From Laetmonice hystrix (Eukaryota), in the NCBI GenBank assembly GCA_965235115.1, contig OZ249438.1:30256001-30320000 (forward strand): 64,000 bases of DNA, given 5' to 3'. A program made the position numbers and the translations under genes. Shown here piece after piece: positions 1-64,000 of this stretch (the stretch's first letter is position 1; each line of letters starts with the position of its first letter). Below the pieces are notes generated by a model. That model was not told the origin of the DNA and made no database searches. It was given only the letters and a program-made list of their open reading frames with translations.

Positions 1-3000
1 CTCTGTATTCCCGATGTGTGTTATTTAATCCGCGGTGTACGGCCCTGCCCCGATATCATGCCATGTGATTTGAGTTGCCATATCGTCTGTCTCGGTGAAT
101 GGTAAAAAGCCGACTTGAAATATGCTGCATTGTTATTGGAGTGGTTTATCGGATATCACCGACTGGAGCAGGAAGAGGAAGTGGAGAACGGAGCGGCCTG
201 GAATATGGCACTCAGTATAAGGTCACGGACGGCCCGCTGGAGGACAAACAATGCACGGGTTGCGGGTCGTAATGCCAAGCACAATAACCTTTTGTCATAT
301 CACTTCGGGCACACATATATCCTGCAAAATGTGTCAGACCTCCCCCTAAATCAAGACGTCATGATTCTGTGACCCCACAACTGAAAAGGTCGGATGACGG
401 CCAATAATCGTCACGCATGTAAATCAAACAGTCTGCATTCTCCACCTAGGACATTCACAATGTGGCAATTCTCGGTCAGGCGCTGACTAGGCTGTAAAAC
501 CGAGCCTGGGGTTCAATGGAGAACCCCATTCTATGGGGAAATAAGTGTGAGAACGGGGTGGACAGGATGCGAGCCACCTGATTTATAATGTCCACTCTGA
601 CGACACTTATTGTTTTTTAAGTCAGAACGAATGTGCCAGATACGGCTCATCCTGCTCCATAATTTGACTTTCATCATTATCAGAAGCAAGGCTGAGTGGA
701 CTTTACGACTATGCGTCCACCATGCATTTCCGTTATCTGCATGCGAATTTGGTGACGATTGGTTATTTCTGTGCCATGATGGGTAATTAACATAGCGCTC
801 GACTTACAGATGCATGAAAAGATAACAGCCAAGGCCACAGATGGGCTCAGGCCAAATCTTTTTATGTGGCCATCCTCGAGCATAACTCCAAAAATATGGC
901 ACCCCTGAAAGCTTCTTCCACCACAAGGCATACGTGAGAGAGCTGAAGTGGTGGAAGGGGCGACTCTTATAACATTCACTTGCTTTTTGCCGGGAGTGTT
1001 GATTGTCTAGTCTCCCAATAAAGTTTTAAGAGAATATTTGATCTCCCTTCGATTTGGAAATTTGAATCTGGCTGTTAAAGGTTCTAGCCAGCCTGAAATA
1101 GTACTGCCAGATTTCCTTAGATACCAAGTGCAATACTGAGATAGCCAAGGGAATCCGGTGGGGTCTATAGGCTAGGTCTTGATCCTGCCAATCACTAATG
1201 GTACATCCGGCTACGGGGCTGGGGCTGTTCCCAGGGGCCCGCGTATTTAGTGAGATACCTCTATCATATATCAGAGACAAAGAAACACAAAAAACACAAT
1301 GGCACATAAAGAACCATATTTATAACCTAACATCAGGCCCTGGAGAAAACAGCTTCGAGCCCCACCCAACCGCCTCCTATATCCCTGCCTTCTTGAAAAC
1401 TGCAACACTTCAGAACGATACTCTGGCATTCAATGTGGTACAGCTCTCTGATTTGTCCGTACTCTCCAGGAAATGTAATTGGAATTGTGTGCCTGCCCAA
1501 CACTGAACACCTAAACCTAATTAGTAAATGCCCTTCAGTGTCCAGACATTGCAGTCCACTCTGATATCTCTTAAAGTTACGAAAGGCTTGCTTTTTATGA
1601 TACTACCTTCGAGATAAGATTTCTTACAAAGGCAGCTTTGCTACAGAAAGAAGAACCTTTCTGGGGCAATGATTGCCTTGCGACATATACAGTGCTGTTT
1701 GACAAATATATGAGGGACTTACACATGACATTTATTCTACTGAGAACAGTCAACTTTTGAATCAGAAGCTGATAAATTGTTGCCAGCAGACAATGTAGAT
1801 GTTACACAAGTTTGTTGTTGCAAATGGTCACATTGAGAAATATAAACTTTATAATTGCCCTAAAGGCGAGAGGCCTGAAACAACTACGTGAGACAATGGT
1901 AGGAGTTTTCCACGTAAGAATTTGCTGAAGGCACGTAAAGACTAGTCAATATGATATTTGTGGGAAGGAGAATGTTAAATTTACTACTACATGTAAAACC
2001 CTATCAGGCTATACCAAACTTTATATATTCGAAGCCATCCATAAAACAAAATCACGATGCTGCCAACACGCTTACAACCACTTAAGTTTTAATCAGGAAG
2101 TAAAAGAGGAGATAATAAATGTAAACATTTCTAACACATAAAGGAGAATTTATCTTTCAATAGCCAGGACGGTTTGACACGTGGCCGGTGTGCAGGTGTT
2201 GAGAATGTGGACAGATTATGACCGATGCTGCTCACTACCGGCGGTAATGAACAGTAACGGTCGGGCCAACTAGTTCGACCGCCGCAATCATTTACTCTGG
2301 CCGTGTTAATTTCACACTGGCCCGAGGCAGGAAGGGGATGTAAAGAGACGGGGAAGGTAGTCTGCTACATTAACGAAACCGAGTGAATTATACGAGCAAT
2401 GCTGGCTTCAAGTTCACACCTTTTAACTTGAAGGGAACATTATGGTCATCATTTATAGAATGAGACAGTGTCAGGTGAGAACTTCAGCTGCCTGTATATC
2501 CTTCATTAAAATATATGACCGAGGACAACCAGAGTTACAAAGGATCAATACGCACGAATCAATGGCAAAACTAACTGTAGATAACCTATGAAACATTATC
2601 TCATAGGCTACCGGCAATTTCAAAAGATGATATATAACAACACAAAGCAATCCAATACATGTCTGTCAAAAGTCCCGTTAAATATCATCGTGATAATCGT
2701 GATACTGGCGTATTCAACATTACAAGTCTGCCACCTACTTCACCGTTTCAAATTCAAAACTGCGGGGTTTCTACCGTTATTCGAACAACTGAACCACCAA
2801 ATTTAAATTTCTCTAAAGGTGAAACGGATACATGCAGCGAGGTGATCTAAATGCAACTCGGGCGGATCGGGATCGTCTATTTAAAAATTCTTCAGTGACA
2901 CACATCTTAAATCATGTTAGCGTACTGATGACGCCACTGATATTAAAGGTCATAGAAAAGTTCAAACTAGGCCCCCCTATCAATATAAGGGTGTTCAGCA

Positions 3001-3226
3001 TGAACAAGCTTGTCTACCTACAATCCTGTGATGGTCTGATCTTTAATAAAAGAATAATCAACTGAAATGTAGTTAGACATTCTCCCGCTGGCTTCGTCTG
3101 CTTGTCTGCCCTACTTGTCCGCGAATTGTTATGTGGCCGCCAGGCGGAACGAACCACGCAGATTCCCGGCCAGAGGGCCGCTATTCAAGTCCCACTGCGA
3201 TCCCACTTTTACCAGAAACATGCCCA

Positions 3227-3263
3227 TGACGTCACCGTTAAACCAATTCGAAGCAAGATGGCG
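3227..3263. promoter_or_regulatory. Promoter-like motif cluster: CRE (TGACGTCA), CCAAT and YY1-like AAGATGGCG
   Basis: TGACGTCA 3227-3234, CCAAT 3243-3247 and AAGATGGCG 3255-3263 within 37 bp of a CpG-rich stretch. Confidence 0.35.
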
Positions 3264-3349
3264 ACAGATTTATCGACGATTTCAGAGAGGGTTCCAAACG
3301 ATAGTTGCACACAAACTCTGTATTTGTTAACATACCCTAATAAGGGTGT

Positions 3350-3351
<2 letters not shown>

Positions 3352-3402
<51 letters not shown>
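3352..3402. repeat. (AG)25 microsatellite
   Basis: Uninterrupted AG dinucleotide run. Confidence 0.98.
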
Positions 3403-3406
<4 letters not shown>

Positions 3407-4769
3407 AAAAAAAGGTGTCTGCTGTCACCGGTAAGAGTACAGAGTCAGTGTAGTGTAATGAGTCAGTCGTAGTGAGTGAGTGAGTGTCCGATGAAGACAT
3501 CGAAGGATTGCCACGGGGTAAAGCGTGTTGGATCTGTTGATAACAGTCTAACAGAAACGGGGGCTAGGGGGCCGTTTCACTAACAGCGACGGACTAGATC
3601 GCCGAGATCGGAGACGGAGGGAATTTTCCACCCTTTTTTGTTTTAGCAGACTTGAAAAACTTCCAGTAAAACTAAAACCAAGATTAGCTGGTGTTTGTGA
3701 CGCCTGTCTCGTGGGAAAATAGCGCATGACCCGAATGGTATTTTTAAAAGTCGCCGTAGACAGTGTTCCACTTATCGGTGCGACCTTAGACACTGCACAT
3801 GGTGTTACCTTTGTTCAAAGGTACGTTAGTGAGGAACTTTACCTGCCTCTTTAAGTATAATATTTGGATGGAACCTTCTGCCCAAGAGGGAAATATGATT
3901 TCTTTAACGTCATCTCACTATGAGACTGATGATAGTATGGATTGCAAAGACATCCACATAACATTTGGCACCACGCTATTAATCACAGAATTGTCGGTAG
4001 ACTTTTACAGACTTATCGTAATATATATCAAATGAAACCTGAGCGGTTCGATCAGAAATCTTAAGATAGATGGGTTAAAGAACTAGGACAGTGCTCCAAA
4101 CATATCAGTTACAAAACACAAAGGCTGTTAGAAATTAATTATGTTCAGTTGGTAAACCCTAGATTTTTTCAACCTTTATTCGAAACTTTGAGAGGATATC
4201 TTTGATTATAATTTCAACTTCCTTTTTTGGCTGTTGACTCTATAATTACACTCAGGGAGTGGAACTTAGTACTTTCAAGTTTGCATACTCAAATAACGTG
4301 ATCATACCATTGCACTTGTTATGTCTCCATCAATGACTTAAAGGAATATTTGAACTAATTGTCCTAATATTATGTTGGATTAAACTTAATGTATAAAACT
4401 CTCATATATTTTTATCATACGTTTTTTTAACATGCCAAAGCTGTGGCATGTTGATAGATTCCATCAGCTAAGTGTAATACATTCTAGCCAATGATCAGAA
4501 GCAAAATTTCAAAAAAGAAATGCAATTCACAACGACCGTTCTGTGGCATTATCTTTACATTTCCACAATATTGCCTCATCCTTTGCGAAAGCAACGACTG
4601 ATGTGCAATTGACCCCTCTGTACAGTCCAAGAGCAAACACTGTCTCTGATCTGGGACAGGTCAGAGGTCAGAGGCCAAAGACAAGATTGATACATGGGGA
4701 ATGCATGATTAAAGGTCAGTTGGGTTTGACCCTGCCAGAATGATTCCGCATGGTCGCTTATAATTTCCA

Positions 4770-4784
4770 CCACCAGAGGGCAGC
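4770..4784 (+). promoter_or_regulatory. CTCF-like motif CCACCAGAGGGCAGC
   Basis: Exact match to the core consensus CCASYAGRKGGCRS. Confidence 0.45.
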
Positions 4785-7700
4785 GCCGGTGGCCGGTGGT
4801 ATAAATTGTATGGCAACGCTCAGATATTTCCATCAGTTACGGCGGAAATAAAGCGCGCCGCCCGGCCGCGCAAACCGGCCGCCTGATAGATTGCGACCAT
4901 ACGCGGGGTCGGCCAGGGTCGGCTCGTGCCTTCTGTATTAGGACCTTCAGACCAACAATGACGGAGCACCTTATCAGAAACCTTCCTAAATATGTAATTC
5001 CTTAAAACAGCAGACATCGGTTGGCAACAGTTTGCTTTCTCGATTTGAAGTCTTAAAGTTTTCATACCGATAAAGTTCTTGCGTATAGTTCTTTACGCTT
5101 AGTGTGATTGGACAAACTCGTCAGGACTAACCTAAATTGCGAACACCGCATACTGGCGAATGTTAAGAATACTAGAATAACTATGAATATAAGCTCGCAT
5201 ACTTCTTTATTATCTGTGATACTGGCTGTCTCTAAATCTGATATGTCTGGAAGTGTAACACGCCGGTGGGGCTATGAAATGTTGCTCCAAAAGGTCTGGA
5301 TTGTCAGAATATCTGCTTTGTAGTTTTAATATCAGCAGAAGTTGAGATACAGTGAAAATCCTGGGCTTCCTATAAAACCATAAAAAGAGCACCGTATCTA
5401 GTGTCCTGGATGAAAATCCTTTGATCTAGGAATATGGTAATGAGCCATAAACATGTGTTTTGATTGTTATAAATGTTATCGCAGTTTTACATAGACACAT
5501 TTAAAGCCAATTCAGTAAAACCGTTACTGCAACCTTTCGGCAGAGGATGGTTTTCAGTTGTCTGTCTAGACATGACTTACAAAAAAACCACCGAAACATC
5601 GCCGTCTTGAAAACGCTCCCTTGCCTCCAAATTGGTGTAATTCGGATCATGTAAACTCTCCAACCTCTTGGCTTCCCCTCTCTGGCAGGCACGGCCTTAT
5701 CGAAGTCATTAATTACGATCCAAGTGTTAATAAAGCAAGCATAAACCAAACAATCAGTTCCGAAGAACGCCTACTTGTGCCACGTCCAATCACGCTATGT
5801 TAAAACTAGAGAATATCCGACATCATGTTCCATCGGACACTCACGATTTAAGGACAGCGCATCTCTTCAACCATGAAATCGCTTGGGGATCAGCCCAGCA
5901 GTATTGCAGGCGTTTGGAAATAAAACCCTAATTATCACCCTTTATTGGCATGGTTTCCATCCAATGGCGCGACCTGGACTTGCCTACTTTGTCCACTTAA
6001 CGATAGACCTCTGATTAATTAACATGCTTGCGCCATAAAAATACGCGAATAAATCACAAATTACCTATCAATCTAAAGCGGCCATTTTGAGGCGCAGTTA
6101 AGGGCGTTTTAAGGCGACAGTTATGTTGAGGACGGTAAGAACTCCGCCCATTCTGCAAACCAACAACTTTCATACTAATTGACTTTACAGCTAGTATAGA
6201 CCGGAGAAGAAGAAATTATCGGAGGCAATGCATATCAAATGGTTTCACTAAGCATATACAGTGTACAAGGCAAGCCGTAAAACAGCTAGTTTGACCAATA
6301 TTATAATGAATCTTTAAGAGACAATAGCCTAACACAGGTCTTCCTATCATTCAGTGTATAATGTATAATCGATCACGCAGACAGGCAGGAGCAGATAAAT
6401 TCTGACAACTCAGGAAACAATGCATGGAATCAGGTTTCACGTCTTGCATCAGTCGTAAAAAAATGAAATTATTCCATCAAAAAAAGGTACTACATATTCC
6501 ACACACTTAACAAACTACGACCGCAGGTCATTATACAAAAGCGATACACTTCACAGATAGAGAGCGATGTTCACCTTTTATCATAGAGCCCTGTAGAGCC
6601 CGCCAGCTCGCACACAGTCAGCACAGTCGTAACGCCCTCATGTATGTGCTGGCTTCCATTCAGCCTCCCGCACTCAACACAACATTACGGTGTATGTTCA
6701 TCTTTTCATTTCGCACTCATTTTATCGCAATTTTAAACGTGAAAAGTCAGGTATAATTGATAAAAGAGATTTTTTTTGGTATAAATGATGCTTGACTGTC
6801 CTACTTAATTTACCATGGTCAAATCTCAAGATTATGCTACTAATATTCACAATGCCATAAGCACTCCATCTTATTCTTGCAATTTTTTCAGTGCATGATA
6901 TAATAACGACATGTAATAGCGACATTTTTGTTCCTGTATACGTCTTATTCAATAAAGCCATAAATTCTTCGTTTGGAATTAATGCACGAGTACATGTGTA
7001 ACATGGACTCTTTTAATACATGTCTAGCCTAGCATCTCATTTAATAAACGGACTAACATTTGGGCTCTTGATAAATGTGTGAAGATAAAAACACTGGAGC
7101 CCATGATGTCAAAAAGATGTTGAAGGAAACTGCATCCATTCAAACGGGTGGGAGATGGCGAGGGCGCTGGACTGTAGGATCTAAACTGCTGTGGGAAATG
7201 TTTTTGCAACATTGGTGTGCGTGTGTGATGCCTGATAGTGTCTGCATAAGAGGTGTAGTGGCCTCATCTCGGAGCATACAAGCCGGGGTAGGCCTTATCT
7301 GGTGCGCGTCCATCCCCGCCCCCATTCCTAGCCAATCTATAGCCTCATCCCTACCACTATTTCAATCACGTTATCAAGGCGGACGATCTGATGAAAAAAC
7401 TCCTGCCCCAGTATAACGTTCGCCAGTGATCACCTCCCAGCGCCAAACCTACGTAATTCTAGATGAAAGAGCCTGACTGTCCACCCCTAAACCTGGGTCT
7501 GGCATGGGGTCCGGCCCATCCCGTCCTACAGTGGCAAAGGGGGTCGTCCCACGGACGGATAGCACGCAAATCTACTTTCTATCACCATTTGTCAGAGCAC
7601 CCGAAATGATTGATTCTAATGCTGTACCTAGTGCACAGTTTGTCACAAATTGTGTGGGACTGAATCGGATTTCAGTACTTAATCTCACCTGTATGACGGT

Positions 7701-8431
7701 GGCTATATTGCACTAAATGTAAATTAAAAGGTTAAACACCATGACCACCACCAACTCTTGGTACAGACACTGATATCCTTCAACAATCCCCTGATTTCTG
7801 TCAACGAAACGTTTACCTTTTAACAAACTGCCTAACCCTAGATTTATTACTGACATACTCGACGTCTATCCGCCACTGCGTAATGGTTAATATTACCAGC
7901 ATCAGGAACCGGAACGCTGATATCGTCAAGATCACAATCCGAGTCGGGACCGTGATCTGATATCCTCTTGAAGTCATTTAATACAATTTGAAAATCCGAC
8001 GTAAGTGACAGGAGTTCAACAACTAGAATCCTCTATAATGAAGGGGGAAATGCTTACAACACGTACGTCGCATGGAAAATTTGTAGAGTAGGTGCTGGTC
8101 ACTACTTGAAGACAGGAGACATCTCGAATGAGCAGGTGCGCGCGCCATTTGAAATTAAGTCAGTTAAGTGCCAATCGACAGTGGGCAGTTGATCGATCTG
8201 TACCACCAATTACTGGACAAACTTTGAGGTTAGGCCCAGTACTCTTGTCATTGTATCTGCTGGCCACCTGCCCATACAGCGGATAGCCTGTTGTTGGTAA
8301 CTTCTGGATTGGTGTACCTATTGAACCTTGGTGGGCAAAGCACGACAGACTCGGAGCAGCATCCAATGACTAGTCACAGCCTGCTCATGGTGTCGGAAGC
8401 TATTGATAGTTGGGGCAAGTCTATGCCTTGA

Positions 8432-8507
8432 CAGGGGCGGATCTAGGTATTGAGGGGGGGGGGGGGGGGGGGGTGGCTCCCCTGCCCCTCCTGTTCCGAC
8501 ACCCCTG
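8432..8507. mobile_element. 76-bp mini-element with CAGGGG...CCCCTG ends and an internal poly-G run
   Basis: Starts CAGGGGCGGATCTAGG, resembling the CAGGGCCGGATCCAGG terminus of the element at 20161. No TSD seen. Confidence 0.45.
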
Positions 8508-9660
8508 ATGCTGACTTACTGGGAGTGTTGTGGGACAGCTCCGTGATAATTGTAATAGTATTATTCATAGCCCCATCATGAAAGAGGCAGGTTCTAATGG
8601 CCAGGATTAATTCCTCACAGTGTTCTTCCAAGGGCTCAGCCCGGTGCGCAACCATCATTTTGCTAGCAATGTCCATAGGACCATGATTTTTCCGGTGCTG
8701 TTGCGATTTATCTCTTTCTGGTATCTTAGGACTTTTACCCTAAAACCCATTGACGGGACAAATTTGTATCAAATCAGCACAATTTTCCAATCCCTTTGAA
8801 AACTGTATGTGTAGGAACATTGATAGAAAGTCACTGTTGCTAAACTTCCAGATGACTCTCCACATAATTTACACCGTTTGCGGATTAACCTTTCTCTTGA
8901 GTATACAATCACAGTGATTTCCGTGCAGCTTCAAGTGCAAAGTGTAAATATGTAAAGAGGTGGCGTTGTATGGTAAATACCTTGGCATGCCGTGGCCACC
9001 TGATAACCCGTTGAAGCCTTCCGGCTGCAGAGTAGTGCGTGTTTGTAAGTCCACTGTCAACAACTTCCTAGAAATTTGCCACCTCCGTGCACACAATATT
9101 GCCATACATTCTTCACAGAGTGACTGCCCCTAGAAATTACGTGCCACCTCCTTGTTTTTAAGCTGTCATTCCGAGTTGAATATTTGCACCATGATTGGAG
9201 CAGGCAATTTTAGCTCGATGATATGTGAGCTCCGTTGGTCCATTTCTCTTGCAATTTTGTCACTTCCAACTCCCTGGAGACCGTACTTTCTCGTGACGAG
9301 AATTGTTCGCACGTGGATGGCGGAAGTGGGCAAGTTCTGCTTCAAGGTCTGCCAATGAACTCATTTCGTGCTAGCGCTGCTGTGGCCGTCTCTAACTCCG
9401 GCCTCCCTCGTAAGCCACCCTGTTGATTCCACTACATAAGTGTTAGTGTCCATGTCTGGACTGGAACAATAAAAAGGCACATAAATATCAGCTCGATAGT
9501 CATCCTTCCCTAGCTTTCCCTGCATGCACTGGCAGAGCTATCAATATCCCTGTAACCATCAACGAAAAGAAAGGAAAAGGTGGACGCGCGAAAGCTACGT
9601 AGAGCTCACTGGAACGGACAACACAGGTTAGAGTACCCGAGGAGGTGCAAATAAGCCTAA

Positions 9661-10170
9661 CGCCCCGTTCCCACCTTCACGATTTTTACGCCGATTCATG
9701 CCTATGTACCAAGACCTATTAATCGTATAGTGAGCCGCCTGAAAAGCACAAAATTCAGTCACGGCCACGATTGTGTTACGATATGTACAACGCGATATCA
9801 CGATATCGCTATGAGCAACTACGACATAAGTACGATATGTCACGACTTACCAAGACTGTGACATGATGAATCATAATGTGTCACGAATTTCTAAGATCTC
9901 ACACGATGTTGTTACGACTTAGCTACGATTATCTTTCTCATTCCGTTCATGTTCATATCGTGTTATGTCGTGGGCATTCGTAGCATATCGTGACTACATC
10001 TTCCACAATCTTGGCCATTTCCCACAAGACTACTGCCTACGAATATTCACGAACAATCACGACACTAAAACGATCTGTCAGGACACCATTACGACATGAC
10101 TACGACATTGCTAAGACATATGACGATCCGTGACGAGCTCGTTAAAAATCGTGAAAGTGGGAAAGGGGCT
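9661..10170. mobile_element. PIF/Harbinger-like MITE (~510 bp)
   Basis: ~27-bp imperfect TIRs (cGCCCCgTTCCCACcTTCACGATTTTTA / TAAAAATCGTGAAaGTGGGAAaGGGGCt), flanked by TAA and TTA. Interior is rich in ACGA/TCGT motifs and has no ORF. Confidence 0.75.
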
Positions 10171-13100
10171 TTAGTCTTCGAAGAAACTTTTAAACGGCGA
10201 CGAGATTCATATAAGATTATTAAACTACACCTCTTCAATATTTTGTAAATTTTCGACGAAGGCTACATCCGACATTTGACTCAAGTTCATACATTAAAAC
10301 TGCCTTCTCTCTAATTTAAAAGGCTTTCTTCTCCGCATCTACTGCTGCACCAATCAATGCATTAATTTTGTACATCTCCATTGGATATATCAGATTAAAT
10401 CCGGAGGAAATGGTTCTACAGCAACTGAATACTTTCTACAGTACAGTTAAATTGCCGGGGATTCTGTAAATTAAGGACTGTTATTAAAGTCCATAACAGT
10501 TTATGAGTGAGTACGAAACGCTTTAATACTGTCAGCAGCTACACGCAATCTCCAGGGCGAGAATACAATCTTTGAATGTTCCTCGGTTCTCTGACAATGA
10601 CGATCACACGGAGATAAGAAACTGTTGCCAGGCCCACACAGTGGACGTTTATGATTAGAGGAATTATCATCACAACTGCCTGGAAAATGATGTTGTCTAC
10701 ACTGCCATCTTTTCATTAAATTCTCACATTCAACCAATCTAAACAATTACACTGTCTTGGCGAAGTCCTCGTTATTCACCCGTCCTCAGACACGGCCATC
10801 CATCACTGGGCCGAATTCATGCACGAAATAAGTTTCCCATGGAGTGACGCCACCGCCTGCTTATCAAGGAATTATGTGATTCTCAATATAATCTAGAGAG
10901 TCAATCATTCCAGCGGGCCAACCCAACTGGTCCCTGTGTCTGCCTCAGAAATATAGCGAAAGTGATCGCACGTCTTACTGAGGCTGTATCCCGATTACTA
11001 CCGCCACGTGTAAGTTCCTCTGCAGACTTCCGACGGCTGAGTCAGTCCCAATCCCCGTCAGCATGACTAGGAAAACAATGTCTACTTTACAGCCCGGAGC
11101 GGGGACCAGGTCGGGCAATGGAAACAGAAAAATATGAACGAGGAAAGTGCAAGGCAATTGGCCGGGTGTCAGTAAAATGAAGATCTAAGGGCGAGCTGTG
11201 CACGTCGGTGTTGCTGTCGTCAAAAGTTGCATAGAACCATGAATAAGAATAGATGAGTTCAACTCCTGGTTAGATTGTATAGCAGGTGACCGAGGCGATG
11301 TAACCGACCGCGGGCGGGTGGGCCGATCGCCGGTAGTTTGACTTTGGGAGAAGGGGCATAAATTCACACCGACTCCGTCAATTGGGCTCCTTGGAATGTC
11401 GCGCAGCCGAGGAAACTGATACGGTTTTCAATTTAGTAAGAGCCATCCTGAAAACTGTGGCCTAAGTATCGGAATTGCAGCCATATCTTGGCCGTTTGCA
11501 TACAAGGTCGTCCACTCACTGCCTGCTTACATGCATACAGTACGCATGCCTCCCATTGCCCATATGTATGGGTGCATATGTACTAATGTACAAAGTGTGT
11601 ATGCTAATACATGCGTGCGTACATGTAAACATGTACGCGTACCATATGAAATCAATCATAACTTTCTTACGTTGCACAGCAAGTGTTGACATACTGTGGA
11701 TAACGTCCACATTTGATCGTACACAGTGAGGACAGGAATTCGAGACTCAGATTAGATTATTGCATGTTTTGTAACTAAAAGAAGTGAAAAAAAATAAAAT
11801 ACGCAGGAGACAGGACAAGCCAGCTGCGGTTGATGATGCATGAGCGGTACAATGGTCATTTTTGTCCTTTATGAAGCATGGATCAGCACTATCTGATTAC
11901 ATTTCTGAATAACCTGCCAGCCAAGTGCATGCAATTTGTCCATCCATCGCCGCCTTTCAGAAGATCCGGCCGCACACATTGCTTGCAGCGAGTAGAGGAT
12001 CTCCGCAGGCTTCTGAACACATGATAACATTTTATACTTAGCATGTTCTTGTTACGGAAAGCATTCACTGTCACTATTATATATAATATGTTCATACAAA
12101 CTCACTAAACACACCGAAACACGCTCATATTTTCTTTGTCTCCTTCATCGGTAATTTAAAGATACATATAAGACAAGCAAGCCAGTGCAGATATATATTC
12201 AGACACAAATTACGCAGCTGGTTGAAGAGACTGGATAGCAGGTTAGTATCAGTGAGGATTAAACTACGGAAGTTTTCTGTCGTACTACAAACAAAGTTTT
12301 CATTTTGAGAAAAAAAACATTGTTCCCGCTATCGCCATGGCTTCCACAGTGGCGTCCGGATGAAGCAGAGAAAGATGCACACACACATGCAAAGCAACTA
12401 AATATTATTTTCAAAAAGACAATAATCGGGTAACATTTCAGCTGTAGTCCAACACTGAAAGTCAGGCTTGCACTAGAAAAGCAAAGAAAAGTCACTTTCA
12501 AATGCATTCACAGATTTCCCTCTACATACAAGTAATCTCGTGACAATCTGATTCAGGAACCAAGTCAAAGATTACCATCACATTCTGGCCTGTGGCCTGC
12601 GAACACGACACTCCAAATGACATGCTGTCAAGGCAGCACGGTACCACATTGCCTTCATTGCTTTGATTGCTGTCTTGCTGATGCCATCAGCTGTGGGAAG
12701 CACCAGCCTGCTGGCACTAATCTAACTCTATTGACTGCATATCTCACGGACAAACCTCCTCAAAACTGTCAAAACCACGCAGCCCATCGTCTCTGTGTGG
12801 CATTTACCTAACGACTGCCTCAATCCAGTCAAGACATTTCTGACTCGATTCATTGCGATACATTATTACAGTCGCGTGCAGTTGTAACCTTAGGGAAAGT
12901 CCTTCAGAAATTCTACTGCCAAGTTTCTTTCCCCATAGACTATTCAGGATTATGTTAATTTAATTTTAGCGAAACAATTATTGCCTACGCAAATATCGTC
13001 GATAAGTCCTATAACCAGAAATGAGAACTTTATTCACTCTTACTCTCAATATCCGAATGCCAAAAACAATGTTTTTAAGTTTGAAATTATTTATGGGATT

Positions 13101-16100
13101 AAACTTTCAGTTATCCCAAGAATCAGTAGTCGTCAAAATATAAAAATACAAATAATTAAACAATAGTTTCATGGGTCTTAACCGTTCATATTTTTTCCAT
13201 AGACATGGCTCTCATTCTATATTTTGTTTCTTGTACTTGTAGCGAAGAATCTAATCTGCAATTGTATTAGATTATATGATAAGACAAAGTTACTTCCAAA
13301 GGTCAACCTGATCCTTAGTTTTTTATTAGTAAGGCCAAAAGGTGCATACTGTCCATCAATAACAATGCAGATAATATATATGTAAATATATATATTGAAC
13401 TAAAGCAATGGTCAGCCCGCCATACCCATGAATAGTAAGCACGGAGATTGCACAAGTATGATCAAATACGGCTCTTTGTGTTGGCAAGATGTCGAAAGGA
13501 TTCTAACGCCTGTGACAATCAAACTTCAGAGGTCTACACCCATGTAAATTTTGCGCAGACACATTCGGTCTGAGACATACATTATTTTGGACTTCATTTT
13601 CACGAATTCTTTGTTTTGGTACATCCAAGTGACCCCATTATTTAATTTGTTTTTTATTCATCCGACTTACGAGGAAGTAAACGGAAAGTTACGGTGAAAA
13701 TAACCCAGTGTGCCCAGACGCCGATCACAGTCAGCAATGCAAGCAATTGATGAGCTGGCCAAATGTCCCTGACCCCATGAGATATGGGCAGGCGGCCATC
13801 AGTCCAATCCCAATCAGCATTATCTGATCAGTCATCAATGCATCCCGGGTTATTTATCTTATATCCTAAGTGGTCACGCCTAAAATAATGTTTCTGTCCC
13901 TCCCTGGATCGATTCGGTACAGCATTCGGTTTGCGAGTTTAAAGTGGCATGGATTGATGAAACGCTCAACATGGCGGACACCCGATAAGACAAGCCATTC
14001 TTTTGTAGTAGATGCAATAGTCTAAGCTCTCTATTCTCATACACGTGTACGTCTGTCAGACAAGTGAATGGCAGGGAAATTGCTCTGTATTTTTGAATGG
14101 CACATCGCTATTGCAGTTATTACAGTGTTTTTGTGATTCCATACAGTAAAGCTAAGATACAATCTATACAATACATAAAGGTGTAATTGAACTGACCCCG
14201 AACTTGGAACGAATCCAAACATTCAGAAAATTGAAATACAGAAGACGACAGGATGCTCCCAGCACATCTATCCTGTTTCCTCGCAGTAAATTAAGGACAT
14301 AAAGTGTTTTTGGCACGAGTTCATCTCCCCTCCCTGCCATTTCCTGGATGGTGCAATCTAAAAACATTGCAAACACATGTCCACTGCTGCTGTGCAATAA
14401 AAACAACTGGCGCAAACTGAGGTTGATTGAAAGGTTGAACAAATGATAATGATGATAGAAGAACAATACGGTCAACATCTTTTTCTAATCCTGCAGGCAA
14501 GAAATCCACGATGTACAGGAAAATAATGAAAAAGAAATCATCGCCGATAAATTCTTGGCACACACTTGTCACTGTCTCCGTGAATCCAATTGTGCAGGAG
14601 ACCATGTGGGCAGTGTACACAGTGGTGTAATGACAAGTGGATAAAACAATTATTGGTTCCTTGCAGTCAACAGCTATTCCGGCCGTATCTTCGTTTGGCC
14701 GTAATATGAAGGCCTCTTTATATATACCTTGTCTCTCGCAGTTTGTCTTTGTTAGGACCTGTAGGCCCCATACAACAAGCAGAAGGATGCCACCTGTAAT
14801 GCGGCATTAACACTACACAGTACTAGAACAACATTATAAATCATCTACATTGTATAATTCCAGCATCAATGGGCAAATTGAACTGTAGTATGTGACTGAT
14901 ACGCTCAGAGAAATCCGATTTCTCACATTGCAGTCTTATATTTGAAAAAAACTATTAGGCCTATGCTTGTTGTTATTAACAACCATCAGATGGAGCGTGT
15001 ACAGCAATTCATATTCCGAGGATATCGTATAGATGAGACCTTATCTTGGAATCATCACATATCTGTTATTTTTTAAAAAATGACAAAAATATTGGAAATG
15101 TAAATTAAAGAAATCCTTAACTCGTGCTACTTTAAGAAACCTCTATTTCTCTCTTATACATTCATACGTTAATAACGGTTTAATAATATGGGCAACTACA
15201 TCTTGTTAAAGTAATTAAACTCCAAAAAATGTTGTCCGAATTATAAGCTACTCTGGCCGAAATGACCAAATCGGGGATACCAAATTCAAGAAGAAAAAAA
15301 CCCCAAATTCATCTGTACTAAATGGTTTCCTCTTCAGGACGAAACAACTTTGACCTTCCAACGTCGATCAACTTTCTTGTTTTCCTATGCTTTTTGATAC
15401 TCACAAGATCACGTTCATGAACTCGTCTTGAGTTTTTTTTATGTCGAATAATATTTCACGAAATATCACTTTTCCCTTTCTACTCTCACTAAAGCAAACG
15501 CGTTTAAAACATCCGGTTACAATTACGTCATGGATACTTCCATTAAATTATCCCGATCTCGAATCAATTCTACATTAAAAGCAGACAGCAACAGCGCTAT
15601 TTTATTTTCATCACGGTATACACACTGTCGTTTGCTTGCAGAGACCGTAGACATGTGGCCATGCAGCCGTTGAACAGGTATTGAACAGAATTTGTTCCAA
15701 CCATCTACCGTTCCGACCGCAATACACTAAACACACAACCCCGATCTTTTCATATCAAATTCTCATCCATCACTGTCAGTGACAGCCACCATTTCCGACA
15801 TGACCTCTTTTTTAACAGAATTGCATTTGTTCAATTCTTTGTCTTTGAAATGTAAATACGTCGTCTGAATGCACACGACTACGACAGATGTGACCGACAC
15901 AGGATCAGCTCAACCCGCCTAGCATGATCCTGAATATCGCCCCTCGCGCTAGCCCTTGATGGAAAGCTGCATTTGTGAAAAAAATATCAGGCAGCATTTA
16001 GTATTAGTTATCTTAGCATGACTGATATGTCCTTTATCCCCGAGTTAACGCGCATATAGTCGTATATGTATTCTAGCTAGACATTTGATCAGGAGGCCAG

Positions 16101-16852
16101 GTTTCGACAGGTAAATGGTAGCGGATAGGGGAAAAAAGAAGCTGGTCTGTCTTAGACTTTGATCATCTCCAATGGGAAGTGCATGCAATGATTGATGTGG
16201 CATGCTATCAACCACCCTGTGTGTGTTGGTCCCTCATAAAATGATGGTCACCTCCCTGTTCCACCCAAACCTCACGTTACAAACACGGCAACAAACAGCA
16301 GCACATCTGGCAGGAATTAATCTCCTACAATACTGTACTACCTTGGCAAATGTTAAACTTTTACCTCAACCATGATCAGTATTTCATGAAAAGTGGACCA
16401 AGAGGTAAAGTCAACCTACCCTTTCATTTTCAGCCACTATTTATTTATATTTCTTTCCAAGTTCCATTATAAATCTCTCAAAGAACACAAAACTAATAGC
16501 CAGATTCCCTTGGAAATTTTTGCTGATCCTCTGCAAGAGTTGACAATAAGGGCAAATACCTTACGAGAATATGACTTTTTACGCCCTAAAATCACCACTT
16601 ATAACATTTTTCGGTGTAAACTTTAAGAAGTTATCTAGTATTGTCTATAGCTCATAGCACTATCTCACACTTTAGCCGATTTTGGCACCGATGTGTAGAA
16701 CTCGGCGTACTCGGCTAAAAAAGCTACCAGTAACTACGAGGTACGAGTTTGTTAAAGAGTTAAATACGTTTTTATACGAGCTAAATACGAGGTTCGCAGC
16801 TAACACAGCTCAACTCGGAAGTAATCAGCATAACGCGTATCTCATTTGTGGA

Positions 16853-17030
16853 TGAGTTATTGATCAAAATGTGTTTATATCCAAGATGGCTACCAAGTGG
16901 CCATTTTAGGTGATATTGACGTGCATCCTCTTCCAATCGACTCATACACTTCTGGGAAATCGCTGTCTATGGACATACGTATGTACGTATAGGATGGCGA
17001 ATTATAAGTCGCCGACCCCTTTGGGGGCTA
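16853..17030 (+). mobile_element. Diverged 3'-end fragment of the HINE/Helentron-like family found at 38306-40320
   Basis: Shares TGAGTTATT..TCAAAATGTGTTT..ATCCAA.ATGGC, AAATCGCTGTCTA.GGACATACG and the terminal GGGGGCTA with 40070-40315. Confidence 0.75.
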
Positions 17031-17301
17031 GGGCTGAAACGATACCTTTGTGTCACGATATGATACGTATCACGATACATAACAAACGATACGACACGTA
17101 TCACGATATTGCTCAATGAAACTAAAAGTGTACTATGCTGAAATTACTATACTGGCGTCGGAGATATCGTAATACAATCGTGGCTGTGACGGAATTTTGC
17201 ACTCGCCAGGCGGACGGACCGCTACTACAATTTATAGGTCGTCGTACGAATCGGCATAAAAATCGCAAAAGTGAGAAAGGGGCTTCAGTCCGACAGCCCT
17301 A
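17029..17301. mobile_element. hAT-like MITE remnant (TAGGGCTG...CAGCCCTA)
   Basis: 8-bp perfect terminal inverted repeat with an ACGATAC-rich interior. No TSD recognised. Confidence 0.4.
17155..17285 (-). mobile_element. Second, truncated copy of the 9661-10170 PIF-like element
   Basis: The reverse complement aligns by eye with ~9661-9805 (GCCCC.TTC.CAC.TT..CGATTTTTA.GCCGATTC...CCGCCTG...CAAAATTC.GTCAC.GCCACGATTGT.TTACGATAT). Confidence 0.75.
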
Positions 17302-20160
17302 TACACTGTGACACTGTATGGCTTATATATGAGGCCCCAACGTTCTCATTCGTATACATTTCCTTCATGCATCCAGGATGCATTGGTTAACATGCAAATT
17401 TTCGTAACTATGAAGAATTACAGCCTCAAAGATTGTGTGCGAAACGTTCGATCATAACAAATTAGCGATGAACCTGTCTGGAATGCATAATTCGTGCATA
17501 AAATTATGAGCACAGTTCATTTTTGAAGATGAAGATAAAGTGTTTTTATCGACAAGGCGTTCGGATTCCTGGGGACCGGCCTGACAGTTTGTAAAAACTT
17601 ATGAAGAACTTAGCGCTAGACATTATGTAATGGCCATCAAAACGTTATTTTGTTGCCAAATAAATCTGTTTAATCACTCAATTGAAAAGTAGATTCTTAT
17701 GAGTCGAATGCATCTTCATTAGTGCTTTGCTGGCAGCGTTGGGTTCCCTTGTCGAGTTCGCCATCAAAATTATTACTGTTGGAGGGACAAAATTATCATC
17801 ACTTAAATTGATTATCATTTCGTCTCCTAGGAGTTACAGCCTGATAGGTGATTCCCTATTTTATCCTACTCCCGCTGTTAAAAGTATCTCGGCTTCATCG
17901 CCTTCAGGAATCATGTGAAAATTACAGTATTTCACCCTGGGGAGCGCTTGGCAATTGTTGAATATTTCATCCTTTACAGATCCTGAAACCTAGAGAACTT
18001 TTGCCTTGAACCTCCTTTCATGCGTAAACCATTGACTCTCTGTTTGCGTACTCACATGATGAAATCTGTATAAACAATTCCGAGATGTAGAGTAACTTAA
18101 CTTGACCATCCTTTTCTTCTCTCATCGGGATAGTAATTTCTCTTTCGAAGCCGAGGCACATTGTCCGATTTAAGTTTAGAGAAACTGTTTTTATGGCTAA
18201 GAGCAATAAAATGTAGACAAAGTTCTTATATATCATTAAAACGGTAGGTGGCACTTTGAGGAAGTGTGGCGCAAGAAGGGACATCCGGCACTTGGAACTG
18301 ACGTTCGTGTTTATTTATCTCTATGCAGCATTGGTGTTTGATTCAGAAAGAATAGCGAAGACACCATCCCGGGTAAGACGATTCAAAACCTGGACAAGTT
18401 AAACGTGTAAACATGATGACTACACTAATGATGCTGCGAAGAAATAACTATGGCTGCAAAATCGACGCAAAAGTTTTCCAAAACATTGAAGATCGAATCA
18501 CTGACTGATAATAACTTAAGAGAAGTAAGAGTGCCGAAATGTTAACAGCTTTGCCACAAAATAACTTTCTTAACATAAATATGACTTTTTGGATGTTTTC
18601 CAATTTAAAAGGAATTACTTGAAAATGTAGCAAACATGCCAGACCCCTTCTTGCATGGCACACCTAATTCACGAGACGATTTTACCTCACGACAAGCCAG
18701 ATTCCTAACAAATGGACAGACAGTTTCGTTAAGTTGTCCGTCACTGAGATAAAAACTAAATATCCCCAAAAAGCTGTGTAAAAAAGCCGATGCACCTCGC
18801 TGTCTGGGGTACCCTGGCTAGAGCCTGGCCGGGACCTAGTACCTGCCCAGGCTCGTTCAGCCCTGAGGTGACGCGTGGTCTGACTCAGACCCTCAGGTCC
18901 GGTCCAAACACTGCCTTCTCCAGGGCTTCGCCAGGGCAGGTCCACCAGGGCCCTTGCTTCTAGGACCGTACTAAATGCTTTCAAAACCATCCCTCCAGGA
19001 AAATGAAATAATAAAAACACACAGGCACACATGGAACGTGAATCCAATCCCTTGGAAGTTTCCAGGAACTGAAGCAGAACATAATTTTTACAAGATGCAT
19101 ATCTTGCATGTTAATAATTCTTATAACGATCGAACCTCCGTACTAACGGACCTTGGATTCTTCATGCTGTATATTTAAAAATTCTCCCCCCATCATCGGT
19201 ATTTTCCACCCTATCAACTCATGTTTTTTTACTAACATTCATGCACGGACTTTCATTCATATCTCCAGGGTTGATCGATGTTTGACGAACGTTGGGAAGA
19301 ATCCCGACACAGCTCATTCAATTTTAGGCGTCGGCAAGCAGCTGCTTTTCTAAGAACTCCCGACATCTTTTCTCCGAACTCTATAATTGGGGTACCTAAA
19401 CCAAACGACTCAGCTCAACATGACTGATATATGGTATTCTGTGCGTGAAGAAAGCGGGAGAGAGACCGCGCGACAGAAGGGCAAACCCGTAAAAAGTCTC
19501 TGTTTACGGAGATGTAGAGAAACAAAGAAAAAACATGTTTTGTCAGCTTATACTGCAGTAAATACTGCACTTTTGCAGTTCAACTGGAATTTACCAGTTG
19601 TAGTAAGAAAGACGAGAAAAGAAGGTGACAGTCAGTTGGCAGTGGTGTGATCATTGCAGCCTGTCTCCCTGACTGGTATCTATTGTCGGTCTGTTTCAAG
19701 TCAGTTCCTCGCATAGAAATGTTCTACATCCTTCCTTATGGGGAATTTGTGCGGATGTGGGAATATTTTCCACCGTCTTGTTCTTATCAAAACTAGCTCG
19801 CTAATATTTTGTATGTTTCTTGAATCAGGTGTTAAAAACATCGTCTTTCACCATACCTTACCCATAGAAATCCCTACTATACTGCAATAAATTCCTCTCT
19901 AATTGTTTCTTTTACACTCTTTTCAACAGGTGGCCTTCTTTATTTTGAAATATATCCAAGTGCATATCTACGAAGAGTTTCATGGACAAGATCCTTAGCT
20001 AGTGGTCACTGTTAGGGATACGGAGGCATAAACACCCTTACTGTTATTTTTTTATTAAACATCCTATAGTAATGTCTGGACAGCGACCGTGATAACGATG
20101 TGTCGTTTAAACCCTTACATTTAAATTAGCAACGACATCACCAATACGCTCGGTTATAAC

Positions 20161-20419
20161 CAGGGCCGGATCCAGGATTCTTAGAAAGGGGGGCGTAGCC
20201 CCTGAAGGCGCAAAGCCCCAAGGGGGGTCTGGGGGACCTCCACCCGAAAAAAATGAAAATTCATGTTTGTCTGATGCATTTTCCCGGCATCTGAGAAAAG
20301 AACTGTTCCCTTTTTTCAGGGGGCAAAGTACTGGTAAAATTCCAGTCTAAAAAATCATTACTCTGCCAAAAATAGGGGGTGTACGCCCCCCCACGCCCCC
20401 CCCCCTGGATCCGGCCCTG
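20161..20419. mobile_element. 259-bp MITE with 16-bp perfect TIRs and a 5-bp TSD (hAT-like termini)
   Basis: ATAAC|CAGGGCCGGATCCAGG ... CCTGGATCCGGCCCTG|ATAAC. Confidence 0.9.
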
Positions 20420-20706
20420 ATAACGATAATAAGAAAGTTAGAAACCCCGCTTTTCACGACGTATCTTTAGTAATGATGACTTTCTGTAACGCCCCCGCCC
20501 CCTTTGACAAACGTCTGTATGGGCTTTTGTATAGAACATTAAAAAATGCCATTTCCCAACAAACTGCATTTCCAGCAGAATCAATACTCCAACAACATTT
20601 AATGTATACATTAATATCAGCAAGAATCTGCATTTGCACACGTCTTATTGCCGCTCGCCTAGACCTGAGGTATATTTGGAAATAAGTCTAGACAGATATT
20701 ACTTAC

Positions 20707-20761
20707 TTGCCCTCCACTTCTATGGAAGATGAAGATGAAGCAAACAGCTGGTGTTACTCAC
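20707..20761 (-). other. Candidate recursive splice site and 55-nt RS-exon
   Basis: Minus strand: CCCTGAC (branch-point-like)...atttatttttacttctctAG|GTGAGTAA...GGCAA|GTAAGTA. The exon has stop codons in all three frames. Confidence 0.5.
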
Positions 20762-22082
20762 CTAGAGAAGTAAAAATAAATCACAGATCGTCAGGGATAC
20801 TGTTACAGCATTTACCAGGTAAATGATATCATATTCACCGGACATAACATATCTATATGAATTAGAATGAAGTAACTAGCATAGGAGAGTCCATGCAATA
20901 CGACTTATCTGGAAAGCAGCTTTATACCCTTGTGGACCCTATGGCCTGGCGGAAAATAAACATACAGAGTCTGCATAGAATGTTGACTTATTATTACTGG
21001 CGGCACTGTAGGGGGGATCAGCATTTCACACCTGTCACCTCGCGGTGCTTACTCCTCGGTGTACTGTCAATCATGTACAATAAAATGTCTTTTAGACAAC
21101 ACCATAGACGTAGATCAGTGTAGGTCTATGGCAATCCCCCCCCCCACACACACACACACACTCACATCGAACACGGTTATCTGGCCCAGAATTTATCAAA
21201 GTAAGGAACGTTAACAAACATCTTTGTAGCGAACGCTTTTTGTCAGTCCCTTAGTGCTCCTTATTTGGAGGGTATGCTATGCTACTTTATTCTCCTGGTC
21301 GAAGGCTGGCTAAATGATCTTGGACCTTTCTTCACCCCATACAACGAAGGTACAATGAAACAGATACTTAGTTCAGGACATGGCCGAGTTGCCCCATCTA
21401 CCTTCGGACCTCTTACATAATTGATAACCAAATTACCATTTTTCATCTGCTAACACCCCAAAATTACCTCCACAAAATGTGGAATGCTCCCCATGTGGTC
21501 AGGCCTTTGTCCACTATTTCCTATTTCGTGACCTTCCAGTAAAACATTTGAAATGTAAGCCGCTGAGTACCGGTAAACACATGGTCGTTTTGACGTGACA
21601 CAACTGCTTCAAATTAGGAAAAGGCGCAGTGGCGCACTTGAAATATTTAGCCGCCTCATGCATAATGAAAATGACTGCTTGTTCCAACCAACACTTGGTA
21701 ATTATTCCCTAGTGTCATGGCTGACGGTCTTTCTAGAAAACAGGTCCATATTGTATGGATCCGGCTTAGAAACGCAGACTCCTGCACTCGCCTCCGTTCA
21801 CACACCAAGCACACATACACGTCCACACACACACCACACCAACAGACAATATAGCACACACTCATGGATCGATTAATATGATACAGATGGAGGACAATAT
21901 CGTAGATCTATATATTTTTAAAACATAAATTTTGTGTGTGAGTTGTAGCACTAGTGACCGTTCTAACCCACCATTATGCATGTATTCAGTGCAAATTAAT
22001 GACAATAGTAGCGTTAGTGGGCGAGGATGGGCGAGCAGGCCGGCGGCTGACAAACCTGATTGATCGTTACATATTTGATGCC

Positions 22083-22147
22083 ACCGGCTACAGCATGGAG
22101 GCACGACTACCTCGACCGGCTACAGCATGGAGGCACGACTACCTCGA
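22083..22147. repeat. Perfect 32-bp tandem duplication
   Basis: ACCGGCTACAGCATGGAGGCACGACTACCTCG occurs twice head to tail. Confidence 0.97.
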
Positions 22148-23497
22148 TAATTGCCTCTCACAAAGGTCCACAGAAAATGTACACTGTAACTCTGTCCTTT
22201 CACTAATGAGTAATCGATCTAAGATCCGTCATACAGGTAGTCTGTACGCCCAAGTTGTTCCTTATGTAATAATAAAGGTTGTGTCATCGCACGTTGGGGT
22301 TTACAACGAAAGCGACGTGGGACTTTCGATAGTGATGGAGTGCCTCCCTTGGGGGCGACACCATCTACCAAAACAATGTCTGTCCGCAGTTGTAGGCACT
22401 TTCAGTGCTGCCACCTCGGGACAAAACATGGAACTAAAATTTTTACTTTTCAAAACCGCCTGCCTGCGCAAGTGGATCTCAAGGGCTTCAAAACCATTAC
22501 CAGCGGGGCTTTCTGAACAGCTTCCTTTCAATAAGGTCAGAAGTCCTCAATGGCAACCGAGCCAGTGCTTTAATTAACCATAGACGCACTAAGATCTGTT
22601 TGCATACAGAATGTGAACAGCCTGTCATTACGTGGAATTGACGGTGAGTGGAGAAGTACATAAGTAACTTAAGGATCATACATTATTTAGATGTAGACTA
22701 ACAACGTGTCCCAGTAATGATGAATCTGTAGCGGCATGGGCTATCCAATCTAAAACGGGGTCACAAAGCAAGTATCAATTCATTACGGATCTATTGATGA
22801 AATGAAAGTGATACTTAATTGTCAGCCAAGACATAGACCAGGTGCACGGCCAGAATCTTTGAATGGAGGAGAAAACAACCTGATTTAAGGCGAGGATGCG
22901 GGGGGGGGGGGGGTGCCGCACTTCATCGACAAAATGGGTGAAAAAAGAGGAAAAGGAGACCAGAAAAGAAGAAGGTACAACATACTCCACGCCCCCTTTC
23001 CCAAAAATTGGAACCGTGACACAATTATAGGAAGGCTCGTCTCGGTCTCTGACAACAAGAGGGCTGCCCAAGAGATCAGCCGGCCGTCAATTTGTTTAAA
23101 CGCGTTTTTATAAGCTGCTACTACATGGACTTCAATTTCATTACACCACTGAGCCCCTGTCCTTTTCCTGAATCCCAAACTCGGTCTCCGCTCCCTGCAG
23201 ACCCAGCACCACTAACTCTGCTACTTCTCGAGGCAGTGCCCTCCGCTCCATCGAGAGGCGAAATACGGTGGTGGCCATCTCCGTCAGATTTAGTATGCGT
23301 TCCGAGGACGGCGTCCAGTGGGTTAGGGGTCAGCCAATCCGCCCTGTTCTGTGGAGATCCACACAGACGGATGGCCACTGCGGACGGCGGCATAACCGTA
23401 TACCTCATTAACCCTTGCTGAGGCTTACAGTGACGGTCCAAATTCTCATTATTACCTCCACGTTGACCCTTGCCAGCGGACTGATCCATAACACGAG

Positions 23498-23511
23498 GCG
23501 CCCCCTACAGG
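23498..23511 (-). promoter_or_regulatory. CTCF-like motif CCTGTAGGGGGCGC
   Basis: One mismatch to CCASYAGRKGGCRS on the minus strand. Confidence 0.4.
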
Positions 23512-25730
23512 CGACTACAAAGGAGCAAATGATGCTTTTCCTTCTTCCATCTAATAGACATGATTTAACAAAGATTGGCTGCGGATATACTGCCGACCAG
23601 ACCAATAGATACATGTACTGTTTGGCAAAGCCTCTGTATAATTGGTGGAGAATTCCCTGCCAAACAGATCAGATAATCTATATGAGAATGAACTGGTCTT
23701 GACAAGAGGTCCACGGACATCGTGAATATATATGTCCGTGGTGGAGATGGCTATACCGTGTGTTGTTTGTTTTTGGTCATGCACATTCCTGTGGTGACTT
23801 TATAGAATTAATCTTTCACGGTAAATAGTCAAATAAAGTGATCCATCGCTGAGCAAGCATTTAATCATTGTTCGACCATCCCCATAGGTCCTACAGCGTT
23901 AAAACTTGGAATTGCTTTCATGTCAAAGAGAATTAATTATTTCGTTTTTGTCTCGGTCGAGGAGATTCATTTATCCTGCGTCCGTGTGGGTGGCACGAGG
24001 TATGTTTTCATTCAGACAGACCCAGGCTATCCCACCTTCTAATTAACACGGGTATTCACAAAGAATCAAGTTGGCATCGATTACATAGCTGGTTCACAGC
24101 ATGGAAGAGTGGTGTAGATTTGTTGTGTGAAGGGTGTCAGTTCTTTTTAACAGTTTTTTTTCCTTTTCTACAGGACAGTGATATGAATCCTTCCAATCAT
24201 CCCAATCAATCTTTTCATGGTGGATTCGGAAGGATTAACGCGGGGGATCTGGGAATTAAGAAACTCTGACAAACAAATCCTTGTTTAATCAAAGAGGATC
24301 TTCGTGCAGTTGGCTAATCTTCATTCGCAGATTACAACGAGAAAATGGAAATACCTTTTCATTTTTAGCTCAAAATACAACGGATTAAACTTTGTAAATT
24401 CGCAAAACCTGGTATCTTTATATGTACCTGTTCTTTCAGGACATAAGACAGATTGCATGTTTCTAACAATTTCCCAAATATGCCAATATTTCTTGCATGC
24501 TTCTGATAATTTCCTAAATAAGGCAACGTTCATGAGGGCTTCTGACATACATGTATGCACTTTCCCTTTTTGTGAAATAATTATGCAACACTTATACCAA
24601 CTGTCTGAGGAGGCATACGTCAAACTACGAATGAAAGCTCATTGAAAATAGTGGAACTACGAATGTGGTAACGTTCTTCAAAAGTGTTTTTTCTACAAAT
24701 TGTGATGCCTTGTCATAGGTTGGAAACATGACTGGACCCAAAAAAAACATAAACTAGCGATTCCCCTCAACATATCTAATATTTGTAATTACCTTTTTAA
24801 ATTATATATCTTTGGTACGAGAGGGGAGAACATATATAAAACTTATCCAGATATTTCGCAGTACATTTATTGTTACATGAATGCATGGCAGTAAACATAA
24901 CTTTCTGTTAAAACATATACCCGTTTCGTACATCCGAACTTTGGTGTCACTGAGGTTCCGTTTAGCACGGCTTCTAGGTACAATTGTTGGTAATGTTACG
25001 GCACAGCCGAGTTTAGGAAAGTTAAAATGGCAGCTTGGTACACAAGAGAAGAAACTTTCGGGGGCAACACCACAAAATCAATGTCCTCGTACAAAACCAG
25101 CGACGCCAACAGTTGCCATTTTAAGGGCAAGAGATCGCCTGTCCCCTGGCCTTTCGGCTGTAGCCAAGCCACTGCACCGCCCCTCTTTCATGACAAAGGG
25201 CATTATTTCACGTGAAAATTGTCTTCCTCGATTGGCGGGTGTGCTGGGTGATCAGGGAGAGGATTCTGACTGCCGTGACCACACAGTTGTTGGGCCGTCC
25301 TGGTCAGGACGGCACTAATGACTCAAGCACCTGTCAACCAATTGCCTCCGATGTTGTCTCCGTGAGGTGTGTGTGAACATGGCAGTTAACAGTCCAAGGA
25401 TGTGTTTTTCAGTATGCCAGAGGCTGACTTCGGGCGGCTTCTAGGTCACAGCACGGTATTCTGAGGCTCGGCAAATGTTTGGTTTTCACAGCTAGAAGTC
25501 GGTGAATAACCGGCACACACTGGGAGCCAGCGCCGCTGATTAACATTGGTTCCTGCAGCAGGACAACCCATCAGGATTTCGGGACCATTCTGCTGCAATA
25601 ACGCTCCTTAAGTAAGCCCATAAACGTCGCAGGAAACAATCTCAGTAGTCAGAACTGTATTAAAGCCTGGTTTATTCCCATCAGAGCCTGTTTGATGATG
25701 GAGTCTTTCCGCTTTCGACCAGACACGGGC

Positions 25731-25747
25731 GCGCCCTCTAGGGGCCA
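25731..25747 (-). promoter_or_regulatory. CTCF-like motif TGGCCCCTAGAGGGCGC
   Basis: Close match to the extended CTCF consensus TGGCCACCAGGGGGCGC on the minus strand. Confidence 0.45.
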
Positions 25748-26743
25748 GTCTATGAACCCTCCCCTGTAGGTCCATGACTGTAAGAACCAATAAAGATCAT
25801 CTCCGGTCGGTGGTCCTGGCGACGAGTTGTTTATTGCCGTTTTGTGACCGCCATGGGACATATGGCTGCGCCTGGCTCCAAACAGATTGTACTCCCCTCA
25901 TATCCGCGTTCGCCTATACGGCCGCCAGTAACTAGGGAAACGATACTAATGGCCAGAGCAAGTACAAATAAATGTTTCTCCCTTCTCTCATTGGAATACA
26001 TCCAACTGGCCCAGCAATCTTAATTCTCAATCCTCAGAGAAAGGTCGCAGATTTTAAATAGTCTCCACGGCAATGAAGCGTTGGTGAAAAACGTTGGACT
26101 TGCAGATTCCGACTCTAAATACAAGGAATATAGCGGCACAAGAATGGGGAAAAAAATTATGTTCCTTTCAAGACAAATAAGATTCTTGGATTTGGTATCG
26201 GGGCACCTTTAACCCCGTGTGTTGCCCTCTACAAAAACTAAAAATAATTTCAACTCATTTAGGCTAAGTCACTACATATATACGAGCAAGCACCTCCTTT
26301 GATTCCGAAGTTGCTTCCTTGGTGCGAGTTTTTACCGATTACATTTAATATAGGCCTAAAGTAAAATTCTGCTGACATCTGTCATCGAACCTGTATAATC
26401 ATTAAGGAACACTTCCTGAACTATATATAATTATAGTATCGGCTTTCTACGGTAATAGAATAGTGACCTGATACGATGTTTATCGAAGTTTTGCCTTCAT
26501 AAAATTACCGTGGTCTCCCCAATAGTGTAGAGCGACAGAATAGCACATAGCTAAGAAATTGAGCATTTCTAATACTACTACTACCCAATGATGGCAGTAA
26601 CAAAAGAATTGTTGGAAGTTGACCATATGAAGCAAAGGCGATTCCACACATGTACATATGGCCTTTTTAACTCAAAAGAAAACAAAATATGCCTTCATGA
26701 TAGGAGTTATCATTTATCCACATTGTAGAAGCAGATATAGCAA

Positions 26744-27203
26744 ATACTGCTAATATCTGACATAAATCGGTACTGTATACTGCTAGTATCTGACATAAAT
26801 CGGTACTGTATACTGCTAATATCTGACATAAATCGGTACTGTATACTGCTAATATCTGACATAAATCGGTACTGTATACTGCTAATATCTGACATAAATC
26901 GGTACTGTATACTGCTAATATCTGACATAAATCGGTACTGTATACTGCTAGTATCTGACATAAATCGGTACTGTATACTGCTAGTATCTGACATAAATCG
27001 GTCCTGTATACTGCTAATATCTGACATAAATCTGTACTGTATACTGCTAATATCTTACATAAATCTGTACTGTATACTGCTAGTATCTGACATAAATCTG
27101 TCTGCTAATATCTAACATAAATCGGTACTGTATACTGCTAGTATCTGACATAAATCTGTATTGTATACTGCTAGTATCTGACATCAATCTGTACTGTATA
27201 CTA
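26744..27203. repeat. 33-bp minisatellite, ~14 copies (ATATCTGACATAAATCGGTACTGTATACTGCTA)
   Basis: Unit cores counted at 26757, 26790, 26823 ... 27178. One unit carries an 8-nt deletion. There are no spacers. Confidence 0.97.
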
Positions 27204-28707
27204 CAAGACAGACATAAATAACTAGCGCTCGGTAACATCGGATTTCTGCTAAAATGCAAGTGTTTAATGATGTACAAACTTCAGCCTCACGAATGACAAA
27301 ATCGAACTACAGTCACAAAGGTAGCCATTTAATCGCAAAACGCTGGGGGTTCAATGAATGCGCGTGCCACCCACCGCTGGCTGTAGTGTCCACTGGAGCT
27401 TTGTTCGGGACATTGTTTACATACAGCGCCAAATGAGTGAAATACCCTTCTATTGTTACCCGTGCATGAAAGATTAAAATGGTGGACGCATCACCGGGAG
27501 GGTTAATCATTGCTTAAGTTAATGGAGCCCGATCCTTGGTGTGTAATGTCGGGACCGACCCCTCTGGACGACGTGCCACAGGCCGGCCAAACGGCCAATA
27601 TGGACACGTCTCACCGTCAATTACCCATTGACCCTTTCGGTAGTGTCGTGCTGTGGCAGCAGTGACAGCATCAACTGTCCACCTGTCCTGCTGCATGCCC
27701 CATGACCGATTTATCGATTATATTGTATCTCTGCTCTACCCGCACGGACGCCAGCCCTTTCCAGACAAAAATGGCATCCGTCTATTTCACTTCAGAATGA
27801 AAGAATCTCTTGTCAGTTTGTTCCACAGTCTACTGATGCGTTTTTAGAGACAACACCTCATTGGTCTACCAGCTTTCTAAGCTCTTTTACAGTAATACAA
27901 TTTGACCTATCAGTTTCAGTAGTTCATTGTGGTCAATAATTAATGTGTCATTATCTAGTATACTGTTTAAAAAGACAAACTCATTAAAATTCCATTTTCA
28001 AATTCCTACATTTCGCCGCTTTAGGTTTCAGGTAGGCCATTTGAGGCCCATAACAAGATGGTAGATCTAAGCCTCATGGCAAGGATAAAGGAATTCTTGA
28101 CTGTCTTACTATAAGCTCCTCGTTAATGACGATGTCGGTAATATACCTAGCTGTCGATGGGAGCCCACTCGTCAATTTTGCTATTCATTTCTATACATTT
28201 CTATAGGATATCGTTAATAACGAGAGAATAGTAAGACGGGCCCCAGCTGGTCGTTTAAGCAGAATGCTAATGGTTTCCAAGTTTACTTAGAAACGAGAAG
28301 ACAGAAAGAGGAGTTCCTGATAGAGCGGGCCCGGGGGCGACGTCCAACATGGACTGTGGGAATGGTACAAGGCGCACACAAGTGGAGGCCAATTGGCCCC
28401 AGTGGGTAAGGATGGAGACAGGGGTTTGATGGGAGGGCGGGAGGAGGTGGGGGTCTGGACAAAACAACCCCCCAGGTCCTCGCGATCTTCTGACCACCAT
28501 CGGCCTCCTTCTCCTCCTACCCATTCACCAGACCATTGTTAATCCTGATCAAAGGTTTATTTGTCATCTGCTCGAATCGGGCACAGCTGCACGGACAGCT
28601 GCATGACACGGACGCCCAATCTCCATGGTAAATGAGCAGGGAGGCAGCGTCGGCTGACTCACTCGGAAATAACTCTTCCCTTCTACACATTTCCTTCTCT
28701 TCCATTT

Positions 28708-28901
28708 NNNNNNNNNNNNNNNNNNNNNNNNNNNNNNNNNNNNNNNNNNNNNNNNNNNNNNNNNNNNNNNNNNNNNNNNNNNNNNNNNNNNNNNNNNNNN
28801 NNNNNNNNNNNNNNNNNNNNNNNNNNNNNNNNNNNNNNNNNNNNNNNNNNNNNNNNNNNNNNNNNNNNNNNNNNNNNNNNNNNNNNNNNNNNNNNNNNNN
28901 N
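28708..28901. other. Assembly gap (194 N)
   Basis: Run of N flanked by pyrimidine-rich sequence. Confidence 0.99.
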
Positions 28902-30066
28902 TGCCCTTCTGTCTCTGCATGTACACAAATGATGACATAATTCCCTACATCTCTGATCTATACTTTCCTCGCCTTTTCATTGTTACGACATCGGCGAATC
29001 AGAGTTGGGATGACAAACCGTTCACCTTTTACGAGCTATATGCCCTTGGAAGTTTAGACAAATGCCATGGCCATTTGCCGCTGTGCTGTTCTCTCAGTTA
29101 AGCCATTCTAAGGTGTTCAGTGCACACATATCGTTCGCCCTGCATGTTTAAACATCCTAGCATTTTCACAGTAAGAGGTAAAAGACATAGGCCTATACCT
29201 GCAGCGATCCCAACAATGTTGTTTCGTTCATTTTATCAGTTTGTTATTACGAGGCTGAGACTAGTTATAGCCGTGGCAGAGGAAACAAGAGACCGACCGT
29301 CCTGTATGAGAAGCTTTGCATGAAATACACATGCATCACCAGCATGTATTATAAGCCTGTTTCCATTGCCGTCTTTGAAATATAGTAGGCCTACTTATTT
29401 CATGCATATTATATTTCAGAAGGGCTTTCCTGCCCTATCTGCATGTTACTACGTACTCTTGTATTATACGGTGATTTTATGCCATATAATCTGTTGCAGA
29501 ATTCCACATTGTATAACGTAGCTTACAGTGTAAAACCCACCGATTTTATGCTGGTAGATCTGGGCAGTTGTGACCTTCATATGCTGTTAGACTATGGGCG
29601 GGAAACTGAGCGCAGGTTTACGTATGCAGACGATGGATGGGGTAAAACTGCTGTAGCCTATGAAACCTAAAACATCAAGAAATCTCTTCAAGACCACTAG
29701 ATTTCCTTCGGCCCAGTTTTCAGTCGACATAATCTAACCAGTGACATATTGCCTTTAAACCGTTTCTATCTTGGTCCACAATGTGAAGTTAAGAACCAGA
29801 AATTAGCTTGGTTTAGGTCTGCGCCGTTCAAGTCCCTATGGCCCCGGCTGACAGCCTGTGGACAAGCCTAGAGCCCACTGAAGGCCACACGTAATTACAG
29901 GCGGACGAGTTGGTCTCTGCTCTGCTGACAGCCCCCTCTTTCATTAACCCTTGTAACCTTGCACACGACCTGCTGTTTGTTGTGGTGGCAATTTTAATCA
30001 ATTACTGTTCTGGGACTCTAGGAATCCTCGAAGGTTCCTTATTGACCTATTCTTCACGTGAACCAA

Positions 30067-30246
30067 TGGTCTGGGAGCCAGCGTCCTAAAATTTTGGTTT
30101 TGTTGCACCCCCCTGGCAACATTGTGATAGAAACATTTTGCCCCTGAAATATCATACTTTCAGAAAAAATAGGGTGTACAATGTTGCCAGTGGGGTGCAA
30201 CAAAGTCAATTTTTAAGGCCCTTTCTCAGCATGGGCTCCCAGACTA
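30067..30246. mobile_element. Foldback-type MITE (~180 bp)
   Basis: Outer inverted repeat GTCTGGGAGCC/GGCTCCCAGAC, plus an inner 27-bp inverted repeat with one mismatch (30099-30125 / 30178-30204). Confidence 0.65.
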
Positions 30247-31207
30247 CAAGCCTCGAGCTATGAGTACCTCCATTAATTAGAGATGATCTGTTTTCAAACA
30301 ACGTACTCAGTACGTATGTGGGCCCCTGGGACACAGTGTATACTGTAAACAGGGTAACATAGGATAAGGCTGTTATTGGATATTCAGCTTTATCTGCAAA
30401 CCACATCAAGAACGCCAAATGTAGGTGGCTAAAAGTAAGGGGTTTAGGGGGGAGGGGGTTCGCTGTTCCCAATATGCAGACTGCATTTTGTAGAGTGGTT
30501 AGAACATTATGCAATAACGAGCACTAAATCGAACTCAACGATAAAATACCAGTCTGGCATTTTCTTCCTGATGAACTTATTACTACGTGAGTAAATTACA
30601 CAAACAAAAAGTGTAGTGAAAGTCTCTATATCCTGACACAATGCTTGGCGGTGTGAGACGTATGCACAGGTCGAGGAGATTCGCTCACTTGGCAAGGCCC
30701 GTTATCAAAGCAATTTTCATTATCTACTAACCATCTAGATCTTTAAATTTAATCCTCCGGTACTATTGAGAGTTTCACCCGTCACATAGGATGTTCAAGT
30801 GATTTACACATATAAAAACGAGACAAGACTAGATAACAGTAATAAAATATTCTTTATGTTTTTTTAAATTACATTATCAATTCCATACCCGTCATCCAAT
30901 TTTAACCTTTAAAACATCTGTCATTCACCTTTCATTTAGTACCTGGCGGCAAAATGTTCATCACCTGATAGAGTTTGTGTACTCGTTCAGTTAACCACAC
31001 CAGTATAGAGGTGTTCAGGTAAGGAGAGGGGTGAGGGAGGACTGAATCATCTCATCAATCACTCCTGCCGCCACTGCCCAAAACTTACATCCCAGATTTA
31101 CTTGTTTGATACATTTTAATGAAGATTCTATGAGGGATGACAGTAGTTATCTCGGACATGAATAGCCGGCAGACTCTCTATGTCACATTGGACCACTTTC
31201 TGACTTA

Positions 31208-31584
31208 CCGTATTGACGCACTTTTAGGAGCATGCGCCTATATCCGGGCACTTTCTAATTTCCCGCGTTAAATCTATTATTCAGATATAGGCGCACCCAC
31301 GTACGTGATTATATGGTGCAGTTGTGTTACCGTATAGGCCTGAGAACATGAATGGACGTGGCCTGGGCCCATGTTTTTCACTCGAAGGACTGTCGGTGGC
31401 AGTATTGCACTGTACCATTAGGGGTGTGCATGTGCGCCTAAATGTGAATATTGGGGTGCGCCTGTATGTGAATATTCGGGGTGTGCTTATACCCAGATAT
31501 AGGCGCATGCGCCTAAATGTGACGATTTTTGATTTTAAAATTTCCCAAAAAAACGCAAAAATCCGCTAAAGTGCGTCAATACGG
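31208..31584. mobile_element. Tc1/mariner (pogo-like) MITE, 377 bp
   Basis: TA|CCGTATTGACGCACTTT ... AAAGTGCGTCAATACGG|TA: 17-bp perfect TIR with a TA TSD. Internal GCGCCT..ATGTGAATATT.GGGGT repeats. Confidence 0.92.
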
Positions 31585-34500
31585 TACACAGCAAAATCTA
31601 CCCGCCATATTGGGCCACTGTCTGACATATACCACCAACGCGCATCCCTCCTCAAGGCCTATTTATAGAATTTATACACCGGATATTCCGAGACAACTAT
31701 GGGAATGACAAGATGCAAGGTCAACACCGATGCACTTGAGATTTGAAATAGAAAGCACCATTTTGATTTCTCCTTCGGATTGAAAGAAAATAATTTGTAA
31801 ACAGGTGCATGACAAGTCAAATTAGGCAGGACTATGCATAGCAAGTGATTTGATTAAAGCGACTCTCTGCTGCTCATAATGTTGCATAGTTGTTTTTTTC
31901 ATTTTGTGAATTAAATTGCCAATCACATAACAAGAATACAAGGAATTTGAGATATTTCTATGAACTGAACACAAAATATGTTAATTGCATAACAAGCAAG
32001 AGAATCACTAACACAATTTGACATGTTTTCACAATATGAATGAAAAATTGGTGTCTGATCTATATCAGATGTGCATTTCTCAATGCTCCAACACAGAAAA
32101 AAACTAATCAGGTTCTCTTTAATTCATCAATGTCTGGCGAAGATGCCTGAGAAAAAGCTTTGTCTTCTGGGCTCTTCTCCTCTCGGCAAGAGAAATCTGT
32201 GTCCTACGAGTGTGAGGAAAACTTTGTTTGATTGGTTCTTGTCTCCATTCTGTCAATCAATCACTGTCTATTAGCTTCTAGGTGGTATTAACTTTTCAGA
32301 CACTTATCTGTCAGGTACATTAAAACTGGTTCTCGCTGATGGTGCGCTCAGATAACAAAGAGGCATTTTATAGTTGTCTTCCCCCCGCTCTGTGAAGTCG
32401 GTGCTCCTGGCATGGCTTTGATAGCATTTGATTTGCATAATAGAGTGGATGTTATCATGGCATAAGTCCGGCATTCTGCGAGTAGTTGGTAGCGGTAGGC
32501 GCAGAATACGATTAACCCGCGTGCGCCACTTCACACTGGTTGCGTCACGCAAATTTTCTCTCAGTTTAGTGTTCTGTAAAAATTTAAATCTTCCAGCAAC
32601 GAAATTCGACTTTAATGTTTACTGTAGAGCTAGACAAAGAATGCAAAGATTAGAAAGTAGTAGCGTAAAATAGTGAAAGAAATGCAGTTATAAAATAAAA
32701 CACGAAAGATTCTCGTAGTAAAAATATATTTCACGAGGATGATCAATCAATGCTGTCTGACGCATGGTAGCCACAAACGGGAAGCCACTAAATGAATCCT
32801 ACCAGTGGCTTCTCGTTGATAAAACAACAGTTGCAGTTTTAACAGCTAGGTGACCTGTCCATTATTCTATAACTCTTCGACCATTTTTCTCTGTCTCTGC
32901 TCTTTACCCCGCCGCTGCCGTATCAATGCAAATCCTACCACCAAGTGTTCCTTTCTAATTACCGGAACATGTGTGCATATAATGACAGTCTGTCCTTAGA
33001 ACAGACAGACAGACCATAGAACCTCATGAGCTAAAGATGTTTGAGATCCACGAGTATCCGATCACAAGTCATAGAAAATACAGCAACATGTATACATGTT
33101 GCAGGACTCATGTCTGTAGTAAACTAAGAGTTTTATTTAGATGCGGGGATTGTCAATGCATCAATCGCCTCTTCTACTTCAGTCTGGTAAACTTTGGCCA
33201 CTATCGGCAGTAGTGTGGGTCGAAGACGCTGAACTGATATCTAAAAATTAGTCTTCACTTCTTTGTTAAAACACCAGTAAGAGATGTGGATGCGATATTT
33301 TTCTCAATCCCTTGAGATGACATGGAGAACAAATCAGGGTGTCTCTGACCAGTGCACTATCCTCAATAATCAGATTTAGCCCATTACATCTAAAAGCCTA
33401 AAACGGTCCTTGGTCTAAACTTGGTTTCTATGGATTTCTTTGCTATTGGCGATTTAACATGCGAAAATAACCAGATTATATTATCACAGTATATCACATA
33501 TTTAAGAGACAGGTACTGGTACCCTATATCAATGACTCTGTCCCGGCTTTGGACCGTCTCTTTGCTTGGTCTTAATGCGCGGAGAGAATGTAACCAACTC
33601 TTTCTCTTTTTTTCTGTCTTTACTTCTATTGTTTAAACCTTCCTGTATTTCCCCCCCTTAACTTATAAGCCGACCACTGAGGAACAAATTTATTTTGAGA
33701 TTAGCATGAAACATTTATGAAAGGCTTCGGTAAGGAATATCGGTTAAGAAATATCCTTATCCTCACCATTGTTTGGACCAACTATTGGCCATTATTAATT
33801 GCGTCTCCTTGGTGTCAAGCTGAACAGGATTTATCGCCGTGGTATTCATAATCTGGAAATCCATTGATCCATAGATAATGCCATGGTGTATAGTTGCTAG
33901 AAACTAATCACAAATAAATCATTTTCTCACCCCTCACTTTGAAGGACTGGAATACTTCATTCTGAATCCTAATGCTCTGGTGATTTCAGATGCAGAAAAA
34001 AGTTAAAGTGAATTTTTATTGGAAACTTTTGCTTGCATGAATGTCCATGGATTTTTCCACCCTGCTTGCTGTGCTGTTAATCCCAAGATCAATTGATTAA
34101 ACAATTAATCTATGTGGCAGTTAATCAATCTATGATTCCCGTGCCATAACCCCATTGTAATCCATCATCGGGATATCTGGCATGCCAACGTTTCACTTTT
34201 TGTACGCAAATATTTTTTTAACTGTCTTTAAAGCAGAACAACACATTGTTCTCCTATGCTGATCAAAATGTCCTATACTTTGAGACCCAGCACAGATATG
34301 TCCTGTTCATGTTTAAATCACGACCTATTTAATTTCGAGCAGATAGAATCATGAAATTTTCACCAGGGACAAAGTGCGCTGCCTGGCGGTTGATGTTCTG
34401 TAATTGGGACATTGCATGATGCCAGGACGGAATCACGAGGGAACCATCATCACTCTAGACTGAGGTGCACCGAGCGACCGTAATGTCATTTCCAGACCAC

Positions 34501-34865
34501 TGGATCATTAGCTGATACACAGGTCAGAGGACCAAAAGGCATTCCTGACTGACAAGACTCCCATTTTGTCATTTTTTTCTCTGGCCCCAGCCTCCAACGC
34601 GTATATCACGGCCAAAGTTTAACTTTTACCTAACGTCTTTACATTGTTCTCTTCAATTCAACACATTATTCTACTACTTATGCTCCTACTAAGCCAATAC
34701 GACATCCTTCTAAATCGTAGCTTGAACATTAACATTGACATATTTTTCGAACCTTTAAAATATTTCTGAAAATCTGCTTCAACCTCTCAATGTTTTACTT
34801 TGGTCCTCGAATTTACCAAACAGCGATCTTAGTTTAAGGATTTTATTAACTTATCCTTAACTTAA

Positions 34866-35757
34866 AGGAGAAGACCAGTCAAAAATCACATTTGGACAGC
34901 TGCAAGGCCTCTATGCACTCACCTTTCAGAGTAGTGGTTCGAAATAAATATCCCCCCCCATTCCAAAAAGTCATATGTTGAACATGACAACCGTGTCAAA
35001 ATCACTGGCTTCAGCGGCGCAGCCATTTGTTGCTATTGGGCTGGCCGGAAGTGACGTTTCGGGGCTAATCTATTGTATGAAGGGGCTAGGCTAGACTAGA
35101 CTAAAGTAAAGGCAGCCGGGGCGGGTCGGCAAAATCAACGGGGGTCAGTCCCACAGTCACAGTCACAACTAAAACAGGTCTGTGCTGAAGTGACCACAAG
35201 AGTCTGACACTGCCAGCACCCGCCCGCGGTCGAAGCCACGGTCAGGGCCCGGCCCAGTCGCCCTGCGGGTGCCGTCAACATCACGAATGCAGGCGGCCGA
35301 AACCCACGGCTGGAGCTTGCCGAGATCCGTGTCCACCCTGATATATCCCCTGACATCGGTAGGCTTAATTCCCAGCCAATCCTCTTTACTATGATCGGTA
35401 GTTTTCGTCTATGTTCTAACAAATTTTGCTTATATAAATAAGCTGTCAACGTTCGCTCATAGACCATACAACATGGTCTATGGTTCGCTCAACGCAACAG
35501 GTGCGTCAGTTTTTCGTTACTCCCAAACTGGAGAGCAGTGGTTGGAGCATGCGCAAAGTGAGATTAGACCAAGAGATTAGCCCAAGCAGACAGCTATGGC
35601 CGCCATCACCAGCGGAGCAGGTTCTAAGCAGGCTCCGGCACTGAAGTGCTTATATCTTAACTATTTAAGCACCAATTGTGTTCAAATATTTTTTAACTTG
35701 CTTAGAATATCACGGCCTGTGTGCCTGGCCTGTACAGACTGGCGGTGGTCTTTTCTT
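34866..35757. mobile_element. Probable non-autonomous Kolobok-like element (892 bp)
   Basis: TTAA|AGGAGAAGACCA ... TGGTCTTTTCTT|TTAA: 12-bp TIR with 2 mismatches, TTAA TSD, purine-purine start. GC-rich interior. Confidence 0.55.
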
Positions 35758-38305
35758 TTAACAACTTTTTCTAACAAAAGTTTGAAATGAACACTAAAGC
35801 ATGCTCCATAAACTTTTTTTCTTCAAATCAAGAATTCACACACATCCGTCCGACAAACTACGTTGCAGCCAGCTAAGATTTTTCTAATAGCCGTTAGCCT
35901 AGCGTGGATCAAATATTCAGCGAGTTCAATGACCTTCCAACAGTGTCTTCACGCACGAGAGGCCTCTCGTGTACAGCCAGGTTGTCAGACAGATGGCACA
36001 CTCTCCTCCGTGATTGATGCTAAGGCGGAAAAACAATGCATCAAAAATCTACCTTGGCACTCGCCTGTCTTTGGATCAAGGGGGAGCTTATGATGTCCTA
36101 GTGTTTGACGGATGGTAGAGGCACACCTGATCAAAGCAAAGGCACAAAGCCACAATACGGTCATAAATCACGTCGAATGTCAACATTACGGAAACATCAG
36201 ACGCCCTGTCACCTTGACGGCCAGCCGTGTTCATCATCTGTTTGTTTCTTGATTCCTGAATTTGTCATGTGATCACAATACCAGTGCATGATCCTATCAT
36301 GAGTGAACAGGATAGTGTTGATCAGATGGCTTTTGTGTGCGTGTGGGTAGTCTGTTATTATTTTTGTTTTCTTTGCGACTCTGGTAGCCTACTGATCGAG
36401 GTCACAAAGCTAAGAATAACGAAGGGAGTTGTAGTCATTACCTTTTGTTTACGGGATTAGGAACCGACAGAACCTACATAAGCTATGGGATTCTGCTGAC
36501 GATGACACAAAAGAGGGGAAGAATATCTCTAGATCTGTAATCGCTGACCGTGAACACCACAGGCGATCCAACACTGAATTGTCATTCCTCCAACTCACCT
36601 ACCACTTGGTATCAGAAACATATCTTAGTATTCAAAACACGATACAGTCAGACCTGGTTCATACTGCTTTTTAAATATATCTACACCTCGCAATACGTTC
36701 TATATTCTCTATTTGAGAAATGACTCAGGAATACGTTTCGCTATCGGAACACACTTTAATGCTCCCAAGCTTGGATTTACGACGCCTCACCGTACGCACA
36801 TGTTGATAATATTCAGACCTGTTCATAATAGTCAGCCTTCCACATTCTGTCATGTCGGGCAACATGAAATAAAGTACTATAGGGACGTCTCTGATGAAAT
36901 TTACTTTAACTCTACAACTATGTAACTAGGGCGAGGCATAGTAACCCTGTTCTAGTAATCTGCGTATTTCAATTAAAATTTCTTTGAATCCAGAGCGATG
37001 TTATCATACCAAATTTCCATCTGTAAGCTGGATCATGCCAATGCGGCGCTTTGGCCTGAATGAATCATGAATTCAACTCAAGATTGATTGCTTGGCAAAA
37101 TTACAACCCAACCCTGAAGAACCCATTCTGTCGTGACGATCATCTTATCAGTGAAACAACATGAGTCTGCACGGAACGGTGGAGCCTCAGGGCTGATACA
37201 TCAAGCGAGCCCAAAAACCCTTAACCGATACGCAAACACAACTCCCTCAAACAACTTTTCTTTTACGTGACTCCACAAAACTCCACATATTAAACATTCA
37301 CTTTGATGATGCTAGGCAAACGCACGCTTCATGTTCCAGGCTGGTAGATTTTTTAGGTCACCCTTCCCACTCAGAACGTATAAATTAATCAATTAATTAA
37401 TCCCTTTATCTCTCCTGGCTCATGCATGATATTACATAATGACAACAAATTTTCATGGTTTATTCTGTCCTTAAATCAGAGATAAACAAATTTACATGGC
37501 AACATGTCGACCAGTTCTGACTTCCAAGACCAAATTGCATCTTTTTCTTCTTTGTCTTATATTTGACAGCCGTAATGGGTTTAATTTGAAAACGATTGGA
37601 AATTCCACATCCATTAAATGATTATTTTACCGTATCGTGTTTTGTTTTCCTTCTATCGAAACGTACCCGAATAAACTAGCCAGGCCTGGTTTTAATTGGC
37701 TGCTGCAGCAGCTGCAATTAGGCCAACAGTAATTGTTTTATTCGAATGGCATTGAATTCAGGCAGTAATATCCTAATGGAGGGGACGTCAATTAGGAACA
37801 CCTCACAGCGGTATAGTACAAAAGTAAGCTTGCTGTTGCGGGGGCTGTTACGGGACGACTGTTTATATTCCCAAAAACGTTGAACAAGTCCCTTCCAGCC
37901 TTTCGATATTTTCTAATGCGATGCGGGTATCCTTTCCAGATCCTAACTCACTTTGAGGCCAACTCTGAAGTTTCACATCCTCTGCATGATTGGTTTCAAG
38001 AATCCGCCTGTCTTGATAACATACTTCCCTGAATTAAACTAAAAAGATTGTTCGCATTCCTAACCCTGTTTCAAGTAATAAAGTGATTTATTTACAGTGA
38101 ATTCCACTGGCCTTCGGCACAAGAGACGCTCATCAAGAACGTAGGAATTGGATTTCTAACTATTCATTTGGTCAGATCATGCAACCAGTATCAGCAAACG
38201 TAAGACCCTTGGCGGCATATCAAGGTTTATTTGTCCGCACCTTTCTATTTATTTTGCCATACTGAAGGGAGATCTACTCCAAAGATTTAATGTAAAACTA
38301 CATTT

Positions 38306-40320
38306 AACAAGCTTGTGAAGCTTATAGCCCCCACCACGAACTATGGATTCTTGAAAAAACGATGCACGACTTCAATTGATCTTTGAAGGGCAAAGGAAAT
38401 ATTGTCAAATGAAACTTTGTAAACTTAGTAAAGTTCTATGCAGTTGTACAGCTTGATGGCGTTATCCGGCGTAAAGATGCATGTCTCTGCAATAACTATA
38501 CAGTTATGTACAGTTTGATAGTGTTATCCGACATGAAGTGTTTTGTAGATATGCTTGACCTCGATTGACCTTTAGAGGTCAGTTATGTACAGTTTGATAG
38601 CGTTGTCTGGCGTGAACCAACTGAGTAGGGACAAATTATCTGTGGGTCCGGGGACTATACGTACTTTTCGCACGCTTGTTGCCCCTCATGCATTCTGTCA
38701 GCAAGAACGAAATCCAGAAAATGGCAGAGTTATTGCTTCGAACTTCTTTAAATCCAAGATGGCCACCAAGCCATATATTTGGCCTGTGTCCTCCTTAGAC
38801 TGTCCCTGGTTATTATGTAATGTTTCATGCAAGATTAGATGTTGTTATTTTCAACTGGTTTGGAGGTACAGGCCATTAAAATATGCATGACCTTGATTGA
38901 CCTTTCAAGGTCGCTCAAGGTCATGGAAAATGACGCCAAATGAAACTTCATATATGACTTCCTATCTATCAATAATAATAACTGTTGCCTTATCTTGCAC
39001 CGTTTTCGAGATATGAGCCAAAACAGTGTTATGGGGGGGGGAGTAAAATATTAATATGGCCGCCATGTCGCCATATTTGCTCTGATCTGGCAATACATTG
39101 GCATATACATTGCCCCTCATATACACCTTCTTTCCACCAAATTTGAAAGAAATCGGGATCGTTTTGTCCGAGTTATTGCTCCAAATGTGTTTACATCCAA
39201 GATGGCCACCACGTGGCCATTTTGACCTGTCTCATCCGTGGACTGTCCCGGATCATGATGTAATGTTTTATGCAAGATTATGTCGTTATCTTTAACTGTT
39301 TTGAAGATCCAGGCTATTGCAAATATGCATGACCTTGATTGACCTTTCAAGGTCGCTCAAGGTCATCGAAAATGGCGTCAAATGAAACGTCATATATGAC
39401 TTCCTATCTGTCAATAATAATAACTATTGCCTTATCTTGCACCGTTTTCGAGATATGAGCCAAAACAGTGTTATGGGGGGGGGTAAAATATTAATATGGC
39501 CGCCATGTCGCCATATTTGCTCTGATCTGGCAATACATTGGCATATACATTGCCCCTCATATACACCTTCTGTCCGCCAAATTTGAAAGAAATCGGGATC
39601 GTTTTGTGTGAGTTATTACTCCAAATGTGTTTACATCCAAGATGGCCACAACGCGGCCATTTTGACTGATGTCAAAAATATCTTTGACCTGCCTCATCCG
39701 TGGACTGTCACGGATCATTATGTAATGTTTCTTGCAAGATTATGTCGTTATCTTTAACTGTTTTGAAGATCCAGGCTATTGAAAATATGCATGACCTTGA
39801 TTGACCTTTCAAGGTCGCTCAAGGTCATCGAAAATGGCGCCAAATGAAACGTCCTATATGACTTCCTATCTATCAATAATAGTAACTATTGCGTCATCTT
39901 GCACCGTTTTCGAGATATAAGCCAAAACAGTGTCATTGTCGGGGTCAAGAAACAAATATGGCCGCCATCTCGCCATTTTGGATCTGAATTGAAATTTTAT
40001 TGTGATGAATATTGGCCCTCATTATGCCTCATCTCTGCACCATGTTTGAAAGAAATCGTGATTGTTTTGGCTGAGTTATTGCTCAAAATGTGTTTTCATC
40101 CAAAATGGCCGCCAAGCGGCCATTTTGAATGATATCAAAAATCTGTTTGACGTGCATCATCCTCAGTTCATCCCTGATCCTTGTGTGAAGTTTCAAAGAA
40201 ATCGACCCATACACTTCTGAGAAATCGCTGTCTACGGACATACGGACGGACGGACGGACGGCCGTACGGACGGACGGACGGAGGTCGAATGATAAGCCCC
40301 CCGTTGTGGGGGCTAATAAA
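38306..40320 (+). mobile_element. Helentron-derived non-autonomous element (HINE-like) with internal ~440-bp tandem repeats
   Basis: 5' AACAAG start. 5' subterminal TAGCCCCCACCACG pairs with 3' CGTTGTGGGGGCTA (14 bp, 1 mismatch). Repeat units start at 38754, 39197, 39637 and 40100 (partial). (ACGG)n at 40233-40282 and a 3' hairpin AGCCCCC-cgttgt-GGGGGCT. Confidence 0.8.
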
Positions 40321-43300
40321 TTAGCAGTGTCACAAAGAGTTGCTTTATTTTCCACAATATTTGACTTCAAAGGTTCTGGCGATGGCCACTGCATCTCATG
40401 CAGCCTGGAAGACCATCTTAAACCATTTTTATGACTTTAATTCTCTGTGAAAGAACGTTTCAGATGATGAAAGCTAAGGCATAACAGCCAGGGCTGACAC
40501 CATCATAGCAGTGTTCATTAGGAAATGAGATTAAATCTAGTCAACACCTCGAAAAGTCTACAAGTTCTTTTTAGCTGTTTAATAAATTTAAGCCATGCAA
40601 TGTAATACCAGATGAAAGCCTCAACAATGTTCTTAGTTGACGCAAGACTATTATTGGCCTTTCTTTTCCTTGAAACTATCCTTTAGTGGCAGTTCAAAGA
40701 AATCTTATCCATGTACATAATATTACCAAATGTACGTTTTGAGTCTGCTACTTTTGTAGATCTAAAGGTAAAGCTGGGCCATCGTCTCTCTTCATCCGGC
40801 CAGATCGCCATCAATCTGGCCTCCATCTGTTTTCATTACTTGACACGATCCCACACCTGACGCAGAGTGATCCTCCCCTAGTCACCCCATCCCAAGCCCT
40901 CACATAAAGCAATATTAAGGTGCCAAGTCAAGTAATGACGCGTATACAGCCTAGCACTACCTGTGCTATTTATAGATATTTCCTGGCCCTTGGTGACCGT
41001 AAACTGTGATCATGCCAGATTGGACCGATGGTATGTACTCAGCAGTCCTATCTAAAGTCGACAGGTTAGCCATCTATTAACCCCTCAACTAGTTACCTAG
41101 AAAACTGACTCATCCCGACCAACTTTGAAAGTCAAAGTCACGGCGATGAGAAGCCATTTTACTTTGGGAATTTAGAAGTCTTGCAATAGGAGGGATTTTG
41201 GTTTTCTTTAAAGTACACACAAGGAGGAGTCCTACTTCGAATCTTAGCTATACATCAGGACTTCAATACTCGTAGCTTAAAACTGCGGCCGTGATTCAAC
41301 CAAGTGGAGTTCAAGTCTGTGACTTCCACAGGTCTGGATTCAAAAACCTTTTACTACAACTGCCCTCATGCGCTTCCCCACAATATTGTTCATGGTAAGA
41401 ACAACTGCTAGGCCCCTCATGTGGTGTTTCTACTTATTCTGATTGTCGAGAATCGTATTCTACCGCTTCACGCCTACAAATATACGGTGTAGTTTACTTA
41501 TTATTAAATCAGGCACCTTTTCGTTTATGTTAAAAAGATTTGTCCCGATATATTACAGATAGGTCACGTCCTGCTAATTGAGTTTCTGCACCACAGGTGC
41601 ATTAGTTGAAGAAATTATCAGATAGGTGTATTTCTGAAAGAGGGATGGCTCAAGAACTACGGCCTAAATTCTTCCCCATGGTAGTACAGGTTTTAGTCTC
41701 ATGGTACTGCTACAGCGGGGCTGTTCCTCATCTAACGTCCGTTATTTTATCTTCTTTTTTTCTAATCCATTTTTTATTGCTCATTAAACAAAATCAAAGT
41801 CACACTCTCACAATAATAATGTGTAATAGGACCCACCATTAATTCATCATCGTAATGCAATTGATGATAAAAACTCGAAGGCATTTCATCATCCACCATG
41901 GTGGCATCTCATTATCAACGTCGGTTATTTTTAAATGATAATGTGGCAAGACTTCTAGATGTTCCAGTATATCCATCTACAAAATCACTTGGTGGCAAAC
42001 ATTTTCCGGACAGCTTTGGTAATTAAACCTGTATGAATAAAATCAGTAAATCAATTCTGGGCGAGTTTCTACAGTTAAGGTCGTGAAAGGAATGTCTGGG
42101 GTCCTGTTTACAGGGCGTTCAACTGGTCAACTACCACCGTACTCTGCCTAACTTGACTTCCACTTCCTTCATTAAAGTATATCAACTTTGAATATATATA
42201 TAAACCACAACGAGCATACAGTCTGCATGTCAGTCAAACAACGTGAAAACTGCTGTTACTTTATATTTAATCTACCATACAAAATTGTACTTTTTATAAT
42301 AGAAAGTACCAACTTAAAACTTAAACTTGCAATTGATCCTAGTTAAATGTGAAATTTACCCCCCCCCCCCCCCCCCCAAAAAAAAAATAAAAAAATAAAA
42401 CCACGTTCTCAAAACCTAATAGGTCTTTGTTTAGACGGGTTTTACCAGGCAATAACGTATCAGAAATATCACACACAGGTACACGTTCATGTCTGCAAGT
42501 ATTCTGGTGACTATGAACTATACTCATATACTGAAGTCAGAATATTTAAGATAAACTTGATGAATTCTTAATCAATTTCAACTGAAGGAACAATGGACCT
42601 ACACTGTGTTCATTTACTGCCAATAGTATGACATGAACAGGGTAATTTTGCCTTAAATTGTACGATTCTGCCCGAGCGGAAAGTCTATCAAGACCGTTTA
42701 TCTTCGTTAGCTCTGGCTGTAATTTGCTGTGCCATGTCACATCAGTTTTATGCCCACCACGCTCTGTACCGTTTTCTCCGTGCTACTACCGCCATCTAGG
42801 TGTCACCAACAAAACCTTCAATCAGGCCATGCCGCCAATGTTCCATAAACCCCGCAGAAGCTACCGTAACAAGATTATTTATTCATCTAATAAGACGCAA
42901 ACGCAACCTGCTCGGCTCCATCTCGGTACGTGACATGGCGACACCTCCACTTCATGCCTGTTCCACAAGCCCATTTCTGTCGCACAATTAAAACCTAATT
43001 TGCGCTTCCATCAAAACTGTGGCGTCCGCCATTCGGCACTTTTCCCCTGGCTCATAGCATCTCCTCTCTATTGCAAATTCTCCGCCACTTCCTCATTCAC
43101 GCTTAATTCTACCCATCTAAAATCAATCTTCAGTGGAGAATTTTTTGGGTAATTAAATTCCCATCATCATTTTTCTCATGAATCTTCCGTCAAAGTGTGT
43201 TAATTAGGTGTCCCTATCTTCGTGTAATTTAGAGGGATTACTGAGTGAAGCACATCTGACATTTTCAATCGCACTGACATCTCTTGCTATCATGTCCATT

Positions 43301-45393
43301 TATCATAATCCCTTCTCCCTCTCCGTTTTTTTACTTATAAGCTAAAATTCCTGGAAAGGCTGTGTAATACTTCATTGTCAGACAAACAGCAATCTATGTA
43401 CTTCAGTTGCTGTTCAATTCCCTATAGATCGTCTTTCCCTGGTGGCATTAATCTCTAAGTGGGCCACAAAATTGAACTGCCTCCGGTATCGTACAGCTAC
43501 TACTAACCTTAATTCTTAAGATGACGAAATTTCAAAATCTACCAGAAATATCAAGTCCTTCGTGTATTTAGAGTTTTTACACAACATTCTCAGCTAGTTT
43601 CCTTTAGGAACTTGTTGGTATTTTTTCACTTACTCTTTTTACAACACATGATGGGAACTGTTATCTTAACTTAACCATAGGATTCTTGTGAGAGGGTAAG
43701 AAAAAAAACAATTTAGAGAATAGAAATTTTACCTTAATCTCGGCAATTCTGCATACTTTCCAGTAAGACAAACTTCAATGGGATATTGGTTAACTTAGAC
43801 GTGCAACTTAGACTGGAATCCAGATCAATCTTATCTGCCGCGGACTTCATTAGTGACTTAAGGTCGCTGAGCCAAGTAAGTAAAAAAGACGAGGTAGAAT
43901 GTTGCAACCCCTTAAAAGCAGTAGACAAAGAATAGTGTCATTTAATGTCGAATACCAGTGGTAGAAACATGGCTGGTGCAAGGAAGTAATCCATCATACT
44001 AGACATGATACTGAGGTTTCACTCCGGGAGAGGCCACGCACGGTGTCACTTTATCGCAATCTCCCAATTTTCATGTCACAAGGTGAGTTGCTGATATCTG
44101 GAGATCTCTACCAAGTGCTTCATATTAGGCCAAACACCAAATAACCTCTGAGATCTGTGACCTTTGCGGAGCCCTCGCCGAATGCGATAATATTCAAAAG
44201 GGGGAACATGCCAAAAACATTGGCTCCCCTGAAACGGAATTACCAGTCATTGAAATGAATGCTCCCTGGCGGAGGATGGCGTCGCTGCCAGGCACACAAA
44301 TGCTGGCAAAAGGCATTCCACAAACATAATTAGATTGAAGCTGATTTGACAAGTTTGGCAATCCATGCATGTTAATAGTGGAGCGCGCTCCCTCCCAGGG
44401 TCGACGAGTGACCGCCCGGACCCGGAGTGGGTGCGGAGGCGGCCAGGCAGGCCCACCGCCACAACCATTCATCATTTTCATCTCTGATGGGAGCGGACGT
44501 TAAGAACTTATCATTAAGTCCCTAAAAAGGATGTGGGGTTTTTAACTCTGAAAAACACACGTGAAATGTGCAGCCTGTCTCCTGCAGTGTCCTGCCAATT
44601 TCACAGTTATTCTGGCTCTGATAATAGGTTGATCCATTCGTTGTAACGACAACAACCCTCGTTTCTTTGCACCTTCAAGCTTCACTAAATACACGATGTT
44701 AGAATGCAATCTAGTGGATAGGAATCATCACAGTAGTTAAAGGACCATACTATTGACTGAGCACGCTCAATAAATGTCTTTGTATTTCTTTTTGCCACTG
44801 TCCTTGACTTTGCAGAACTAAATCTGTGCAATTCTACGTACTTTTCAGTAAGGAACATTAGAATAATTTCTCAATGATCCGTTTCCAAGTATATTTTTAA
44901 AACTTGGCCTGGAAATTTTCAAGGACTTTTCAAGGACTCAAGACCCGATTTTCAAGGACCTTTCTATTATGGCAACATTTTTCAGACCATATGTATCATA
45001 GCAATGTGGCTTACTGGAGCTGAATCATTGCTAAATGAGTATTATAAAGATTAAGAAAAATATGAATTTTTTTTAAACAAATTTATTTACCGAGTATCGG
45101 TAACCCTCGTAGCCCGCCTATATGTACTTTTACCCTTGGACCTCTAGTTTCTGATCTCACTTGTTACATGGATATCTGTAACTCAATGTATGGACCAGTG
45201 GTCTCGCTCGAAGTATATCCCATCGTGGGGGTACCTGCCGGTTTGTGCTAGGTAGGTTATCGTGACGCGCAAAGCGCGTCATGGCCCTGGGTGCGGAAAG
45301 GGTGCGGGATGCGTTTCCCCTTCTGCTGGGGGTTGGGGGGTTGGGGGTCTCCCCCAGAAAATGTTTGAAAAAGGGGTGTAATTTGGTGCAATC

Positions 45394-46223
45394 TGGTGAA
45401 CATACTGAGGCTCTACCCCCCTCCCCCAACAACTGGTCTTCATCACACCTAACAACACAACCCTTCTCCGTATTCCAGTGTATACTATAGCTTAAAGGCA
45501 GGGGCAACACCCACGGCAAATAAGGTTTCGTAGACCAAATGAAACACCAGCATTTACCTCAGGGCAATAAATGCCACAATTGCGTTGTCTTAATGAAGTA
45601 ATTAACGTGTAACCGCCCGATATGTGACGCCGCTGGTTCTTACCTTGACCTTCTTGTGTGTTCATCGGAGCCGAATGCTGCACACCGCGGCGTATTGCGT
45701 AACATTACGTGTTACTCTGCTCACAGACCTTGTCTACACGATGTTTGGAGTGCCAACGTTTGTAAACGTCCGAGGTAATGAACACAAAAGCAGAACCAGC
45801 GGCGTCACACATTGGGCGTTTACACGTTAATTACTTCATTTAGACAAGGTAATTGTGGCATTTATTGCCCTGAGGTAAATGCTGGTGTTTCATTCAGTCT
45901 ACGAAACCTTATTTGCCGTGGGTGTTTTCCATCCCTTTAAAGCAAGCTCGAACAGCCTGGAATTGGTGAACATACTGAGGCTCTACCCCCCCCCCCTCCC
46001 CCCACAACTGGTCTTATTCACACCTAACAACACAACCCTTCTCCGTATTATAGTGTATACTATAGCTTAAAGCAAGCTCGAACAGCCCGGAATTGGTGAA
46101 CATACTGAGGCTCTACCCCCCCCCCCCCCCCCCCACAACTGGTCTTATTCACACCTAACAACACAACCCTTCTCCGTATTATAGTGTATACTATAGCTTA
46201 AAGCAAGCTCGAACAGCCTGGAA
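45394..46223. repeat. ~130-bp tandem repeat (partial copy, two full copies at 45941-46070 and 46071-46201, partial copy), interrupted by a MITE
   Basis: The unit AGCAAGCTCGAACAGCC.GGAATTGGTGAACATACTGAGGCTCTA(C)n...GTGTATACTATAGCTTAA recurs. Unit length varies only in the poly-C run. Confidence 0.93.
45496..45936. mobile_element. Kolobok-like MITE with ~160-bp TIRs and a TTAA TSD (441 bp)
   Basis: TTAA|AGG...CCT|TTAA. The arms 45496-45665 and 45778-45936 are near-identical inverted repeats (AACACCCACGGCAAATAAGGTTTCGTAGAC...CATTTACCTCAGGGCAATAAATGCCACAATT...). Confidence 0.88.
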
Positions 46224-49200
46224 CTGCTCCTCGAAACACCCGTCTTGAACCAACTGCCCACAAAAATTGACAACAGAGGCGTACGGGATTCAATTACTTT
46301 TAAGACAGAGAACCTTCACTTCTGTTTCCCAGAGAAAGTATTAATTCTGTGCTTAATATGCTGGTCCGCAACACGCTTACTTTGATCTTTTAATATTAAT
46401 CACTTCTTGAAAAAAAAATCAATGAGAAATTACTGACCGACTTCTTCAAATCAGTCGGTACTTTAATGGCATAAGCACATGCATTAAGCAGGATCTGGGT
46501 CTTTTATGTTATAGCTGCTTCGCATGGGAATAGCCTGGACCCAGAAATCTTTTACAAACCCTAGCCTTGACATACTGAACACAAACCTGAAACTAATTAC
46601 CTTCCGGCTTTGTTGACAACTGTCTCTTGACTAAAAGCTCGGTCTACGAATCAGAAGTTGGGAGTTTTTACCTGAAACGTGTTGTTGGTATATTTGTACC
46701 CTAAGGCCATAATTCTTCGATTTCAATATTTCTCCCACCTACATCTTCTCAACAAGTACATAATACATTTGATCGATCTTATCTCGTGGAAGACAGAACA
46801 TTAGCCCTGGTCAACAATCCATATTGAAAAAAAACGCCCCTCTAAAAAAAATCACAGTGTCAAGTTTCTCTGTGGCATGTAAATTATACGGGATATCGAC
46901 CAAATCTTAATCCTATTATTCTCAGATGCCAGGATACTTGAGCACCCACAATGATGTTGTGAACTTCTGACAAAGCCCCAGCATAAAAAGGCACGGGCTC
47001 ATAAGGCAAGGACAGGCATCTACTGGAAAGGTTAGATCTCTAGGGACCAGAGTATGCTGGACTGGGACTGTACCGAGATTACCTACAGTGAAAGTCTATC
47101 CGGGTTTTTTGGTACTTTTTGAACAAGAGTTCATTGGCATTGATAGGGTGACCAGAAAGTTTTAGGAACCTGAGCCGGAGATTCAGTCTAGTGTAGCGGG
47201 CCACTGACACCATCGATATCCTATAGCGTTATGGATTAGACTACCAACTCCGACAAAGACACAACTCTGAAAACTAAATATAACTGGAATCAATTGGATC
47301 ACCAGCCAAGCCTAGTCTGGTGCCTAACACACTAATGGCATTTTGATCGATCGCCGTGTGATCCCCCAACAGAGGGTATGACTTTTAATGGTGGAGTTTT
47401 CTAAAGGTACCGAGCAGTCTGATTATTGATGGGGCGGTCTAGCCTCGGGAAGGAACAGCGTGACGGCGATATTAAAAGGACATTAGTGCTTGTTAGCTGA
47501 TGCAGAGAGTGCCAGAAACACCGCACTATGGTAATTAGTTTCACGTCCATCACCTTTGACTAAGTGGTCCCGTAACACTTAAACATGCAATGCCTGTTCT
47601 CCGCAATACATCAGCCTTCCTCGGGTGAACAGCACCAAACTGTTCCAAAACAACCCTGGGGTCTTTTTTCCCCTTTCTCAACATTTCCACTCCTTCCAAA
47701 GTTGGATTGAATTGCGAGACTTCCACTGTGATCAGCATAAAGTTTTCCACCCCAGAGTCTGCACGACCATCCTTGGTAATTCCGAGTGCAGCGGGATGTG
47801 TTGATGAATCTCTTGGATGCAAGAGACCAATAATCTTCGTGAAACGTCGCGTTTCGCCTCAGTGAACTCATGTCTTATTGAAAACTTACGCCGGTTGAGG
47901 CTGGAGCCGGGCAGCCGCCCGCTCAGACTGATGGCCCCCATTGTATCCCCTGAGGTCCCTCGCCGCGCCCAATGCATCACCTCACAGTTTATCTAATTGT
48001 TGACGCCGCTATATAATGATCCAGTGGAGGTGGCTGGAGAAATCGACAGGTCTTAATACCCCTCGCCCACGGCACCCGCCCCCTCTAATAGGACAAATCT
48101 CAACGGCTGGCATTACACTAAAAACGCCATTACCGGTATTTCTTGTGCTGAATACCGACCGAAAAGTTATAAGGGCCTCTATATTTCACTGAATAGCCGA
48201 GTAATCACTTTGCATGAATAAAGAAATTCGCCCTTTGATGTGCAAAATATACATCGTAAGGGCAGATTATGATCAGTACAATGGAGACAGGAAAAGCTTA
48301 CAGAATTCAGAGGAACTTCCCCAATCTTAACAACAGACATCGGGATAACCATCTATAGGTTTCCTATAGGTCTGTTCATGGCAAATAAAATGGATTCAAG
48401 GAACTATACCTTTTGCTACAAGCATCATTTTCTTAAAGATATTCCTATAACTCCTACTGGAACAAATATCACGCTCATCAAATTCTCCTTTTTCCATTTA
48501 ACAGCAGCCTTTTTCAGAGTGTTTGTTCTGCACTTGAATGCTGGCCTGAACAGAGACAGTGACTCGAAGCTTGGGAATAGTGTATGACACGGCAGACACT
48601 TAGTTAAATAAAGCAGAGAGCCAATCATTCCAAGGTTTGTATTATGATACCAAAGCGTCCGTACCCCGTGGGGCCGACTTCCGAAATTTGCCAGTACATA
48701 TGTGGCTTGGCGCTGTTAAACAACAGACATGGTCACGCTGCCCTATCTCCAAATACCACTACACTGGTGTCTTTCACCCCTCTCAGAATTCTCCCTCGAG
48801 TCCCAACGAAAGGCGATAGTAATTTGATGCATTGAGTCCAAACACTTTGCAGACCCCTGCCCTACCCCTAGGGAAAAGAACGCGATTGAGTCATGCAAAG
48901 TAACTGGATTTTGTTGTAAGTCTTGTAAGAAAGTTCCCAAAAGATATGATTCAAAATTCTGTTTCATTCATTCACCGTGGAATAAAAGGAAAGCATGAGG
49001 TGAGTTGGCAACTATTCAGTGACGACCGTCACTTCCACCTGTATCACTTCAAACTTTGAGAAGATTGCCAATCTACACCAAGTGTCTGCTCTACCAATAA
49101 TTTCCTATCTTCTCTAGCCAAGAATCGATTCCCTAGCAAAAAATCTTTTCATCAAGATGCCTTTTCGTTGTGTCATATTGTGTTCTTTGGAACCGTCCAT

Positions 49201-52200
49201 TCTTTGAACGTGCAAAGCTCTGGATTTCACTGCAGTCTCAGTGCAAGGCAATTTTCACAACTTTTCTAAAGGCACTCTATCTACGGGTGGTGATCTTTGG
49301 CGGCAGACACAATAGCATGACAGCGCCGGTATTGACGCGTGTGGCGGTGCCCAGACGCGGCAAATTTCATGAACCCTCCAGCAAACATGATGGATGGGAC
49401 CAGAACGGAGGTGTTGCCGTGCCTCCCCTCCCCCAATTGACCAAAACGTGGCGTGAAACTCCAGCTGCACAACACTCTCTCTAAACTCTGGATTGTGTAA
49501 CGTCGACAAAGGGTCCCGACGTGGGAAAGCTTTGGAGCACAAACCCAGCTAGATCTTCACGAGTCATGGCGCGCGTGATGGATGACAGGCAAATGGATCA
49601 ATTTCCCCTGCCATGGCTCATTTCGTACGAGTCCCCGGGCAGGTACAAAATCAGGAAGGAAAACTTCCTCAGCACTTGCTCAGTCTTCATGCTGTTCATG
49701 GCATAAGGTTTTATGAGAATTGGTTAAATTCTAAAGTGAATTCTAACTGAAAGTCAAAACATGAGAAAATCAATTTCTTTCTACTTTACGGCCTTACTCT
49801 TTTTTTCTTTTCTTACTACAACCAAAAACGTCAGAATTTTTTCTGACTGCCATGAGATATTTCTCAACATTATATAATGACTGCGGTGGTGCATCTAAGT
49901 ATTCTTAACTTATTTAATAAATGGGGAAGGGTCTATCCCGATAAGGCTTTACCCTAAAACTAGATTATGTCCTTTTTGCCAATCTTCAGAAAAGAACCCG
50001 ACATGTTTATACCGGTCTCTTAGTGAAATCAAGTCCCTTTTATCTGTCAAATAATACTAAAAGATTCTCCTACAGATTTGCCTAATCAGCTGGTACACTT
50101 CGGCATCCGTGCAAGATCACTTTAATTTCCTTCCCAGAGACAAGGCTTGACCGCCATGGCACGTCATCTGACTGGTTGCCACGGCGGTCATGTATGGCTG
50201 CCGTCACGCATGCGATGGATGACAATGATGAATTAGCATCTTACACCAATGGTGCTTGAGGAAATGGAAGGGTGAAACACAAATTACCACATGATATTTG
50301 CATTATGACTGATAATTATGACATTAACTTTGTGGGATGGACACTAAGGATGGGTCATCTTGGATTGTGTACTTTCCTGGACTCGCTCGGTTTTCAAACC
50401 TTCCTCGGGAAACCTGGATCAGTGAATTGTGAAAACTACATTGTCTCATAGGATATGTCCAAAAACCCGTCTCTTACCATCCCGATGAATACGAATGCCT
50501 ACAGGTGCAGGAATGTATGCCTGCGCATGCACTTCTAACAAAATACCGGTAGATATATAACAGAAATCAATAAACCTGGGTATCTTCCACTACGTTCGGT
50601 AAATATACATACATGTCACATATTTTAATGTCTTGGGTTTATTAGGCGTATAGTCAGGTTTTCAAGGTACTATATACTCGTCGCTTTCTGTAAGTATATC
50701 ATATGTTTACGTTATATTTAACATACGTACACACATTGGACTTAATTACACCTCACAGTTCGTGTTCCTCCAAATGTAATCTGAAGAGTCACATTAAATA
50801 ATATTGTGTTTCACTGTACAGACTCACTCATTTCCTCGTAATAACATAAAAGATTCCTCCAATTATCTCTTAAATGTATTCTGACTAATTACAGCAGGCA
50901 AATCCCTACGCTAATCTGATCCTTGACACGCAGCTCTATGTGCAATAGATGCCAAGTCGGAAATATCTTAGGGGGATGGACCGCCCAACCCCTACCCACA
51001 CATACATAAAAGACTGACAAACACCACTTAGACAGTGACCATTAATTGTTGTCCAATCCATCATTCTAGTTTTGGATCAAGGGTAATATATTAGGGCCCT
51101 GCTTTTGGGACGTCGAAACGCGCCCGCTTGAGTACCGCTCCAACTAGAGTGACAGTAATACACTACTCCTGCAACCCCGGAGGCTATCAATTCAGATCCA
51201 AGTCAATACTTCTCTCTAGAGTAAAAAACGCAGCAGATCTGCAGTGGCTCACAGTGTAGCGGGAAGCTCTTTGAAACGGTAACTTTCCGACCGATCCTCA
51301 GGAAAAATGCCTTAGAACGGTTGTGTGAGGACCCTAGAGTTATACAATGCAGGAAGCTGAGGAGAAAGTTGCATGCCTCGGTATATGGAAGCGGTTCATG
51401 TAATGCTTGCTTTTAGTCCCCCGTCTTGGTTATAGTGTTAACCAAAGCCCCAGTAGTATAGCAGAGTGTCGTGTTATGCAGGCGACGGGGGCCACAGGGA
51501 CAAACGCAGAGATGGGGTGGGTTGGGAGACCTTTAAGGGGGAGACGCCGTTTGGCCAACTTTAATTCGTTCGTGTCAGCTTACTTGTTCGTCTCTGTGTT
51601 TATCTTGGGGCTTGGCCTGCCATGCAGACTCGAGGGAAGGATAGATTAGGTTTGCTTGTTACCTTGCTCTGACAATATACTTTAGTTAATGCGCTCTGTA
51701 CGGCTTTCCTTCGGGAAGAAAGGTCTCATACTTATACAATACTGTCTTTATCTTATCTAGACATGAAATCACTCTTTCCATTCTAGATAATCATAATCAG
51801 TGGCTTCTCCTGCTCTTTATATTGTCGGTGCCCCTGCACCTTCACCTCTTCGCTCCTCTCTAGCTATGCTGTTGATTTTAACCCCAGATCCAGATACACA
51901 TGTGGGATAAGTAACGATATCTGCGTTAAACGGGTAGAGTAACATCAAAACTCTTCCCCGTCCGTCCGTCAGTCACTGAAGAACAGATATGCTGGCCACT
52001 GTCCTTGCAAGCGGACACACATGTGCTTAAAATTCTCATGGTCACATATGTACGCTTACAGCCAAAATGATCAAACTGAGTGCGTTGCTGCAAGAGAAGT
52101 AAAATTTATATCCATTATTAATGGAAGAGGCCAATAAACTGCCCACAACCCAAACTCCCCTGGGGACTAATGGGCAGTTGAGTACATTTTAGAATAATTA

Positions 52201-55200
52201 ATGAATCAGGCAAGTTCCTAAGGACGGAGAGGCCAAGGTCCAATGCCACGTCCGGCCGCACCATTGTCTTGGAACAGGGCAGGTCCATTGGTGCACGTCT
52301 AACCGGACCCGTCCCTTTGTGCACATCAAATAGGGCGGGTCCATTTATGTCAAACCGGGTGAATCCGATTACCTAAAGCCACGGAACATGGCGATTTTCA
52401 CGGATTAAGCTACGTTCAATAAATTCGGAAATTGTCAAATACTACATCAATGTATGGTTTGCCCGTATGACAACCCAAATTCCTGATATTGCAGCTTACG
52501 ATATCCTTACGAAACGCAGAAAACGGCCACCCTTTGCAATGAACGCAGTGGGAGGCACCATTTACGTCTAAAAGCTTAACGGCTTATTGTTTACGGGTCG
52601 TCCGTCAGTATTGAACTACACAATAAATTCCTTAATCCGACTGGTATATTTTCCAATTCAAATGAGATCTAAATGACAGGCAATGGCTTAATTGCTAAAA
52701 GCCTACCTGAATTTATCGAGAGATTGAAGATTGACTACATTCGACAATCAACCAATCCTGCCAATCTTCGAGCAGATTTAGCAGCATGTACATAAATGTT
52801 TAATACATGAGAAAAATCTCTCTCTGCTAATCGAGAAGGACTGGAACAATTACGAAAAGAAATGAGCCCTACCCTGGCCGCGAACAAAGGTACTAAAACA
52901 TTAAAGACTGTCGAGTTGGATCAGTCGTGCATATGGTCAGGCTGACCTCTGTCAAAGGTTGTGACCATTTAGAAGGTCAGTCGAACATGGATTTCCCTTG
53001 TTAACCGCCGGAAACAAATTGCCTGCGAGAGCAGTGAGAGATGGGACAAGTCGTACAAGAAGCGACTGCTGACCTAAATGTTCCACTGATTAAAGACGAC
53101 TCCCTTTGCTTGCTTGTTGCTAACGGCAACCTAGAGGTTTCTGGAACATTCCCGTCTATGAGGCAATTTGCCTGCGTCTTCTGCCGCCCTTTACCTGCTC
53201 CCATATTCTGGTCAATGACCCAGAAGAAATGCCAATGTTTTCACCGTTTTAAAGTCGTTTCTCTCCAACGTCTTGCCTCAGATACTCGAGACACCGATTC
53301 CTTGCCAATTTGAGATGAAACTTAAGATTATCAAATTAGTTAAAGGTTCATTGTTTTAACACCTTAAAATAAACCGTTTCGTTAGCTAGAGTTGTGGCAT
53401 ATCCTTTTGTATTTTTAAATATTTACAACGTTTTCACACAATATGGCTAGATTCAGAGCGATATCTATAAGAACTCACAGGACACACAGGAATCAGCCAG
53501 TGGAGGAGGTACGTTGCATGCCTCATGAAAATTTTACCCATCCAAAAGTTGCAGGCTGTGGTAACGAAGGGACACGTTTCAAGAGATGTTGCACACAGTA
53601 ACAAAGGACTGACCCATTCATAGATGTGGCATCCAATAACACAGCCTGGCAGGTTTTGTGAGGTGTGGCTTACTGCAGCTCGCACCATGGCATGCCAATG
53701 CCAGCAACATCACGAGCAAGCCATCAATAATAAGCCTGCGGGGATGGAGGCTGCATTTGTAAGGTAATTAGGATGTTTAACCCTGACTGCATGGGGAGTG
53801 GCCCCACCATTCGAGACTGGATCACCGGGATCTGAACTCGGGCCCAGCGACTTCTTTTAAATCAGCTTCTCACCCAATCCATCAGTGTCGATTGGTGCAG
53901 ATGCAGTCGCCGCGCCAGATCCGGAATTCGCATCAGGGACCCGATTCAGACGGCCAAGCTGAAAGCTCAACCCACGTCGTGAAGGGTGGCAAGGCCAAAT
54001 ATATAAATATATATGTGAATTTGTTTCTTCCAAACACTTAAGGTGGCAAATGCCGCAACGAGCTCATGGCGACCTAACTGGCAAATTTATGTATTGATTT
54101 AAATTTTTACTGCTTTGTATTTTGGAATTTTCCGTTCAGCTGTGACGTTTGCTATTTTCCACAACCATTACTGGTAAGATTCAGCTATAATATTCTAGTC
54201 GGTCTACTTGATCATCCAGTTAATCGAATTTACTCGGCTTTCATTTACTGATATATCCGGTTTACCGTCAGATATAGACTACCGGTGTAAAGCACCGATT
54301 ATAATAAGTTTCCCAGGCTTGGTTTCATTCATTCAATACCCCTAGGTTTAGGGGCTATTATACGTTGGAGACTCCAAAGGTCTGACCTCATGCCTAGCCA
54401 ATGAGCCTTGGGCCAGTCACGCATGAATACAGACAGTGCTTACCATGCCAATGAAGTTACCAGGGAAGGTTAAAACTAGAGACATTATCACCGCCCTTTT
54501 GACTGCTTGTATCATCTTGAGCGGCAGGGCTTCTCTCTTTTTCTATCTCAAAAAAATTCATATTTATAAAATATACTCACACAAATTCTAAATGGCTTTT
54601 ACAATCTGCTTCGGACAGCAAAGTATAACCGCCTCCTCAAAATGAGTATTGCCAAAGATACGTTCCCACCATTTTGTGAAAATGTTTTTCCTGAGATTTC
54701 CTTGAGATATTTCCAAAATTCCATGAGAAATATTTTGTTTTATAGATAGCATATCCAACTATAATGACTGGAAAATGGAACCTCATTTTCAAGGTTTTCC
54801 TTGAGAGTGGCTGGGAACCCTGTTTAATGTCACACCCATCAGATTTTGCACGAAAGATACCAGCCGAGGTAAGAAGTATCTTAAAACGGGTCCCTACCAT
54901 CAGGAAAACGTGCGCATACAGCAGGACGTCTGTCTGTCATATTTCCCATGTACTGTCACGGTAAGCACCATGAACGTCGCTGCTAAATCCCGGGTCAGCA
55001 ATTGGACCAGAAAATGGGCCAAACATGATTGAAAGGTGTAATGAAATCGGGATCTGTCTTCCCTAACGGGGCTTTAGGCAATACATCGGACTGATGGAAA
55101 CATGCCGTTATAGTAACCAAACCATGATTAACATGTCATACAAGACGAGCAGCTCTGTGGTATTTTTTTCGGGGCAGCATCAAAAACCAGATGGCATTTT

Positions 55201-56584
55201 TCTGATTGTGAGCGCCAATGCGAGGGATAGTCAAAGACAGCGGCGGAGGCTATTGGATTAGTGCCAGGGCGTAACCAATCGTTTTCTTTGTTGGTAATGT
55301 TACAATGTAGGCCACCGAATGACCTACACTTTGACCTTTATCTCAGACAGGTCCTTCTCGGATCAAAGAACGACTTTTCTTTCAAACTCAATAAGGATGA
55401 AACAAAGGAAGAGAGGTATGGGCATCAGCCAAAACAAGAAAACACATTTTGTTTTCCTGTCAGACTGAACTGTCCGAGTTAAGTCATCTTCTCTTAAAAT
55501 CCTCAGAATTCATGCTTAAAAGCACCCTCAGAAAGAAACCATGTTATTGCTCCCTCCAAGGCTTTCAAACTCTCTTAAAAGATCAATTCGGAATATATAT
55601 TCCTAATAACCCTGACTGTCGTTCTGCGAAGAAGGAAACTGATTGCTACTGACCATTTGAAGCACACTTGACCAATCACCTGTCGTAAACCATGAAATGA
55701 GCCTCAACTAACGAGGTCAAGAGCAACCTGCACTAATTAGGACCCTGGGCCCAGAATACCAAGAGGTTGCAGAAAGACTAAACAAGCTTCGACGCACCAC
55801 GACTGTACCCACTCACACTGCATGCAGAACCTTTAACAGGTATTCCGATAAAAATGACATTCCCACAAACTTAATATGCATCAATATTTCCCACTACTTA
55901 TGATTGCAAGGATAGATGATGGAAGGGATCTGGCGATGTTTATCGCACAGATCGGGGACCAAATCCTTCGTAAAGCTCTCCAATAATTTCCAATCACGTT
56001 CTGTGCATGTTAGGGCGGCCCTTCTTCAACAACACATCAGCTGTGCCACCAAAGACGAGGTAATCGGGGCAGACCGAGGCCGAATCGCCCCCCAGACGTT
56101 TGGCTAGGAATCGTGGACCACCCAGTGCACCAACATCTGATCCTTTACTGAATGAAATAAGTAGCATCTGATCCGGACAATTTGGGGTGCATTCATCACG
56201 CTCAGCCACCCTAGCTCCACATCCTCAACCCCCACCCCACCTCGGCAAAGATAGCCCTTCCCTAGGCCTTCTGCGTCCCAGTATAAGGTCAACGGCCTCT
56301 CACAAATGTATCTCCAGGTGAACGACATACATTCTGCAGACAGTCTGACATCAGCAAATGAGACTTTTCTGATCCACATCTTCACAGCATCACATCGGAA
56401 ATATTGACCCAGCGGAACAGATCTACTGGCTGTAAAATCGGATTGTGGCCGGTAAAGGTTAACTCTAGGTCAGATGCTCAGCGCCCCGGGTCGTCTGACA
56501 CTTCCCGCACGACACGTGCGCCTGGAGACTGCAAACCGGCATGGTTTGAAACGGGAACGGACAGTGAAACACACACACTGGGAA

Positions 56585-56680
56585 GTGGCGGTGGTCAAGT
56601 GGGCATAGGCGTTGATACCTTATGCGATGCGAATGGGTGCAGTAATCTTGGGGCCGGGGTTCGATTCCAGTACTGAGTAG
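56585..56680 (+). mobile_element. tRNA-derived SINE head (Pol III A and B boxes); 3' extent unclear
   Basis: A-box TGGTCAAGTGG (56592-56602) and B-box GGTTCGATTCC (56658-56668). No intact acceptor stem or anticodon arm. Confidence 0.55.
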
Positions 56681-59361
56681 AGGACTATACAACTTTTCTC
56701 TTCCCGGACATTCTCAACGTAACTGGGTTACGCCTGATGCCCGTGCATTTAAAAAGAAAAACACACCACGGCAGCTGCAATTCACCTTTCACTAGTATTA
56801 AAAAGTGAGTGTAAAAAACGTCAGATGATAGTTAATACACAGTTTAAGAATTTCCCGTCCTCCTTAATTACTCCCGGCAAACATAGTCATAAGAAAATAT
56901 CATTTTATGTCTCCAATCTTAGTTCGAACAAATATATGAAAACATTACAGCCCCATCCAAAACCCATTATACACCTAAATTTGACAGACGCTTCAATTGT
57001 CGTTTAGCCATAATGTCGGCATAGTGGTACTATAGCTTACGTCATGTATTACACGCACGGAACCAGCTGGGGGCATCCTAAGTACTTGTAATATAATTCG
57101 AACTTCCTATTTCAAATGTGTCATAAACTTATTGATGTACTTTAATATGTCACTTTTGCTTGCTGTCAGCTATACAGGTGACAGGTTGATTTTCCCCGCT
57201 GGTGCAGTCAAGGTTTGAGTACCTCGTGAAGCAAAAGTTGCCGGTTGCTGCTGACTCTGTTAACTAAATCACGTCAGTTATATCCTTTTCCTCCATAGAA
57301 ATACTTGCCCCTTTAGGGTGCAATGATCTCTGATCCAGACACGAAAGTGCTTGAAAGTATTTACATTGCGGGGAGGGACCTGATCTTGATGGCACTTTGA
57401 TCTAGGCGGCAGCTGGCGGGGCTCTACTTGTGCGTTTAGTGCTTCACTACTTTCATCTCTTTGCTTCTGCGATCAGCAGCTGCCTTCGGGCCGGCTTCCC
57501 CGGCAAAACTCGGTGAGCCTTTTATCGGAGCTTCCAGGAACTGCTGTGATACGCTTCCGCCGTGTCACGAATATCAATCCGGGTCTCCTAAAGCGAAACA
57601 ATAACTGACGGGGCTTCCGGCCAAGAATGACTGTTCTAGCTTTTCTCTCAGGTTCCGTGCTCCTCACGGCATCCAAACTGTGGCGCTCAGCCTCAACATG
57701 ACTGCGCTTACATAGCTGTGCTGACAGCCAGTTCACTAAGGCCATCATCTGTATGCACACACGCTGATCTATTCCTAGGCTTCGTATACATTTCATATCT
57801 TGGTATTGACCTGCAACTCATTCCCATTCGTCTGAGAACAAATCAGGCGATTGTACCATCACCCTCCGGAGTATGAGTCATTCAACGATAGCAAAAACCG
57901 TTCCAACAACCGAAACCGGTACCAAAAAAACAGCCAATAATGGAGATCAGCATGTTGGTCAAGGAAGTTGAATCATCTAATAAAGGCAGTTAGGGATATG
58001 GTCGAGACTTTGTGCCCATTGAAGCCTTGGACGAAACAGCCTTTCATGGCCGGGGCACCATAGTGGTAGGAATAATAGTTCAAAATCCCCGATTCCTAAC
58101 TTTTCGGATGATGCATATGGAACTGTGATTGAAACGATATATCAAGGACGGAGCTGGCCTTTGATTTATGCATTGAAGTGTGGCCGGAGCTGTGCAGGAA
58201 GTGCTGCTTGGCGGGATTGGGGTCGGTACTGGGGGCTTGGTCACAATATCCATCAAACTCTACTTGATTTTCATTAGTCGTGAGCCACCAAGAACTCTGC
58301 TCCCCAAGTCTGGCTGACCGAGGTCGCGACCGCAGTCAATTTCCCGGGCCGACTATCAGTTGAAACATGACACTGTGCCCCTATCATTCAAACACCATTT
58401 CAATAGGTGTGCTAATCTGTAATTGATCTATCATTCATCATTTAGTTAGCTAGGGAGGTTTCATTTTATTAGGCTCGAGTAAACTTGAGATGATTACCCA
58501 TGCGATGTAAACCCCATCGTCTGCTATATACAGTAACATTTATGGTGTATCCCATGTGAAGGAATATGTGATTTCTAGCGAAGATTTTGGTATTCATTTC
58601 ATATGATAAAAGAAAACTAAAAATACTGGTGATCAAAGACTAAAACTTTATGTTAAGGATCATGGGCAGCAAACACTCCCATTGCGGCCACATGTTTTAT
58701 AATTCTCTGCTATGGAGAGAAAATGACACAAAGATCCCAATATATGTGATAAATTCACAACACAGAGTTAGCAGGCAATAAATGTAGATTGTATAGAGCC
58801 GACCTTTGAAAGTCATCTGTGTGATTGCTTTGGTAATAAAATCACATTTTCACATTACCTAACAAAAAGTATCATGTTGATGAATATCAATTGCAAGATA
58901 TAAATGGATACCAAAATTAATCAACATGTACTGCGTCTCTCCGTCCATTGCTTGTTAATACCTTGATAAAACATCATCACCTCCTCAAACAGGCAACTCT
59001 AACACGTCAACATCCTTCATACTCCTACAAAATGTACATTTATGTAGCAACATGTAAATACAGAAACCGGTATCCACTTCTCATTCGTACATTGACAAAT
59101 CGACTACTCATTACGCTGAGCTAATGAGGATATATGATTTAGAGCAATAAAAGTCCTAGCAAGCATATATTCAACTGGAGAACCAACAAAACTTTTCTTA
59201 TACATGCAGGTATACCATAGGTAGGCCTATTGTTTGCTATAACTACGTGACAAGGTTAGATTTTATAATCAAACCTAGATCACAGCCATTCCTCCCGGGG
59301 CGCTCTTGACTTATTTCCTACTACCATAACTGGCAACGCAACATGAAATAAACAAAAAAGC

Positions 59362-59367
59362 TTTATT
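59362..59367 (-). terminator. Candidate NEK9 polyadenylation signal (AATAAA)
   Basis: AATAAA on the minus strand, followed by TTTTTTGTTTATTTC (U/GU-rich downstream element), just 3' of the predicted stop. Confidence 0.5.
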
Positions 59368-59494
59368 TCTACTGTTTCAACATAAGCAGCAAATAAAAGA
59401 AATAATACAAAATTCCAGCAGTTTTCCTTGCTTTCCGCCATCACCAGAAGAAAAGGTAAGCCGCCTGCAGCATTACTGGACTTGGACTAGACAG

Positions 59495-59527
59495 TTATTT
59501 TCCCTTCAGGGTCTCCACCTTCAACAG
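59495..59527 (-). CDS. NEK9: Probable NEK9 terminal coding exon LLKVETLKGK*
   Basis: acatgtccAG acceptor in phase 0, TAA stop, followed ~130 nt later by AATAAA and a U-rich tract. No homology support recalled. Confidence 0.5.
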   Translation of the reverse strand: MLKVETLKGK

Positions 59528-59756
59528 CTGGACATGTGTATGCAGCGTAAAATCTTTGGCCCAGTTCACAAAATGTATGTAGCAGTAGCAGCAACGTAAC
59601 AGTAACAACATAAAACTCCAAAGAAGCATGCAGTAAAGTCGCATGAATGGTAGTCCCACAGTAAAATAAAAACGAGACCACTGAGAGAGTCGTGCAGGGA
59701 GAGTCATGCAGAGGATGCTGTTCCTCGGTTTGCTAGGGACTCAGCGCCCCACCCAC

Positions 59757-59810
59757 CTGCATCTCCAACTGTTGGATAACAGACGCCTGGTTCGTCACCA
59801 CCTGCTGAAG
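59757..59810 (-). CDS. NEK9: NEK9 exon (coiled coil): LQQVVTNQASVIQQLEMQ
   Basis: ctattttcAG acceptor and cag|GTgggt donor, 54 nt, phase 0-0, continuing the coiled coil. Read-through would give VGGALSP* (stop ends at 59733). Confidence 0.7.
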
Positions 59811-60242
59811 CTGAAAATAGACAGCAATTGGTAACCCTTACATTATAGCCGACCACAACTATTATTAGGACAGTTTCTTATCAGTAGAATGAGAGAGGTA
59901 ACGCAAGATCACTTCTTTAAAATCTTTTTAAAAAAATTAAAGAAATTTGGAAAGAAACCAAAGAATTTCACACTTTTATGCCAGGCCAATTTCTCAACTC
60001 AGTCCCTTGGTAACCTTCACTACACATCTCACAAAGTACAAAATGTACCTTGGCCCCCCAAAAAAGTGCAGAATCCTAGTCATAGGATTACCCCATGACT
60101 GTAGGGAAAGCCAGAAGTTAGAAAATATCATAGCAGAATTAACACAATACGTGTATACCGGTACTCGCTTAACGCCTGCGGATTTAGTGTGTTATTTCTA
60201 CACACGAGGGCAGCACTGATTAAATACCAGGTATCAACTGTC

Positions 60243-60256
60243 ACGCCACCTAGTGG
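60243..60256 (-). promoter_or_regulatory. CTCF-like motif CCACTAGGTGGCGT in a NEK9 intron
   Basis: 13 of 14 positions match CCASYAGRKGGCRS on the minus strand. Confidence 0.4.
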
Positions 60257-60539
60257 ACAATCAGAATCGAATCGCATCCTAACATACTCTCGTCTCCTTT
60301 CACGGACTGCGTGCCGTGTATCGCGATGCAGTCAAAATTACTTTTTTCCCTAAACCTGTACTTTGAGCAAAAATCATTTATGCACATTTCAAACCAAATA
60401 ATAAATTTGTTAATGAGATATGCTCAGGAAAACAGTTTTACTGCGTTTCTCAGCAAAGTAGAAAAAAATCAATAATGACTAATAATGGATGGTAACATTT
60501 TATGAAACATGTGGTCATGAACTTTGACCTCCGGTCTAC

Positions 60540-60644
60540 CTGTTGGTTCTGTTGCTCCAGCTGAATTATTTGCTGCCTAAGTTGTGCTATTACATCCTTC
60601 TCACATACTCCCTCTGCGCCTTCTCGTCTCTGTGAACCATCATG
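60540..60644 (-). CDS. NEK9: NEK9 exon (start of coiled coil): HDGSQRREGAEGVCEKDVIAQLRQQIIQLEQQNQQ
   Basis: atcatcctAG acceptor, cag|GTagac donor, 105 nt, phase 0-0. Heptad-like Q/L/I pattern fits the NEK9 C-terminal coiled coil. Not in the ORF track. Confidence 0.75.
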
Positions 60645-60841
60645 CTAGGATGATACACATTCAAAATGTCAGCAACACTTCATCATCTTATACTATAGCA
60701 TCTTTTAAAAATCGCAGTCTTCTGACCTCTGGTATATTCTTCGATTCTTATTCTACACATATATTCTTGGAGCAGAATTTCTTGTATTGTTCTCTCAATT
60801 TCTGAATATTATTATTCCATCACGTGAAAATATCATCTTAC

Positions 60842-61003
60842 TTGACAATCTTGGATATTCCCAGCTTCACCAGTGTTTCTCGATGAACTTAACCCACCAT
60901 GACCTTCGGACGACTGTGAATGTGGCCTTGATCTTTGTGACTCTGACCCAGAATTCTGAGAGCTGTTAGCATCCACTGGAATAAACTCGGCGTTTTCTAG
61001 CTC
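60842..61003 (-). CDS. NEK9: NEK9 exon starting ELENAEFIPVDANSSQ (NEK6/7-binding motif)
   Basis: ccccttttaccAG acceptor, caa|GTaaga donor, 162 nt, phase 0-0. ELENAEFIP is identical to the recalled human motif. Confidence 0.9.
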
Positions 61004-61171
61004 CTGGTAAAAGGGGAGAAGTATATTCATTATATAAACAAGAAGTGTAACTCATTAGTCTCTTATCCCTGATAAAAGTAGAGAAAATATATTTATGAAC
61101 GTGTTATATTCCATTAAATGTACGTGCTTAGAATGTTTCTTTATGAGTAGGTCTTGCCTCTCCCCCCCCCC

Positions 61172-61202
<31 letters not shown>

Positions 61203-61770
61203 GAAGAAATATCTGACAAATATAAAAAATCCTGTAAAATCTTGGATGTCTGCGTCATTTGAATATAAAGTTTATTGGTTGGTTATAGCATTCCTACCTG
61301 CTTCAACCATGGAGGGACTGCACTCTCACCAGAATATGTTTGTTCAGACCCTACCAAGCTACTGCTGTGGTCACCATTTTCTCTTGGAGATGCTGGGATA
61401 AACTCATCAGCAAGTTCCTGTCAGAGAATTCAGAGAACATACTTTTTATATCAGTTAAAAGATACATATAATAAATCTTCAAATTTGATATTCTTGTAAT
61501 TAGCAATAGCAATTCGGTAGAATCGATTTGAACCCTATTTTTCTGTTTAATATATTTTGAATATTTTTTGCTTCAATCACAAGCCAAACCTTGTAAAAGA
61601 CACATGCTCTACGGAATCATTATACCTAACAGAAGAGGGCAGCACAGGCGCTGTCAGAGTCAGACTATTTCTGACTCTCTCCACTAGGTGATGCCATGTC
61701 TGCAATTCCTTTGCATGCACTAGGTATTAGCTGATGCTGACATGAGAAAGCTATGTAAATAAAAACTCAC

Positions 61771-61958
61771 TGCTTTAAGCCACTCCGGCACGGAGCTCTC
61801 CCCCACTTGGCTGTGATGTGAAGAGATACCAGTCTGTTGTGAATTGATACCAGAGTCCGTTGACCCCTGTTCTCTGGGGCTAGCCTCCTGGTGGCCACTT
61901 TCAGAAGCACACAGAAACACGCTGTCTGAACTGCTTTCCGTGTCACCAGATGTCGTAG
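61771..61958 (-). CDS. NEK9: NEK9 exon (Ser-rich linker ending ...GESSVPEWLKA)
   Basis: gttctAG acceptor, gca|GTgagt donor, 188 nt, phase 1-0, open frame. The end resembles human SSSCPGWLRK. Confidence 0.85.
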
Positions 61959-62171
61959 CTAGAACAACACGTCATATCTCTTTGTTTTAACACCTTTACA
62001 TTAGTACTCGCTTTATTATATATGAAAATTGTACCATCACTGATCATCAATTTAAATATTAAGCTGATTTTGTAGAACTAATGACACTCCAAAGAATGAG
62101 TCAAACTGCATGTTTACTGGGAATCAGTTTAAACAAAAAAAGGGGAAGGAAAATTTGTCAAAAGGTTCAAC

Positions 62172-62396
62172 CTTTTACACTGGTTCCGGTGGACTTGATT
62201 GTCTTCTGAGCTAGCACCTTCTCAGCCACAATGATCGTATGCCAGTGGCGTGCAGCCATGTGTGATACTGAGTGAAGCGACCCAAAAATTGGACGAGGGT
62301 GTGACAAACATTTCCCCCGTGGCCCACTGTCTTTGTCACTGGGAATGTGACCGAGTCTACCATCCTCGCCAAGCCCCCATGAATACAACTGTTTCT
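62172..62396 (-). CDS. NEK9: NEK9 exon (last RCC1 repeat): EKQLYSWGLGEDGRLGHIPSDKDSGPRGKCLSHPRPIFGSLHSVSHMAARHWHTIIVAEKVLAQKTIKSTGT(SVK)
   Basis: tttacacAG acceptor in phase 1. The PRPIFGSLH and WHTI..EKVL..KTI motifs match human NEK9. The donor is uncertain: two weak phase-1 GT options end the exon at 62181 or 62172. Confidence 0.88.
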
Positions 62397-62542
62397 CTGT
62401 GTAAAGAAAATTATATATTTAAAAAAAGATATGCACATTTTTTTGTACTTCTTAATTATATCCACTTCAATGACTTACTTTGTCATCAACGTGTTATTTT
62501 CTTTATATTTTGTAAAAGACATTTAATCAGACCATGGCTTAC

Positions 62543-62704
62543 CTGACGTTGCTATTATTGTACAGGCGTCACCGACAGCCACCTTCTCGACTAGTTTGCC
62601 CATGAGTGGACCTCGGAGGAGGCAGACTCCCTTGTAGGCCTTGAAATCTCCCACGCCAAGCTGGCCATACTTGTTGGAGCCAAACGTCAACAGGTGGCCA
62701 TACA
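62543..62704 (-). CDS. NEK9: NEK9 exon (RCC1 repeat): [54 protein letters not shown]
   Basis: ccttctAG acceptor, cag|GTaagc donor, 162 nt, phase 1-1. Resembles human [20 protein letters not shown]...LLGGPLGGK. Confidence 0.93.
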
Positions 62705-62915
62705 CTAGAAGGACGATTATTTTTAACATGCGCGTTGGTCTTCAACAAATGAATAAATGTCCTGTGAAGTTTTAAAAAAACGTGACTGGCACTTGAACAG
62801 GCATTACACTGAGAGACTGGGTGAAACTATCGAAGACAGGATACTGATGGATAGTGACCTATAGAGGAATGAGAAATTTGGTCAATCTCCTTGATCATTT
62901 CATCTGCATACTCAC

Positions 62916-63024
62916 CATCTATTACAGCAGTGTGGGTTCGTCCAGCAGCAAGTGTAACAATGTGGTATTTACTAAGGGGCTTGACTGTGGATAATGTTGT
63001 TTTGTATGGAATATCATAGGAAAT
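62916..63024 (-). CDS. NEK9: NEK9 exon: ISYDIPYKTTLSTVKPLSKYHIVTLAAGRTHTAVID
   Basis: tttgtttccAG acceptor, g|GTgagt donor, 109 nt, phase 0-1. Resembles human [33 protein letters not shown]. Confidence 0.92.
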
Positions 63025-63187
63025 CTGGAAACAAAGAAATGGGCAGATTTTAACACTTACTTGTCTCAAAGTCGAAGGCAACAGTACACATGTAAATAAT
63101 TTTTTTATGTTTCATGTTGTTCATTAAGGGTATCATAAATCCTGAACGCGTTTCCAACAAAGACTACAATGACAGTTTCCATTTCAC

Positions 63188-63396
63188 CTGTTCCTTCCGT
63201 TTGTGCAGGCCCTGTGCAGAACTATTGAAGCCCAGTTTATTATTCTCGTTACTGCCACAGGCCTGGACCCGACCATTGGTGTTGATGAGGAACGTGCCAT
63301 CCGACCCTCCAATCACTGACTTGATGGCATGTCGGCCTCGTGTCTGCACTTTCTGAGGTGTGCCATGATCTTCTTCTGAACCCAAGCCTAACCGAC
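63188..63396 (-). CDS. NEK9: NEK9 exon (RCC1 repeat): GRLGLGSEEDHGTPQKVQTRGRHAIKSVIGGSDGTFLINTNGRVQACGSNENNKLGFNSSAQGLHKRKEQ
   Basis: ttacAG acceptor, cag|GTgaaa donor, 209 nt, phase 1-0. Resembles human RLGLDSEEDYYTPQKV...GCDGTFLL...ACGLNEFNKLG. Confidence 0.93.
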
Positions 63397-63716
63397 CTGT
63401 AATTAATGCCACATCCAATTCACTATCTACTGCTTTTATGTATGTATCTTAATCCTGAAAGTTTCTACAATTTACTACTAGGCCAGTAAGCAGGATTCGA
63501 AATTGAGAGATAAACACTACATCTGTAAAAGTAGGCTCATGACCATTTCAAACCAGTGTAACTTAGTGGGTGCAAATTAAAGAACTATATCCCATCTACC
63601 AACTCTCTCTCCTATATAAAGATTCTGATGATTTCAGAAATTCTTGATCATAACGAGAGTTTGTCTGTTCGGACAACTACTACTGATTGGTAATATGTAT
63701 GGTTGATGTGAGTTAC

Positions 63717-63917
63717 CAAACTCGCCGCAGCCCCAAGTGTAAACCTCCGAGTCTGCGGTCAATGCCAAGACGTGGGCGTCACCACAGGACAGCTGAACGA
63801 CCCGCCGTGAACCAAACGTTTCTATGAGGACGGGTGTACAAACCTCGTCCCCCTCCGTGTTACCACAACCAAGGCAGCCGTAGTAATCAGAGCCAAATGA
63901 ATAAGCTGCTCCTTCAT
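63717..63917 (-). CDS. NEK9: NEK9 internal exon (RCC1 repeats): DEGAAYSFGSDYYGCLGCGNTEGDEVCTPVLIETFGSRRVVQLSCGDAHVLALTADSEVYTWGCGEFG
   Basis: Bounded by ttgaccAG and GTaact, 201 nt, phase 1-1, open frame. Not in the ORF track. Closely resembles human NEK9 DEGQLYAFGSDYYGCMG...[26 protein letters not shown] (recalled). Confidence 0.93.
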
Positions 63918-64000
63918 CTGGTCAACAAATCAACCAAAACTTACATTCATTTAATCAAGTCAAACGCTGCATAACTATGAGGCAATCTGTTTTGTTTGAA

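What the first reader, a model, noticed from the sequence alone, without database searches (positions are those of the whole stretch)
20700..20800. Candidate recursive splice site with a poison RS-exon in an apparent gene desert
Seen on the minus strand: a branch-point-like CCCTGAC ~30 nt upstream, a long pyrimidine tract (atttatttttacttctct), AG immediately followed by a perfect donor GTGAGT, and a second perfect donor (CAA|GTAAGT) 55 nt later. The 55-nt interval has stops in all three frames. Known: recursive splicing uses juxtaposed 3'/5' sites (AG|GT); in vertebrates it is defined through a downstream cryptic RS-exon that often carries premature stops, and it is best documented in Drosophila and vertebrates. 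Inference: this region lies in a very long intron of an unannotated minus-strand gene that is removed stepwise, which would extend RS-exon architecture to another animal lineage.
Basis: partly seen in the sequence, partly recalled or inferred. Interest (0 to 1): 0.7.

Follow-up and report, generated by a model that had tools for sequence, protein, structure and literature searches.

The report
Predicted recursive splice site, no host
The "intron end fused to intron start" signal with a 55-base decoy exon is really there and belongs to a type of site that this invertebrate genome holds more often than chance allows. No gene could be shown to run across it and no RNA data exist, so whether it is used stays about even odds.

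Summary
On the minus strand lie CTGAC, a 17-nt pyrimidine tract, AG|GTGAGT (20763-20756), a 55-nt interval with stops in all three frames, then CAA|GTAAGT. The DNA is single copy.

- **Genome-wide counts:** the bare core Y7-AG|GTRAGT is not enriched (391 vs 328 in the backwards control). A second GTRAGT 35-65 nt downstream is: about 25 unique sites against 4-10 expected, and only 3-11 at neighbouring spacings. Adding a CTRAY branch point leaves 6 unique sites, this one included, against 0 in the control.
- **Context:** the "gene desert" is a roughly 174-kb coding-free spacer between two minus-strand genes. A NEK9-like gene ends near 59.7 kb of the window. A Reph-like gene has its ATG 136 kb downstream of the site. 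These two genes sit 3.4 kb apart in the nemertean Lineus.
- **Host:** none was found. The Reph-like gene seems to have its own proximal CpG-rich promoter. No companion sites turned up in the sequence held.
- **Missing data:** no RNA runs and no relative's DNA were available.

My verdict is about 50% a used recursive-splicing-type site in an unidentified transcript and about 35% chance. The scan has already flagged the same architecture at other loci of this genome.

The parts
20790..20794 (-). Branch-point-like CTGAC (fits CTRAY); its A lies about 29 nt upstream of the AG
   Evidence: part of the pattern that has 6 unique genome hits against 0 in the control
20764..20780 (-). Pyrimidine tract TTTATTTTTACTTCTCT (15 of 17 are Y)
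20762..20763 (-). Candidate 3' splice-site AG
20756..20761 (-). Candidate ratchet-point donor GTGAGT, directly after the AG. Predicted U1 pairing is -12.2 kcal/mol with its genomic TAG, or -13.8 behind a generic CAG exon end
20707..20761 (-). Candidate 55-nt cryptic RS-exon with a stop in each frame
   Evidence: the length falls in the enriched 41-71 nt class
20701..20706 (-). RS-exon donor GTAAGT, preceded by CAA. Predicted U1 pairing is -7.2 kcal/mol, weaker than the ratchet donor

Best explanation
The site is a recursive-splicing ratchet point of the fly and vertebrate kind, on the minus strand.

The proposed mechanism has three steps.
1. A long minus-strand primary transcript is spliced from an upstream donor to the AG at 20762. 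The site is recognised by exon definition through the 55-nt cryptic exon and its GTAAGT donor at 20706.
2. That first splice regenerates a strong donor, exon end|GTGAGTAA.
3. The regenerated donor out-competes the weaker CAA|GTAAGT donor, so the 55 nt are removed together with the downstream part of the intron.

What is shown: the sequence anatomy, that the DNA is single copy, and that this architecture is over-represented in the genome.

What is inferred: that a transcript runs here at all, which transcript it is, and that the site is used.

The most plausible host is a transcript from a distal promoter of the Reph-like gene. Its ATG exon lies 136 kb downstream on the same strand and carries an acceptor-like site 117 nt before the ATG. 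An unannotated non-coding RNA is the alternative host.
For: **Anatomy.** The full anatomy is present.

**Genome-wide counts, each with the tool's backwards-read control:**
- Core plus a second GTRAGT at N35-65 gives 45 hits, about 25 of them unique once a C12 tandem array, a dispersed repeat and two tandem duplications are removed. The control gives 10, and about 3.6 are expected from the local GTRAGT frequency.
- The same core with the second donor at N66-96 gives about 3 unique hits. At N4-34 it gives 11, four of them low complexity. The controls give 10 and 8. The excess is therefore specific to decoy exons of roughly 41-71 nt, the size known for RS-exons (about 50 nt; PMC8605326).
- Adding CTRAY 14-34 nt upstream leaves 9 hits, 6 unique including this one, against 0 in the control.
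- One of the other five (C3:8341122) sits beside two further same-strand cores, at 8391798 and 8421766.

**Donor strength.** The ratchet donor is predicted to be stronger than the RS-exon donor, as the fly competition rule requires (PMC8605326).

**Orientation and composition.**
- The site is in sense orientation to both flanking genes.
- The + strand shows C>G skew all through the window, as over the minus-strand NEK9-like gene.
- There is a mild deficit of AATAAA and a mild excess of GTRAGT on the minus strand.

**Copy number.** The site does not lie in a repeat.
Against: **No host gene.**
- 134 minus-strand ORFs of at least 62 aa across window 1-59 kb and L009-L011 have no credible Pfam match. 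Only two isolated hits near E 0.005-0.009 appeared, which is chance level for that many ORFs.
- The longer window ORFs also have none.
- The NEK9-like CDS ends near 59.7 kb, and its CpG-depleted body ends near 58 kb.

**The Reph-like gene seems to start near its own ATG.**
- A 5-kb stretch with CpG observed/expected near 1 surrounds and precedes its ATG exon.
- In Owenia and Lineus the gene starts within 1.6-3.4 kb of its upstream neighbour.

**No companion sites.** None was found in the roughly 70 kb I hold of the 136 kb between the site and the Reph-like ATG, even with relaxed criteria. No other Y7-AG|GTRAGT core lies within about 400 kb on C3. Other loci of this genome are reported to carry series of 2-5 sites.

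**Composition is not a clean sign of transcription.** GC skew is near zero in L006-L008. It flips sign as a regional domain that includes an opposite-strand ankyrin/SOCS-box (ASB-like) gene.

**The core alone is at chance frequency**.

**No RNA and no conservation data** were available.
Confidence: 0.5

Rival explanations
1. The motif arose by chance in untranscribed or unspliced intergenic DNA. The spacer between the NEK9-like and Reph-like genes expanded from a few kb to about 174 kb, and one splice-like string arose in it with no function.
For: - The core Y7-AG|GTRAGT occurs about 300-390 times in the genome against 328 in the control.
- Between 4 and 10 of the roughly 25 sites with a second donor are expected by chance.
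- No host exons were found.
- This is a lone site.
- Both flanking genes appear complete without it.
- The U1/PAS strand asymmetry in the spacer is about 1.3-fold, much weaker than the 2-3-fold over the known genes.
Against: - With the branch point included, the control yields 0 sites against 6 unique. The chance expectation for such a complete site in the whole genome is below 1.
- The spacing-specific excess cannot be explained by local composition.
Confidence: 0.35
2. The interval is an ordinary, or alternatively included, 55-nt non-coding exon. It would belong to an unannotated transcript, either a lncRNA or a distal 5'UTR exon of the Reph-like gene. It would be kept in the mature RNA, and the GTGAGT at its start would be incidental or only occasionally used.
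For: The acceptor and the GTAAGT donor are both good. Expressed RS-exons exist in flies and are common in mammals (PMC8605326, PMC6224609).
Against: A perfect GTRAGT at the first six bases of an ordinary exon is expected in about 4 of 10,000 exons, from the local frequency. The ratchet donor is predicted to be much stronger than the exon's own donor, which favours skipping.
Confidence: 0.08
3. AG|GTGAGT is the donor of a short first exon. The exon would start about 30 nt downstream of the TATAAA at 20926-20921, with GTAAGT at 20706 as an alternative donor.
For: TATAAA lies 165 nt upstream on the same strand.
Against: - TATAAA is expected about once per 1.7 kb by composition (inference).
- There is no CpG-rich or other promoter signal at 20.5-21.5 kb; CpG observed/expected is 0.5-0.7 there.
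- This reading leaves the branch point, the 17-nt pyrimidine tract and the AG unexplained.
Confidence: 0.05

Closest known systems
Drosophila intronic ratchet points with cryptic RS-exons (Hatton 1998; Duff 2015; Joseph 2018; as summarised in PMC8605326)
   Same: - Pyrimidine tract and AG fused to GTRAGT.
- A short cryptic exon of about 50 nt with its own downstream donor.
- Exon content out of frame.
- The ratchet donor is predicted to be stronger than the exon donor.
   Different: - Fly sites sit in identified long introns, are ultraconserved, and have RNA support. Here the host intron, conservation and RNA are all unknown.
- The acceptor here is TAG rather than the preferred CAG.
- It is a lone site, not one of a series.
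Vertebrate recursive splice sites defined through RS-exons (Sibley 2015; EJC-repressed RS-exons, PMC6224609)
   Same: Exon-definition logic, with a cryptic exon that would carry premature stops if included.
   Different: The vertebrate cases lie in introns of more than 150 kb in named neuronal genes. Here no gene is assigned.
Predicted ratchet points at other loci of this same genome
   Same: Same genome, same motif, and decoy exons of about 50 nt. One of my six full-architecture hits lies next to the reported NCX site.
   Different: Those sites are reported inside identified long introns, often in same-strand series. This one has neither a host nor companions. All of them, this one included, lack RNA evidence.

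Membership tests
Recursive splice site (ratchet point) with RS-exon | Juxtaposed 3' and 5' splice sites: pyrimidine tract, AG|GTRAGT | tested here: met
   TTTATTTTTACTTCTCTAG|GTGAGT at 20780-20756, minus strand
Recursive splice site (ratchet point) with RS-exon | Branch-point consensus 18-40 nt upstream of the AG | tested here: met
   CTGAC at 20794-20790. This is a sequence-level match only; lariat use is untested
Recursive splice site (ratchet point) with RS-exon | Short cryptic exon of about 50 nt ending in a second donor | tested here: met
   55 nt followed by GTAAGT. This spacing class is enriched genome-wide
Recursive splice site (ratchet point) with RS-exon | Regenerated ratchet donor competes successfully with the RS-exon donor | tested here: inconclusive
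   Predicted U1 duplex is -12.2 to -13.8 against -7.2 kcal/mol. The real -3 to -1 bases come from an unknown upstream exon
Recursive splice site (ratchet point) with RS-exon | Lies on the sense strand within a long intron of a transcribed gene | tested here: inconclusive
   No flanking exons of one gene were found. The site lies between the NEK9-like 3' end and the Reph-like ATG, in sense to both. Non-coding exons cannot be detected with these tools
Recursive splice site (ratchet point) with RS-exon | Conservation of the AG|GT core in related species | not testable with these tools
   The congener contig carries no DNA. The ORF-level search across the site was blank. The genome has no relatives in the genome collection
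Recursive splice site (ratchet point) with RS-exon | RNA evidence: junction to the ratchet point, saw-tooth coverage, lariats | not testable with these tools
   Only three DNA runs of one sample hold the stretch, and no RNA run does

The most novel reading that the evidence does not exclude
The ancestral 3-kb spacer between NEK9 and Reph (as in Lineus) has grown in this probable annelid into a roughly 170-kb first intron of the Reph-like gene, transcribed from a distal promoter next to NEK9. This ratchet point, about 35-39 kb in, would be the first step of its stepwise removal. Together with the spacing-specific genome-wide excess, it would show that recursive splicing through RS-exons operates in Spiralia, including in 5'UTR introns invisible to coding-based annotation.
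Probability: 0.25. Interest if true: 0.55.

Novelty: new member of a known kind. Interest (0 to 1): 0.35.

Why it matters
If used, the site would add to the evidence that recursive splicing through decoy exons is not confined to flies and vertebrates but also serves the very long introns of a spiralian. I found no paper in the held library linking recursive splicing to annelids.

The more useful result here is the genome-wide test. The bare AG|GT core is at chance frequency. Only the core together with a second donor 35-65 nt downstream, and with a branch point, is enriched. That gives a concrete short list of six sites for RNA validation.

This particular site is the weakest-anchored of those the scan has flagged in this genome, because it has no host gene.

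Tried and rejected
**RNA and relatives**
- RNA evidence: the run search found only three DNA runs of one sample. Laying them confirmed the assembly but nothing more.
A search with the 44-aa ORF that spans the whole site found nothing, and an earlier try was too short. These blanks say nothing either way.

**Search for a host gene**
- Pfam on the longest window ORFs, on flank ORFs, and on 134 minus-strand ORFs in three batches gave nothing credible in the spacer.
- A home-made codon log-odds score discriminated poorly. It did point to the Reph-like exons.
Only alternate 10-kb blocks of the ±200 kb flanks were seen.

**Readings I rejected**
- The NEK9-like gene as host: its C-terminal PPWL-motif and coiled-coil exons lie at 61.96-59.7 kb, and homologues end a few residues after that.
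- Owenia's 83-kb Reph-like gene as a precedent for a giant 5' intron: the long intron there is at the 3' end and may be an annotation join.
- GC skew as proof of transcription: it behaves as a regional domain.

**Other blanks**
- Rfam and tRNA scans were empty.
- The literature search for Reph plus recursive splicing found nothing.

Full report
**1. Observation**

Read on the minus strand, the window shows this string:

...CCCTGAC GATCTGTGA TTTATTTTTACTTCTCT AG|GTGAGTAACACC...GGGCAA|GTAAGTAA

- CTGAC lies at 20794-20790.
- The pyrimidine tract lies at 20780-20764.
- The AG is at 20763-20762.
- GTGAGT lies at 20761-20756.
- GTAAGT lies at 20706-20701.
- The 55-nt interval between the two donors has a stop in each frame.

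The 701 bp around the site occur once in the 627-Mb genome. Contigs of three DNA runs of one sample cover 20391-21130 at single-copy depth with no differences in 20700-20800. A roughly 230-bp element at 20190-20420 has about 1000-fold depth and is a separate high-copy repeat.

**2. Is it more than chance?**

In the window there are five AG|GTRAGT sites on both strands, about what composition predicts. Only this one has 16 of 20 pyrimidines upstream. In the 264 kb I hold, it is the only site with a good tract and a second donor, even under relaxed rules.

Genome-wide, I used the pattern search with its built-in control, which reads the pattern backwards.

| Pattern | Forward hits | Unique hits | Control |
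|---|---|---|---|
| Y7-AG|GTRAGT core | 391, including about 85 copies in two tandem arrays | about 300 | 328 |
| Core + GTRAGT at N35-65 | 45 | about 25 | 10 |
| Core + GTRAGT at N66-96 | 65 | about 3 | 10 |
| Core + GTRAGT at N4-34 | 76 | 11 (four are low complexity) | 8 |
| CTRAY N14-34 + core + GTRAGT at N35-65 | 9 | 6, this site included | 0 |
| CTRAY N14-34 + core only | 34 | 30 | 17 |

- The core alone is at background frequency.
- For the N35-65 class I removed 14 copies of a C12 array, 4 copies of a dispersed repeat and 2 tandem duplications. About 3.6 hits are expected from the local GTRAGT frequency.
- The excess is thus specific to decoy exons of roughly 41-71 nt. That is the size reported for fly RS-exons (about 50 nt; PMC8605326).
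- On sequence features alone, most sites of this complete class should be non-random.
- The pattern was shaped on this site, so the fair count is five other sites against fewer than one expected.

I find 3-7-fold for the second donor, and more with the branch point.

**3. Surroundings**

The window is not empty.

The NEK9-like gene lies on the minus strand.
- RCC1-repeat exons lie at 63917-62170. Homologues of 900-1000 aa carry a kinase plus RCC1 repeats.
- Kinase exons lie in L012.
- The C-terminal PPWL-motif and coiled-coil exons lie at 61.96-59.7 kb.
- Its CpG-depleted body ends near 58 kb.

The Reph-like gene lies 136-138 kb downstream of the site in the minus sense.
- Its exons are L006:4083-4007, 3581-3507 and 2817-2065.
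- The closest named homologue is from the annelid Paralvinella. One insect homologue is named Reph.
- In the nemertean Lineus longissimus the NEK9-like and Reph-like genes are adjacent, on the same strand and 3.4 kb apart. The two genes here are therefore conserved neighbours whose spacer has grown to about 174 kb.

Nothing in that spacer looks coding. I saw only alternate 10-kb blocks of the flanks.

**4. Is there a host transcript?**

For:
- The site is in sense to both neighbours.
- The + strand has C>G skew all through the window and into L009-L011, as over the NEK9-like gene.
- The minus strand has somewhat fewer AATAAA and more GTRAGT (83 vs 64 and 36 vs 45). The direction matches that seen over the NEK9-like and FEZ genes.
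- The Reph-like ATG exon is preceded, 117 nt upstream, by an acceptor-like TTGGTTTTGTTCCAG.

Against:
- The strand asymmetries are weak.
- The skew is near zero in L006-L008. It flips as a block at 30.37-30.38 Mb, and that block includes an opposite-strand ankyrin/SOCS-box (ASB-like) gene. It may be regional rather than transcriptional.
- The Reph-like ATG exon sits in a 5-kb stretch with CpG observed/expected near 1, carrying CCAAT and GC-box motifs. This suggests a proximal promoter.
- In Owenia and Lineus the gene starts within 1.6-3.4 kb of its neighbour.
- There are no companion ratchet sites.

No RNA runs exist in the index.

**5. Mechanism and odds**

If used, the site would work as in flies.
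1. The 55-nt decoy exon is defined by its acceptor and its GTAAGT donor.
2. It is spliced to the upstream exon.
3. The regenerated donor |GTGAGTAA (predicted U1 pairing -12 to -14 kcal/mol) out-competes CAA|GTAAGT (-7.2). The decoy then leaves with the rest of the intron (PMC8605326).

Sequence statistics alone would put the odds near 7 to 1 in favour. The absence of any host, the probable proximal promoter of the only candidate host, and the lack of companion sites pull this down.

| Reading | Probability |
|---|---|
| Used recursive-type site | about 0.5 |
| Chance | about 0.35 |
| Retained non-coding exon | about 0.08 |
| First-exon donor behind the TATAAA at 20926 | about 0.05 |

**6. Comparison and novelty**

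The kind of system is known. Fly ratchet points with RS-exons are described in PMC8605326 and the 2014 bioRxiv preprint 10.1101/006163. Vertebrate RS-exons are described in PMC6224609.

The sequence features of membership are met. Location in a long intron is inconclusive. Conservation and RNA use could not be tested.

I found no paper in the held library on recursive splicing in annelids. The scan itself has already raised the same idea at several better-anchored loci of this genome. I therefore rate this as a possible new member of a known kind, of modest interest.

Noticed in passing
window 59700-63936 (minus) and L012:134-9343 (minus): A NEK9-like gene with kinase exons in L012 and RCC1-repeat exons at 63917-62170. 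Three exons carrying a PPWL..EL..AEFIP motif lie at about 61.96-60.84 kb, and coiled-coil exons at 60.64-59.7 kb. Its body is CpG-depleted (observed/expected 0.35-0.66) down to about 58 kb. The window is therefore not a pure gene desert.
   Followed up: yes
L006:2065-4083 (minus) = C3:30138065-30140083: A conserved, Pfam-less Reph-like gene. Homologues occur across annelids, molluscs, brachiopods, nemerteans, chelicerates, echinoderms, hemichordates and amphioxus, and one cockroach entry is named Reph. A 5-kb island with CpG observed/expected near 1 lies over and upstream of the ATG exon.
   Followed up: yes
L022 (Lineus longissimus OU342994.1) against window and L006: Microsynteny is conserved: a NEK9-like gene is followed on the same strand by the Reph-like gene. 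They are 3.4 kb apart in the nemertean and about 174 kb apart here, a roughly 50-fold spacer expansion.
   Followed up: partly
window 20190-20420: A roughly 230-bp element with about 1000-fold the single-copy contig depth and many variant copies (a SINE- or MITE-like high-copy repeat). It lies about 290 nt downstream (minus sense) of the second donor.
   Followed up: no
G000:C12:26313499-26316374 and C1:17674713-17675402: Tandem arrays whose roughly 37-nt and 75-nt units each carry a perfect pyrimidine-AG|GTAAGT. They inflate raw motif counts, and an earlier scan note describes similar splice-donor minisatellites.
   Followed up: partly
G000:C3:8341142, 8391798, 8421766 (+ strand): Three same-strand Y7-AG|GTRAGT cores spaced 50 and 30 kb apart. 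The first also has a branch point and a second donor.
   Followed up: no
L014 to L015 (C3: about 30.37-30.38 Mb): GC skew changes sign from negative to positive as a block. Minus-strand genes lie mostly to the left and plus-strand genes (zinc-finger ORF, FEZ) to the right, but a minus-strand ankyrin/SOCS-box gene sits in the positive block. This looks like a regional, possibly replication-linked, skew domain.
   Followed up: partly
window 26744-27202; 38727-40128; 45937-46223; 28708-28901: A 33-bp minisatellite (14 copies), a 462-bp tandem repeat (3 copies), and a 131-bp duplication with a poly-C run.
   Followed up: no
L015:3175-5406 (+); L016:8339-8986 (-); L019:1405-1992 (+): A 744-codon open frame, Ser/Thr-rich with C2H2-like zinc-finger motifs and no Pfam hit. 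Also the last exon of an ankyrin plus SOCS-box gene, and a FEZ/UNC-76-like exon.
   Followed up: partly
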